A stretch of 64,000 nt of DNA from an uncultured Nitrososphaeraceae archaeon (GTDB lineage: Archaea; Thermoproteota; Nitrososphaeria; Nitrososphaerales; Nitrososphaeraceae). The translations under genes and the position numbers were made by a program. The notes under the pieces were generated by a model. The model did no database searches, was not told the origin of the DNA, and saw nothing but the letters and a program-made list of their open reading frames with translations. Numbering within the stretch: the stretch's first letter is position 1; every line of letters starts with the position of its first letter. This document shows, piece by piece, positions 1 through 64,000 of this stretch. The stretch lies in the NCBI GenBank assembly GCA_963825865.1, contig CAWGVG010000012.1, positions 10,584 to 74,583 on the forward strand. Direction: 5' to 3'.

Positions 1-623
1 CAACAAGAGCATCTTTCTCCTTTTACTGTTATGTTAAAATCGTTGTTATCATTCACTTCAAGAGGTACTCCTTCCATACCTACTAAATGGAACAGCATCA
101 ATAACAGTAGTGATTTTCGCTTTGATCTTATTGACCATCCATCGTCTAGCAGTAGCAACAACAACAACAACAACTGCAGCATCATTTTTTATTGACATGT
201 TGGTCATTTTCATATTCGCCCTATCGACTATGATCAGAAAGTAGTTGATGGACTTAAACCTTTTGATAACAATATTAAACAATTGTAAAGTAATATTCCC
301 AAATACCATTCTATTTGTAAATCTATAGTAATGAATATGAAGAGGCATTTAATGAATGTAAACGACAAATCCTACCTTAGATCACTAATACTAACTATCA
401 AAACATATGGCATTAGTATTAGATGTTTGCTTCTCTAGATAGGAATGCGATCGAATAAATTATTACTTTTATTTTCCAACAGCGTGCTGTAAATCTTGCT
501 TTTACGATTGGATGATAATTCTGACATTTTGGAAATTAAACTTAACAAATATTAATTACAAGTAAGGAATAATGTTCATTTATTTAGTATTTTCTCCAAC
601 AGCCTTATATTCTTAGAACAATT

Positions 624-767
624 ATGTTAGAAAATATAGCATATGTAGGTCTTGGCTTTGCATCAGTCTTCTTTGCATTGGAAACAGCATGGCACTTTAC
701 AGCCTGCAAGATACATGACAAATCGATAAAGCCTTGTTTCTACAAGCAAATCGGCATATTAAAATAG
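624..767 (+). CDS. 47-aa small membrane protein (MLENIAYVGLGFASVFFALETAWHFTACKIHDKSIKPCFYKQIGILK)
   Basis: ATG 624 to TAG 767; the copy at 14700-14843 encodes the identical protein with only silent differences. Confidence 0.7.
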   Translation: MLENIAYVGLGFASVFFALETAWHFTACKIHDKSIKPCFYKQIGILK

Positions 768-795
768 ATAGAAAGAGAGAGAGGTCTTGGTAATA

Positions 796-969
796 ATGGC
801 AAGTATTGAAAGCAGAAGCAGAGCTAGAAGAAGGACAAAATCACTAAAGATGAAGACAACTTCATTAGAAGACAAGATTACTAAAATATCGTCGTCATTT
901 AATACTATTGAAGTACAAAGAATCATAGCTCGTGATGGTTTTGGTTACTTTTCAACGACTAATGACTAA
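796..969 (+). CDS. Small basic hypothetical protein ending DGFGYFSTTND
   Basis: Reading frame conserved in the paralogue at 14927-15097. Confidence 0.55.
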   Translation: MASIESRSRARRRTKSLKMKTTSLEDKITKISSSFNTIEVQRIIARDGFGYFSTTND

Positions 970-978
970 ATAAGAGTC

Positions 979-1551
979 ATGATGGCAAAGTTTGGGCGCA
1001 GAGCAATACTTATAGTAGAGATGCTACAACAAGACTTGCTATTGGCATTGCAACAACAAGATCGTCACCAAGAAAGTATAGTTATCGATACTGCCCCCGT
1101 TATGATAAATGATACTGATGAAAGAATTAAGAAAAAGCGTGATGATTATAGCGGATATTATAGCTCTCATAAACCAAAAATAAAGAGGATATTTTTAGTT
1201 GATGATAACTATGATCATACTGTTACTTTCAAGGTGGGATTGGAGCTTGCCGGATTTGAAGTTGATGCATATACTGATTCAGCAATAGCATTATCAAAAT
1301 TCAAGCCGGATTGCTATGATCTAATGCTAATTGATATTAAAATGCCCAAGATTGACGGATTTGAACTATATGAAAAGATAAGCGAAATAGACAATAAAGT
1401 TAAAGTATGGTTTATTACCGCATATGAAAGATATGATAAACCGCTTAAAGAAGTTCCACCAAAATCAAGAGAAATGATATTAACTCATTTTGTAGAAAAA
1501 CCTATTGAAATAGATATTTTAGTGAAAGAAATAAAATCAGAACTAGATTGA
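979..1551 (+). CDS. Response regulator receiver (CheY-like) with N-terminal extension
   Basis: IFLVDD, LIDIKMPKIDGF, FITA and KP motifs. Confidence 0.9.
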   Translation: MMAKFGRRAILIVEMLQQDLLLALQQQDRHQESIVIDTAPVMINDTDERIKKKRDDYSGYYSSHKPKIKRIFLVDDNYDHTVTFKVGLELAGFEVDAYTDSAIALSKFKPDCYDLMLIDIKMPKIDGFELYEKISEIDNKVKVWFITAYERYDKPLKEVPPKSREMILTHFVEKPIEIDILVKEIKSELD

Positions 1552-1787
1552 ATCTTTAAAAAAGGTAGGTAGGTATCAGCATTTTTTATATGATAATATA
1601 TACGAACAGGATTGTTATATTAATATAGTTTCTATAAGGATGCCATTCTGACAAGGACTTATGATAATAGTTGACCTTATGGTGAATCTTTAGTAAAATT
1701 GCAGAAAGCATATAGTGAAAAGGACATGATGATGAAATATCTTTTATAGAGGGTATATTCATCTTGTTGTTTCTGAACACTTACTCT

Positions 1788-1928
1788 CTTTATTCCCACT
1801 CTATATTCTTTGATATTTCCTGTATTTGGATCTACTTTCGCAGTCATATCTAGAACTTCTATTGCATGTACATTTCTAATTGTCTTTACTGCTTCTTTAA
1901 CTGCAATTTGGGCTGCGTCTTCCCAACC
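1788..1928 (-). pseudogene. Dodecin-family (flavin-binding) protein fragment
   Basis: Reverse strand reads GWEDAAQIAVKEAVKTIRNVHAIEVLDMTAKVDPNTGNIKEYRVGIK; N-terminus missing. Confidence 0.75.
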
Positions 1929-2078
1929 GTCTTTAACTGCAGTTTGAGCTAGTAATTATTGTTTATTTATTTTTCAGAGGTCAGGTAGACGCTGCTGATA
2001 ATTATCAGAATAAGCCTGAACTTACTAATAATCGGTGTAGTGTAGTATGTATATTTTATACATATTTTCTTAGATTCT

Positions 2079-4271
2079 TTGATCATTTTATCATATTATT
2101 TTTATATATATATTAGTCGTTATTCTTTTAGAAACTATACGCAAGACGAAAAGATCAAAATATTTCATGGTATTGAAAATGTAATAAATACAGAATTACA
2201 ATTTTTCTCTAATGCAAATAATAGAATTGATACCTGTATGAATTATACAAGGCCTCAGTTAGCCATTGCACTTGACCCAATAAGGCATGCATTTGTCCAT
2301 GCTAAAAATAGAGGTGTAAGGCTAAGGTATCTTACTGAAATTACAACTGAAAATATTTCTTTTTGTAAACAGCTCTTGTCCACTGTTAGTGAGATAAGAC
2401 ATCTAGATGGTATAAAAGGGAATTTCATGATAAGTGAGTCGGAGTATCTTGCTCCTGCAGTTTTACTTGAGAAAGGGAAGGTGGCAGCTCGGATCATGTA
2501 TAGTAATGTTAAGGAGCTTGTAAAAGAACATGAGTATGTATTTGACATCCTTTGGAGCAAGTCAATTTCAGCTCAACAGAGAATAAAAGAAATCGAAGAA
2601 GGTATAGAGCCTATCAGAACTAGGCTCTTAGAAAATCAAGACGAGATCATCAGAGAAATTAAACGCCAAAACAATAGAGCTAACAAACTATCAATATGTA
2701 CAGCAATCGGAGGAATGCAGATGAGCTATAACTACCTTTTTGATTCATACAAGACTATAGTTGATAAACACAAGACAGGTGAGAGTAAAGAGGGATTGCG
2801 ATGGCTGACAAACATAGATGACAAAGAATCTGCCAATTTAGTTGAGCTACTTCTTAAATCAGGAATGCAAGCAAGACACACAAAAAGTATGCCGCCATTG
2901 AACTTTGGTGTATCAGATAAAGAAGTGGCGCTTACTGTAGAAAAGATGGGAGGTGGTAAGATGAGCAGACGCTTTTTAATAAGCAGTGAGCCACTATACG
3001 TAGACCATTTTAACAATTTATTTGACGAACTATGGAGGAACGGAATTGATGCTCAACAAAGAATAAAAGATATAGAACAAGGTGTCGAAACATCTGATAT
3101 CGAGATCATTACAAATCCAAAAGAGGGTATAAGTCGTTCTTGGGATTTGATAAGGTCTGCAAACCGAGAAGTGTTGATAATGGTTTCTACTGCTAATTCC
3201 TTTCGCAGACAGTTAAAGATGGGTATAATGAATTTGTTCAAAGAAGTGTGTAAAGAAGGTGCAGTAAAGATTAGAATGTTGATACCAGCCGCTTCTGATG
3301 AGCAAATGATACATACATTAAATGAATTAAGTCAAACAAATCCGCAACAGATTGTCGACTTTCGAATCGCAGATGAGAGTTTACGTTTTAGAATTACAAT
3401 TATATTAATCGACAAAAAAGATTGTATAATTATAGAAACAAATGATGACTATGCAGACAACTCATATGATGCAATGGGATTGACAACATATTCTAATAGC
3501 AAGTCGATCGTTCTATCATATGCTTCTATACTTGAAGGACTTTGGAAGCAATCAGAGTTATATGAACAACTAAAAGCTCATGATAAAATGCAAAAAGAAT
3601 TCATTAACATAGCAGCTCATGAATTAAGAACTCCTATACAACCAATACTTAGCTTTTCTCAACTCCTTCGGTCTGAAAAAAGCAATAATACCAAAGAACA
3701 GGAATTTTTAGATGCCATTGTTAGAAATGCAAAGAGGCTGCAGCGAATTACAGAAAACATATTAGATGTTACAAGAATTGAAAGTCACTCATTACAACTA
3801 AGGAAAGAGCAATTTAGCTTAAATGAAAATATAAGAAATGTAATAAACGATGTTAATAATCAAGCAGGATTTCGCAATAACAATAATAAAACTGTTTCAA
3901 TATTATTTGAGCCCGAACAGGATCTTATAGTAGAAGCAGATAGAGTAAGGATATACGAGGTTATTTCAAATTTGATTAAAAATGCCATCCAATTTACAAA
4001 AGAAGGTACTATAACTATTGCAGTGGCAGCAGCACGAAAGATGGATTACAATGGGGTACTAGTGAGTATTAAAGATACAGGGGCAGGAATAGATCCTGAT
4101 ATATTGCCTAGGTTGTTTACAAAGTTTTCTTCAAAATCAGTTACAGGAACCGGCTTGGGTTTGTTTATCTCAAAAAGCATTGTAGAAGCTCATGGTGGCA
4201 AGATTTGGGCGCAAAACAATACTGATGGTATAGGGGCAACATTTGCGTTCAGCCTACCACTTAGCGAATAA
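2079..4271 (+). CDS. Cytoplasmic sensor histidine kinase (repeated N-terminal input domains, HisKA, HATPase)
   Basis: H-box AAHELRTPIQ, N-box NLIKNA, DTGAG, GTGLGL; exact start uncertain. Confidence 0.93.
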   Translation: MIILSYYFYIYISRYSFRNYTQDEKIKIFHGIENVINTELQFFSNANNRIDTCMNYTRPQLAIALDPIRHAFVHAKNRGVRLRYLTEITTENISFCKQLLSTVSEIRHLDGIKGNFMISESEYLAPAVLLEKGKVAARIMYSNVKELVKEHEYVFDILWSKSISAQQRIKEIEEGIEPIRTRLLENQDEIIREIKRQNNRANKLSICTAIGGMQMSYNYLFDSYKTIVDKHKTGESKEGLRWLTNIDDKESANLVELLLKSGMQARHTKSMPPLNFGVSDKEVALTVEKMGGGKMSRRFLISSEPLYVDHFNNLFDELWRNGIDAQQRIKDIEQGVETSDIEIITNPKEGISRSWDLIRSANREVLIMVSTANSFRRQLKMGIMNLFKEVCKEGAVKIRMLIPAASDEQMIHTLNELSQTNPQQIVDFRIADESLRFRITIILIDKKDCIIIETNDDYADNSYDAMGLTTYSNSKSIVLSYASILEGLWKQSELYEQLKAHDKMQKEFINIAAHELRTPIQPILSFSQLLRSEKSNNTKEQEFLDAIVRNAKRLQRITENILDVTRIESHSLQLRKEQFSLNENIRNVINDVNNQAGFRNNNNKTVSILFEPEQDLIVEADRVRIYEVISNLIKNAIQFTKEGTITIAVAAARKMDYNGVLVSIKDTGAGIDPDILPRLFTKFSSKSVTGTGLGLFISKSIVEAHGGKIWAQNNTDGIGATFAFSLPLSE

Positions 4272-4400
4272 ATTCAGTATAGTTAGACGGGGCTAATAAA
4301 CTCAGAAAAAACAATATCATTACTTTTTCAGGCCCAAACACTACTGCTGCTTCTTCTTGAAGTACTGCCTGCATGACATAGCGCGTTACATGGGATGACA

Positions 4401-4460
4401 TAACACAGATTAACTAAAGTCTAACTTTTTCGTTTTATAAATTCAAATTGTAACGTGGAT
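4401..4460 (+). repeat. Kinase-3'-associated conserved element, partial copy
   Basis: ACAGATTAACTAAAGTCTAACTTTTTCGTTTTATAAATTCAAATTGTAACGTGGAT matches 6812-6874. Confidence 0.8.
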
Positions 4461-4913
4461 TTCAATATTATATTATTTAATTATTTTTCAGATCGTAGAG
4501 ACGATGAACATAATAAACCATTGCTAAACCAAGTCAACTATGCTCTATTGCACCTACATCTATCAGGCAAACATGAAGCCAAACCAAGCCACGAAGAACT
4601 AAAGAATTGGCTGGCACAGTGGTCAAGTAGATGTAATTAGAATGAACAAGTAATAAGCAAACAAACAAAAGGATGAAGACGTAACTTTTTATTTTTCAAT
4701 TATATTTTTCTTTTACCTTTTCTTAATTACGCATAGTTACGCGCAATCTGTACATTAAATGAAGAATTAGGAGAAGACGTTATTCTTATTGAAAGGGCAG
4801 AATACATGTAATAATACATTAGCGCAATATTGTAAGTTCAATAAATGATGTAATTTAAGTCCCTTGTAAGGCCTCTTATGTTTGCCATTACTTCTTCTTG
4901 ATATATTGGCATA

Positions 4914-6807
4914 TTGTATTTATATTTAAGAAAATCACATTCATATATTACGGAAGCCTACACAGAACCCGCTAGAACAGATATAATACATGGTATTGAT
5001 AATGTAGTAAATACTGTATCACAGTTTATCTCCAATACGAAATATAAAATTGATGTCTGTGTAGATTACACACGGCCATATCTAGCTATAGAAATTAATC
5101 AGTTGAGAGATGCTTTTTTTGATGCAAAAAAAAGAGGTATAAAAATAAGATACCTTACTGAGATTACAAAAGATAACCTTCGCTATTGCAAGGAACTAAT
5201 GCCCCTAGTTGAGGAATTCCGGCACCTGAACGGTATCAAAGGGAGTTTTTACATAAGCGAACAAGAGGTACGCAGCACCTGCCACATATCATGAAAAAGG
5301 AAAGTCTGCAGATATGATGGTTCATAGCACAGTTAAGGAAATAGTAGAGCATCAGCAATATGTGTTTGATACCATTTGGAACACATCTACCTCTGCAGAA
5401 AGAAAAATAAAAGAAATTGAAAGTGAAGGTGGTGTTAGTTTTGGTATAACAGAAATTATTGACCATCCCTTAAAGACCCAAGAATTATTTATTAATCTAA
5501 TAAAATCGGCCAAATTTGAGGTACTGCTAGTTCTACCCACAGTTAATGCATTTATGAGGGAATATAGAATTGGCGCAATACAGATACTCGAAGAACTATC
5601 CACAAGTGCTACCCAAAGAGGAACACCATCTAAAGAGAATTTACAAGAACAAGGAGGGAGAAGAGCAGAGATGAATATTAGGATTTTAACCCCCACTAAT
5701 GATGATATTGATAAAATAATTAATAATTTGAATTTAACAACAACATCGTCAAGGCTATCAGAAGGAGGAGAAGGGAAGTTGTCTAACAAAGCAAATAATT
5801 CCATTCTTCAAATAAGACATTTAGAATCCTTACCAAAGTATAACGTAACTACAGTAACAATATTGGTAGTCGATAGAAAAGCATCGTTAGTTATGGAAAA
5901 GGTAGATGATTCCAAAGAAACTTTTGTAGAAGCAGTAGGATTATCGACCTATTCTACAAGCGAGCCAACAATAATGTCTTATGTATCTATATTTGAGAAC
6001 TTTTGGAATCAGATTGAATTATACGAAGATTTAAAAGAATCAAAGGAAAAACTTGAAGAAACAAATGAACAGTTAAAAGAACATGACAAAATGCAAAGAG
6101 AGTTTATCAATGTAGCAGCTCATGAGCTTAGAACACCGATACAGGCTATCTTAGGATATGCGGAGATATTAGAGGGGGAATCTAGAAGAAGCAGACAATA
6201 TGTAATCCCAATCATGAGAAATGCTGTTAGACTTCAAGGCCTTGCAAATAATATATTAAATGTTTCAAGAATCGAGAGCCAAACTTTAAAGCTAAACAAG
6301 GAGAAGTTTAACATTAACGAAAGGATAAGAACTGTTGTAGAGGATATAAAGTCAAGAGCAGATGAAATAGAGATAGCTTTTGCTGATCCAAGAGTGGATC
6401 CTATAGTTGTAGAAGCAGATAAAATCAGAATTTATGAAGTTATTTCAAATCTGTTGACTAATGCCACTAAATTTACACGTAAAAGTGATAGTGATAGTGG
6501 CGATGGTATCAGCACTATAACAATCTTTACAGACATAAAGTCCAACCAAGCCGATAACAAATATAGTAGTAATAGTGCTGTCGAGGAGGAGGTTATTATT
6601 AGCGTAAGAGATAGAGGAACGGGTATTGACCCTAATGTTCAGGGGAAATTGTTTTCCAAATTTGTTACTACATCTGAGACAGGATCAGGATTAGGCCTGT
6701 TTATTTCCAAAGGCATTGTGGAAGCTCATGGTGGAAGGATGTGGGCGCAAAACAATACTGATGGCAGAGGAGCTACGTTTTACTTTAGCCTACCGTTAAT
6801 CAAATAG
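4914..6807 (+). pseudogene. Sensor histidine kinase with a single frameshift near 5268
   Basis: ORFs 4914-5294 and 5314-6807 join into one kinase (EQE/YAAPATYHEK); AAHELRTP and GSGLGL present; frameshift could be a sequencing error. Confidence 0.85.
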
Positions 6808-6940
6808 ATATTTAATACAGATTAACTAAATCCTAACTTTTTAGTTTATATAAATCGTAATTATTAACGTGGATGACAAAAATGGGTCAAATTTGTTATG
6901 AATCCCGCCGACTCACTTGTAATACCATAACAGATTGAGA
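6805..6940 (+). repeat. Kinase-3'-associated conserved element, long copy
   Basis: Begins at the kinase stop codon; near-identical to 59583-59709 and similar to 17841-17935. Confidence 0.9.
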
Positions 6941-7102
6941 AAGAAAAAATTCAAAAAGGTTTAGATATATAGTACAATAGATTATAAAAACAGAACAAAT
7001 CCAATTATTCCATGTATATGGCTAGAAAATCAGAGGCTTTTACGATTTAGAATTAGAAAATCTAATTTCTCGTTATCAAAAAAGCCTATAATCTGTAATT
7101 CT

Positions 7103-7201
7103 AGGAGCTACGTTTTACTTTAGTCTGCCAATAATCAAGTAGATATTAATATAAAATAACTAAAGCTTAATTTTTCGTTTTATAAATCCAAATTATTAAC
7201 G
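7103..7201 (+). repeat. Kinase C-terminal tail (GATFYFSLPIIK*) plus 5' half of the conserved element
   Basis: Matches 6768-6869. Confidence 0.85.
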
Positions 7202-7250
7202 AAAAAGTCCAACATATGATAATTATAGTAGTAGGTATGTAGAACAAAAA

Positions 7251-7806
7251 ATGCAGTTAGAGAATGCGCCAAAAGGATGGAAAGTAAATTCTACAAAAAA
7301 AGTATATTCTAACTATCTTCTTGAACTATACGAAGATGTGCTTGATTTAAATGGTAAAGAAAAAACATATTTAAGAGGAGTTAGAAAGGACTACTCAACA
7401 GTAGTTCCCTTTGTCTCAAAAGATGAAATACTTGTAATTGAAAGCTATAGACACCTTGCAGACTCTACTCAGATTGAAGTACCTTCAGGATATATAAACG
7501 AAGGGGAATCTCCAAAAGATGGCAGCAATAAGAGAACTGAAAGAGGAAACCGGTTATGCTGCTAAAGATGTTATATCAATATGCCATTATACTCTTGACT
7601 ACTCTATGTTTGAACAGAAAGGAAACCTTTTTGTTGCATATGGTTTGGCCAAAGAACAAGAGCAATCTTTAGGAATAATGGAAAAAATAGATGTCAAAAT
7701 AATGAATATAAAAGATATAAAGCAACTACTCTTTGAAGGGAAGGTATTAAATGGAGCATCTATTGTTGCATTATACAGAGCATTAGATTTTCATAATCAG
7801 CGTTAA
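7251..7806 (+). pseudogene. NUDIX hydrolase (ADP-ribose pyrophosphatase-like), one frameshift
   Basis: Nudix box split across two ORFs: PSGYINEGESP / AAIRELKEETGY. Confidence 0.88.
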
Positions 7807-7815
7807 CGTAATTAA

Positions 7816-7911
7816 TAGATATTTAATATAGAATGACTAAAGCTTCCTTTTTTGTTTTAGAAATTCAAATTCGAACATGAATGACGAAAATGGGTCAAAT
7901 TTGTTCTGAAT
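7816..7911 (+). repeat. Kinase-3'-associated conserved element, diverged copy
   Basis: TAGATATTTAATA..ACTAAAGC..AAATTCAAATT..ATGACGAAAATGGGTCAAATTTGTTCTGAAT. Confidence 0.8.
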
Positions 7912-8371
7912 GCACTAAACGCTATAGGAGACTATGTATCTAACTTATAGACGCATATGTATCTCATTAATTACTTGCAAAATGTTCTACTACTCCAACG
8001 ACCAATTTGTTGGTCTGATTATTAGATTCCAATCGTACAGAAACAGTAGATACTTTGATTAGAGAAAATGCAAACACCATCAGCACCGCAAATGCGAAAG
8101 ATAATGAGAAATCTCAAGTCAATTGGTGGATAAATGAATTAGATTCACTTGGAATTAAGCAGGAAGAATCAAATAAAGGTCAAGAGCTTGAAGATCTAGA
8201 CCGATGATGTAAAGCAAAAGTTCATTTATGATTATAAGGCATGCTATAGTGAATAATACGCTCACATAAATTCAAATTATTAACGTGGGTAACTTAGCTA
8301 ACTTTAATGGTTCGATATTATGCTAACTGAAATCACTAATTGAATATTACTCCTATCAATATAACCAAGGA

Positions 8372-8557
8372 TTAAAATAAGAAGATCTCTTTCTGACACA
8401 TGTGACATGTATCATACAAAAATGGCATTTTACAGCTGTTTTTTTCGCATCTATAGATCGTGCCACATTTTATACATTGATGATAAGAAAATTGCTGTTG
8501 TTGTTCTTCTTCTTGCTCTGGCAGGCTACTATTACTAATACCTTTAGCAGAGCTCAA
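8372..8557 (-). CDS. Small Cys-rich (zinc-ribbon-like) protein
   Basis: YHQCIKCG..C...SC..FLYDTCHMCQK; paralogue at 46768-46965. Confidence 0.65.
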   Translation of the reverse strand: MSSAKGISNSSLPEQEEEQQQQFSYHQCIKCGTIYRCEKNSCKMPFLYDTCHMCQKEIFLF

Positions 8558-8735
8558 TGCCTTCTAATATCTTTAAAGTATTTTAACAATTATGTGAAAG
8601 TCTTCAATGCAAAATACTAGATTGTAGTTCTATATGAGATAATAAATTGATTCTATTAGCATTTTATAGTTACTAATTGTAATGGACAAAATTGTTTATC
8701 ATCATTATAAGAAACAGAATTTATAGTATATTGGT

Positions 8736-9167
8736 GTGACATCGTCAACTGAAGAGAATCTAAGTGTCGTATGCAAACAAATACAACAATTAGATAATTC
8801 AATTAGATTTGTAGGTATAGCCAATAACCTCGGTAGCCTGATTGCAACAGCATACAGAAATGGCCTAACTCCCCTAATGGATGATAAAGAAACTTCACAT
8901 TATGCCATACAAGTTGTTCTTCGTGCTGCTACACGTGAAGATTTTGAATCAAAAATTGGCAGACTAGAATATTCAATAGGTAAATATGAAAGGGTTATTC
9001 GTGCAACTGTTCCAATAAGGCTTTTTGGTATGTCTGAAGATGATCATCAAAGCAAATATTATTATCTGCTGATTTCATTTGATTTGAAAAAATCTGCTAT
9101 TGTCATAAATGTTATTGAAGATAAAGTTATGCCGTTTATAGAGAAGAATAAAGAGAATTTTGTTTGA
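8736..9167 (+). CDS. Conserved thaumarchaeal protein (DUF6659 / roadblock-like)
   Basis: C..I..LD.SIRFVGI...G.L....R.GL.PL pattern typical of this family. Confidence 0.7.
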   Translation: MTSSTEENLSVVCKQIQQLDNSIRFVGIANNLGSLIATAYRNGLTPLMDDKETSHYAIQVVLRAATREDFESKIGRLEYSIGKYERVIRATVPIRLFGMSEDDHQSKYYYLLISFDLKKSAIVINVIEDKVMPFIEKNKENFV

Positions 9168-10715
9168 TTATTTTATGAATAAAATACTTATAAAAAAATT
9201 ACCAACAAAGAAGGCACAGTACATTCAGGTGTTGGCCCGCTATTTTTCCATCATCGTTCAAGTTTAACAACTACAGTATTGCTTAATTTATTGAAAATTC
9301 TTTGTCTGTATTTATTTGTAAATATCCAACATAGTATCAAGTCTATGAGAAGTAAAAAGGATTTGCCGAAATTTTGAATTGCAGCACTCTTAATATTTAA
9401 TGCAGTTTCTTCATTCCTTCCTTTTGAAAGTTCAACAGTCCTGAATTTCAGAGCTATTTTCCCTATTGATTGACCCTTTGTAGTCTCAAAAAATGTCCAA
9501 TACTATATCCTTGTTTGCATCTAAGGTCTGATTTCCTGATATAATTTTGGTAATAACTTACTGACCCTGTTACCTTCCTCTGCAAAATTATTGATGGTAT
9601 TCTATATTCCTATAACTATATCTAAGCGATACCTTTCTTGGTATTTAGAAATAAATCCTTAATATCCAGTATCGCTGATCCGATAGGAATTCCCTCAAAG
9701 AAGACATCATTTCCTTGTCCCCGTTTATGCTTAAAGAATGGAAGTCTTTTGTACAGCCTCAAAAACGGCATCTTTCTGGGAATGAGGATTAATGATATTT
9801 TCAAATTTTTGTCGTCTGGATTCAGAAGTATTTGGACCGGTCTGTGTTCCCGCCGAAATTTCCTTCGAGGTCATTAAACATCCCGGCCAAAGCCGGAAAG
9901 CAATGTTGACTCTGGCACTGTCATCAAGTTGCAAAAGGTTTCGAGTATTTTGCTTGACACAATTCACAAATCTACTTTTTCGCATGTGCTCATATGTATA
10001 AAAAGGGGGATGCATACTCATCTCGGTTAGGTGGACGTCCGTACTTTTGTTCGAAAGATTTTTCATCTTCAGCAAACTCATGTCCGATACAATTCTCAAC
10101 TGCTTCCACGATCTCAACTAATTTCGAGTAGTTAGCATAGATATCTGATGGTAACGATTCCAGTCCAGCAAATTCAGTAGACCAACTATAAATGATATCC
10201 ATGTTCGGATCCCCATTCAACTAGCTTCTAATGTTAGAATTAGGATTTATGACTTGCATATGAGTTGTAGAGTCAACAATCAGCACCATCACCTTAACAG
10301 TCTTATTTTTTCTGAATCTTTTCATATTTAGTGATTTACTTATTTACGTAGGTTTAATCTATGTAAGATATGCCGATGTACGATATTAGAAAAGACTATA
10401 AAAAAATGTATTGGGATCTAGTTGAGAACTTAAGGAAGTTTGTGGATGATGCTAACAGACCAACATTCCTTTGAAAATTGGTTTTCATATCCTTCTAGCT
10501 AGTTATTATTGGTTTATGAAATACAGTTGGACACCAAAAACATGATTCGCAAATAGCAAATTGATATTTATATTGATAAAGAGGTCTAGTTATAACTTGC
10601 TGCTGCTCGAAGAGCAACAACACAGTTACATCAAATATTTCAAACACTACCGTCACTATCTATCAAGGTCCAGGACATTTTTAATAAGGAGCTTTTTATT
10701 TTGAGTATACTCTTG

Positions 10716-11240
10716 TCAATCAAACATAATCTTTCTCTTTGATATACATACATTTTTTAACTTTTTAAATATCAATAAGCAACCATTATTAAAGTTGTAA
10801 TTTGTTATACAATCAATTGCTTTCTTAACTAACATAAATTTTTCCTGCTCCTCCTCTTCTTGTTGACGTTTGTTGTCCTTTTCCACTAATTCTTCTGCTT
10901 CTTTATAGAAATATCTGGAAGGAGTAGTATCAAACCTATTAATCTCTTTGTATAATTCCTTGGCTTGCTCTCCATAGGCTTGTATTACATATTCTATACC
11001 ATTATCTTCATTACAGATCAATTCGACGTGATAATATTCTTCTGCACTTGCACCGATATGAATAATATCTTTGCAGAGATTACTAATTGAAAGATATAAA
11101 ACAGAAGAAGATAGACTACTACTATTATTATTATAATCTTTATTCTTCCTACTTGTATTATTGATGTTATTATTCTTTTTTGGAACTTGTAGTAAGAGTT
11201 GTTTTAATGGTTCTGTAGTGGTGCTATTACTTTGGTGCAT
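10716..11240 (-). CDS. Hypothetical protein
   Basis: 174-aa ATG ORF with Asn/Ser-rich tract and YHVELIC...YVIQAYGEQA core. Confidence 0.55.
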   Translation of the reverse strand: MHQSNSTTTEPLKQLLLQVPKKNNNINNTSRKNKDYNNNSSSLSSSVLYLSISNLCKDIIHIGASAEEYYHVELICNEDNGIEYVIQAYGEQAKELYKEINRFDTTPSRYFYKEAEELVEKDNKRQQEEEEQEKFMLVKKAIDCITNYNFNNGCLLIFKKLKNVCISKRKIMFD

Positions 11241-11544
11241 TTATAGACACCTTTTCTTCTTCTACTACTACTTCTTTTACCTTGTATTTTTTGACCACTC
11301 TTACTTTCAAAGCTATTTCTGATGCACAAAGTGTTGGTACAAAACCTAACATTATCCAACCAAACGATTCAGATATATCCATGTATGATTATTGTTAGAT
11401 TTTAATAGATTAACTGTACTCACTACTGCATCAAATAAGTTTCAATATGCCAGAATAATCAACATTTATTATGATAAATCATATAGTATAGGTTAGTATA
11501 CTATACTTAGTAGTCACACACTCAAAGTGTTATAGCCCTGGACA

Positions 11545-11574
11545 TAGAGACACTTATTTTAATTAGTGTCTCTA
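11545..11574. promoter_or_regulatory. Perfect 10-bp inverted repeat, candidate operator
   Basis: TAGAGACACT-N10-AGTGTCTCTA, 22 bp before ORF 11597. Confidence 0.45.
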
Positions 11575-11596
11575 CTTATATTAGTATTTAATATTA

Positions 11597-11902
11597 TTGA
11601 AAAAAATTGAGGATTTCAGAGATAACGGGGGAGAGCAAAAAATCGGAAATATAGAATCCATAGCTCAAACCTATAGTGAACATGTGAGCAATTATTTAAT
11701 AGGATTTACAATGGATTTGTTAACCAACGCTTCAAACTTTATTGAAAGCGGTTGGTTAGTAAATAAATTTCCTGATGAACTCAACAGAATGGCAGATGCG
11801 ATGAATTATGTGAAATCAGCTGAGATAAATGCCAACAAAACAGCTTTAACGCTATCTGATTTGCTAGATAGAATCAATTACAGGATACAAAGAACACACT
11901 AA
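11597..11902 (+). CDS. Hypothetical helical protein
   Basis: 101-aa ORF only. Confidence 0.45.
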   Translation: MKKIEDFRDNGGEQKIGNIESIAQTYSEHVSNYLIGFTMDLLTNASNFIESGWLVNKFPDELNRMADAMNYVKSAEINANKTALTLSDLLDRINYRIQRTH

Positions 11903-11956
11903 ATAATCGTATACGACATATAGCATGAATAGTGATGGTACCTACAATGAAAAGAA

Positions 11957-12250
11957 ATGCTTGGCTCAGGCGGCTATGCATTCGCCAAGTTGACAGATGA
12001 AGAACAAAAGAGATCGAATTTAGGTGTATCTGAAATATTTCTTGGCCAAGTAGGAAGACTAAATGAGGATAGATTTCTCAGATATTATTGCAACAAATGC
12101 CTAAAGGAATACCAAGGTTCTCCAAAAATAGCTTATGAAAATCCAAACGGAGAGTTAGGAGATGATGTAATTCTCTTGGAAAAGGGAGAGTGATACAAAT
12201 GCAATATGTGTAATAGTACATTAGCACAATACCGCAAGTTCAATAAATAA
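11957..12250 (+). pseudogene. Zinc-ribbon protein with an internal stop
   Basis: YYCNKC...EKGE, TGA at 12191-12193, then in-frame YKCNMC..LAQYRKF. Confidence 0.65.
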
Positions 12251-12443
12251 ATATATAAAAATACTTATTCATATAGACAAGAACTACATAAAAGGTGCTA
12301 TCTATTTTTTACAATATACACCGTTCATTCATCTGCTCTCGGAGTATTAGGAGAGATACTTCGGATTTACTTGCTACTCCTACAGTATCTTGTTCTCATC
12401 AAATCCAATTTATTTGTAATCCTACAAACTCAGAATATATCCA

Positions 12444-13088
12444 TCAATATCGATATTTGCCTTGTATTATTACCTTTGCAGGTACAATGAGTATCCAAAA
12501 ATATTGAGCAATTTGAATATCTATAAATGAAATTGCTATTGAACTTGCAAATATTAATGGTGGGGTAATTGCTTGAAGTGATATGGCCCTTATGTGTAAA
12601 GGACTCATATTCTTATCAATTAAAAGTCGATCCTTTGATGCATGCAGCCAAATCAAAGCCAATAATGAGCCTGTGATGCTTATGATAATTGCATATAACA
12701 AAAACACAATATGGTATAAGGGATAAACTGTCTCAAGAGATGTAGCAAATGATATAAGTGTAATAAAAAATAAAAAGGCTAAATTTACCCATATTAAGAT
12801 TGAATGAGATGCCCGAATATGGTTAAGAATCTGATGATATGAGATCCAATAAATTCCAATTATTAAGAAGCTAATTGCATAAATTTCAAATTGTGGCCGT
12901 AAATGTAAAATCTTATTGATAAGCTCTGCCTGTGTGAGGTCACTTGAAAGATTAGGAATTCTTATCGAAAGAGCCATAAAGGTTATTGAAAAAGCAAATA
13001 TGGCATCACTAAAGGAAATGACATGATCTAACCTTACTCTACTTGACATGCCTTGTACATTATCCAATTTACTATTACTTCTCTGCAT
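12444..13088 (-). CDS. TMEM175-family K+ channel-like membrane protein
   Basis: R....SFSDAIFAFSIT signature, YW..YH motif, about six hydrophobic segments. Confidence 0.88.
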   Translation of the reverse strand: MQRSNSKLDNVQGMSSRVRLDHVISFSDAIFAFSITFMALSIRIPNLSSDLTQAELINKILHLRPQFEIYAISFLIIGIYWISYHQILNHIRASHSILIWVNLAFLFFITLISFATSLETVYPLYHIVFLLYAIIISITGSLLALIWLHASKDRLLIDKNMSPLHIRAISLQAITPPLIFASSIAISFIDIQIAQYFWILIVPAKVIIQGKYRY

Positions 13089-13106
13089 TTATCTAAAGCT
13101 TGGATA

Positions 13107-14222
13107 GGGGTTGTTGCCTAATTTGATATCGCATATGGTGTCACCTTTATTCCCAGTTTGTTTGCACATTGTAGTCTGTTAAGGACTTCTAGGTTCCAGC
13201 CTATTGATTTAATTAATCCAAATCTTTTCTGATTGTTCTTTAATCTGAATGTGCAGTATAGCTGATGACTGATGATGTTTAGTTTCTTCAGCTCCAAATA
13301 TTCCTTCTATCAATCCTCTATAACGATATATTGATGCATTGAATATCTTTCCAGCCTTCTTTCTGTATTTGTTCTTCTTACTACTGCTATTCTTGTTCTT
13401 GGAGTTTTTTCTCTGCTTGATATTTGGAAGCATGTTCATGTTAAACACTGACTGGAAGTTCTTGTTGCCATCATAAGCTCTGTTACCATTGAATGTTGAA
13501 CCTGCAAAGTCTAATCTATATTTCTTCAATCTGTTTAGCATTGTTCGGAGTACTGGAGAATCGTGTGTTTTCTTACTGGTAAGTCGTGTATTAAGTATTA
13601 TGAGATGATCAAGTATCCCTGTGATATGCCATTTCAGATACTGTTTTACCCTTATCTTTTCGAATTTCTTACTACTATTTTTGATAAATCTGTACTTCGT
13701 ATCCGTACCTGTTTGTCTCTACACCGGTGCTATCTGATGCGAGAATACCCTTCTTCCAGCCTGATTCTTTCAAACATAGATAAGCTGACCATATTATTAC
13801 ACGTTCAAGATATATCAGCGGTATCTTCTTGAATGTACGTGATATCCACGTATGATCTGGATATGGCTCGTTATTCCATGGCAAATTAAGAGAGGGTACT
13901 ATATTCTGTATATCTCTGTACGTTGAACCGAAAACAACCATCAATATACAAATACAGACAAGTTTTTCCCAAGAATGAATTGGTTTCCTTCCTCTATTAC
14001 TGTTCTTCTTTGAAGTAGGAGGAGGATTTTCTTTGACCAGAGAAACTATATTTTCGATAAGCATATCTCGTTCTAGGGTATGTGCTAGATGGTAACACAA
14101 CCAGTAACCATCTTTCCTCTTGTGCTTGCAAGTCAATAAGAGGGTGCATACCCTTTCTAAGCTAAATCGAAAACCGTGAAATCATATTTACAGTCAATTA
14201 AAACGAATTAGGCAACAACCCC
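13107..14222 (-). mobile_element. IS5-like insertion sequence with frameshifted transposase
   Basis: 17-bp TIR GGGGTTGTTGCCTAATT / AATTAGGCAACAACCCC; 9-bp TSD GCTTGGATA (13098-13106, 14223-14231); DSTG and YRYRGLIEGIFG motifs. Confidence 0.92.
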
Positions 14223-14699
14223 GCTTGGATAATACAAAAATAGTATCTCAGATTTAATTTGCTAATTTACAATGAAGTATTGATAATGCAAATTTTACTT
14301 AATTTAATTTAGGTATTTATCTACTATGGCATTGAAAATATCAGCTTCAAAAAACCTCTGATGTAATGTCATATTGATTGAATGACAAAATCACTATAAA
14401 TGGTTTAGAATAAAAATATAATGATTTATACTGTCTTCTTAATATTCAATAATAAAGCTCTTAGAATGACTTTTATTTGTTAGAAAACAAATAAACTTCT
14501 CTCGATAGGAATGCGATCGAATAAATTATTACTTTTATTTCCAACAGCATGCTGTAAAAACTTGCTTTTACGATTGGATGATAATTCTGACATTTTGGAA
14601 ATTAAACTTAACAAACATCAATTACCAGTAAGGAATAATGTTCATTTATTCAGTATTTTCTCCAACAGCCTTATATTCTTCAAAAATATTAGAACAATT

Positions 14700-14843
14700 A
14701 TGTTAGAAAATATAGCATACGTAGGTCTTGGCTTTGCATCAGTCTTCTTTGCATTGGAAACAGCATGGCACTTTACAGCCTGCAAGATACATGACAAATC
14801 GATAAAGCCCTGCTTCTACAAGCAAATTGGCATATTAAAATAA
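14700..14843 (+). CDS. 47-aa small membrane protein, copy 2
   Basis: Same protein as 624-767. Confidence 0.7.
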   Translation: MLENIAYVGLGFASVFFALETAWHFTACKIHDKSIKPCFYKQIGILK

Positions 14844-14926
14844 AGAGAAGTAATGAAGAATAGGCTATCTACAATAACAAGTATTGGGAGAATTGAAGAT
14901 AGAAAGAAAGAGAGGTCTTGGTAATA

Positions 14927-15097
14927 ATGGCAAGTATTGAAAGCAGTAGTAAATCTAGAAGAAGGACAAAATCATTAAAGATGAAAACAACTTCATTAGT
15001 AAACAAAGCGTCTAAAATATCATCCTCAATAGCTATTGAAGTACAAACGTTCATAACTCATGATGGTTTTGGTTACTTCTCAACTACTAATGATTAA
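14927..15097 (+). CDS. Small basic hypothetical protein, copy 2
   Basis: MASIESSSKSRRRTKSLKMKTTSL...HDGFGYFSTTND. Confidence 0.55.
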   Translation: MASIESSSKSRRRTKSLKMKTTSLVNKASKISSSIAIEVQTFITHDGFGYFSTTND

Positions 15098-15456
15098 ATA
15101 TAGAACTTCGATGTCATAGTAACTTCTTAGTATTGCTTTACGAATTAGATATACATTAACAGCCACTTAAGACATCATTCAAGTTTATGTATATTGTACT
15201 ATTACTTTTTAGGTTTTAGATGGATTACAATCGCTTTGAACCATTATTTTTGCTGTCTGCGTATATAATGAAGCAAGTAATTCCAAATATAGCTTGTGGT
15301 TGTGTTGTGTTACAATGTAGACAAATGTACACAATGAACTAATGAGTTTCTTATGTGTAACAGTATAAGAGGTAAGTAGATGCAAAAATATGAGTAATAA
15401 TAATAAAAATAACCATCAAATTCATAATAATTATTTGATTTGGCTGTTCACTATAC

Positions 15457-15747
15457 ATGGGTATTGGATTTGTTATTTCATTTATCTTACCATTTCCTTT
15501 ATCTCTTGCTGCTTCATTGCTTGTATTCTTACTAGTAAATGCAGTTAGAGCAGATATTGCTTTGAGAAGACAGGGTATAGGCGGAATCAAAGGATTATAC
15601 AAATCTCTAACTTCATTTGGTAAGAGCAACGACAGCAATAGCAGATTTGGGTACACTCAAACTAAATTCTATTGTATGAGTTGTGGATATGAACATAGAG
15701 AATATGAGTGTCCTAAATGTGGCTCAAAGGCTGTAAAAGTTGGATAG
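15457..15747 (+). CDS. Membrane protein with C-terminal zinc ribbon
   Basis: Hydrophobic N-terminus, YCMSCG...ECPKCGSK. Confidence 0.7.
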   Translation: MGIGFVISFILPFPLSLAASLLVFLLVNAVRADIALRRQGIGGIKGLYKSLTSFGKSNDSNSRFGYTQTKFYCMSCGYEHREYECPKCGSKAVKVG

Positions 15748-16070
15748 TGGTGAAAAATAACAACCACCGAATTTTTTGATTTGTTTAAGAATAAATTTCA
15801 ATCATTAAGCGCAGGCGAATACACGCGATCATGCATGGGGAACAGAATACAATGGATTTCTATTATTTGAAGCAGACAGCAGTGATTCATTTTTGGATTG
15901 GTGGTCAAGCTTTAAAGATAAGGTTAGATGGCATGTAGAGCAAACACACACCATAACTGCTAGAAGACACTAATCTTTTTCTTCTTCGGTTGGTTCTTTA
16001 ATTGATCTAGTTACCATCGTAGGACTAGTGGATGTCAATTGATTAATGGGATTTGGTTCTATAGCGGCTG

Positions 16071-16547
16071 CTACTGTTTGTTGCTACTGTTTGTTGCTGC
16101 CTCTTTGCGATACAGCTTAGAAGTAGTAGTACTGCTGTTATCGACACTAGAAGTAATAGTGTCAGCAGTCAAATCACAAAAATCTTCATCTCTGAGCAAA
16201 GAAGATTTAACTCCTACTTCTTTATTCAAATATATTGAATATCCTAACAGGTTTTCATTATTATCTATTTCTTCTAAATATGCAAAATCCTTTTCACAAT
16301 TTATATTAAGATTTTCTTTGCTTTTTTTCTCAAAATAGTTACACTTGACATATTCTATAGCATCGTGCCAAGTATAGGCCTTTATCCTATCTGTTGGTTG
16401 ACCACCTTTACCAAATCGGCTGTTACTATTATTATTATCAATGCGATATTTGAAAACCTCAAAATATTCAGCTACCTTGATGCAATTATTACAGTAAACA
16501 TTTTTTCCATTCTTACTACAATTTTCACATTGCTGTTCTATAACCAT
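16071..16547 (-). CDS. Hypothetical protein with N-terminal CxxC pairs
   Basis: CENC...CNNC; 158-aa ATG ORF. Confidence 0.5.
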   Translation of the reverse strand: MVIEQQCENCSKNGKNVYCNNCIKVAEYFEVFKYRIDNNNSNSRFGKGGQPTDRIKAYTWHDAIEYVKCNYFEKKSKENLNINCEKDFAYLEEIDNNENLLGYSIYLNKEVGVKSSLLRDEDFCDLTADTITSSVDNSSTTTSKLYRKEAATNSSNKQ

Positions 16548-16785
16548 TATTAGCAGCAGCTTACTATTGCTTCCCTCACATAGTTATCTCTTTCTAATTT
16601 ATTAAATAATAGTCAAAATTGACTGAAATCCAATGGATTACTCAATCAACTAAGCTTCCAAAGGCATATTGGAATCTCATGGCGGTAAGGGATGCGCGCA
16701 AAGCAATACTGATCCTAGAGATGCTAAAACATTTTCATTTACAATATTATAAAATGGTGGTTTAGAAAAATGCACTGTATTATTT

Positions 16786-16890
16786 GTCTTTACTGCTTCT
16801 TTGACTGCAGTTTGGGTCTGCTTCTTCCCAACTTTTATCAGAACTACCAACAAGCTCAACAATCTCTCCAATGGTTGAAGCTGAGGACAT
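16786..16890 (-). pseudogene. Dodecin N-terminal fragment
   Basis: IVELVGSSDKSWEEA / QTAVKEAVKT (frameshifted); same position relative to the kinase as the 1788-1928 remnant. Confidence 0.75.
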
Positions 16891-16980
16891 ATGTGTCAGA
16901 ATAAATCGCTGTAGTGTAGCGAATGTTTCATACATATTTTTTACCAAAGTTGATACATTTATCATATTAATTTTATATTA

Positions 16981-17843
16981 GTGGATATTCTTTTTTTTAG
17001 AAACTATACACAAAACGAAAAGATTAAAATATTTCACGGTATTGAAGATGTAATAAATACAGAATTACAATTTTTCTCTAATGCAAATAACAGAATTGAT
17101 ACTTGTATGAATTATACAAGGCCTCAGTTAGCAGTTGCACTTGATCCAATAAGGCATGCATTTGTTCATGCTAAGCATAGAGGCGTAAGGCTAAGGTATC
17201 TTACTGAAATTACAATTGAAAATATTTCTTTTTGTAAACAGCTGCTGTCCACTGTTAGTGAGATAAGACATCTAGATGGAATTAGAGGGAATTTTATGAT
17301 AAGTGAATCAGAGTATCTTGCTCCTGCAGTTTTATTTGAGAAAGGGAAAGTCGCAGCTCGGATTATTTATAGCAATGTAAAGGAACTTGTAAAAGAACAT
17401 GAGTATGTATTTGACACCCTTTGGAGCAAGGCAATTTCAGCTGAACAGAGAATAAAAGAAATTGAAGAAGGAATAATACCTATCAAAACTAGGCTCTTAG
17501 AAAATCAAGACGAGATAATCAGAGAAATAAAACGCAAAAACAATGCTGCTAACAAACTATCAATATGTACAGCAATCGGATTACCATTACTATAGCAGCA
17601 GAAGAAGAAAAGGTGGATTACAATGGGGTACTAGTGAGTATTAAAGATACAGGGGCAGGAATAGATCCTGATATATTGCCTAGGTTGTTTACAAAGTTTG
17701 CTACAAAATCAGTTGCAGGTACCGGCTTAGGCTTGTTTATTTCCAAAGCCATTGTGGAAGCTCATGGGGGAAAGATTTGGGCTGAGAATAATGCTGATGG
17801 AAAAGGATCTACATTTTACTTTAGCCTACCGTTAATCAAGTAG
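16981..17843 (+). pseudogene. Histidine kinase paralogue with a large internal deletion (no H-box)
   Basis: Matches 2125-2711, then jumps to the equivalent of ~4010 onward. Confidence 0.9.
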
Positions 17844-17935
17844 ATATTTAATACAGATTAAACTAAAGCCTAACTTTTTCGGTTTATAAATCGTAATAAT
17901 TAACGTGGATGACAAAATGGGTCAAATTTGTTCTG
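17841..17935 (+). repeat. Kinase-3'-associated conserved element
   Basis: Matches 6805-6900. Confidence 0.9.
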
Positions 17936-18009
17936 CAATAGAATAAATCCAATTGAGTCACAAAAAAACCTTGCTTATATACTTGCATCTATCTTATTCC
18001 ATATAACCT

Positions 18010-19731
18010 TTGACACTCTCCGCTTCTAATAAAATCGCTGAAAGAACAGAGGTAATATACGGTTCAGAAAGTGTAATGAATACCATGATGCAATTCTTAT
18101 CCAAAGCAAACACTATAAACTCTTGTGGTGACTATAAGGCTCCTTCAGCAAACATTCAAGTCGAAGAGTATAGGAAACTACTTTTTGACCTTAAAAAAAG
18201 AGGCATTAAATTAAGATACATTACAGATATTACTAAAGATAATGTCAAGTACTGCAAAGAGCTGATGAGTGACTTTACATATGAGATTAGACACTTGGAT
18301 GGAATTAAAGCAAACTTTTCTGTTAGTGAAACAGAATATTTGGCTTCTGCGACTCTAGTAGAAGAAGAATCAGAACAGCCAATGAGACCAATACAACAAG
18401 TAATCCATAGTAATGTTAAGGATATTGTAGAACAACAGAAGTATGTATTTGAGAGCTTTTGGAGTAAGGCAATTCCGGCCGAAAGCAGAATCAAGGAGAT
18501 AGAAGAAGGATTTATTTTGGGAAGTACGGAAGTTATCCAAATTCCATCAAGGACAAAAGAATTATTCATTGATTTAATAAAATCAGCTAAAGAAGAAGTA
18601 CTACTATTACTTCCTACAATTAATGCATTTCTTCGTGAAGATCGCATAGGGATGATACAATCCTTAAGAGAAGCGGCAGTGGGGCGTGGCGTAAATGTTA
18701 GGATTCTAACTCCAATTAATAATATGATTCAGAAAATAATACAAAATATAATGGTAGATCAAGCAAACAATCTTTTTGATATACGAGCTATTGAAACAAC
18801 ATCACCTGAAATTGCAGTAGTAGGTACAGTCACCATACTTGTAGTTGATAAAAAACAATCCTTAGCAATAGAAAAAGTAGATGATTCAAAGGAGGATTTT
18901 ATAGACGCAATAGGATTAGCAACTTATTCTACAAGCAAACCGACTGTTTTATCATATATTTCAATCTTTGAGAGTTTGTCAAAGCAAGTAAAATTATATG
19001 AACAACTAAAAACTCATGGCAAAATGCAAGAGGAGTTTATTAACGTTGCAAGTCACGAACTAAGAACGCCCACCCAAAGTGTTATAGCATATTCTGAGCT
19101 ATTACGACGACACCCTGAAAGAAGAGATGAAATGATACAAGCGATATGTAGAAATGCTGAAAGACTTCAAAGGCTCACCAATGATATATTGGACGTCACA
19201 AGGATCGAAAGCAAGACATTAACACTAAACAAAGAGAAATTCAATTTAAGTGATTTGTTATCAAATATTGTACAAGATTATAAGAATGGTATTGAAAAGA
19301 GCAATGGCAATGTAAGGTTGTTGTATAATCAACCCAATAAAGATTCTTTTATAGTAGAAGTCGATAGAGAAAGGATAACTCAAGTAATCTCCAACCTTCT
19401 AAATAATGCTGTTAAATTTACTGAGCAAACAAGGGGAGATGTATATGTCGCTGCTGAAGAAAAGGAAAAAGCTGATCAAGAAATAGTTGTTGTTACAATA
19501 AAAGATACAGGTATTGGTATAGATCCTGAAATATTACCTAGACTTTTTACCAAATTTGCTACAAAGTCTCAAGCAGGTACAGGGCTTGGATTATTTATTT
19601 GCAAGAGTATAATAGAAGCACACGGTGGCAAAATATGGGCTGAGAATAACAAAAATGGCGAAGGAGGAGCTACTTTTGCATTTAGCCTACCACTCAGCAA
19701 ACAACAACAACAGACTTATCTTATCAGATAA
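18010..19731 (+). CDS. Cytoplasmic sensor histidine kinase
   Basis: ASHELRTPTQ, NLLNNAVKF, DTGIG, GTGLGL; intact. Confidence 0.93.
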   Translation: MTLSASNKIAERTEVIYGSESVMNTMMQFLSKANTINSCGDYKAPSANIQVEEYRKLLFDLKKRGIKLRYITDITKDNVKYCKELMSDFTYEIRHLDGIKANFSVSETEYLASATLVEEESEQPMRPIQQVIHSNVKDIVEQQKYVFESFWSKAIPAESRIKEIEEGFILGSTEVIQIPSRTKELFIDLIKSAKEEVLLLLPTINAFLREDRIGMIQSLREAAVGRGVNVRILTPINNMIQKIIQNIMVDQANNLFDIRAIETTSPEIAVVGTVTILVVDKKQSLAIEKVDDSKEDFIDAIGLATYSTSKPTVLSYISIFESLSKQVKLYEQLKTHGKMQEEFINVASHELRTPTQSVIAYSELLRRHPERRDEMIQAICRNAERLQRLTNDILDVTRIESKTLTLNKEKFNLSDLLSNIVQDYKNGIEKSNGNVRLLYNQPNKDSFIVEVDRERITQVISNLLNNAVKFTEQTRGDVYVAAEEKEKADQEIVVVTIKDTGIGIDPEILPRLFTKFATKSQAGTGLGLFICKSIIEAHGGKIWAENNKNGEGGATFAFSLPLSKQQQQTYLIR

Positions 19732-19752
19732 CAAGGTAGATAGCACAGATCA

Positions 19753-20181
19753 ATGATGAATAAGAAGAATAATAATAGAATTTTACTTGTAGATGATGAG
19801 CCCGATATCGCTTTAGCTTTCAAGATTGGCTTAGAAGATAATGGGTTTGTAGTTGATGCTTTTAACGATCCTGAGTTAGCGTCAGCAAATTTTAAAGATG
19901 GTTTATACGACCTGTTACTTCTTGACATTAAGATGCCAAAAATGAATGGAATTGAATTTTATCAACGAATGAAGGAAATAGATAAAAAAGTTAAGGTCTG
20001 TTTTATTACAGCTTCTGAAATACATTATTATGAAAAGATTACAAAAGAATTACTCCCCACGCTAGGTGCTAGACGTCTTATCAGAAAACCAATTAAAATA
20101 GAGGATTTAGTAAAAGATCTAAAGCAAGTACTAGAATTCGTTAATGACAATAATAATAATGACCACAATAACTATAATTAG
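19753..20181 (+). CDS. Single-domain response regulator
   Basis: ILLVDDEPD, LLDIKMPKMNG, FITA, KP. Confidence 0.93.
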   Translation: MMNKKNNNRILLVDDEPDIALAFKIGLEDNGFVVDAFNDPELASANFKDGLYDLLLLDIKMPKMNGIEFYQRMKEIDKKVKVCFITASEIHYYEKITKELLPTLGARRLIRKPIKIEDLVKDLKQVLEFVNDNNNNDHNNYN

Positions 20182-20228
20182 AGTTATACTCAGCACAACA
20201 ATCATGCAGCTACTATTTTTGGCAAGAA

Positions 20229-20612
20229 ATGAACAATAATAAGAAAATATTGCTTGTAGATGATGAACCGGATATTACTTTGCCTTTTAGCATAGTGTTG
20301 GAAGATAATGGGTTTGTAGTTGATGCTTTTAATGATCCTCTCCTAGCGCTGTCATCTTTAAAGCAGGGATTGTATGTTTTGGCACTTCTTGATATTAAGA
20401 TGCCAAAAATGAACGGCTTTGATTTATATAGTAAAATAAGAAAATTGGATGATAAAGTTAAGGTCTGTTTTATGACGGCATTTGATATCAAAAAGGAAGA
20501 CATAGAAGCAGGAATACCAACCTTAAATGAAGAAAAAAATCCTACTGTTTTTAGAAAACCGATTAAATTAGAAGATTTAGTATCAGGAGTGAAAGCAGAG
20601 ATAGATAATTGA
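20229..20612 (+). CDS. Single-domain response regulator (tandem paralogue)
   Basis: ILLVDDEPD, LLDIKMPKMNG, FMTA, KP. Confidence 0.93.
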   Translation: MNNNKKILLVDDEPDITLPFSIVLEDNGFVVDAFNDPLLALSSLKQGLYVLALLDIKMPKMNGFDLYSKIRKLDDKVKVCFMTAFDIKKEDIEAGIPTLNEEKNPTVFRKPIKLEDLVSGVKAEIDN

Positions 20613-20888
20613 CTACTTCATTCTAGATACCTATCCAATAATAACCCAACAGCTACATCCACAATTTGTTGCTTATATACTAGGCTATAATAGTAGAAAC
20701 TGCATATTGAGTAAATTCAGAGAGGATTACAAGAGATCACAATATTTTCTCAATCTAGTATAGTATCGTTATTATTACCTATTTTTCGGAACTGATGAAG
20801 ATGTTTTTTCTATGGTAGCTGCTGTCGTTGCATTATGGTCTTGTGCTTTAACTGAGGGCACCGTCGTCCATCTTCTTACTGAATTTAG

Positions 20889-21102
20889 TGTTTCAGCGCT
20901 ATCAAAAGTTCTGCCACATATATCACAACTATGTTCCTTGACAGAACGCTTGGTAGCTATTCTTAATTATTAGTATATACAAGGTATAATTAAGAATTAA
21001 TCTACCTAAACACAGCGCGCAAATATTTCAAGTACAAAAAAAGGCTTGTAGGTGGCCTTCTGATTCAAGAATAGATATATTGCATTACGGTAATATATAG
21101 AC
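20889..21102. repeat. Duplication of ~60943-61138: truncated C2H2-finger gene (minus strand) and its upstream region
   Basis: TGTTTCAGCGCTATCAAAA.TTCTGCCACATATA...TTCCTTGACAGAACGCTTGG...TTCAAGAATAGATATATTGC shared. Confidence 0.85.
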
Positions 21103-21393
21103 ATGGCTCAAACGCTTTGCATCAAATGTGGTTCAGAGACCAAAGTATCTTCATATTGTCACCTTTGCCAAGAGCCTTTAATTTTTGCATGCTCTTCTTG
21201 TGAGTATATTACTGAAGAAAAAGTTCATAGCGATTGCAGGAATGCGGAAATGCTAGCAAAAACAGCAACAACAACACAAGATAGTGCTCCGGCTAATGCT
21301 CTACAACGCCCACTTCTACAACAGGAGATCAAAAAGAGCGTATTGTTGATAAACCAAAGGAAGAGACGGTTAAAGCAGAGCCACCTTATATGA
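21103..21393 (+). CDS. Small zinc-ribbon protein
   Basis: CIKC, CHLC, CSSC, HSDC. Confidence 0.65.
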   Translation: MAQTLCIKCGSETKVSSYCHLCQEPLIFACSSCEYITEEKVHSDCRNAEMLAKTATTTQDSAPANALQRPLLQQEIKKSVLLINQRKRRLKQSHLI

Positions 21394-21608
21394 CAACGAA
21401 ACAAGATAATAAAAATTTCAACAATCCATTTATCGTAGGCACAGCTGTTTGGCAAACTTCAGTGACGTATTGGCTTAATGCTTATGGGGAGTTCCTTAAA
21501 AATGCACCAAAAATGACTCAGGATTGGTATGACATATTTTGGAAGCCTTGGTTAAATTGGATGCCGCAGCGACAACAGCAAGACAAAGACAAGGTAAAGA
21601 TGGAATAA
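21390..21608 (+). CDS. Small Trp-rich hypothetical protein
   Basis: ATG ORF overlapping the upstream stop (ATGA). Confidence 0.55.
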   Translation: MTTKQDNKNFNNPFIVGTAVWQTSVTYWLNAYGEFLKNAPKMTQDWYDIFWKPWLNWMPQRQQQDKDKVKME

Positions 21609-21904
21609 CAATAAATTTAATAGAATAAGGTCTGATTAACGAAGTTTCTCTTTTGTTTAAAATTGTATATGCAGTCTGAGAGAAAGAGTCATTACATAAC
21701 CTTAACTATGCCGCCAACATACAGTTTGCATAGGTAAGAAGAATACTCATGAAAAACAATAATGCTAAAGAAGATAACAATATTGACCGATTATTATTAT
21801 TAGATTCCAATCGTACAGAAACCGTAGCTACATTGGTTAGAGGATGCTTAATTACGGCCCATAGCAAGAACGTATATTGTATGCAATATAAGGAAGGAAG
21901 AAGT

Positions 21905-22200
21905 CACAAGATCCTATGTGGGGTTCCTGTATGCCTTAAAAGCACCTGAAACAAGGAGACAATACCCCAAAGGCTGAAGGTATTCTTAGATTACCTCAAA
22001 CTTGAAGGCCCGATTGACCAGCAGGCAATTGAGTTTTTAGCAAAAGCAAAACAAAATGTGGAATTGGCCCAAAATACTTTGATGCAGCTTATAGCTTATC
22101 AAAAGGAGACCGAAAAATGTTGAAATAGCGTATTTAACAATTGGTAATTATTACAAAGCAACAAAATTATTTGTAGAAATGAACACCGATACACCCTTAA
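21905..22200 (+). pseudogene. Tyrosine integrase N-terminal fragment
   Basis: FLYALKAPETRRQYP / RLKVFLDYL ... TIGNYYKATKLFVEMN; similar to 61558 and to TIRNYVKSIKLFCEMN in the 27731 ORF. Confidence 0.75.
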
Positions 22201-22542
22201 TCCTACCATACCTAGTGAATAAATTGTGTACAATCATAAATGGTCCATATCTATAATTGGAACTACCATTATTGTTAAAATTGTAATGCTGCCGCTGATC
22301 TGTAACGACGTTTGGTAAAGCTTTCGAATGCTGATGAAATAAATGAGCATTATCAAATATCAATACAATTACCTTATCTTGACATAAGACGGTTTATCTT
22401 TGGAGATGGCAAAGAGGAAGAGTGGTGCACATGGGCAATTAACAGTACAGTTGAATTCATTACTATCGCTCATGAACTATTTAGTGTCTGTTTAAATATA
22501 GTGAATTATTGTTTAAATATTGTATGGAATCATGAGTTCTAA

Positions 22543-24199
22543 GTGCATATCAGTCAGAATATTCCTTATAGAACTATTTTCATATTCTTATTAGTTATAC
22601 CTGGCATACTAACAGCATTTACTCATCTCTGGAATCCTGTAGGATTTCCGTATGGTCCATCTAATGATGAGGGGATATACATACGTAGGGCTATGCATGT
22701 ATTGATTGGTCAAGGTCCTCAAGAATCACTCCTTTACGATCATCCATATTTTGGACAACTCTTTTTGGCAGGTATATTTGAGATAATTGGTTATCCTAAT
22801 TCATTAAAGCCATCTGTTGGCGATGTACATTCAATCGAGATGCTTTATCTTGTCCCGAGAATATTGATGGGAATACTTGCTGTATTTGATACTTTTCTTA
22901 TATACAAGATAGCGGAGATATGTTACAACAGAAACGTGGCATTTATTGCATCTATTCTATTTGCAGTCATGCCAATAACAACTTGGCTCTTAAGAAGGGT
23001 ATGGTTAGAACCTATTCAGCTGCCTTTTATTTTATCTTCAATATTATTTGCTGTTTATTATACAAAAGATTCTGCAAGAAATGATAGAAATAAAAATAGG
23101 AAAAGAATTCTACCAATTTTACTTTCAGGTATTTTTTTGGGATTGGCTATCTTTACAAAAATTCCAGCATTTACACTGATTACATTAGTTGGATTTCTAA
23201 TCTATCAAAATAATAATAGAAACTTGAAGACATTGGGATTATGGTTTATTCCTGTTATTTTGATACCGCTAATTTGGCCCGCATATGCCACGTATAGTGG
23301 TCACTTCGATCTATGGTTGAATGGAGTATTATGGCAGACACATCGGGGAGTTCAAACATTATTTTACAGTTTAAAATACGATTTTCAGATTGATCCAGTT
23401 TTATTATTGCTTGGTATTGCTAGTTTGGTTTTTGTAGCAATAAAAAGAGATCTCTTTCTTTTGCTATGGACTATTCCATTTTTGATCTTCCTCTATGTTA
23501 TTGGATTTGTCTCACAGTGGCATTTCATTCCAATTTTACCAGCAGCCTGTATAGCAGCAGCTAGATTGATAGAAGATTTGTTAAACAGAATTAGAAACAA
23601 AAAGATACGGAAAGTATTACCATTTATTATAATTTCAGGAATTGCAATTTTTGGCTTGTCAAGTACTACTATTATGATAGCAACAAGTGATAATTCATCG
23701 TACTTTGAGGCAATCGCGTTTGTTGTGCAATATCTACACGATGATAATAATAACAAAATAACTGTAATCTCAAATCCATTTTATTCATGGGTACCTCTGG
23801 ATGTATTCCATTTAAATGAGGATTACTATGTCGATTATTATAATGATATAATACCCCTCAAAACCGAAAAAGCTCTTTTGACAGTAGACCCACCTATGAT
23901 AGATAGATTATCACATCATCAAGGCAGCTAAACCAATACAAAAGATTTATAGCTCTAATAGCACAAAGAGGATAGCAATATTTGGAGGAAACGGTTATAA
24001 TAAATACGAGCAAGTATTCATTTACATATATGATAACAGTGTTACTGCATTCAATGACAAAGGAGTAGCTCTTGCTAAACTAGGAAAGTACAACGAATCT
24101 ATTCTGTTTTTTGATAAAGCTTTAGCAATAAATCCTAATGATGTTTATGCATTGAATAATAAAAATTCTGCTCTCGTATCGTTAGGCAAAACAAAATAA
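22543..24199 (+). CDS. GT-C fold glycosyltransferase (PMT/ArnT-like); C-terminal TPR separated by a frameshift near 23930
   Basis: NDEGIY, YDHPYFGQ, LAIFTK, many TM helices; downstream KGVALAKLGKYNESILFFDKALAINP. Confidence 0.82.
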
Positions 24200-25200
24200 T
24201 ACATGATGGGAAAAAAATTATAAATGAAAAAATAAAAATGATCTGCTGAGAGGAGTTACCATAATATATATGTTATAGCCTGTTTTTAGTTACCATTTTT
24301 AGTAACAAAAGACCATTACAATTATAATAATCAATGAGTAAAGTCATGTTTTGAGTAATTAGAATTAACGCCACACCTACAGATCTAAAGAATTAAGAAA
24401 CTGAAGAAGGTCTTTTTTTATCTAAGAACTGACGTTGTTAAATAATATATGAGTTGGTCAACTCTTCAGGTTAATGTGTAAGTAAAAAGGACCAAAAGGC
24501 ATGATGAAGAGAACGGTTGTTGTTGTTGTTGTTACCTCTGCTGCTGTCAGCTAGACTTGCTCTACACACCTATCCATTTAAAAGCTACAATTGCCAGTTT
24601 AAATCGCCTATTCAAATAGCCCACTAGGCGAATTTATAGTCCTAACTTTTCTGAGGATTGTTTTGTCACCATCGGTGCAGGAGAATACAAGAACTGTACC
24701 TGGACAAACATGCGAGTAGGGGCCGTAACTAAATTCACTGCGAATAAATAGCGAAATTGGTAATTTCCTAGACATTATTATGATTAACTATTAAAAGGCC
24801 GTAGCAAATCTTTTTGGAATAGCTTGTTGTTTTTGGTGTTCTTTACATCTTGATATTGTAAATAAGGTTGGTCTAGCCTCTATGCGCCCAAGTCATTGAT
24901 TAGATTAGATTCCTTCGTGAATTTTTTAAAACATCTTAAAGTCTTGGGCACATATTTTGTGTTGATTATTATTTGCAAACGACTCGGCCCATTACAATAT
25001 TGACGCTTTCCCATGTATTCTCCTGTTGTTTTCCGTTAGCCTGGCATGACTATTAACAAGTCAAGTAACTCGTCAAAACTGAAATACGATGATAAAATCA
25101 TATAGAGACAGTAAGAGGAAGGAGAAAATGATAATGTTGCTACGATCTTTATTTACTCCTTGTCGCCGCTGGCCTTTATAGCAACAGTAGCAAAAAACCA

Positions 25201-26166
25201 CTAACCAACGAAAAGTAAGTAAGCCGTTAGCAACCCCTCCACTACTAGACTGCTATTTGCATTCAATTTATCTTCTAAAGCATCAGCAAGGGATTTCTTG
25301 GGATATTCCTGCTTTTCTATTCTAATCCTTCTTTTACCATCTTTCCAATCTTTAGAGTATGTGGTGATTAATGCATGCTGCCCAACTTCCCAACTTGTGT
25401 AAATTTTTTCTCCTTCATAAGTTATTAAAGCGTCAGCACCTAAATGCCACATAGTCACACTCCAAGTCATGTGATCTGGTATAGCGGGATTCAAAATGTC
25501 ACCTGCTTTATGATCATTATTAGTACATTCCTCTCTCAACTTGGAAAGACGTTCTTCTATAACTGCAAGAGCTTCTGATAGCCTGATAACTCCATGGGTA
25601 TCTACTGCAACAGGACAAAAAGAGCATCCTATTACTATGCTAACAGTATCTGTTGGCTGAACAGTCGCCATAATATCAAGATCTCTTATCTTACAAGGCC
25701 ATGGTGGTAATCGAATCCCGTTATTGCCGGGGTCAGGTTTATGATGAGGAGCAAGAATCGACCAAATTCCATCTGCTTTAAAAGTTAAGCGAATATCATG
25801 TAATGATCTTCCTCCAAGGGGAAGGTTCTGAATAATCCTATAGACTGGGTCATTTGAGAGATGTCGATATCTCTGTTGGTAATGAAGAGGAGATAAGATG
25901 ACCCCTGTATGGTATCCTGTCATTGGTTCTTCTGTAGACTCTTGTTCTTTGAGAGTATAGAAGGCCTGAGGTGAATAACAAACAACTTGTATTTTTCCAC
26001 AATCAAGCATGCCTGAAATCTTATTACGAAAAGTCCCATGTACAATTGAGTAGCTTTGTCCATCTACCTTAAACTTAGGAACAAAGTCACAATAGGAGAA
26101 TGATCTATTTTCCTCATGCACTATCTGAGTTATTCGTTTCCACAATGCAGAATCAAGATCACTCAA
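25201..26166 (-). CDS. Mobile-element protein: N-terminal wHTH-like region plus possible Rep_trans-like domain
   Basis: Intact 321-aa ORF near the integrase; motifs LHDIRLTF, TMWHLGAD, TYSK, RIEKQ (function is inference). Confidence 0.55.
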   Translation of the reverse strand: MSDLDSALWKRITQIVHEENRSFSYCDFVPKFKVDGQSYSIVHGTFRNKISGMLDCGKIQVVCYSPQAFYTLKEQESTEEPMTGYHTGVILSPLHYQQRYRHLSNDPVYRIIQNLPLGGRSLHDIRLTFKADGIWSILAPHHKPDPGNNGIRLPPWPCKIRDLDIMATVQPTDTVSIVIGCSFCPVAVDTHGVIRLSEALAVIEERLSKLREECTNNDHKAGDILNPAIPDHMTWSVTMWHLGADALITYEGEKIYTSWEVGQHALITTYSKDWKDGKRRIRIEKQEYPKKSLADALEDKLNANSSLVVEGLLTAYLLFVG

Positions 26167-26384
26167 TATTTTTGTTGCACCTTGTTTTTGTATTTTAGTT
26201 CTATAATCAAAGAAGTATTATGACGATGACGATGATGATACTTGTCATTGTCATCGTGGGTATCATGATATAACTTCGACTCTCGAAATCCAGCATGTAT
26301 CTTTGCCAGTATGCGTAAAGTAAAAGAAGAATTAAAATTATTTTTAATCTTTTGTGTATTTGGCTTATCTAGCATTTCTATTTC

Positions 26385-27400
26385 TTGGTCTCTGTAAGGA
26401 CATCGGATCGGATTCTGCACGTTTCAGTATACCGCTATTATCATCTCATTATTGCTCCTGTAGAAGAAAAAAAGAAGAGAGTAGAGAAAGGAGAAGGCGA
26501 AGAAGAAAAGAATGATTACAAAAAGTATGAACTTTCACTAATAGGTGTCCTGTTAATGCTAGCAATAAGAAGCTTCACCATACGCTACAAGTTAAATATT
26601 CAATCTTCTGCCAACTTCAGTTATAACAAAATAGCATCAAATTACAAAGAAAAACTCCCACTTATTTTCGGAAAATGGCAATTGTTGAAAGGCGTCTTGG
26701 ACTTTCATTTTTTTCCTTCTATATTTGATTATTTATTTCTTAATAAATCTGAGATTTTGTCATTGCCAGTCTTACTTGGTGGAAATAAGGAAATTCATGA
26801 CAATGTTAGATCATCTGCTTTAAGTATAATTAACAAATTCTTTGTGATCTACGACGAAGGCATTTCAGCAATAGAATCTGATGAGTGTCCTAAAGAATTT
26901 CTAATGAGCAAGTATTATCAGTTTATGCAAGACAAATTAAAGGAAATTGAAGTATTAGTTAGATACACCGACCTTGAATCCTTTGCTAAACATATGGCAA
27001 GCAAGAAAAGAAGACCAAAACAAAACGTACCTCTTGTATCACTTACTTTCAAAGATATACCTTCCTATACGCTAGATAAATTATATACAAAAAATATGGA
27101 ACAAGAAAATTTTCACCTTAGAAAATGATCTGCATCTTATAGAAAACACATTATCGGATGAATTTCACTTTTTGTTCTATATAGGGCTACTTAGAGACAA
27201 TAATCACAAAGCTTCGGATTATCCTCTTACCACTGGGTTTATCAGGCCTAATCCCAACTCACTTTATCCTACAGATTTTTTAATGCAGATAGTCAACAGC
27301 GATGATAATATTCGTACCAATTGACAGAATGGATAAAAGAAGCTACAATCTATCAAAAATTAGCATGGAGAAGATGAACGAAATTTATTTGAAGATAAAT
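26385..27400 (+). pseudogene. Hypothetical protein, 5'-truncated and frameshifted
   Basis: 247-aa ORF continuing in another frame after 27128 (ENDLHLIENTLSDEF). Confidence 0.5.
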
Positions 27401-27730
27401 AATACACGAAGTATAAATGCATAATGCATGCAGCCAATGAAATCATTACTCTTATCCAATGTCATGCCAAGGCCTGATGATGTAGGACTTCACTTACCTA
27501 TGTAGTTTATTGGAAATACTAAAACAAGATGAACGCAGAGTAATTTGGATCTTGAGTAAAAGATTTAGTGACTTACCAAGAAGAAGCATGCAGATTTTAT
27601 AATGAAGCAAACTTTGCATCTTGTGTGTATTCCCTATGCAAAATAGACTAAGAAGATACTTTCAATAATCCTTGTTCTTCCAATGTCTTCTTTAGTGCCA
27701 GTAGAGGCTGCAATTCTTTACGTAGCAAAA

Positions 27731-28700
27731 TTACTTCATCCTTGTCCCTTTCCAATATATCATTACGGTACTTAATTTCGTTATATTAATTGCCTGCATT
27801 CGTGAAAGTTCGCAACGAGTCTTGAACCATTTTCGTAAGCCATGATCTGTTTGAAATTCGTGGCGTCTCTTACCTTCTTCTAACTTCTTCCTAAGTCCCT
27901 GTGTCCAAAGTGCATCTTCCATGAGCCTCTTAACACCACTAGATTTCAGTTTTTTAGGAGCAGTCACAAGACCCTTCATATAACCTCTCTTTGTATCCCA
28001 TATGTTTCGCATAACCCAACTTTGAGTGTCAATCGTCTCTCCTGATTCCTTGCGATAAATCATCCATTTGTTTAACTCATGATATGATTCTGGAGTAACG
28101 AAACTGAAATATTCTTCCTCACTACCAGCATAAACAGATATTTTTGCAGCAACTACCTGTCCATTTCTTTCTATTGGAGTTATATGACTCCATCGTAGAT
28201 AATCCCACGCACCAACACGAATACCAGATGAGACCATAGTAAAAACAATGGCCTTAATTCTTCTATCAGGATATTCAATTACCCTACGAATTTCTTCTAT
28301 GGTAGGAGCACGATCCTCAGCGTACTTCCTTCCTCTAGGTAAACCCCTTGTAATTTTCTTCCAGGGAATCAATATGTCGTTCATTTCGCAGAATAGTTTG
28401 ATTGATTTAACGTAGTTACGAATGGTGGCCCCTGTAATCTCCTTTCTTTCTACTCTTTCTTTATAGACTTGCAGGAATTTTCGAACATTGTTTAGTGTCC
28501 AAATGTTATCATTCTTTGCGATATCATAGAAAGCTTCTGCAGCGTTCCTGTATGGTATTTCCCTGAATATTGACGAATCGAAAAAACCTATCAAGTCTGG
28601 TCGTATACTTTTCCCTAGTTTGGGGTGCGTTCATCGCAAAGATGAAAATCGAATAAGGATCTTCTGATCCATAATCTTGGTATCTATACAATCTTTTTCT
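27731..28700 (-). pseudogene. Tyrosine recombinase/integrase, truncated before the catalytic Tyr
   Basis: SSGIR and HGLRKWFKT present; the second His/Tyr segment is replaced by unrelated sequence; frameshifted 5' part DPYSIFIFAMNAP. Confidence 0.88.
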
Positions 28701-28746
28701 ATCACTTTTTATTTATTTGAGAACCCTAATAAAGGAGTGATATCAA

Positions 28747-28761
28747 TGCGGGCTCGAAGGG
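28747..28761 (-). other. Possible att remnant (tRNA 3'-end-like sequence)
   Basis: Minus strand CCCTTCGAGCCCGCA just upstream of the integrase; resembles the 3' T-stem and acceptor strand of an archaeal tRNA. Confidence 0.45.
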
Positions 28762-29159
28762 CTTGGTGACGATATCGGTGCTAAAAGTGGATTTTACTTT
28801 AATATAGTAATATTAGGGCTAGCTTTAAAGTTTTCTGCTTCAACAAGTTATCACCTCTCCTTTTGTAGCAGCGGAAATTGATATACATAACAGGATTTGG
28901 AAGTGTGGCTCTTTTATCATCTGAATTATTTCCAGCCTAATTCTCCCACCATGATATAAATAATCTTAATTCTGTACGTTGAATGGACTTGGTGCCACAA
29001 GGAGACATTTCAGGATCTATTCCTATACCTGTATCCTTTCTCTAATTTGTTTTGTACTCTTCCCTTACACTTGCTAAAACTGTAATTTACAAACAAGTCA
29101 AATAACACTATAGATAACAAATAACCACTTTCTCCATAAACATTTAGTCGTTAGATAAT

Positions 29160-30115
29160 TTATTTACTCAGGGTGTCTTCATATCCCTGTTGAATTAATT
29201 TGCTTATTGTTTCTGAGGTAAAATCAGCAAGTTTTCCTGAGATACTATCACTATCGTCTCTACGTTGTATTTGAACTACTTTAACTATCTTGAATGTATC
29301 CTTAAGTATATCAATATATTTCTTGTACTGTTGAGTATTAAATTGTCTCGGTGTATATTCATCTAATATTTTGTTAATTTTCTCCTTTATTGTCTCATCA
29401 TTATCTCCAAGACTAATCAACCTTTCAATCAAATTTACGTAGTCTGTAAGAAGTCCATCTGTTTTTGCATCATATCCATCACTAAGTTTTATATCTATAT
29501 GTCTATCTCTAACTCCATCAAAATCTTGAGGTACAATATCTCCTCCGGTATTGCTATCATTTTCCTTGGGATTCAATATATTTACTATGTACAACTCTAA
29601 ATCAGGAATCCTTTGCATCTGCTCTTGTGATTTCTTGTACTCATTTGAATTATCTATCTTACTTCCAATTTTTTTAAAGGAATTCTCAAGATTTTGAGAA
29701 CCTATCATCTTTTCCCAAAACTTTTTGTGTCCTTCTAACAGTTCTCTAATTGGAATATTACTTAGTAATCCGCCATCCCAGAACTTACGCCCTTCTATCT
29801 CTTCATAAGCACAGACTTCAGGCAAGGTTGAACTTGCCATTAAATGTTTGATACCAATACCTTCATTGTATTTGATAATAACAGGTTTTCCTAATAAAGA
29901 ATCACCGTATTCTGTTTCTCTTCTTCCTTGCTCCTTCTCATACTGTCAAATGTGACTGTTGTCCCTTCTGCTGCATCAACACTAATTACAAGTAATCTTG
30001 GTTCTCCTTTCTCAAAACTAGTTGCAATAGGGAATTTAGCAAATTCTTCTATGCTCTTTCTTAATGGTTGGTTGTCATAGACAAGCCATGGGTTTTGTGA
30101 ATCACAAAATCTCTT
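29160..30115 (-). pseudogene. Patatin-like phospholipase, C-terminal part
   Basis: FWDGGLLSN (DGG motif), PRLLVISVDA; N-terminal GxSxG region absent. Confidence 0.8.
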
Positions 30116-30339
30116 ATTTGCTGTTATCTATTAGAAGATTAGTTAGAACGAGTAGTATAAGATTTCTCAAACCATAATTATCAGTAGAAATAATAACGTA
30201 GAACTAGGTTCTAGAACAAGGTGACATCTATTTCTGAAGATGTAATTGAAGATGTGATGGATTCATTCTATCCAAATGGCACATTTAACCAACGTGGCCT
30301 TCTTCAATGTATAATAATAGAGCATCATGAATTAGAGAC

Positions 30340-32145
30340 ATGACAGTATTCGGTGATATAGGTTCAGTATTTACAGTACCATGGAATCCGAATACCGCTA
30401 TCTGGATAGTAATTTCGGGTATAATAGGTGGCATAGTTACTCAGGTTTTCAAGTTTGTATTTGAGCAGACTATTCCAGAGTGGCAAAGAAAAAAGGCCAC
30501 AAGAATTGCAATCGAAAAATACCAATCTCCAATTTATCAATCAGCTTTTACACTTTCAAATACAATCAAAAAGATTCTAGATGATACTAGCATAATAAAT
30601 ATTCAAGAATCTTCGACTTAGCATACTATATGACTTTGGTTGTTTTTTTGGTTGGAATCCAAATTCTTATGAATGAAACTTCTCTTGAAACGGTAGATAG
30701 GCCAAATAAGATGAAGCATGTTTGGGCAAAATATTATTATCATCTGACTCAATTATTAAACAACGTTACATCTGACTATCATTATCTTCTGCCACATGTA
30801 AAAGACGTTTCTTTAGAAATCATAAATTCGCTTGTCATACCCCGTTGGTCTTTAAGTGCTCTTGGTGAGTTAATGATTGTTCGGAATAAAGAAAAGAATA
30901 ATTCTTCGTCAAGTATCATTAGTATAGTCGACTTTATTCAAAATTATCAACAGTCTGATGACTTTAGAAAATGTTTTAGATATATAGACAACATAATTTC
31001 CGGAATAGAGAAATCAAAATTAAATGCTCAATGGAACATTCTTTTTGCACTTCAAGTGGAAATTCTTTTATTTGTTTTTAAGCAGCTTAAGAAGGATGAC
31101 GTTATCCCAAATCAATGGATCCCCTCGACAATCAAACTAATAGACTCTAAAATTTTATGGATGCCGTGTAAAATTAAGAAATATTTACGTATTTTTCAAA
31201 TGTTAATCAATACTTATCGTATGGATCGTTTTACATTTAGACTAATAGTGGAGCAGGTGATAGTAAAAAGAGGACAGTTTGCTTATCATAGTAAAAAGGA
31301 TGATGAAAACCATATAGCTGAGGACGAACAATTCACAGTCCAGGATCCTGTTAAGATAAGTATCATGAACAATGACAACTTAAAATATAATACAATGTAT
31401 TTTCCCAGAAAATATCCAAATTCCACAAAGTTTTTTATCGAACACGGCAATAGCGAACTTACAAAGCTCACTGTTGCAGAAATGTTGTCACCTTATCTTA
31501 GTGTACGCTATTTACATGAAGAAGTCCTCTCTCGACTAATTCATAGACTGGATATTGAAGGTTATTTAGAGATAATAAATAAACCATATTATGATTATCT
31601 ATCGGCACTCGACAAATTACTTAATCTGCGTGATGGAGATTCTGAGATATGGAATAAGAGAGGTACCCTTTGTGCTTGTTTAGAAAGCCTCGTCAGTAGA
31701 AGTCAACAGACTATAACAACAGTCAGCAATAAGCAAGGACGCAAAAAAACCACTATTGAAGGATTTGGCTACGCCAACTATTAGGTGCTATGACGAAGCT
31801 ACAAAGTTGAAACCGGATTACATTGAAGCATGGAATAACAAGGGTTTAGCCTATATGGGTAAATATAGCTATGGAGAAAATAAAAGATTTGATTATGAGG
31901 ATGCGGCAAAATGCTTTGAGAAAGCCTTAGAATATACTGAAAAAGATAACAACGGTATGATTAGCAAACAGGATTTTGCTGATATATATAATAACCTTGG
32001 CATAACAAGTTATGAGTTAGGAGACTATGAAAAATCAATAAAATGCTTTGAGAAAGCCTTACAAATAGATAGCCAATTTAAATTTGCAGATGAAAATAAA
32101 GTCATCATCATTCAAGAATTAGGCAAAAAAAGAAAAATTGTATAA
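30340..32145 (+). pseudogene. Membrane-anchored hypothetical protein with C-terminal TPRs, frameshifted
   Basis: Three consecutive ORFs; AWNNKGLAY and YNNLGITSYELGDYEKSIKCFEKAL TPR motifs. Confidence 0.65.
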
Positions 32146-33574
32146 CTCAAACGACAAAAATATTGTATAAATAATGAAAGTAGTATGCTAAAGTTTACTT
32201 CAAACAACTAACAACCATCTATACCATGAAGCTCAGGCCAGAAATGTTGTCAGGTGTGTGCGATCTTTATAGTATGGAAAGGTGTGCAATGTCCATGCTG
32301 TGGCCGTATACTAAGGACAAAACCTAGACATTATGGCCATGATGCTCTTGGCGCATCAACAACATCACAATGTGTGTATCTTATACATTAAGGGTAGAGA
32401 TCTGAAAAAGCAGTAATTTTACGCACAACAATAAGGAGGGAAGTGTTTTAATTTTATTGAACCGAGAAAAAGGCTTGTTGGTGACTTCACAAATCTCTAC
32501 TAAAGTGTATTATAACATATTAATTTTGAATAAGAGAATCAAACCACTTGACACGGTTGTAAAGAGCAGAGTACATAATCATGCTTGGTATCAGCAACAA
32601 ATTCGTTCACTGTAGATGAGGCGCAGGTAATTTAAGATATGATAAAGAATGGCGATTACAAAATATTTGACTTGACATATACAAAAAGGGTAACTAGGAG
32701 TATTTTATCCTTGACCAGTTCATTTGATTGAATACCTTGGAAATAACATTTTGAACAACTTATGTCATCCAAGCAGCGATGGAACTATAGTAACTCCAAA
32801 TATCAACAAATATACTGGTGTATAAGGTATTGCAATATTATCAACTACGATAGCAGATATAAAATAACTCGTTATTAATATCAAACCAATATAAATTACA
32901 AGAGGTTTCCTTATATCTGAATGCAAAAAGTCGTTTTTTGTTATATATGAATAATCTTCCTCCAGACGTAGTTTTCTTAGTTGAATCAAAAAAATGCGGA
33001 TTATCTATCCATTTTTGACTTCTATCATCTGGCCTCTTTCTGAAGAGAAATCTTAAAGGTAAACAGGTTGGGATTATCTTAGATGATGAGTTGGTATGAC
33101 AAAGACATATACGCTAACCTTCAAGCATGACCACCTGATATTGTTAGAATCACTACTGCTATTATAACAGGAGAAAGCAGAGGATTTTTTTAGAGATAGC
33201 CGACCTGAGAAACCAAGACTTACCAATGAATCAAAAAGGTTAGCAGAGGAGGAATTACGTAATTGCAATGAGGTATTAGAGATATAAGGAAGTCGGTTTA
33301 CGGCGGCGGCGCTGTTAAATAGTTTCTGTCATGACTTTGAAATTTATATAAATGGCCGTTTTCTAGGGACATGAGTTCAGATGAAGCTTTTATAAAATTA
33401 GGTAATAGTGTCAATCCCTTGGTAGAACAAGTGGGCCAACTTAAGACGCTGGCTGGAGATAAAAGTAGGTTTAACTCAACTTACTTTTCAAAGAAGACAA
33501 GTGAAATAGAACACGCATTAAATGAATGTAAACATTTAGGTTTAACTTATATAGAAAGTAAAGAGTTGCTATAA

Positions 33575-34150
33575 ACTATTTCTGACATAAATTCAGAGTT
33601 AATCAATGCGTATGTAGCTGTTAAGGATGACGTTGAAAAATTAATAAAATTACTCATGCAGCATGAAATTGGGTATAGTCAAGCTCCTGAAGAATATTAC
33701 TACAAGTTAAGAAGTTGCTATAGTCTGAGATCTTCTTGTGACAAGATAGAAAGAGCAGCACAGTTCATTACCCTCAATAGAACCTGTTTCAATGGTCTCT
33801 ACAGAGTAAATAGAAAAGGTCAGTTTAATGTTCCATGGGGAAGATACATCAGTCCACCCATTTGCGATAGCAGTAACTTAAGAAATGTTAGTGTTGCTCT
33901 TCATTATATTAACGTAACAATAAAAGCTACTGACTACAAAGAAAAGCTTCTTGAAAATGCAAAAGAAGGTGATTTTATCTATTTGGATCCACCGTATAAT
34001 CCTGTAAATTCAACAGCATATTTTACAAATTACACAAAGTATGGATTTTCAAATAAAGACCAAGAAAAGCTTGCTGAAGTATATAGACAATTAGATGAGA
34101 TGAAGTGTAAAGTAATGTTAACCAATTCTAACACACCTTTAGTTAGGGTG
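33575..34150 (+). pseudogene. Dam-type DNA adenine methyltransferase, internal fragment
   Basis: ISDINSELINAY, LNRTCFNGLYRVN, FIYLDPPY; N-terminal SAM-binding motif and C-terminus missing. Confidence 0.88.
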
Positions 34151-34718
34151 GTCGACTTATATAGGCCACATATCAGCAATTCAGTTCACAAGAGTATTCA
34201 AAGATCACCTCTCAGAGATGCGCTTCCCTCGTGATACCATTCTGCTTGCGAAGAATTAATATACATAAAACACCTTATGCCAAAATGAGTATACGGCATC
34301 GATGATACTTGAACTTAATAAAGATAAAAATTGCATTTATTCCTGTAATTTTGGACTCAAGTAAACGCAACATCAATGATGAAGCTGTGTAGCTGATTTA
34401 TGAAATTGGAAAAAATGGTAAGTTTACATTTTAGGAGCTTCACCGGAAATTGATCCACAGAAAACCATTCCCAAGGAAATATTTAGCCCTTGTGAGTGGT
34501 GATAAGATTCTTTCAAAGCACTTCAGGCATGGGCTAACGCTTTATCTTTCAAGCAAAGCCAGCTCATGAACCTGAGCACGAATTCACCTAGCTACGGCTA
34601 CTGTAGCTTTCTTATCCAAAGGTGTTCGTTAGTAGGATTTGCGTTACCATTTTAGGTATACACCCTGTAACATGCTATCTCTGTAGAGCTCCGTGGCAAA
34701 ATGTTCTTATAGACGTGC

Positions 34719-35682
34719 ATGATTATTAGTGACACAACGGTAAAGCTAACTAAAACTATTATTTCATTAATTGGAGTAGTTTTGTTAATAGCTATAATAG
34801 GTTTTATTAAGACTCCCAGGGTCTATGCACAGGTTGATGAAAAGACTTTTAATATTGCCGCTGTGGGTGACGTTTCCTGTGTAAGCGAGGATACTAAATT
34901 GCATGGTAATGAGACTATATCATCCATAGGACAACACTCAAATGATTTGGTTCTATTTTTAGGGGATCTAGCTTATTCAGGTGGTGATACGCAGTGTTTT
35001 CTTAATATGACTAATGAGCTAGAGAGCAAAGTTGAAAATCATGTATTAATAGCCATAGGAAACCATGACATTGATTCACATGATGGAAATGAGAAAACAA
35101 AAAGACAACTGATAGAAAAATATCACGTTCCTTCTTCTGGATATTATAGCGCTAGTTTTGATAACGGTAATATACTTATTGTAGTGATGAATTATACCGG
35201 AATAGAAGAAGGAAAGGAAAAGGAGCCTCCTGTTACAAGAATCGCCTCAATATAAGTTTGTAAAACAATCATTGGAAAATTCAGCCGCGAGAGTTAAGAT
35301 GGTAACTAGCCATGCACCATTTATGGCCTGCAAGTGTTATGGACAATATACACAACATCAACCGCTGCCTGGCGTTTATGGACTTTATAATCCTTTGTTC
35401 CAGAATACTGGCGTGAGTCTTGTTCTGTCAGGGCATAATCACAACTATCAAAGATATAAGGTTGATAATGTGACTTATCTAACCAATGGATTAGGTGGAA
35501 GAAGTTTTTACCATATACCAAATAACTATGTTGATGAAAATGTACAAAGGATTTTTGACACGGACTTTGGATATGGATTTTCTCAGTTTAATATTAAGGC
35601 GAATACTATCGAGTCCAAATTTATTTCAAATAGTGGTCAGGATACAGATAATTTCGTAATTAATTTGTCTGATAAACGATAA
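34719..35682 (+). pseudogene. Secreted metallophosphoesterase (calcineurin-like), frameshifted
   Basis: AVGD, LGDLAY, GNHD, GHNH; N-terminal hydrophobic signal. Confidence 0.85.
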
Positions 35683-36517
35683 AAAGAGCTCAGTTTAAAT
35701 GAGCTTAAGTTGAGAAAGTTTGGAATCAATTTATTTTCTCATAGCTACTCGTAAAGAGTAAGAGGATTAAAACATGAGGTTGGAAAAATGGCAATTGAGT
35801 TTTGAACAGATAGCTAGATGCAATAAACTAATGCCTTATCTTTAAATGTAAAGGTTACTACTTGGAAGTTCCCAGCTGTGGATAATGATAGAACACTAGA
35901 TAAAAAAAAGCAACGTCATATGACGATATATTTGATGCATTTAGGTTGGCCCTGCAGGCTTGCCATTCATATTAGAAGAATGGATAAGAACTTCTGAAGA
36001 TCTAAATGATTATGAAGAGATAAAGAGGGACAAGCTATGCTCCAGAACAATAAGACTAAGAAAGGCATTAGATGAGCAAGATCAGGATAAGTTATACAAG
36101 ATGTCCATTCTACTTCAGCCTCTACCATACAAAAGTCTTGCTTCGTATCTTGAAATGGGCGAAGAGAATATACGTCGTGTAAGATCGCTGATCGATAGAC
36201 TAAGTGAAAACCTAATATTTGATGAGCACTTAAGGTGGTTCAGACATGAATTAGTTCATAGATGTTTTGAAGATGACCTTGATAATGAGGAGAGAACAAG
36301 TTATAATCAAATTTGCTAAAGTTCTTTGAAAGTTTGATAGAAGAAAAAAAGCAAATAAAACAAAGAGTGAAATTAAATGAGCAAGAACACTGACAAGACA
36401 AGCATACAAGTGAAAGAAGCAGAAGAAAACTATGCCATAGTGAAATCATGTGCGTATCATCTCCATATGGCAGGAGATTATGAAAAATCATTTGCTCGTA
36501 ATAAAGAGTTAGCTAAA

Positions 36518-37546
36518 TGTTGTATCTACAAACATAGGTAACAATATAGCTTACAGACATAGGTAACACTTCTGCTAGGAAGTGGAAATCTCTATAGAAA
36601 TTAGAACAAAATTCAATCTCATTCATGAACATGAATGGACTGGTAATAGTATTAGCGATATTTGCAATAAATACGAAATATCTAGGAAGACATATTACAA
36701 GTGGAAAAATAGATACATAGAGCACGGAATAGACGGGTTGAAAGACCTATCTAGAAGGCCTCATAGCATCAAAACCAAAGTATCTAAAGAAATAGAAGAA
36801 ACAATACTTGATTTAAGATTAAAGACCTTTGGTACTAGTAGAATCAGGTTCAGATTAAAAAGACTTGGAGTATCATTGAGCAGTAGAACCATATACAAGA
36901 CATTGAAAAAACATACTCTCAACGTTCTAAACTGTAAGGTAAAGAATAATAGAAAGTATAAGCGATTTGCAATGAAACATCCAAATGACATGCTTCAAAT
37001 GGATATACTTGGACCATTTTACGTACGCTGTTCTAGCACAAGAAATTACATGATAAGCTGTATAGATGACTGTTCAAGAAAAGTTGCTAGCAAGTGGTCT
37101 GAAAGAAAGAGGAGCATTGATGTTTTGAATGTACTAGAGGAGTGGATTATGGATAACGGAAAGCCCAGGAAAGTTATGCATGACAACGGTAAGCAGTTTA
37201 CATCTAAACTATTCAAACACTTTCTATATAAGAATAACATAAAGGATAAACCAATTCCAAATTCATATCCACAGTTACAAGGAAAGATAGAAGCATATAA
37301 CAAGATTGTAAAGAATGAGTTCTTGACAGTTGAAGAAATAACAAGTATTGATGATGGAAAACTAAGGTATGATATGTTTGTCAAAGCATATAATGAAACT
37401 AGGGAACATGGTGGAATAAATGGTCTTACTCCTTCTGAAAGGTTTGTACAAAGGTTAATTAAATCTAAGACATATACAAAAAGGAAGCAAGAAAGTGTAA
37501 CCTATGTAGGTAATCAAAATTGTTACCCATCTGTGTAAGTACAACA
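36518..37546 (+). mobile_element. IS481-family insertion sequence, intact
   Basis: TGT...ACA ends, duplicated internal motif TACA.ACATAGGTAACA, 6-bp TSD GCTAAA (36512-36517, 37547-37552). Confidence 0.93.
36582..37538 (+). CDS. IS481-family DDE transposase
   Basis: N-terminal HTH; QMDILG, HDNGKQF, GKIEAY. Confidence 0.92.
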   Translation: MEISIEIRTKFNLIHEHEWTGNSISDICNKYEISRKTYYKWKNRYIEHGIDGLKDLSRRPHSIKTKVSKEIEETILDLRLKTFGTSRIRFRLKRLGVSLSSRTIYKTLKKHTLNVLNCKVKNNRKYKRFAMKHPNDMLQMDILGPFYVRCSSTRNYMISCIDDCSRKVASKWSERKRSIDVLNVLEEWIMDNGKPRKVMHDNGKQFTSKLFKHFLYKNNIKDKPIPNSYPQLQGKIEAYNKIVKNEFLTVEEITSIDDGKLRYDMFVKAYNETREHGGINGLTPSERFVQRLIKSKTYTKRKQESVTYVGNQNCYPSV

Positions 37547-38769
37547 GCTAAATATGCTTCCAGGATAGGAGATCTCGACATTGCAGAAAGGTGTTATAAG
37601 AGAGCCATTGATGATGCAAAATATCTAGGGCGACTCCAAGATGAGATGGATTGTTTATTGGATATGACAGCAACTGTCTATTCCGTATGGGGTAGACATA
37701 AAGAAGCTCTGTCTAACTATCAATCATTATTAGAATATTACGATAAGGTCAACGATACTGGAAAGCTAGCACGTGTCTTAAACGATAAATGTATGATACT
37801 TTACAGGAAAGGAGAGCATGATAAAGCGATGGAGCTATACAACCAAAGCTTGGAGATAGCGTAAACAGAGAAGAGATCAGGAAATGATTGCAGGTATTTT
37901 GAACGATATAGTATGGTACATGACAGGAAAGGAGAGCATGATAAAGTTATGGAGCTTATACAACCAAAGCTTGGAGATATCAGAGCAGTCTAGAGATCTG
38001 GATGTGATTGTATCTACTTTGAATAACAAGGCTAATGTGCATTACAGGAAAGGAGAGTATGATAAAGCTATCGAGCTATACAACCAAAGCTTGGAGATAT
38101 CGGAGAAGAGACTAGGATATCAGTATATGGTTGAATCGACATTGAATAACATAGCTGCAATCCATTATATTAAAGGAGCGTATGATAAAAGCTATGGAGC
38201 TATACAACCAAAGCTTGGAGATAGCGAAACAGATAGGAGATCAGGAAGGGATAGCACATACTTTGAGCAATACATCTATGATACATGACAGGAAAGGAGA
38301 GTATGAGGAAGCCATTTCTGCAGTATTACAAGCTTATGAAATACTAGACAAACTAAAGTCTCCAGAACTCCAAAGACCAGTTGACATATTAGATGGCATA
38401 AAAGATAAGTTAGGAAGCGAAGCTTTGGAAAGACTTTTCGAGAAAGTACAAAGTCAAGATTTAAGTTGACGGCCTGATAATGCTGGAGGAGCCCCCACCT
38501 CACGCTCAATAGTTGCACCCTGCCACGCTCAGTTTTTTGGAATGTTGCAAACTTATGCTAAGAGTTCCTACCAAATCAAAGCTTTATACTTTTTGTAGCA
38601 GACTTTACTGATGCTACATTCTCTCTGAAAGCCGACTTTTCTCGAGCTATATATCCTGGGAAAATAGGCTTTTCTAGAGCGAAACTCTCTGATGAAGCAG
38701 ACTTTTAGTAGGAGGAACAGTTGCGGTAACAACAACAGGCAGGCAGCAATACGACCAGCATATGCAATA

Positions 38770-38908
38770 ACATTTGGAAGTACAAAAAATATAAGCAACA
38801 ATGATGGAAATTCAAATAATCCACAGATGGATTGCATGGAAGCAATGTGTATATTGTATGGCAAGACGACACGCCGGGAAACTTTGACATACTCTTCAAG
38901 AAGGTGTT
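38770..38908 (+). pseudogene. BNR/Asp-box-like secreted protein fragment
   Basis: TFGSTKNISNN...NVYIVWQDD / PGNFDILFKK. Confidence 0.5.
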
Positions 38909-39227
38909 GATTGAAAACAACAGCAAGGAGAAGAGGATAATAATAAATAAATAAAAAAACTTCTCTTATTTTTTATAATCTTTTACAGGAGTATGACCTA
39001 TTTTTCTTTTTGACAGTTAAGTATCTCCAGAGCAAAGGTATCAAGACAAAAGAAATACTGGTATTTTCATAAATCAAGTCTACTATATGCGAGGAGAAAA
39101 TGCGGTTGATAGGGAGAGTGTGCGGTCACTGGTCATACTATATATAGATTGCAAAGCAGAACGATACTCTGTATAGAATCATTGTTTATGGCTGAGAACA
39201 GTTAATAAAATATAAGATTGAGGGTAT

Positions 39228-39305
39228 TGTTACTGTAGATAAGAAACATAGTAATGACATTCAAAGATCTGAAGAAGAAGAGGATAATAATTAGCAGCAA
39301 TCAAC
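39228..39305 (+). repeat. Direct repeat, left copy (start of the terminase-like gene)
   Basis: Matches 40351-40425. Confidence 0.9.
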
Positions 39306-39341
39306 GGTTATAAGTGATTACAACTTTTTCGTATATATGTT

Positions 39342-40292
39342 ATGAAAGCCGGAATGCTCTTGCCGCAAATTGGAGACTGTTATAAGAGAAAACGTTCTGT
39401 ATATAGCAAAGGAGACTGAAAAGGAAGGCCTTGATTCTGTTTGGGTATTAGAACGCCTTTTGTGGCCACTCAAGCCCCAGACATCTTATTATTTTACACC
39501 TTATGGTTCTCTTCCAGTTGAATACCAAAATGTACTTGACCCGCTGGAGACGCTTACCTACTTGGCAGGTAATACAGAGCAAATTTCTTTAGGAACTTGT
39601 GTAATTGATATTTTGTTTCATAATCCTGTAGTATTAGCAAGGCGGTTTGCAACACTCGATATCCTATCACATGGGCGGGCTATTGCAGGTCTAGGAATTG
39701 GATGGTCAAAAGATGAGTATGGTGTTTTCGGTGTATCTTACCAACACAGAGGGGAAAGGGCAAACGAATTTTTACAATTGCTAAAGCGAATTTGGACTGA
39801 TGATGTAGTAGAGTTTAAAGGTAAATTCTACTCCTACCAGCTTCAAAAATTGGGCCAAAGCCTGTGCAGAAACCTCATCCTCCAATACTGCTTGGTGGAT
39901 GGTTACCTACAGGTTTACGAATAGTAAACTATGCAGATGGACGGTTATACATTGCTGGATTTGAACCATTAGAACAGCTTGAACAGGCTATAAACGGCCT
40001 GAGAGAAGGCGCAAGAAAAGCCAACAGAGATCCTTCGAAGATTTGTGCATTTGCGTTGACATATCCAAATGTGCTAGACTCTTCTTCCTCTCCTTCTTCT
40101 GCAACTTCCTCCTCCTCAGATCAACAGAGATTGCCCATGACCGGTACCATTGACCAAATTGGAACTGACATTGATCAAATCAAAGCGATGGGCGTAGAGC
40201 ATATAATATTTGGTCATAAGTTTTCTCCAATAGGCAAGGATATGAAGAAGATGATCGAGATAACAAAACAGCTTGCTAGATTTGCTAGATAA
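39342..40292 (+). pseudogene. LLM-class (probably F420-dependent) oxidoreductase, frameshifted
   Basis: GLDSVWVLERLLWP, LARRFATLD, GLGIGWSKDEY, QKPHPPILLGG. Confidence 0.88.
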
Positions 40293-40350
40293 AAACACAG
40301 TTATGATTACGTGTCTTTGGAAAAGGAGAAAAGCATAAAGTTGATGATAG

Positions 40351-40425
40351 TGTTACTGTAAATAAGAAACAAAGTAATGACATTCAAAGATCTGAAGAAG
40401 AGGATAATAAATAGTAGCAATCAAC
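40351..40425 (+). repeat. Direct repeat, right copy
   Basis: Matches 39228-39305. Confidence 0.9.
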
Positions 40426-40890
40426 AGCAACAACAAACACAATCTCTTGACAAATTACAGAATAAACCATTCTGGATTTGGGATCAGCAACAGCACAGAT
40501 TAGAAGATATTAAAACCAATGGATACTGCTGCCTTTAATCACAAAATTGGCCTGCCAACAAAAGAAGGACTGGAAAAACCAATTTTCGACTACCAGGAAT
40601 TATTGTACGAGGCTTTGCTCTCGCCAGACTTTTGCAATCCTCTGAATCATGATTTCAAGGATAAGCACCTTTGGATAAAGAAGGCAACTGGTTTAGGGGT
40701 TACCGAATTTTTCCTCAGGTTTATGGCATGGCTCTGTTTAAAAAATAACGATTATAGAAATTCACAAATGTGCATTGTAACTGGCCCTAACATAGACATT
40801 GCCATCAAGTTAATCAAGAGAATGAAAGGGTTGTTTGAGCGAAAGCTGGGGTTAACTTTTCCCAGCAAAGAAACAGTCCTAGAATTAAGC
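40377..40890 (+). pseudogene. Terminase large subunit-like / SF2-like ATPase, N-terminal fragment
   Basis: MTFKDLKKR...KPFWIWD; FDYQ (Q-motif-like) followed by Walker-A-like KKATGLGVTE; truncated. Confidence 0.6.
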
Positions 40891-41304
40891 TCCCTCTAAA
40901 TATGCCTTAACATCTATATCGATAACATTAAACGGTATCGTTACTATAAAATTTATTGACTATACTCTTCTCAGTCACATGGTCTAAAGCTAGAAGAAGA
41001 TGCCATAAAGGTATGACAGGAATATGGACTAGGATATTAAATGATGCTATTTCTAAGAGTTGCATTAGTAAGTTATAATAATTTACCGTTTACTCTACGC
41101 AAACTATATTCTAACAATCACGAGGTACATTCACAATATATATAGATCCAGAGGAAGATTTGGATGAATGGGAATCAGAGGATGAAGAGGACGATAGCTA
41201 TGACATAAGAGATAACCAAGAAGACGAAGATAGATGGTATTCTACTAAATTAAAATATCAGCATCACAAAGAATCATCATCAGACAAATCATACAGGAAG
41301 GTAC

Positions 41305-42290
41305 AAAAGGGGCAATAGTGTTAGATCCGGTAAGAGGTTTGCATCATGATGTTTACGTGTTTTATGTGATCAGCCTGTATCCAACTATAATAAAGTATAC
41401 TCCTGCTGCAAAAATGATTCACAGGCACAGAAACTGTTACTTCAGAGATTTTGAGGGATTGTGGTCATATTCCAGAAAAAGAGACTCCAGGAACTAACAG
41501 AGCAGCGGATAAAACACAAGAATGCTGGTTTAGAACTTAAGTCAAGCAATCAAGGCTATTATAAATTCTGGTTACGGCGTTTTGGGTCATCCTTATTTCA
41601 AATACCACGATCCAAGAGTTGCTGAACTTGTAACCGCATCGACATACATTAAATAATATGCAGGCACTAACCAGTGAACTTAGTTTTGTCACTTTATGGT
41701 GATACTGATTCTTTATTTGTAAATGATGTAAAAAGTATTGATGAGAGCAAAAAGTTCATTGCGGAATGTAAGTCAAAGCTAGGAATCGATGTTATGCAAG
41801 ATAAAGTGTTCACTAAGCTGATCCTTGTTGGCAAAAAGCACTACATTGGAATACCGTCTGACATAACCAAGAAGCTTATCATCAAGGGAATGGAGGGGAT
41901 AAAATCAGATAGGCCTGAGTTTATTCATAGAACGTTCAGATAGATGGTAGAGGATATTAAAAATGGTGTCAGTCCAATCCCGAAGTTAAAGGAAGCTCTG
42001 TACCAGATAGAAAATAGACGAGTTTCTGCAGATCTGCTGTCTATATCACTAGCCATGCGTAAAAATCCAGAAGAATACGAACAGAACTGCAAGCAAAACA
42101 GGTTGGGTTCTAAACTTGGACTACACAAAGGTGATACTCTTGTGTACTATAAGTGTGACAATGGCGAGATGGCTTATGACTCGGAGAATCCACCGGATAT
42201 CAGCTATACAGCATACAAAAATATGCTCATAAATAGTGTTAAAGATGTTCTACAAATTTTGGGATACGATGTCGAGGAACGTTTGCTGCA
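41305..42290 (+). pseudogene. Family B DNA polymerase, polymerase domain, fragmented
   Basis: GAIVLDP..., ISLYPTII, KAIINSGYGV, YGDTDSLF, KKHY, IKGMEGIKSD. Confidence 0.88.
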
Positions 42291-42409
42291 CACAGATGCC
42301 TCACAATTAATTGACAATATTCGATTAAATCCGATCAGTATTCCTGATACCGCTACTGCTGCACCTGTATCTCAAATTGATAGTAGAGTTACCAACAAAA
42401 AGAAAGAGA

Positions 42410-42910
42410 CAAGATCATTAGTATCAGAAGGGATCGAAATTATTCTTTCACTTTTTGCAGCAGTAGAACAAAGATTGTTTCCAAGAACTATTATGACAAA
42501 ATGTACTAACGGGCAAGTTAGAAGTACAGTAACAAAAATGAAATTATGTATTATTTTGAGACTTATCCTGCATTTCTGTCGAAGGCTGAAGAACAAAATT
42601 ACAAAAATGGAATTAACCTGAATTTGCTTGCACCTAGCATTCTTTTTATTGATTTGGATGCTAAGAAATTCACGTCTGATAGAGAATTTAGAGATACATT
42701 CAAACAAATTCTAAATAGAATTGCATATTTGTTACATGATTGCAAGCCTTTGGTGCTCTGGTCAGGTCATGGATACCATATAATAATTCCAGTTAGTTGC
42801 AAAGCATTAGAATGCTGTCAGGATTTAACTCAATACACATGTGAACCTTCAAAGAAGTTTTTTGCAGTTTGCAGAGCGCCTTTTATCGCTGAATAGATCT
42901 GATCCTGCTA
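42410..42910 (+). pseudogene. AEP-superfamily primase-like fragment
   Basis: LFIDLD (motif I), WSGHGYHII (motif II); directly follows polB. Confidence 0.7.
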
Positions 42911-43100
42911 TATGATTTATTACTTGAATCCTCTAATAAGAGAACTCAAGCACAATAGAATAAATTGATGACAGAAAGGCAAATGATTGACTCTCATAGG
43001 TTTCAACACGTGCAAAAACGAATTAGTGTCATTGTTGTTCTTAGAACGTTTTGTTAACAATTATGTTAATGCTGATTTGAAAGTTGATTTTATTATTTGC

Positions 43101-43222
43101 TCTCCACTATATAGGAAGTAGCTCCGCAGCCTCCGAACCTCCAGTAAGTAATGCAATAATGTGTTATTATATTGTAAATCCGGAGGCATAGACGTAGCGG
43201 AGGTAATTTCCTACTTTGGAGA
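43101..43222. other. 122-bp imperfect palindrome with GC-rich arms and AT-rich core
   Basis: TCTCCA/TGGAGA, TAGGAA/TTCCTA, CTCCGC/GCGGAG and GCCTCCG/CGGAGGC nested pairs. Confidence 0.75.
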
Positions 43223-43650
43223 TATTGGATAGATTTAGTTCTTCTCAGGATTGCTATAGTGGGTGATTAATGGAGAAGCTTTCTTCCAGAGTAATATCAG
43301 ATTACCTTGAAAAAATTTATTGAAATCAAGAAGGATATCTTAAAACCTTTGAATCTGGACTCGGTACAAATCTGCAATAAATTTATCAGTGTGAGGCCAA
43401 ATATATACAACAACTGCAATTATCAAAATGAACAAAGGTATCCCCAATAGCAAATGACTATAAGAATATTCACTAACTTTTTTACTTAGCTGACTAACTG
43501 GTCTTATTAGCCATGACAACCACAGTCACAATCTTTGATATTGCATTCTTGATGCTGATTTGACGTACAGGCTAGACTTCCCAAGAGCCAGTTACCATCT
43601 AAACTGTGAATAGCTTTTATTGTTAGTTTAATCTTAAAGTTATACATAGT

Positions 43651-44807
43651 ATGGTAGGGTTTCTGAGCAAAATCCTAGGGATATGCATTCCTTCAACAAT
43701 ACTGGTAATGACCATCGTGGCGTCTGTATTTATATCACCAGCGCACCATATTACAGCACAAACCTTAGAGAGCATACTACAAGAAAGAAACGCATTTAAA
43801 AACAATCCCCAAATCAACCTTCGTGATCTGTTAGGCGGTGTAGCGGTTGATCCAGGTTCAAATAAAGTCTATGTGACCGACGACACACCTCTCATACTGT
43901 GTCTGTTATTGATAGTAATTCAGGAAATATAACTAATGAGATACGTGTTGGAGAAACTCCCACAGCTGTCTACTTTTTGGTCCATTTTCACATAAAGTCT
44001 ATGTGGCAAATTCTGATGGTTATAGTGTCTCTATTATAGATTCTTTTAATGGTAAAAAAGTAAAGGACAATAACAAACACGTATTTGTACGTAGAATCGG
44101 GCACGAATTGTTTTGCTAAAGCCAACAAAGACTTTGAATTCAGTAGTTGGGTTCAGAACTTGCCTCATAACTCAACGATCACATTGAATACAACAGAAAT
44201 TTCTGATTCTCCTTGGAACTCTTTTCTAAGACTCATAGATAGGGAACCAAATGATCCATCAGTAACCTTTGATGTTAACGCATATGGCAGCTATACTGCT
44301 CATTTCAAACCTCTTCCCCCTGCCGTTCCAGCCGAATATTGGATTCCATTATACGGAGTTATTGTCAGTTCCATAGTTGGCTGGTCTATACCAAGCATCG
44401 TAGGATGGGTAAGAGCAAAGAGGCAAGGGGGAAAGGCATATCATTATTACAAGAGGATTAATTACTTGAACAGTAATAGTAGACTAGAGGAAAATGAAAT
44501 TACAGATTTATACAAATTAGAAAGAGACATAACATACGGATATACGAAAGGTAAGATAAATGAGCAGCATTATTCAAATTTGAAAAGCGAGATTTCAGTT
44601 CTTTATGAAGAGATTTACAAGAAAAAAATTGATTCGTTAACAGGTAACGAGATACGTTTGAATAAGCTTAGAGAAGATGAAGATGCTTATGCAAAAGGAA
44701 AAATAAGTGAGCAGCACTATAAGCTTCTAATCGGGAAGATTTCTGACAATAAAAGTAAACAAGGTTCTGCCGACAAGCTACCATCAGCCCAAGGGGCTAG
44801 TAAATGA
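43651..44807 (+). pseudogene. YVTN/YncE-like beta-propeller surface protein, internally deleted and frameshifted
   Basis: Signal peptide, GVAVDPGSNKVYVT, KVYVANSD; C-terminal TM helix plus KGKI.EQHY repeats. Confidence 0.7.
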
Positions 44808-44988
44808 GAAGAGGCTTTACGTAACTGGCTAGGACGTCTGATTAAACTAGCTATGGACAACCGCAATTCCTTGCTATTGCACAACTAAAAACCACACTCC
44901 AAGTCTTTTATGCCAAAATCAGACATGTTCATCAATGGCGTGTCGTAGATGTTCTTTTCTTTCAACACAATGCTTTGTTGAAGTATCT

Positions 44989-45306
44989 CTAGCTTAATCT
45001 AGAAGCATCTCTTGATGTTTGTTCAAAGGATTCTGCGGCATTTACACCTATTCTAGACAATTCCTTTGCATTGTATTTTGCTTGCTGCATTGAAGTCTTG
45101 ATTGCTTCCATATTTGCAAACATCATATTATTTGTTAATCTTGTTGCAGTAATTATATTGTCTGCAAAGCTACGGACCATATTAGCATACATTTCAGTTA
45201 CTTTTCTTGGCGACATACAACATGCATAAAGTATGTCAGATGTTTTCTGTACATGGGGAGCGCATGCTGCTCGAAGTGAATTGACAATCTCCTTCTGTGA
45301 ATCTAG
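44989..45306 (-). pseudogene. 5'-truncated helical protein (paralogue of 47928-48280)
   Basis: SFADN...NNM.F.NM...KTS.QQA..NA.ELSRIGVNAA..FEQTSRD shared. Confidence 0.7.
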
Positions 45307-45446
45307 GCAGTCTAACGCGAGAGGACATCTGCTGAGATAGTGATGTATATGCTTTGTACTTATATTTCCTAGGTTTGAGTTTCAGGAATACAGATAGAGC
45401 TTTAGAACCATTTGCAGAAAGAAGTCACGTAGCAATATGGGAATGA
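45307..45446 (+). mobile_element. IS6-like transposase 5' fragment
   Basis: RERTSAEIVM / YALYLYFLGLSFRNT.RALEPFAERSHVAIWE. Confidence 0.65.
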
Positions 45447-45514
45447 TTCTAAGCTAAATCGAAAACCGTGAAATCATATTTACAGTATATTAAAACTAAT
45501 TACGCAACAACCCC
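45447..45514 (-). mobile_element. Solo end of the IS family at 13107-14222
   Basis: Matches 14155-14222 including the TIR. Confidence 0.88.
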
Positions 45515-45516
45515 TG

Positions 45517-45711
45517 TTAAAAGTCATGAGCCTTTGCAGCAATTTCTGCAATATCCCATCTACCATCAAGAACCTGTTTGTACGCAGGAATATAGTTACG
45601 CACAAGAGCTAAAATATGCGTTACCACTTGCTCGGCTACACTTACAACGTTGCTACCTGTCATCTCTGCCACAGTAATTCCTTTCACAGCTGGAGCAGCC
45701 AAATCTATCGA
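45517..45711 (-). pseudogene. NAD-dependent formate dehydrogenase-like internal fragment
   Basis: GITVAEMTGSNVVSVAEQVV..ILALVRNYIPAYKQV..G.WDIA. Confidence 0.75.
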
Positions 45712-46373
45712 CACCAGCAGACCTTTATGATGGCTTTCTATCTATGGAAGAGGGTAAAAGGATAAAACCCCCTGATTTTGAAACAGTTTCTCCTTTGGCT
45801 CTATGGGGTTTTCCAAGAGATGCACCTTATACATGGCCATCAGATGTAGGAATTGATATCTGCATGAAGATGTCAACTGTGATGTTGCCTTCTGCATACT
45901 CTAAAAACATTGCATTATGGTCTTCTATAGGACATGAAACTGGAGGTCATGATATACTTCATGCATATAGCGGAATGTTAGATGAGATAGGTTCCAAAGT
46001 TGCCGCAAATTGGTAGAGGTTGAAAATGATCCAGCTTTAAAGGGTTATGCAGTTGTAAATGGTCGACAGCAGACCGTTGCAAGATTTGGAGCAAAGTATT
46101 GGAAAGAAAAGATAGATGAAACAGCATGAATCAGAAAAGCTGCTATGTTATTCAAAATCCTTGCTATTCCTTGCTGATCTCCTATCTTCCTTGCAATCTC
46201 CAAGGGGATGCAAATGAAAATTCAGCTAAATCCCAAGTCTAATTTGTTATAGTTTTGTAAGAATGAAAATAGGCCTAATTTGGCTTTTTCAATGCGCTTT
46301 TCATCTCCTTTTTGTTTACATATCAGCACAGTGCTACATGGGTTATGAGCTAGCTGAGCCTGTCCTGAAGGAT

Positions 46374-46580
46374 TTAAGCACACAGATTTTTTACTTGGGA
46401 TCCGCGCTTGTAATCAAGAAATTCTTCTATAATCTGATTGACCTCCTCTGATGCCTTCAATGAGAGTGGTGCATCAACAAATTCATCTGTTCCTTCTGCT
46501 AAAAATAGATCTTCTTCTCCCCATATTTGCAATGTAGGAGATTTTATTTTTGGGAATGGAATGGAAGAGACTGTGGAGAC
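46374..46580 (-). pseudogene. Alpha/beta-hydrolase C-terminal fragment
   Basis: PKIKSPTLQIWGEEDLFL...EEVNQIIEEFL. Confidence 0.55.
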
Positions 46581-46767
46581 AAGTCTCTTCTTTAATTCTG
46601 AAATTATTTTTCTTTTCATTAGAATAGATTGACCAATTTGTAGTTTTTATACTGGACGTCCACATGATTGATTGAACGTAGTACATAGTAGTACTATGTA
46701 CCACATTGTGTGTTGGCTGTGGACGTTGAGAATAATAAGACTCTATTAGAATATTATGGTATATCTT

Positions 46768-46965
46768 ATGTCTAGGTCAGTCAAAAAGGAACAACAGCAA
46801 TTTCCTTATCATCAATGTACAAAATGTGGTATGATCTATAGATGCGAAAAGGACAGCTGTAAAATGCCATTTTTGTATGATATATGTCACATGTGTCAGA
46901 AAAGATTTTTTTATTTTAATCCTTGGTTTTATTTTAATTCTAGAATGTTAAAGTATAGAAAATAG
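46768..46965 (+). CDS. Small Cys-rich protein (paralogue of 8372-8557)
   Basis: YHQCTKCG..C...SC..FLYDICHMCQK. Confidence 0.6.
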   Translation: MSRSVKKEQQQFPYHQCTKCGMIYRCEKDSCKMPFLYDICHMCQKRFFYFNPWFYFNSRMLKYRK

Positions 46966-47030
46966 TGTGAGGATGAGGACAATTATTATTAACTAAGTGC
47001 ATATCCATAACAACAACAACAATTACAGAA

Positions 47031-47636
47031 ATGGCTGTGAAAAGAAGAAGTATACGAAGTACAACCCCACAAGCTAAAGAGAATTATTATTATTCTATCA
47101 TTTCAGATAATGACAGTTTTTATCATTCCAATAATAACAACAACAATAATCATCATGATTATCATTCTGAATCTTCACCTTTACAAAATCAAGGATCAAA
47201 TACTACTAATATAAAGACACGAAATGAATCATTCTATAAAAGAATCCTTATTGTGGACGATGATACCGATATTACTTTTACTTACAAGTTAGGTTTAGAA
47301 AGATATTATGAAGGTTATGATGATGATCACAATAGCAACAAAATAAGATTTGAAGTATTCACATACAATAATCCCTTAGCTGCATTATCAGAATTCAAAT
47401 CAAACTTTTACGATCTAGTGCTAATTGATATCAACATGCCAGATATCAATGGCTTTCAATTATGTCTAAAGATATTAGAGTTAGACGCCAACGTTAGGGT
47501 TTGCTTTATAACTGCAGGAGAAGTAAATATTGATGCGCTAAGAGAAGTATATCCAAATATAAGCATGGGATGTTTTATCAAAAAACCAGTTTCAATAGGA
47601 TATTTGATTAAAAGATTATCCGCAGAATTAGACTAG
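47031..47636 (+). CDS. Response regulator receiver with low-complexity N-terminus
   Basis: ILIVDDD, LIDINMPDINGF, FITA, KP. Confidence 0.9.
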   Translation: MAVKRRSIRSTTPQAKENYYYSIISDNDSFYHSNNNNNNNHHDYHSESSPLQNQGSNTTNIKTRNESFYKRILIVDDDTDITFTYKLGLERYYEGYDDDHNSNKIRFEVFTYNNPLAALSEFKSNFYDLVLIDINMPDINGFQLCLKILELDANVRVCFITAGEVNIDALREVYPNISMGCFIKKPVSIGYLIKRLSAELD

Positions 47637-47927
47637 TAGTAGTAACAAAGCTCTGAATAAACAGCAACCGTATTACTGCCTGAGATCCTTTTTACTAGTG
47701 CATAAGACTTTAAGACATAATTAGGATTATATATTTGTGGGACGAGTTCGAACATTTGTATTTTTGATTCTATTATTTATTTGCTTTCATCAATCGACTA
47801 TTATTGCCGCCCATTTTTTAACTATCATACATCTATGCTGTTAGTAAATAATCAAAATAAAAAAATAAAATATAGGTAATAGCAGACGATACTTCTTTCT
47901 TACTAGATGCTAAAATTGCCTTTCTCC

Positions 47928-48280
47928 TCATTCCTCTCTTTCGAAAGAAACTCTTGTTCTGCCACCACCACTACCTTGTCTACTGGTGTCTCTTGATGTC
48001 TGTTCAAATGTTCTTGCAGCGTTAACACCTATTCTAGATAATTCTCTTGCATTGTCTCTTGCTTGCTGAATAGACGTCTTAAAAGCATCCATGTTTGTAA
48101 ATACCATATTGTTTGCTGCTCTGATTGCACTATTCATATTATCTGCAAAGCTACTAACTATCCTTGTGTATGCTTCAGTCATTCTTCTTGGAGACATGCA
48201 ATACGCATAAAATCTTTCATACATACTCTCTGCATATGGACCCCATGCTGCCTGTAGTGAGTTGATAATTTCTTTTTGTG
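47928..48280 (-). pseudogene. 5'-truncated helical protein (paralogue of 44989-45306)
   Basis: Direct similarity. Confidence 0.7.
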
Positions 48281-48425
48281 GCTAGCATGAGCGCCTACAA
48301 ATCTATTGCTCTATTCAATGTTCATTTCTCTTTATGATTACTTTTTCATCAACAATCAGTAAACTAAATTAAAGGATTGTGGCAACTTTTAAGCTGTTCT
48401 ATTTTATTTTGTTTATTTATGCTGG

Positions 48426-50338
48426 TCAAGTAATGGAAGAGTGAAACTGAATTTAGCTCCCTTTCCATCAATATTGTTTTCTCCCCATATTTTTCCACCG
48501 TGAGCTTCAATAATGCTTCTGGAGATAAACAAACCCAGTCCTATTCCTATTTCAGATTTTGTCGCAAATTTAGAAAATAGCCTTGGTATAATATCGCTAT
48601 GTATGCCAGGACCACTATCCTTTACACTAACAAGAACTTTTTGTGGATTATCTTCTTTCTTTTCTAATGTAATGGATACAGTTCCTCTTCTCCTCCTTCT
48701 TTAATGAATTTAATAGCATTGCTTAGTAGATTAGAAATAACTTGTGTAATTCTATACCTGTCTGCTTCTACAAAAAAATTAATGTCCTTCTTAGATTCGT
48801 ATAGCAAGGTAATATTATTATCATCTTTTTCAATCTGATTTCTATAGTCTTGCACAACATTTGATATCAAATCATTTAGATTGAATTGCTCTTTGTTTAG
48901 TTTTAGTGACTGACTTTCAAGCCTTGAAATATCTAGTAAGTTATCTGCAAGGTGATGCAGCCTTTTTGCGTTTCTGATAACACTATCTAATAATTCACGT
49001 TGTTCGGTGTCTTCTACTTTAGAGCGAATAATTTGAGTTAGGCCAAGTATTGGCTGTATAGGAGTTCGCAGTTCATGAGCTGCTATGTTTATGAATTCGT
49101 CTTTCAATTGATCAAGGCTTTTTAACTCTTCATTAGCTTTTTCCAAAATGCGCTCTTTTTCCTTCAGTTGTTCATTTGCTGTTTCAAGCTCCTTGTCTTT
49201 TCTTATGATTTCCTCTGTACGGGCCTTTATTCTTGCTCTCATTTTTCCAAATTGAGAAGATAATTCTCCAATTTCATCAATAGTAGAGGGAGGCGTAATT
49301 ACAATGTCTAAGTTACCCTTGCCCATCGCTATTGCTGCATCATTGAGCCTTGTTACAGGTTCAGAAATAGTTCTATCTACTACAATATAAGTGGCAATTA
49401 TTGAAATCGCTAAAACTATTACAGTTATAAAAATAAACAAATTTCTTAAGCTCAATGCTTCCTTAAACGCCTCTTGTGTATCCAAGGATGTGACCAAAAA
49501 CCATTTATTTTGAATAGAATCAGGATTCTGGTTATTATTACTGCTTTCCTTCGCTGCTACAAACACTGCATTTCCAGAAGGGGACCCAATATCTCTGAAT
49601 ATTGCACTTTCAACTGTATTGTTAGAATCTTTTATCAGATGATATATTGGCAGGTATTCAAAGCTACTTGCAGCGCCAGCATTTGATAGAGATCTGCTGT
49701 TGCCATAGTTAGAATATATGACCTTACCATCATCTGATGATAGTAGGTTAATTCTCAGATTGCTTTGTGAGCCACTACTAGCATGTTCAATTATTTTAAT
49801 ATTTAGTGGATAGGTTAAGAGTAGAATCTCATTTATCTTACCTGATTTATCATATAAAGGTACAGACAAAAGGATTTCTTTTTGTGAGGGTTTTAGATAA
49901 TTTGACGAAGTACTGTCTCTATAAATATCTCCTTGAATCGCCTTTTTGAAAAAGGATTCGTTCGACACATTTTCACCTATACCAATACCTTTGTTATCTG
50001 CAATTTTTATTCCTGTTTTATTGTAAATTGAAAAGGAAGAATAGTCTTTATGGGTACCTATGAATTTTTTTAGAAGTTCTAATTTCTTTAATAGATCGGT
50101 GCCAGATTGGTTTGGAAATACACTCACAGAATCTCCAAGAAATGCAATATTAGAAATTCTGTTATAGGTATCCATGGAGATTGTATTCATTGAATTAGCC
50201 AAATCATCTTCTAAATGAGCTTTAATTTCTCTTATCATAGTAGAAAAAAGCACATTTATAGAAACAAAACTTGCAGCAAGTAAAGATGTTAGTATGAGAG
50301 ACACAAGTAGTACAAAAAAGCTTTGATCTTATTTTCAT
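48426..50338 (-). pseudogene. Membrane sensor histidine kinase (Cache-like, HAMP, HisKA, HATPase); frameshifts near both ends
   Basis: Two TM segments, DEIGELS HAMP, AAHELRTPIQ; G-boxes continue in another frame to TGA at 48426. Confidence 0.88.
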
Positions 50339-50738
50339 GATTGTTATATTTGGCTATTTTTACATATACAGGTTTATACGCTAATTAAGAAAGTGCTAGA
50401 TTTACAATATCGTCACTAAATCGTTCATAAATATTTTTTTGCACGTAAATATGTATTAAATATCTTTGCTCTTTAAGGTACCTACGGACAATTACCATAT
50501 CACTCAGATGATATAATAACCAATAGCAAGTTTGACAAGTATTTTTATACTTTGCTATTAAGGATTAGGTGAACATCATCATCATTATTACTTTATCAAA
50601 TTTGAGTAGTTTTTCACACCCATGCAAAGTATGATTTTGCATAATGCCCAGATGTTACTAGTTTTTTCTCAACACTTGTTATGCTAATATCGGCCCGTTG
50701 ACTTTGCAGGAGCAGATGAGGACTTTGTTGTTGTTCCA

Positions 50739-51831
50739 TCAGATGATGAGGACGATAACAATGGCGATGATGATGGCGATGTACCTGCTCCTAAAAGCAT
50801 GTGTAATTCCCTTTGTTATTTCATTTACTAATTTATTGTAAAGTTTTTCAGCCTCCTGTAATAGCATAGTGGTATAATGCTCAGTAAAGTAATCTCGTGA
50901 GGATATGTACAGTTGTTGTCGTCCTTCATACATATAGGGTGCAGGATAATGAGTTGTCCCAGGTAAAGAGATATTATCAGTATTATAAATTAAAGAACTA
51001 TATTTGAATGGCTCGTTTCGTATTGATTCAATTAAAGAGTAAAGAGCCAGCCTTAAGAGCACTTTTCCATCTGATAAAATACTACTCACCTTATCTTTTA
51101 CGGTCTGATTGATTTTCAAATATTCCTCATTATTGTTTTCAAATCGTTTTACAAGATCCTCTAGTGCAATCCTCTTGGCTTGTAGGCCTGCTATCTTTTC
51201 TGCTTGTTGTCTATAAGTTAAATCACAAAAACCTAAGGTTTTCCTTAAAGTTAATATTTGCTTCCTTAAATCCTGTAAATCCTTATTTGAATTTAGTTTT
51301 CTAACTTGCAGTGAATTTACCTCTTGTTTTAGGCTTTCGTATCTGTGTTCTACTGCTGGTAGATTCATCATTAGCAATTCTGAGTAGGTGCACTACATGT
51401 TCTTCACTCATACCTGCAGCTCTAGCTGACCTATACAATTTGAGAAAAGGTGTGATATCGCCTTTAAGCTCTTCATATGCCATGTTGAGATCGTGTATTT
51501 GATCTAATTTCAAATACTCTTTGTAGAATCTGGTTACCTCCGCCTCTCTTACGTTTAATGCAACAGCTACATCTATAGGAGTTTTTCTTTCAGAAAATAG
51601 CTTGTAAGCTTGTGTAGATAGAGATAACTGCTGCAGTTGTTCTTGTTCTTGTTGTTGCTTTTTGTTCTCGATATTATTATTTTGCTCTCGCCTTTCATCT
51701 GCCTTGTTCAAAATAGATCCTATATCTCTAAATGACATCCTAGCCTCTTTTGCTATTTCGCGTGTGTTTTTACACTGATTATAATAAAGATCTAAAACAA
51801 GTTTTTGTCTATCTTGCCTAATTATTGACAT
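50739..51831 (-). pseudogene. HTH plus coiled-coil protein, frameshifted near 51365
   Basis: NTREIAKEARMSFRDIGSIL HTH; second HTH-like TPIDVAVALN; long heptad region. Confidence 0.7.
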
Positions 51832-51876
51832 CTTTCTTTTTTGCTATGTCTATTAATCCAAACAGTAGCTTAAAGC

Positions 51877-51947
51877 TGTTTCCAACTGTTACCAATTATG
51901 TTACCATTGCTACCACTTTATTACCTCTGTTATCATCTGTTTCCAAC
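51877..51947. repeat. Seven ~10-bp phased repeats (consensus TGTTACCA..)
   Basis: Units start at 51877, 51887, 51899, 51908, 51919, 51928 and 51938. Confidence 0.8.
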
Positions 51948-52123
51948 TATTAGTATGACATTTTAATTGAGCTCAGAATATAGCATAAATATGTACCAAT
52001 TTCACTGACATGAATTTTTCCTAACTACATTTTTACATGTTTGTATTGTATCAACAACATATCATGCTACTCTTTTTAGGAATGACATAGATGTTGCACA
52101 TCTGATTTAGATTATCAGTTTAT

Positions 52124-52460
52124 TTATTTTCTAAATATACCTTCCATGACTATTTCATTTAATGACTTTCTATCAGTAGGTAATTCTTTGTTTTGCAGTT
52201 CCGATGGGAGATTCTCTTTAGGTCCTTTCTTTCCTATTGCAATCATAGCCATAACATCAAAGTTATCTGGGATTTCCAAATCTACTCTTGCTTTCTCATA
52301 ATCAAATCCTTGCATTCCGTGTGCTACGAGGCCTTTTGATGATGCTTCTAAAGCTATATTCTCCCAAGCAGCTCCAGCATCAAATTGATGTGTTATAGAG
52401 TATTTCTCATTGTATTCGAAATTTTTCCTTGATACTACTACAACCAATAATGCAGCATTT
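52124..52460 (-). pseudogene. Nitroreductase, C-terminal half
   Basis: FDAGAAWENIALEA..GL..HGMQGFD, MIAIGK. Confidence 0.85.
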
Positions 52461-52740
52461 AAATCAACATGTGTATGTGACATGGTGGGAGAGAAATTAA
52501 ACAAGCGATGAACCAGTGTTAAAGATTAGCAGTGATAATGGAGGAACATTTGGACCAATACTAAAGCTTGCTGAGCGGTCTCTTCATTTTACCAAGATGA
52601 ATTTCCTAGCGCTGTTAACTGTTGACTAAGTATGTTCAAGTGCACCAGTGCTCCTTTTGTATATCTACTTTTCAACGCCTGAATAGTGTCATTTAAAAGG
52701 ACTTTCGCTCCTTCAAAAGACGAGGAAGCATTAGTATACG

Positions 52741-52910
52741 CGTAGTTTAACTCCTTATTCTGAAGGCTTAGCTGCATTGGCTAGTGGTTTTAGTATCGTA
52801 TCAAAAGATGATTACGATAATATGGCAAAACAATTCTATGTGTATGATGCACTTTATGCATTTTGTAAATCAGATAACAATAAAGAAAAATTGTTATATT
52901 CTAGACATTA
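52741..52910 (+). pseudogene. 3' fragment of a ChrB-like gene
   Basis: Matches 60677-60846. Confidence 0.85.
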
Positions 52911-52959
52911 ATACGTTAATAGTTGTAGCCAGATTGTAAAGAAAAAAGGCTCGAGATAA

Positions 52960-53561
52960 CCAAACTGCAGATACAAAGGATTGGAGCAGAGGCCCTTGTA
53001 AGAGATTTTCAAAACAATAATGAAACATACCTTCAAATCAAACAGACAATTAAAAGAGAAGTAGAAAGCATTCTAACAGCTCGTAAACAGCTATTGAAAT
53101 TCGCTATTCTATCTATATTCGAATCCTTACGAAAAGATCCTAGAAAGTTTTATGCCCTATACAATAACATGTCCTCCTCTTCCTCTGCAAAATCACCATC
53201 GTCATCATCTTCACCAAAAACAACAGGCATCCAACAACAACATGATTATGTACCATTCATGAATGAACAATATTTGCCCATAATCGACTACAGCAACGAA
53301 GTGATTTGCGAGAAGATATTATTGGATGAATCTGAGGAGCTTTATGACAAAATGGTAGAAGATCTTACAAATAAGACCATTAATGATACAGCAAGTAATA
53401 GTGAATTATCATCGTTGTCTTTATTGCCACGAAAGGAAATATCTGGTGCACAAAACGGAGATACACAAAGATTAGCAGCCTATACTTATAGAGAAGAGGA
53501 ACACACGTTTATCCATTCAGAAATTGATAACAAGGATCGAGATAATCAAATCAATGGATAA
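52960..53561 (+). pseudogene. C-terminal fragment paralogous to 50739-51377
   Basis: F.NNNE.YL.I.QT...V.SIL...LL..A..S..ES.R..P shared. Confidence 0.65.
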
Positions 53562-53935
53562 AGTAGAGTTAGTGTTTCCTTGAAACATTGTCTTCATGTC
53601 GTTGCCTCTCTTACTGGATGTAATATCTTATATTGCTTAGAAGCTTACCTGACCTCATGTCATGATGTGGTAACTACTGTGAGATTACTATAACAGACTA
53701 TTGATAGTTATATGACTAATTATACTTGGTTTGATATTCTGAATAGTTATACGATAAAAGTCTTTCATCAAGATTTGTACGGACATTTAGATACTCTCAC
53801 AGTAAACTTGTGCTGCGAATCATTGATTTAGGCTTGTTGCAAGTGAAGTGGATGTTTTTGTATACTTTTTGCAGTATTTGTCCGTTTTTAGCCTTTCATG
53901 AATTCAAATCAGACAGCGACAATTACACAACTCAT

Positions 53936-54215
53936 AAATTCTGACCTTGCGGTATTGCATAATAGATGTCTAGCAAATGGTGTTGATTCTACAATTGACT
54001 TCAATAATGCAGGTATCCCGTACATAAGGGGTCGAAAACACATTGACCTTCATTCTGTATTTGGCAAACCAATGGTACAGACTACAATTTTCAAGAATGC
54101 TTATCGAACTCTAAAACTGGGTGATGTATCTAAGGCTGTATTAGGAGATGGTGTTGAAGGAGTAGGTGGAAAATACAAAGGACTAACAGGAAAAGACATT
54201 CAAATCCTTCCAATT
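53936..54215 (+). pseudogene. Family B polymerase 3'-5' exonuclease-region fragment
   Basis: SDLAVLHNRC, GRKHIDL, LKLGDVSKAVLG..G..K. Confidence 0.6.
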
Positions 54216-54683
54216 GAAGGTTACGATATAGGAGGTATACTAAGATTTAGAGAAACAGATCTCCATATGTCTACATCAACTTCTATTGAAAAATTATAAT
54301 TGTAGTTACATAAGCGTTTGTAAAAAATCATGGTACTAAATCTTATGTAACCAGGCTTGGATAATCATCTTCTTATGCTTTTATTATATTGTCATTCTAC
54401 AGAAAATATGTTTACGTTCGCGATTTTATACAAAAGATTTTTCAGCTATCATTACCCCATAACTTTTCACATAATAACAAAAAGGCTGCCACAAGCCTTT
54501 GTGTCGTCTGATCATACTGCGCTACCTTCACGTTTTTGATCTGCTAGAACATCTTCATAAAGCGTTGTACAACTAGTATTTTCCATTCCATCATGGTCAA
54601 AATCTTCTACTACAACTTGAGCATACTTGCTATAAGGGAAAGCTGTATTCAAATAATCCTCAAAGGCATTTTATCATATCCGG

Positions 54684-55686
54684 TGCTTTGTTGCATGATT
54701 AATTATCTTGTAAGTGATACTTATTTGACCACTCACCATTTAGCTTGCTAGTATTAATTATTCTGGTATGGTTGACTGGCCTTGCTATAATGAATCACTA
54801 GTTAGGCGTGGTCAAGTACTCTTGGATTTTGATGTACTTGATGGATGGGATCATGAATTATGTCAAATGAACCTTGGTAAGGTTGGTGAGCCCTACTGCT
54901 ACCCAAATTCATTTATTCAGCTTCTAGGTTACATGAGAGCATATTTCCATCTACCATATAGACAAACACAGGGTGTAGTCATAGCTCATGCAAGTAAAGA
55001 AGTATCAAACACACCACATTATAGTACCATTAATAGACGTATAAACAGGCTAGAGATTAAAATCGATGAAAAATTAGGAAATGATATTGTCATTGCTTTA
55101 GACAGCACCGGCATTAAGGTAGCTAATCGAGGGGAATGGATGCACCACAAATGGCATGTCAGAAAAGGATATCTAAAGATACACATAGCAGTTGATATCG
55201 AGAAGAAAAGAATTGTATCTCTGGAGGTAACAAGTGAAGAGGTACATGATGGTAAGATGCTAAAGAAGTTAGTAGACAATGCTTCTGAAAATAATAATCT
55301 GAAGGGTATATTAGCAGATGGTATGTACGACAGCAATAAGAATTTTAGATACCTATCAAAGAACCACATTAAGCCTGGTATAAAGACAAGAAGTAATTCC
55401 AAGGTCAAGTCAACTAACTGTCATGCTAGGAATATGTCTGTAGTAAGACAACAACAGACAAACCTCAAAAAATGGAAGCGTAGCGTGAGCTATGGGTACA
55501 GGTGGATAGCAGAAACAGCATTCTCTTCCATTAAAAGAACATTTGGTGAACATGTAACAGCTAGAAAGTTTCCTCACATGGTAAAAGAGAATCCTCCTAA
55601 AGGCAGCTCTGTATAACATGTTCAATCGAATGACCTAGCTAACGGTTTGCATAACCTAAAATCCTAATGAATTATGCAACAGAGCA
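54684..55686 (+). mobile_element. IS5-family (IS903-like) insertion sequence; transposase ORF 54768-55616 with a frameshift near the C-terminus
   Basis: TIR TGCTTTGTTGCAT.ATT / AATTATGCAACAGAGCA; TSD ATATCCGG (54676-54683, 55687-55694); YNESLVRRG, LDSTG, ADGMYD, Y..R..AE motifs. Confidence 0.93.
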
Positions 55687-55877
55687 ATATCCGGAACTCT
55701 TGCTTAGAACCTGCTTGATCTAATTTATTTATATCTATTTCTCGGATTCCAAATTCTATTAATTTACGTTTGATGCTATCTATTTCTTTTTTGATTCTAT
55801 TCTGAATATTTTTGATCTTTATATCCCTCTTTTCTCTATAGGATTGAAACAAGTGCATGTAAATGATACCAAAGATA

Positions 55878-56290
55878 GAAAGACTGATGGCACCAAATAG
55901 ACATGACTGCTGATGTGAACCTGTGATTCTGACTACCGGCCTTCTATTTCTGAATATCCATACCTTTCTAACAAGGCTATCATATAAGAAGAATGATTCA
56001 TCCAGCGATACTGCTGTAAATCCCTTAGATAGATTATCTAGAACCACCTTTGCTCTTTTTTGACTTCCTCTTTTTCTTCTTTTGAAGCAGTGTTTACATG
56101 TACCTTTCTTGGTACTTTCTGTTTAAAACCCCATTTATACAGTAGTCGGTAGACATGTGTATAGTGATAGTGTATTCCTGATTCGTTGACTATTAGATCA
56201 TTTGCTTGTTTGGTAGTCCATCCCTGTCTGCTTTCTTTTAACGTCTTTCTTATTCTTGTGGATATCTCTAAAGGAATCTGTGGTATAGGA
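55878..56290 (-). mobile_element. IS630-family transposase internal fragment
   Basis: WGFKQKVPRKVH (HTH ORF) and LDESFF...CLFGAISL (DDE ORF) overlap at an AAAAAAG slippery site. Confidence 0.8.
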
Positions 56291-56655
56291 CATTCTGATA
56301 ACTTTGCCTGTAAATATTGTAAAGTTAGAGGTGACAAATTTTTTATGGATACACACACTTGCAGGATGTCAAGGTAAGAGACATGAATAACTTCTACATC
56401 CTTGACTTTATAAAATGCAAATATAGAATTCAGACCGATGGATGGATCATTTACTATCAAAATGACAAGAAATTACGAGTATACCAAAGGGATTGAGAAC
56501 AATAATTGATTTATAATCCATGCAACATTTACCATATACCATGATACAAGAAAAAATATCGTCAGAAGCGATTGAAATGCAAAAACAAGAACAAGAAGAG
56601 AAACAAGAAATACAACAACAGCTTGCTATGGATTCTAAAGGCGGTTCGGATATCA

Positions 56656-57716
56656 ATGGTAATAGATGAGACAAAGCTGCACGAATTTATTGGAAAAGCC
56701 AGTGAATGAATGGGGAGCGAGCAGAAGGTGCATTAATTACTTTTGTTGGTGACAAGCTTGGATTGTTCAAAGCGATGGCAGGAGCAGGTGAGTTGACACC
56801 AGAAGAACTAGCAAAAAAGACAGGGACACATCCACGAATAATAAAAGAATGGCTTGCTGGTCAAGCTGCTGGAGGTTTTGTTACATACAATCATGTTAAT
56901 GGTACATACACGCTTCCAGAAGAACAGGCTTTTGCGCTCACCGATGAGAATAGCCCAGCATACATAGCAGGTTTTTACCAATCCATAGTAAGTCTTTTCA
57001 AAGATGAGGAAAAAATTATTGAGGCGTTTAAGACTGGAAAAGGTCTTGGATGGGGAGACCATCATCATTACTTATTTGAAGGCACAGAGAGATTCTTCAA
57101 ACCGAACTATGTTGCTAACCTAACAACCAGCTGGATTCCAGCGCTGGAAGACGTTGAATACAGGCTCAAGAATGAAGGAGCTAAAGTAGCAGATGTTGGA
57201 TGTGGTCATGGTGTATCAACAATTCTGATGGCAAAGGCATACCCTAATTCAAAAATCATAGGGTTTGATTCTCACAAACCTTCAATTGAATGGGCTAGGA
57301 AGCAGGCAGAAAAAGAAGGCTTGCGAAACATAACATTTGAAGTTGCAAAGTCGACAGATTATCCGGGCGACGATTATGACTTGGTTACCTTCTTTGATTG
57401 CTTCCACGACATGGGCAATCCAGCTGGGGCAGCCAGGCATGCACTGCAAACGTTGAAGAAAAAAGATGGCACAATGATGTTAGTAGAACCTTTTGCCAAC
57501 GATAAAGTAGAGGACAATTTAAATCCACTTGGAAGGCTATTCTACTCAGTATCTTCCATCGTATGCGTTCCTGCGTCTTTAAACGAAAATGGACCTGCAC
57601 TAGGAGCGCAAGCAGGTGAACAAAGAATAGTAGAAACAGTAAAATCGGCAGGTTTTTCAAGGTTCCGTCGGGCTACACAAACACCATTCAACTTGGTCTT
57701 TGAAGCAAGACTCTGA
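56656..57716 (+). CDS. Class I SAM-dependent methyltransferase with N-terminal wHTH (Rv2258c-like); indels near the 5' end
   Basis: GDKLGLF, VADVGCGHG, FDCFHDMG, TPFNLVFEAR. Confidence 0.88.
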
Positions 57717-57888
57717 GCCCTCAGCTAAACGATTACAAAGACCAAAACTGCCACATACTTTTTTCTTATTATTGCTACCTATCTGAAAAATAGTATAGAT
57801 TAGCCGCATATCTTGTTAGAAAGTGGCTTATGTTTATCCCACAGCCATTGTAGTATATAACTTGATTTCCAATGGTTTTTAGAACTGT

Positions 57889-58707
57889 CTAATGTGACTT
57901 TGCAAGCCTTTCATAACCGATAAGACTAAGTCTCCTTATAATTTCAAGCACTATTTTATATTCTCTTTCTTCATCGAGGCTCATTCCTATGTGTATTAGA
58001 AATCCTCTTCCAAATTTGACTGCAACAACAGGATAAACATCAGCCCATATTGAGTTATCAGAACAATGAGCTAAAGGTATAATGTTGTGCGACGACAACT
58101 CCTTTGCAGGCCTGTAAACCTTGGCTTTGGTTATTGGCTTATCATCATCACCACCTAACAAATCATCAAATTGAATGTCTACTTCTTTTGGACCTACCCT
58201 ACCTTTCTCTGGATGGTCCCACTCAGTTTCTACATTGAAATATCTTTTTAGAAGTAAAGCTTCATGGGGAATGCCTAAACTTGTCTTTATCGACAAGATG
58301 GGTGTTCCTTCAAGGTTGCCGCTTTCAATATTACTTAATGCAGGAATAAAACTAACTAAAAGTTGGCAAATTCCAGTATTTACATCCCAACTATAAACAA
58401 AGGGCTGACCTCCTGAATTGACAAAAATTCCACCATCCCGAATAAAAGACATTATTGTTCTAAATCCAATGCCTTCTGCATTTCCTAATTCTGGATAGGC
58501 TTCGCCAAAAGGATTTATTACAATTGAAAAAGCTCCACTATTCAGATTTGAAATAGATGTTAACGATGCTTGCAGCAATAGTTTTGATTTACCATCATAC
58601 ATGATATTATTCAGGTCTAGCATCCATTGAGCGGGCTTTTTTCTGTATTGTGAATGCGGATAATATGAACATGGTTTTTCATTCCTTGCAAGAATGTATC
58701 CTGACAA
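57889..58707 (-). CDS. Hypothetical protein with possible class I GATase-like fold, 5'-truncated
   Basis: VINPFGEAYP, FIRDGGIFVNSGG, FGRG. Confidence 0.55.
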   Translation of the reverse strand: MSGYILARNEKPCSYYPHSQYRKKPAQWMLDLNNIMYDGKSKLLLQASLTSISNLNSGAFSIVINPFGEAYPELGNAEGIGFRTIMSFIRDGGIFVNSGGQPFVYSWDVNTGICQLLVSFIPALSNIESGNLEGTPILSIKTSLGIPHEALLLKRYFNVETEWDHPEKGRVGPKEVDIQFDDLLGGDDDKPITKAKVYRPAKELSSHNIIPLAHCSDNSIWADVYPVVAVKFGRGFLIHIGMSLDEEREYKIVLEIIRRLSLIGYERLAKSH

Positions 58708-59268
58708 AACTCCTATCTTAATTGCTGGCTCAAAAATTTGATAATAGTGAATTTCTCTTAGCCTATCTACTAGCCAGCCGATTTCATTTAAACTAGTTTC
58801 AGTATCCTTTCTGTTAAATATGGGTGGGAGCGCTAGTAGCAGTAATGATGATTCAGGTAGTAAGATAAAGGTACATAAGGTTCGTGACAGTAGTGGTAGT
58901 GGTAGTAGGCAGCAGCGCTAGTAGTGGTAGTAGGAGGAGCGCTAGTAGCGATGAAAATGGACTTGCAGATAACATTATCAAAGAGGTCGAAAATAGTCTC
59001 AAAGAATCAGGAATAAACATAGATTTAGGATGATCTTATTTGATATTCAACTAAGCTACCATAACTATTGCATAGATTTTCCCAATTTTAGTTTTAAGAT
59101 ACCGCACACATCATAATGACTTCATAATGTTATTATTTTTTAAAATGCGCTAAGGTATTATTCTTGGGGATAGAGAGACCGGAGATTAATGGTTGGAATA
59201 ACAAAGGTCCGCAAGAGTTTAAAGTGTTTGTTCTTTGCGATCGTATAAGTGTGAGAAATAGATAGAAC

Positions 59269-59406
59269 TTGTCATGTAAAGGTGTCTGTTCACGATACAA
59301 AGCACAAAAACCATCTTATCATTTGGGTCGTTATGCTAATGGGCAGCGCCGATGTCAGGTTTGCTCTGTATTTCTGAACTGGGATGGATTGTCATGTCCT
59401 TGCTGT
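59269..59406 (+). pseudogene. Small Zn-binding protein, C-terminally truncated
   Basis: CKGVC.RY...RRCQVC......CPCC; paralogous remnant at 32235-32335 continues CPCCGRILRTKPR. Confidence 0.7.
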
Positions 59407-59439
59407 TACATCATTTCCTACAGTCGAATGTCCAATACG

Positions 59440-59579
59440 AATAGATCCTGAAGTATATCCAAGATTGTTTACAAAGTTTGCTACAAAATCCATTACAGGT
59501 ACCGGCTTAGGGTTGTTTATATCCAAAAGTATTATTGAAGCTCATGGTGGAAGAATATGGGCTGAAAATAATGCTGATG
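59440..59579 (+). pseudogene. Isolated HATPase 3' fragment
   Basis: IDPEVYPRLFTKFATKSITGTGLGLFISKSIIEAHGGRIWAENNAD. Confidence 0.88.
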
Positions 59580-59582
59580 CTC

Positions 59583-59709
59583 TTAATACAGATTAACTAA
59601 ATCCTAACTTTTTAGTTTATATAAATCGTAATTATTAACGTGGATGACAAAATGGGTCGAATTTGTTCTGAATCCCGCCGACTCACTGTAATACCATAAC
59701 AGATTGAGA
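59583..59709 (+). repeat. Kinase-3'-associated conserved element, long copy
   Basis: Near-identical to 6812-6940. Confidence 0.9.
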
Positions 59710-59822
59710 CTACTATTCCAACAACAGCATCGTTCCCAACTACAATTCGGACACTCTTGTGAAGATTTACTTTGCTTACAGTCCTGTGGTAAACATCCGC
59801 AATCTGCACATTTAATCTGCAT
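59604..59822 (-). CDS. Small Cys-rich, metallothionein-like protein; tail probably read-through into the repeat
   Basis: Nine Cys in the first 35 aa (CADCGC, CPNC, CCCW). Confidence 0.55.
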   Translation of the reverse strand: MQIKCADCGCLPQDCKQSKSSQECPNCSWERCCCWNSSLNLLWYYSESAGFRTNSTHFVIHVNNYDLYKLKS

Positions 59823-60387
59823 AAACTAGATTAAACAATACGGTTATCTAAATATTAGATATCATAGATGTAAAACTTTAGCATTGTTAGCTTGGTTTAT
59901 CCTGTTTCTTACTTTCAGCTGCATCTATTGTCTTACTTTTCTCTTTATTAAGTTCATCAATTGTCATTGCATTAGCTAAAACTATAGTACTATTATTATC
60001 GTCAATATTGGCTTCAGTAAAAACAGCAGCATAAGAAGAATTTTCTAATATTTGAATAATGGAATTATCATCTTGAGGGAGCTTTAGCTCTAGGTCCTTT
60101 AGTGGAATTATTGAACCATAGTCGTCAATATCAAGATTGGTTACTTTAACCTTATTTTTACTTGCATTTTTTATATGATAATATATAAAAAATCATGTCA
60201 TCATAAAGAATCTTGCAGAGCATGTGGAACGCATCTAACTCCGATATCAGTTTGCAATATGTGCAAGGAGCATATTACATGGATATGTAATTAGTGCGAT
60301 AAAATGGAAGTGGTTTTTTTTGGTGTGAAGCGCGCAAAAACAACATCCTTCGAACATTTATAATTTTAAAAATAATGTAAAAATATC

Positions 60388-60846
60388 ATGAAATGGATAA
60401 CAAGAGAACATGCAAAAGTAGATCGAACTGCATGTCCTTGGCTTATAAAAAATTTTATTGATAAGGATGCAGAATTTCTTTTTGTAGCCGCACATAAGGT
60501 AATTCAAATATCCAAAGAACAAAATGCCATACCTTTTGACATACCAAACGTTGAGTTAGGTCATCATGAAGAAGAGTGTTCTTTTGATGCCATTTTAAAA
60601 AAATATGAATTGGATAAAAAAGAACCTGCACTTCTCAAATTAGCCAAGATAGTAAGAGGAGCAGATACACCCAATAGGAGTTTGACTCCTTTCTCTGAAG
60701 GTCTAGCCGCATTGGCTAGTGGTTTTAGTATTATCTCAAAGGATGATTATGATAATATGGCAAAACAATTCTACGTATATGATGCACTTTATGCATTTTG
60801 TAAATTAGATAACAACAAAGAAAAATTGTTGACCTCTAGACATTAG
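60388..60846 (+). CDS. chrB: Chromate-resistance ChrB-domain protein
   Basis: MKWITRE..KVDR.ACPWLI..FID..AEF, CSFDAIL, IVRGAD, YDALYA. Confidence 0.88.
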   Translation: MKWITREHAKVDRTACPWLIKNFIDKDAEFLFVAAHKVIQISKEQNAIPFDIPNVELGHHEEECSFDAILKKYELDKKEPALLKLAKIVRGADTPNRSLTPFSEGLAALASGFSIISKDDYDNMAKQFYVYDALYAFCKLDNNKEKLLTSRH

Positions 60847-60876
60847 TAGTCGTGTTAATAGTGAGTAGAGCAACTG

Positions 60877-61027
60877 CTAACCTACTCCCGCAGGTGTCTG
60901 ACTACCTTCCTGACCGTGATCCATCCTCTTATGGGAATCCAATGTTTCAGCGCTATCAAAAATTCTGCCACATATACCGCAGCGATATTCCTTGACAGAA
61001 CGCTTGGGATTTGAAGCGACGAGCCAT
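60877..61027 (-). pseudogene. Small C2H2 zinc-finger protein with a 5' frameshift
   Basis: EYRCGICGRIFDSAETLDSHKRMDH. Confidence 0.7.
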
Positions 61028-61557
61028 TCTTAATTATCATTAATATATGAAAAGATACAATTAAGAATTAATCAATCTAAACACGACGCGCAAAATACTT
61101 CAAGAATAGATATATTGCGTTATGACAACATATAGACACGAAAATATATGGCAGTTTACCGTTAAGCAAATAGGCAGAATACACACTAATTTATCCATAT
61201 GTAGAAAAAAGACTTTCCGATAATGCTTTATATCTACAAATTATCAATAAGTTAGAGCATAGTGTTGAAATGTCCGCCATAGGAACAGAAAACCTCAATA
61301 CTAAAGAGGAAGAAGAAAAAGAAGAATCAACAGCATCATGGTGGTATCAGTGGTCACTAATGCTAGAATTGATTTACCACAAACTACGTTGAAAGAAATT
61401 TTACCCCTTAGCATACCATTATTCTTTCGCTCTTACGAGGCCCAGTGTATTATTACTTACTCTTTTTAGAACTGCTATTAGTGAGAGAACCACCGAACCC
61501 GCATCAAAGTTGTCCCTTTATTACCACCCGCTTTATCATATAGGTAGTAGTTAGATT

Positions 61558-61730
61558 TTGCTCTCTATAACAAAAGAAGAAAAAGGAAAACAAGGAATAG
61601 CACAGCAAAGCCCACTATACCCATTTATGTATGCATTGAAGTCTTCTGAAGCCAGAAGACAATATCCAAAGAGGTTGAAAATGCTATTTGATTATATTAG
61701 ACTACCAGGATTATTAGAAGAACAAGCAAG
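61558..61730 (+). pseudogene. Tyrosine integrase N-terminal fragment
   Basis: PFMYALKSSEARRQYPKRLKMLFDYI; similar to the 21905 fragment. Confidence 0.7.
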
Positions 61731-61809
61731 TAGAAGACCATTTGGTAGATGAAGAGGAAAAATAATCCTCGTCCAAACAATAATTGATAAAGCTGTTGGT
61801 GAAACATCA

Positions 61810-61965
61810 GGCTTTGTAGAAACCCTCAATATTATGATGAGGTTGGTTAATCTGTGCATTTTGTAGGCCATGCATCTGAGAGATAGTTCTCTGTTCTGTG
61901 TTCGAATCAACCTAGACATCAGGTGCTCTCCAAACAGCCGTTTTATTACAGAAATTATGGTGCTT
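61810..61965 (-). mobile_element. IS5-like transposase 3' fragment with terminal repeat
   Basis: SVIKRLFGEHL.SR....QNRE....C.AY; end GGGTTTCTACAAAGCC. Confidence 0.7.
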
Positions 61966-62963
61966 TGACTGTACGAAACCCAAAATTATAAAATTAAAGT
62001 GGTTATTTAGAATAAAGAGTATTGATAATTGTGCAGGACTTAGTCTCATTGTATTTTATATAACCATCACAGTCAGAATAGAAGTTAACGCTGTAATGAT
62101 TTAACACAGAAACTTCATTAGATACTTTCTTTGCTGGTCCACCTTCCTCAGTAATAGCATATAGACCAGGACCTAGATCTATGATTTCGCTGGACTCGTT
62201 ACCTAGAAATGCACTAGGTCGATTATTTTTACCATTTACATGAATGGTGAAATTAGACGTCTGTTTTGATGCAACTTTGATACCAATAGTATGAGTTGTG
62301 AAGCAGCTCGATCTATCCTTGTATTATAGTCACAGAAAGGCATTGATTCAATAACTGCTCTGTTATGTTAGGAATGTCGAATATCTCTGATTGGGTTACA
62401 AAGCACGTTCCAGCTGTATTTGCATTCACCACAATAGTTTCCTCATTATTATTATTGTCATGCACTACCACTGTTCCAACATCATTGTCATTATCGTTGT
62501 TATTATCATGTATGACTAGTTTATTGTTATCATCATTATTTTTGAATTTAAAATTGTCTGAACCTTTGAGATCATTACCCTTGCCAAAGTCACCATCGCT
62601 TGTATGTTTGAAACTGCTACCGCCATCTTTGTGACTTAGCTACCACCTTTAACACGATCGCCGCTACCGCCAAATTCCTTTGCTCCTGCTATATTTGGTG
62701 TCACTACTACAATCACGCTTGACACCAACACAACCGCTATGAGTATTGTTTCTACTAATTTCTTCATTTTTTACCTCAATATACGATGATCCTTGCTTAC
62801 TCATATTAATGTCGGATAATATATCAGATATTAGATAGATTACGATTGGACATAAATCCAGCTCTATTTTTTGCAAATATATATTGATGAATTAGGCTAA
62901 AGCTATCCTTTGGATGTCTGAATTTGTGATGACATATAATAAAACATCCTCAAAGGACAGCAC

Positions 62964-63974
62964 ATGATAGTTCAGAATCCATCCTTATTGGTATTCTGTA
63001 TTTGATAGGCTTGATACCATGGCCAGAATCACAAAAGATGAAAAAAAGAGGTAGACCATACGTCTATTCTTCTACTGTCATACTACGATGTTTCATAGTC
63101 AGATTGTGGTTTAGAATGGATTCTAACAACGCATTACATGAATTCCTAGGAATGGATTACCCTTACAATAAGAAGATAATGAAAAGATGTGGTCTTACCC
63201 AAATACCAGATAGACGAACATTTGACAGACGTCTTAAGACCATATCCATAGACATCAAGGAAAGGATTGCTACTATGACTAGTCTATTAGTAAATGGGAA
63301 GATAATAGACCCTTATATTGTTGCAATAGATAGGACATTGCTCAAAGCCAGAGGACATGTTTGGCACAAATCATCTATGGATAAAGGAATAGTACCACGT
63401 TCAGGTATAGATACAGATGCCAGGTGGGGATTCAGTCATACCAGAGGTTGGATATTTGGTTACAAACTACATTTGATATCAAGAACCGGTTCTACCATAG
63501 GACCTTTAGGAGCAGATTTTACAACTGCTAATGTACAGGATAATCAAATGTACAATCCTATGATATACCCATCATCATCATCATCTCTGTTCCTAGAAAC
63601 ATGTTTCATGATAGGTGATTCTGGGTATGACGACAATAAACTATATGATTTGATAGGTACTAAAAGAGGATTTGAACTGGTATGTCCAGTACAAAGGTAC
63701 AAAAACACCCTAAAGAAATACACTAGTCTGATTCAATTCTATGAATCTGAGTTAGGACAGGCTATTTACTCTTGGAGAAAGTAAATCGATAGAACCACTA
63801 ATAGAACATATTAAATCTATTTTTAGAATAGACCCATTACCGGTAAGAGGCTATGAGAAGGCTGCTGAGAGAGGACCTTGGTTTATACTACTGTATCAGA
63901 TCCTTGTCTACTACAATTATAAAACCAGACCTAGTCAACGACCAAAATCAATCAAACACATGTTATGTAGTTAA
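62964..63974 (+). mobile_element. DDE transposase (IS982/IS5-like), frameshifted; element end may lie beyond the window
   Basis: RGRP, PDRRTF.R, AID.T, GYKLHL, GDSGYD, SIEPLIEHIK. Confidence 0.82.
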
Positions 63975-64000
63975 TGCAGCACTAAATGATAGATGAAAAA

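Follow-up and report, generated by a model that had tools for sequence, protein, structure and literature searches.

A luciferase-like oxidoreductase pseudogene in the overlap zone of two backbone genes of a Nitrososphaeraceae archaeon: apparently the relic of an old gene capture with later recombination

Introduction

Phage morons are independently promoted extra genes found where related elements have two genes side by side; as outlined in PMC2839356 and PMC3594210, they come without a mobility gene and were gained by undefined, probably illegitimate, recombination. In the linker-mediated modular shuffling of T4-type phages, short repeated promoter-bearing sequences flank non-essential genes and form the so-called PeSL cassettes (Arbiol et al. 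2010, PMC2839356). According to the outline given there, PeSLs serve as homology for inserting, deleting and exchanging genes without a dedicated recombinase, while the regulation of neighbouring genes is kept. Among archaea, the closest described systems are cryptic integrated elements of Thaumarchaeota that contain only TerS and TerL, NitKor-E1 being an example (Krupovic et al. 2019, PMC6563490). Finally, homology-facilitated illegitimate recombination, described for incoming linear DNA in bacteria (PMC3240628), combines one homologous and one illegitimate end, and would leave a donor-type repeat copy on one side and a resident copy on the other.

We have analysed a window of 64,000 nucleotides from an uncultured Nitrososphaeraceae archaeon (assembly GCA_963825865.1, contig CAWGVG010000012.1, positions 10,584 to 74,583 of the forward strand). 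A preliminary description of it had pointed to a gene for a luciferase-like (LLM) oxidoreductase between two direct copies of its target, and had proposed a copy-in or template-switch mechanism inserting whole transcription units.

The LLM gene resembles a moron in its position between a small gene, U, and a gene for a TerL-like protein (terL), which overlap or abut in three other copies in the same genome (C45, C40 and C4) and at three loci of other genomes (L026, L027 and L035). It brings no mobility gene of its own, and a promoter is predicted at its conserved TATA-like box. Unlike phage morons, the element is archaeal, the gene is now a pseudogene, and the insert is flanked by a duplication of ~95 nt owing to the overlap of the backbone genes. 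As with PeSL, a multi-copy repeat (23 loci) flanks the gene and holds ~50 nt 5' of the terL ATG, a putative promoter. This repeat, however, is the overlap of two coding genes, whereas a PeSL consists of a promoter and a stem-loop terminator; its copies are 80-90% alike. PeSL shuffling also has its mini-circles, whereas our data are sequences, and exchange of the LLM gene is read from two signs only, a step in identity (from 95% to 81%) and mosaic repeat copies.

With elements of the NitKor-E1 type the locus shares a TerL homologue, a small gene directly upstream and the apparent lack of other head-tail virus genes around them. It differs in that a single genome has dozens of copies of the U/terL pair, most of them broken, and the passages of PMC6563490 describing such elements mention neither cargo between the pair nor flanking duplications. 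Direct repeats on both sides of an inserted gene, with the target regenerated, also recall transposon target-site duplications and integron cassettes. In contrast to the former, the insert has no transposase or terminal inverted repeats and its repeat is long (~95 nt) and diverged; in contrast to the latter, it has a putative promoter of its own and no attC-like palindrome (an inverted-repeat search of 38000-42000 found none of attC type at the 3' end of the cassette), and the window has no integrase (Phage_integrase matched none of the 64 scanned ORFs of at least 80 aa, in which the only mobility domains were those of rve and DDE transposases). Site-specific integration (attL/attR) fits no better, as the insert encodes no integrase and the flanking copies differ at 13-16% of positions.

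Results

The direct duplication around the LLM gene is real, and its length of ~95 nt exceeds the 75-78 bp of the preliminary description. The repeat (39207-39304 and 40327-40425; Table 1) is 84-87% identical: an ungapped repeat search gave 83% identity between 39207-39296 and 40330-40419, and blastn aligned 39212-39305 with 40335-40425 in 94 columns, 87.2% identical and interrupted by a single 3-nt indel (E 1.8e-26, with the 4.98-Mb genome as search space). It is not a chance match. The LLM locus, hereafter W, is one of 23 loci of the genome at which this repeat is present.

The repeat belongs to a two-gene module, of which the genome holds some 20 or more copies, mostly decayed. It consists of U, which occupies the position of terS, and of the TerL-like gene. 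The two overlap, the final ~70 nt of U coinciding with the first ~24 codons of terL, whose upstream region lies within the U tail; the U frame stops 68-74 nt past the terL ATG in C45, C40 and C4. In other genomes, the two ORFs overlap by 59-68 nt (L026 and L027) or abut (L035). The duplicated stretch at the LLM locus is this overlap zone. Any insertion that keeps both the U tail and the terL start therefore necessarily shows the overlap stretch twice, and a duplication is the inevitable look of any separation of two overlapping genes. As had been noticed, the interrupted stretch stands on both sides of the LLM gene, as a left and a right copy, so that the downstream gene keeps its start; the left copy, read in the U frame, runs ...VTVDKKHSNDIQRSEEEEDNN up to its stop. 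Uninterrupted versions of the target, as distinct from empty-site alleles of W itself, are present in the same genome (C59, C45, C40 and C10) and in other genera (L027 and L035).

The right copy does continue into the terminase-like gene, as originally described, but this gene is frameshifted and truncated at 40888. The three intact TerL-like copies all match phrog_2 (terminase large subunit) over residues ~70-510, with E values of 4.5e-18, 1.8e-19 and 2.2e-19. Pfam gave a weak DEAD match in two of them, NCBIfam none, and a PDB sequence search with the protein found no match. An LLDEAD stretch, which we take to be a Walker-B-like motif, is visible. Pfam detected no portal or capsid domains in the 45 ORFs within ±5 kb of seven related loci, many of these ORFs being without any match.

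The upstream ORF measures 179 aa in L027 and L035 and 148 aa in L026. An N-terminal HTH match was obtained in L035 and, weakly and below threshold, in L027, and none in L026; a PHROGs search with U returned no match. We rejected the idea that U is a Prim-Pol replicase: fusion to a Prim-Pol domain (PF09250, 27.5 bits) is confined to C51, and nowhere else do the conserved C-terminal part of U (~25 copies) and the Prim-Pol part (~8) adjoin. Among 55 terL fragments in the genome, 19 start at the same upstream point and 10 are short 5' pieces. The idea that such pieces are aborted copies of a gene-sized element was discarded, the other frame showing natural tails of U genes.

Table 1 Features of the LLM locus, of the NUDIX locus and of their surroundings (positions within the window)
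Feature	Position	Strand	Remarks
Uninterrupted paralogue of the NUDIX target	6768-6903	+	End of histidine-kinase gene and downstream region
Second locus of the same geometry (NUDIX)	7103-7911	+	Left piece 7103-7209, NUDIX gene 7251-7806, right piece 7809-7911
IS481-type transposase gene, intact (rve core and HTH)	36582-37535	+	Context, outside the cassette, 1.7 kb upstream
Left copy (B')	39170-39304	+	Decayed 3' tail of U, terL-like upstream region and first ~18 terL codons
Core repeat of left copy	39207-39304	+	Ends at the junction of ...CAATCAAC with GGTTATAAG
Native LLM promoter region (putative)	39305-39341	+	TATA-like TTATAA at 39308-39313; homologous to upstream regions of orthologues in G009, G023 and G017
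LLM (luciferase-like, PF00296) oxidoreductase pseudogene	39342-40292	+	Frame breaks near 39378 and 39834
Trailer/filler, LLM stop to right copy	40293-40326	+	34 nt; common to C26; absent from C2 and orthologues
Right copy (B)	40327-40425	+	terL-like upstream region (from about -50) and first ~16 codons, running on into the gene
TerL-like gene remnant	40377-40888	+	~170 of ~510 codons; frameshift near 40520-40538; family homology ends at 40888
Family-B DNA polymerase and PriX fusion pseudogene	41306-42909	+	5'-truncated, three frames; blastx to the 829-aa ORF C31:3586-6072

The insert itself is a decayed gene, with its start ATG at 39342 and its stop at 40290-40292. Bac_luciferase (PF00296) matches both of its frames (E 7.8e-35 and 2.1e-5, one per frame) and is the sole Pfam match in them. 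LLM orthologues read open, whereas the W copy requires two frame changes; contigs from public sequencing runs carry an extra A at 39834 (X2, X3 and X5) and, in some of those from X2 and X3, an extra CC at 39378.

We have identified near-full-length LLM matches in 11 genomes of other genera of the family, at 65-86% identity. In blastn comparisons, homology with the orthologues ended at the gene edges at seven of seven loci, and neither terL nor U lay beside the LLM gene at any of them; tblastx of the orthologue flanks gave, among the matches listed, LLM and three tiny matches only. Upstream, homology with the orthologues in G009, G023 and G017 begins ~37 nt 5' of the ATG, and the TATA-like motif of W (29-34 nt 5' of the ATG, within GGTTATAAG at 39306-39314) is conserved there. 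The TATA-like box reported about 30 nt before the ATG thus has its counterparts in the orthologues and marks a candidate promoter. With orthologues that have this same putative promoter and no adjoining terL, LLM is a gene of host origin; the earlier view of a whole promoter-plus-gene unit inside a mobile-element backbone is borne out. Its native locus was not identified in the present genome. The claim that the cargo has no terminal inverted repeats or recombinase stands as well: between 39305 and 40326 there is no transposase or recombinase ORF, the sizeable ORFs being the two LLM frames besides short antisense or overlapping ones, and the best inverted repeat in 38000-42000 is a 20-nt pair of 75% identity.

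The unit recurs elsewhere. The left junction of W is identical on C2, and the right junction, together with the filler, is also found on C26. Contigs from other soil metagenomes bridge both junctions; the left one is present in contigs of runs X1, X2 and X3, and a 137-nt contig of X1 covers 39228-39357 with zero differences (these comparisons were made from short contigs, with at most 0.22 of the sampled words in any one run). As judged from these sequences, each junction appears to have arisen once. Some contigs contain joints that skip the insert (e.g., 39275 to 40428), and one, from X2, contains a back-joint (40332 to 39228), which can equally be read as the ordinary right junction of a relative; other members of the family account for both kinds of joint.

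Identity among LLM copies is 92-95%, in contrast to 81% for the adjoining terL genes, so that the cassette was probably exchanged later among copies that had already diverged. Between W and C26, identity amounts to 94.9% in the 3' part of LLM (253 nt), 88.8% in the repeat (89 nt) and 81.1% in terL (212 nt); the step from 94.9% to 81.1% corresponds to z ~4.7, as computed from counts. The terL of W is 80-83% identical to those of the LLM-free copies C59, C4 and C61 and 64-79% to four truncated ones. In its outer part, the left copy of C2 is closer to the C3 copies (93% identity) than to the left copy of W (82-84%), despite the junction that C2 and W have in common; the LLM tree is ((W,C26),C2). 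Part of this step could be due to LLM having evolved more slowly than terL under past purifying selection, and the left side shows none (W versus C2, 84% in the repeat and 88% in LLM).

Discussion

On balance, we think it probable that LLM was captured long ago by illegitimate recombination and then spread by homologous recombination through the repeat. A host LLM gene, trimmed to ~37 nt upstream, including the TATA box, and to ~10 nt downstream, would have been joined into the U/terL overlap zone by non-homologous joins. The left join would lie at terL +54 and the right one at terL -50, with ~34 nt of filler, so that the stretch from -50 to +54 would come to stand on both sides; the left copy would end the U remnant and the right copy start terL. 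This capture may have been a single insertion that duplicated the stretch, or a pair of joins to which two module copies contributed. It is inferred from the comparisons above. The unit would then have passed among the diverged module copies W, C2 and C26 and a fragment on C62, a step that is partly shown. Homologous recombination or gene conversion, with the crossovers falling within the repeat, would suffice for this and would require no dedicated enzyme. Decay is evident: all copies of the LLM unit are degraded and all genes involved are pseudogenes. Random illegitimate joins do not predict the tight trimming of LLM (-37/+10) or of the NUDIX gene, and selection must be invoked.

It is possible, though unlikely, that W is instead an eroded tandem array, an outcome that the preliminary description had itself named as counting against it. 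In such an array LLM, as host DNA or cargo, lay between two U/terL modules of the same orientation, and deletions took away the bulk of the first terL and the entire second U, leaving a U tail with a terL start on the left and a promoter with terL on the right; the 'target duplication' would then be two family members and not one duplicated site. The two W copies are 83.7% identical to each other in the family alignment, no closer than to C4, C45 or C21 (83.7-84.4%), and upstream the left copy belongs to the C4/C52 subtype, whereas the right copy belongs to the majority subtype. Same-strand repeat pairs less than 3 kb apart occur three times in the genome (W, C3 and C4), against 0.15 expected by random placement (P ~5e-4). 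The pairs on C3 and C4 consist of different family members and not of one duplicated target: the left copy on C3 is 95.6% identical to C61 and 88.7% to its partner, and the copies on C4 are different subtypes with little more than 17 + 15 nt in common. Other genomes contain tandem strings of U, terL fragment, U and terL (L048 and L041), and the region around W is rich in truncated genes. Erosion, however, requires two deletions hugging a complete gene and its promoter, and the same again at the NUDIX locus. Moreover, both W copies have beside the junction a local signature (~24 of 26 nt, by eye) that is missing from most copies. The low identity is not decisive either, as W and C26, whose separation postdates the capture, are equally diverged in the repeat region (83%, family alignment); it is therefore no argument against a duplication at capture.

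The NUDIX gene, for which the same geometry had been claimed, is indeed flanked by two overlapping pieces of a multi-copy region (Table 1). The pieces overlap by ~73 nt in family coordinates, the gene (7251-7806) is single-copy and frameshifted, and its target region is also uninterrupted on at least five other contigs. On C7, a 107-nt duplication surrounds a 2.3-kb insert with an SDR and a transporter gene, the uninterrupted form being found on C8. Flanking duplications of such similar size (LLM ~100, NUDIX ~73 and C7 107 nt) hint at a common mechanism. The insert on C7 splits a gene, so that the keeping of both overlapping gene ends does not explain its duplication. Its left copy is 11% different from both the right copy and C8, whereas the flanks differ by 4-5%, a picture that looks like homology-facilitated illegitimate recombination.

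A bolder version, which we rate as quite doubtful, makes the ~100-nt U/terL overlap zone a recombinase-free docking site for cassettes in Nitrososphaeraceae integrated elements, so that archaea would have their own form of PeSL mini-circle shuffling. A host gene, cut down to its promoter and ORF, would loop out together with one repeat copy and go back in at any of the dozens of other copies; imprecise cleavage by the terminase-like nuclease at a pac-like site within the zone might set this off. If true, it would also explain the 60-110-nt duplications at the NUDIX and C7 loci.

Decidedly improbable is a dedicated process of break repair or replication by which a piece of DNA the size of a gene is inserted and 60-110 nt of its target become duplicated; candidates would be staggered cuts ~100 nt apart, imprecise terminase cutting at a pac-like site beside terL, or template switching by a polymerase. 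Besides the recurrent geometry, it could draw on the U/terL junction being broken in many copies, with the short 5' terL pieces mentioned above, and on a genome-wide screen (40-200 nt, at least 80% identity, gaps of 0.3-3 kb) in which direct pairs exceed inverted ones by 35 to 8. The short pieces, however, are natural U tails. The direct pairs have a broad length distribution and are mixed with tandem paralogues, many lying in tandem paralogous genes, and the excess of such structures sought by the preliminary description was not drawn from them. A strict test for empty sites (150-nt flanks, spanning match needed) gave spanning matches for 7 of the 35 direct pairs, most of them 68-77% identical, and missed the LLM pair; a relaxed test found an uninterrupted paralogue for eight. 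No young or identical insert was found, repeat identities being 84-89%, and the 11% divergence of the C7 left copy is more in keeping with a diverged donor copy than with a fresh duplication. No protein accompanies such inserts consistently, and the back-joints in metagenome contigs have the ordinary alternative given above. Upstream of terL at 20 loci in other genomes, only one clear direct-repeat pair was detected (L038, 77 nt); we rejected it as an insertion duplication, since it repeats a minus-strand gene start beside another gene and is most simply explained by tandem paralogues. Nothing points to a dedicated copy-in or template-switch mechanism as proposed at the outset; the two copies at W are 84-87% alike and no closer mutually than to other members of the family.

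An assembly artefact, in which the metagenome assembler joined unrelated pieces via the repeated stretch, is hardly credible even for a bin of 62 contigs (81.8% complete, 2.8% contaminated) with many repeat families, as both junctions are found again, the left on C2 and the right on C26, the 137-nt contig spans the left junction and contigs of other studies span both, and copies differing at ~13-16% of positions would not collapse in a k-mer graph.

The LLM locus thus resembles the trace of an ancient capture and of later recombination more than a new gene-cassette machine. If the capture-and-spread reading holds, it provides an archaeal example of a host gene becoming cargo of an integrated element without a dedicated enzyme. 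It would also mean that a long 'target duplication' inevitably accompanies such an insertion between overlapping genes and could easily be taken for the footprint of a new kind of transposition. Mobile elements of soil ammonia-oxidising archaea are little studied, and the same reading would suggest that multi-copy gene-boundary sequences act in them as linkers for module exchange. As a decayed relic, it is without physiological importance.

The surroundings offer a few further observations. An Rfam search gave a single match, to CRISPR-DR, which is sub-threshold and at chance level (E 0.5). The transposase gene listed in Table 1 is intact and of the IS481 type. Downstream of the terL remnant lies a polymerase pseudogene, whose 829-aa relative on C31 matches both DNA_pol_B (E 1.3e-35) and PriX (E 2.5e-8) in Pfam.

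Structure and decay of the LLM locus

The luciferase-like oxidoreductase (LLM) gene of the window (Pfam Bac_luciferase, E 7.8e-35) lies between two direct repeats, which are real: the copies are 83% identical in an ungapped comparison and 87.2% identical over 94 columns by blastn (E 1.8e-26). No inverted repeats and no recombinase ORF were found within the cargo, in agreement with the preliminary description. The gene and its TATA-like motif (GGTTATAAG, about 30 nt upstream of the ATG) do stand between the copies as described, but the genes here are broken and read in shifted frames. LLM is split over two such frames; terL, the terminase-like gene to its right, is frameshifted, with family homology ending at 40888; and the next gene, a fusion of a family-B polymerase with a PriX domain, is a 5'-truncated pseudogene in three frames. 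We lean towards reading the locus as the decayed remains of a gene capture where two element genes overlap; exchange driven by homology seems to have followed later.

On another contig of the genome, C31, an 829-aa ORF is an unusual fusion: its residues 47-411 match a family-B DNA polymerase (Pfam E 1.3e-35), with no match to the exonuclease part, and a PriX primase-subunit domain follows at the C-terminus (Pfam E 2.5e-8; 57 bits for NCBIfam primase_PriX).

Coordinates of the LLM locus and of related features (C, contigs of the same genome; L, extracted loci)
Feature	Source	Coordinates	Extracted locus
Histidine-kinase-end family	window	6600-6910; 17685-17935	
Tandem TPR units	window	38000-38320	
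Direct repeat, ungapped	window	39207-39296; 40330-40419	
Direct repeat, blastn	window	39212-39305; 40335-40425	
LLM gene	window	ATG 39342; stop 40290-40292	
Family-B polymerase/PriX remnant	window	41306-42909	
Inverted LLM end	C2	43482-43544; 44305-44367	L003:2483-2545; 3306-3368
Split gene with insert	C7	32029-34584	
Uninterrupted form of C7 locus	C8	110153-111003	
829-aa ORF	C31	3586-6072	L005:1087-3573
U domain/Prim-Pol fusion	C51	32143-33627	L019:2144-3625
First young IS family	C59	9035-9952; 15522-16436	
Second young IS family	C59	11600-12800	
Repeat upstream of broken terL	MAG, another Nitrososphaerales genome		L038:3021-3097; 4758-4834

The repeat is the overlap of U and terL

The terL family comprises 55 blastn fragments in the genome. 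A few copies are intact, with 513-517 aa for those on C4 and C59 and 501 aa for the one on C48, and each of these three matches PHROGs phrog_2 (terminase large subunit, E ~1e-18 to 1e-19); Pfam, NCBIfam and PDB searches with the TerL-like protein gave little or nothing. Homology among the copies begins about 50 nt ahead of the ORF and goes no further than its stop; 19 of the 55 fragments share the same upstream start point, and 10 are short 5' pieces. Reading the other frame identified these short pieces as C-terminal tails of U, the small gene directly upstream of terL, which is a multi-copy family in its own right and whose stop lies 68-74 nt past the terL ATG on C45, C40 and C4. The ORF immediately upstream of terL in other genera has 148-179 aa, with N-terminal HTH matches in L035 and a weak, sub-threshold HTH match in L027; its overlap with terL amounts to 59-68 nt in L026 and L027, and in L035 the two ORFs abut. 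U has the usual position and look of a small terminase subunit, which is its predicted identity.

The repeated ~100 nt thus combines the end of U with both the upstream region and the start of terL, so that an insert keeping the U tail on its left and a working terL start on its right shows this stretch twice. No portal or capsid domain was detected by Pfam within 5 kb on either side of seven related loci; such U-terL loci recall NitKor-E1, an integrated element with TerS and TerL only, described for Thaumarchaeota (PMC6563490).

Only on C51 is a Prim-Pol part (PF09250, 27.5 bits) joined to the conserved C-terminal domain of U; elsewhere the two occur separately. In L038, just upstream of a broken terL copy, a 158-aa minus-strand gene has its promoter region and initial ~12 codons duplicated at a distance of 1.7 kb, where they precede another gene.

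Origin of the LLM gene and of its junctions

Near-full-length matches to LLM occur in 11 genomes of other genera of the family, at 65-86% nucleotide identity. In all seven loci examined by blastn, homology starts ~37 nt before the ATG and ends ~10 nt after the stop, and the TATA-like motif occupies the same upstream place. Neither terL nor U was found beside the orthologues in any of these seven loci or among the tblastx matches listed, and in none of the 40 relatives searched did a match run from LLM into the repeat. The orthologues of three genomes of other genera (G009, G023 and G017) read open; the window copy requires two frame changes. Relative to the window copy, contigs of three metagenomes have one additional A at 39834 and some contigs of two of those three an additional CC at 39378; the C2 copy, 89% identical to that of the window, carries a different, early 1-nt loss. 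The neighbourhoods free of terL and U, the open frames and the shared promoter-to-stop limits of homology show LLM to be of host origin and to have been acquired by the element rather than donated by it.

The left junction (terL +54 / LLM -37) is identical in the window and on C2; the C2 left copy differs in subtype in its outer repeat part, and 32 nt are absent there. At the right junction, common to the window and C26, ~34 nt of filler separate the LLM stop from terL -50. C26 retains no more of LLM than its final 256 nt, which immediately follow a complete U gene; C62 carries a 131-nt piece of the LLM start. Both junctions are bridged by short contigs from public soil metagenomes: one spans 39228-39357 without a difference, from a run that may be the source sample and hence is not independent, and others, from different studies, are 88-97% identical. 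Recurrence on C2 and C26 and in soil metagenomes rules out an assembly artefact and shows that the composite is present in related populations.

On C2, the last ~60 nt of LLM have an inverted counterpart at a distance of 760 nt (63 nt, 73% complementary), and a PNPOx-like gene stands between the two.

Probable exchange after capture

Identity between the window and C26 is 94.9% in the LLM part (253 nt), 85% in the filler (34 nt), 88.8% in the repeat (89 nt) and 81.1% in the terL part (212 nt), and the drop from the first value to the last gives z ~4.7 by arithmetic on the counts. The window terL is equally close (80-83%) to the copies on C59, C4 and C61, all lacking LLM, and 64-79% identical to four truncated copies. 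LLM copies (89-95%) are generally less diverged than terL copies (80-86%), and the left copy on C2 is 93% identical to the C3 copies and 82-84% to the window copy, despite the junction that C2 and the window have in common. The simplest reading of these identities would be transfer of the cassette between diverged copies of the module (U plus terL): cassette and junctions would have passed among already diverged modules via crossovers or conversion tracts ending in the repeat. Against exchange, LLM may simply have evolved more slowly, and the identity step is absent on the left side. The putative spread resembles modular shuffling through linkers or PeSLs; for T4-type phages, movement of ORFs by way of PeSL repeats, which bear promoters, has been proposed (PMC2839356).

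Formation of the first structure

Capture followed by exchange is the account we mildly favour, whichever way the first structure formed. The flanking copies possibly stem from a single insertion with duplication: by eye, they share a local signature beside the junction, and their divergence (84-87% identity) is no larger than that between the window and C26 over the same stretch (83% in the family alignment), and the latter two copies must postdate capture.

We consider it rather unlikely that the locus is a pure eroded tandem, in which two separate module copies were trimmed by deletions. In keeping with such an origin, the left and right copies are as similar to other family members as to one another, their upstream parts are different subtypes, and three same-strand repeat pairs lie within 3 kb vs 0.15 expected. 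The C3 left copy is 95.6% identical to C61 and 88.7% to its own partner, and the C4 pair consists of clearly different family members; such pairs therefore represent adjacent members rather than duplications. In other genomes, too, pieces of U and terL are strung together in tandem.

The boldest reading, and an improbable one, would be a docking site for cassettes in archaea that works without a recombinase and may be primed by cutting by the terminase. Cargo between TerS and TerL, or duplications of this kind, are unmentioned in a narrow set of archaeal literature that includes passages of PMC6563490. Like a phage moron, the LLM unit is an extra gene between genes adjacent elsewhere, and it has a predicted promoter of its own. 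Its features exclude an IS or transposon (no transposase, no inverted ends, and long, diverged repeats), an integron cassette (own predicted promoter, no attC-like palindrome, no integrase) and an att-flanked island (no integrase).

Comparable inserts in the genome

The preliminary description had proposed copy-in or template-switch insertion of whole transcription units with target duplication, and had noted the same geometry around a NUDIX gene. That likeness was confirmed: the gene is flanked by two overlapping pieces (~73 nt) of the region following histidine-kinase genes, and uninterrupted versions of this region stand 335 nt upstream and on five or more further contigs. The single-copy NUDIX gene is frameshifted; its similarity to orthologues from five other genera is confined to the coding part. 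Its left piece is attached to the remnant of a second kinase gene, which makes a tandem-paralogue origin possible again.

The last ~150 nt of histidine-kinase genes, together with ~130 nt beyond them, recur as a family with more than 40 members in the window and on many other contigs; the downstream part holds a TATA-like motif and the start of a small ORF and is conserved beyond the coding region.

A genome-wide scan for repeat pairs (40-200 nt, at least 80% identical, 0.3-3 kb apart) returned 35 direct vs 8 inverted pairs, with an uninterrupted paralogue for 8 of the 35 under a relaxed test. The clearest case, on C7, is a 2.3-kb insert between 107-nt direct repeats that splits a gene and encodes a short-chain dehydrogenase and a 425-aa membrane protein; the flanks are 95-96% identical to the uninterrupted form on C8. 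The left repeat on C7 is 11% diverged from its right partner and likewise from C8, a pattern that fits a donor already carrying a diverged copy better than a fresh duplication; the insertion would have had one homologous and one illegitimate end. The described structure held up, and NUDIX and C7 repeat its geometry; the mechanism proposed for it finds partial support only. Neither a young example nor a protein consistently linked to such inserts was found, and a dedicated long-duplication insertion mechanism is therefore considered improbable.

Genome and window setting

The genome bin comprises 4.98 Mb in 62 contigs (~35% G+C; completeness 81.8%, contamination 2.8%). The window, C12:10584-74583, is repeat-rich, the majority of its 1-kb bins having further copies elsewhere in the genome, and holds histidine-kinase and response-regulator arrays, TPR fragments, many split ORFs, and one IS481-type and two DDE transposase genes. 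Three ~122-nt tandem units, 69-72% identical, lie inside split TPR-protein ORFs adjoining the IS481-type element and represent TPR repeats at the DNA level. On C59 the U-terL module is enclosed by members of two very young IS families: a ~1-kb element (305-aa transposase, 50-60 copies) and a 1.17-kb element found on at least 12 contigs at 98-99.6% identity.
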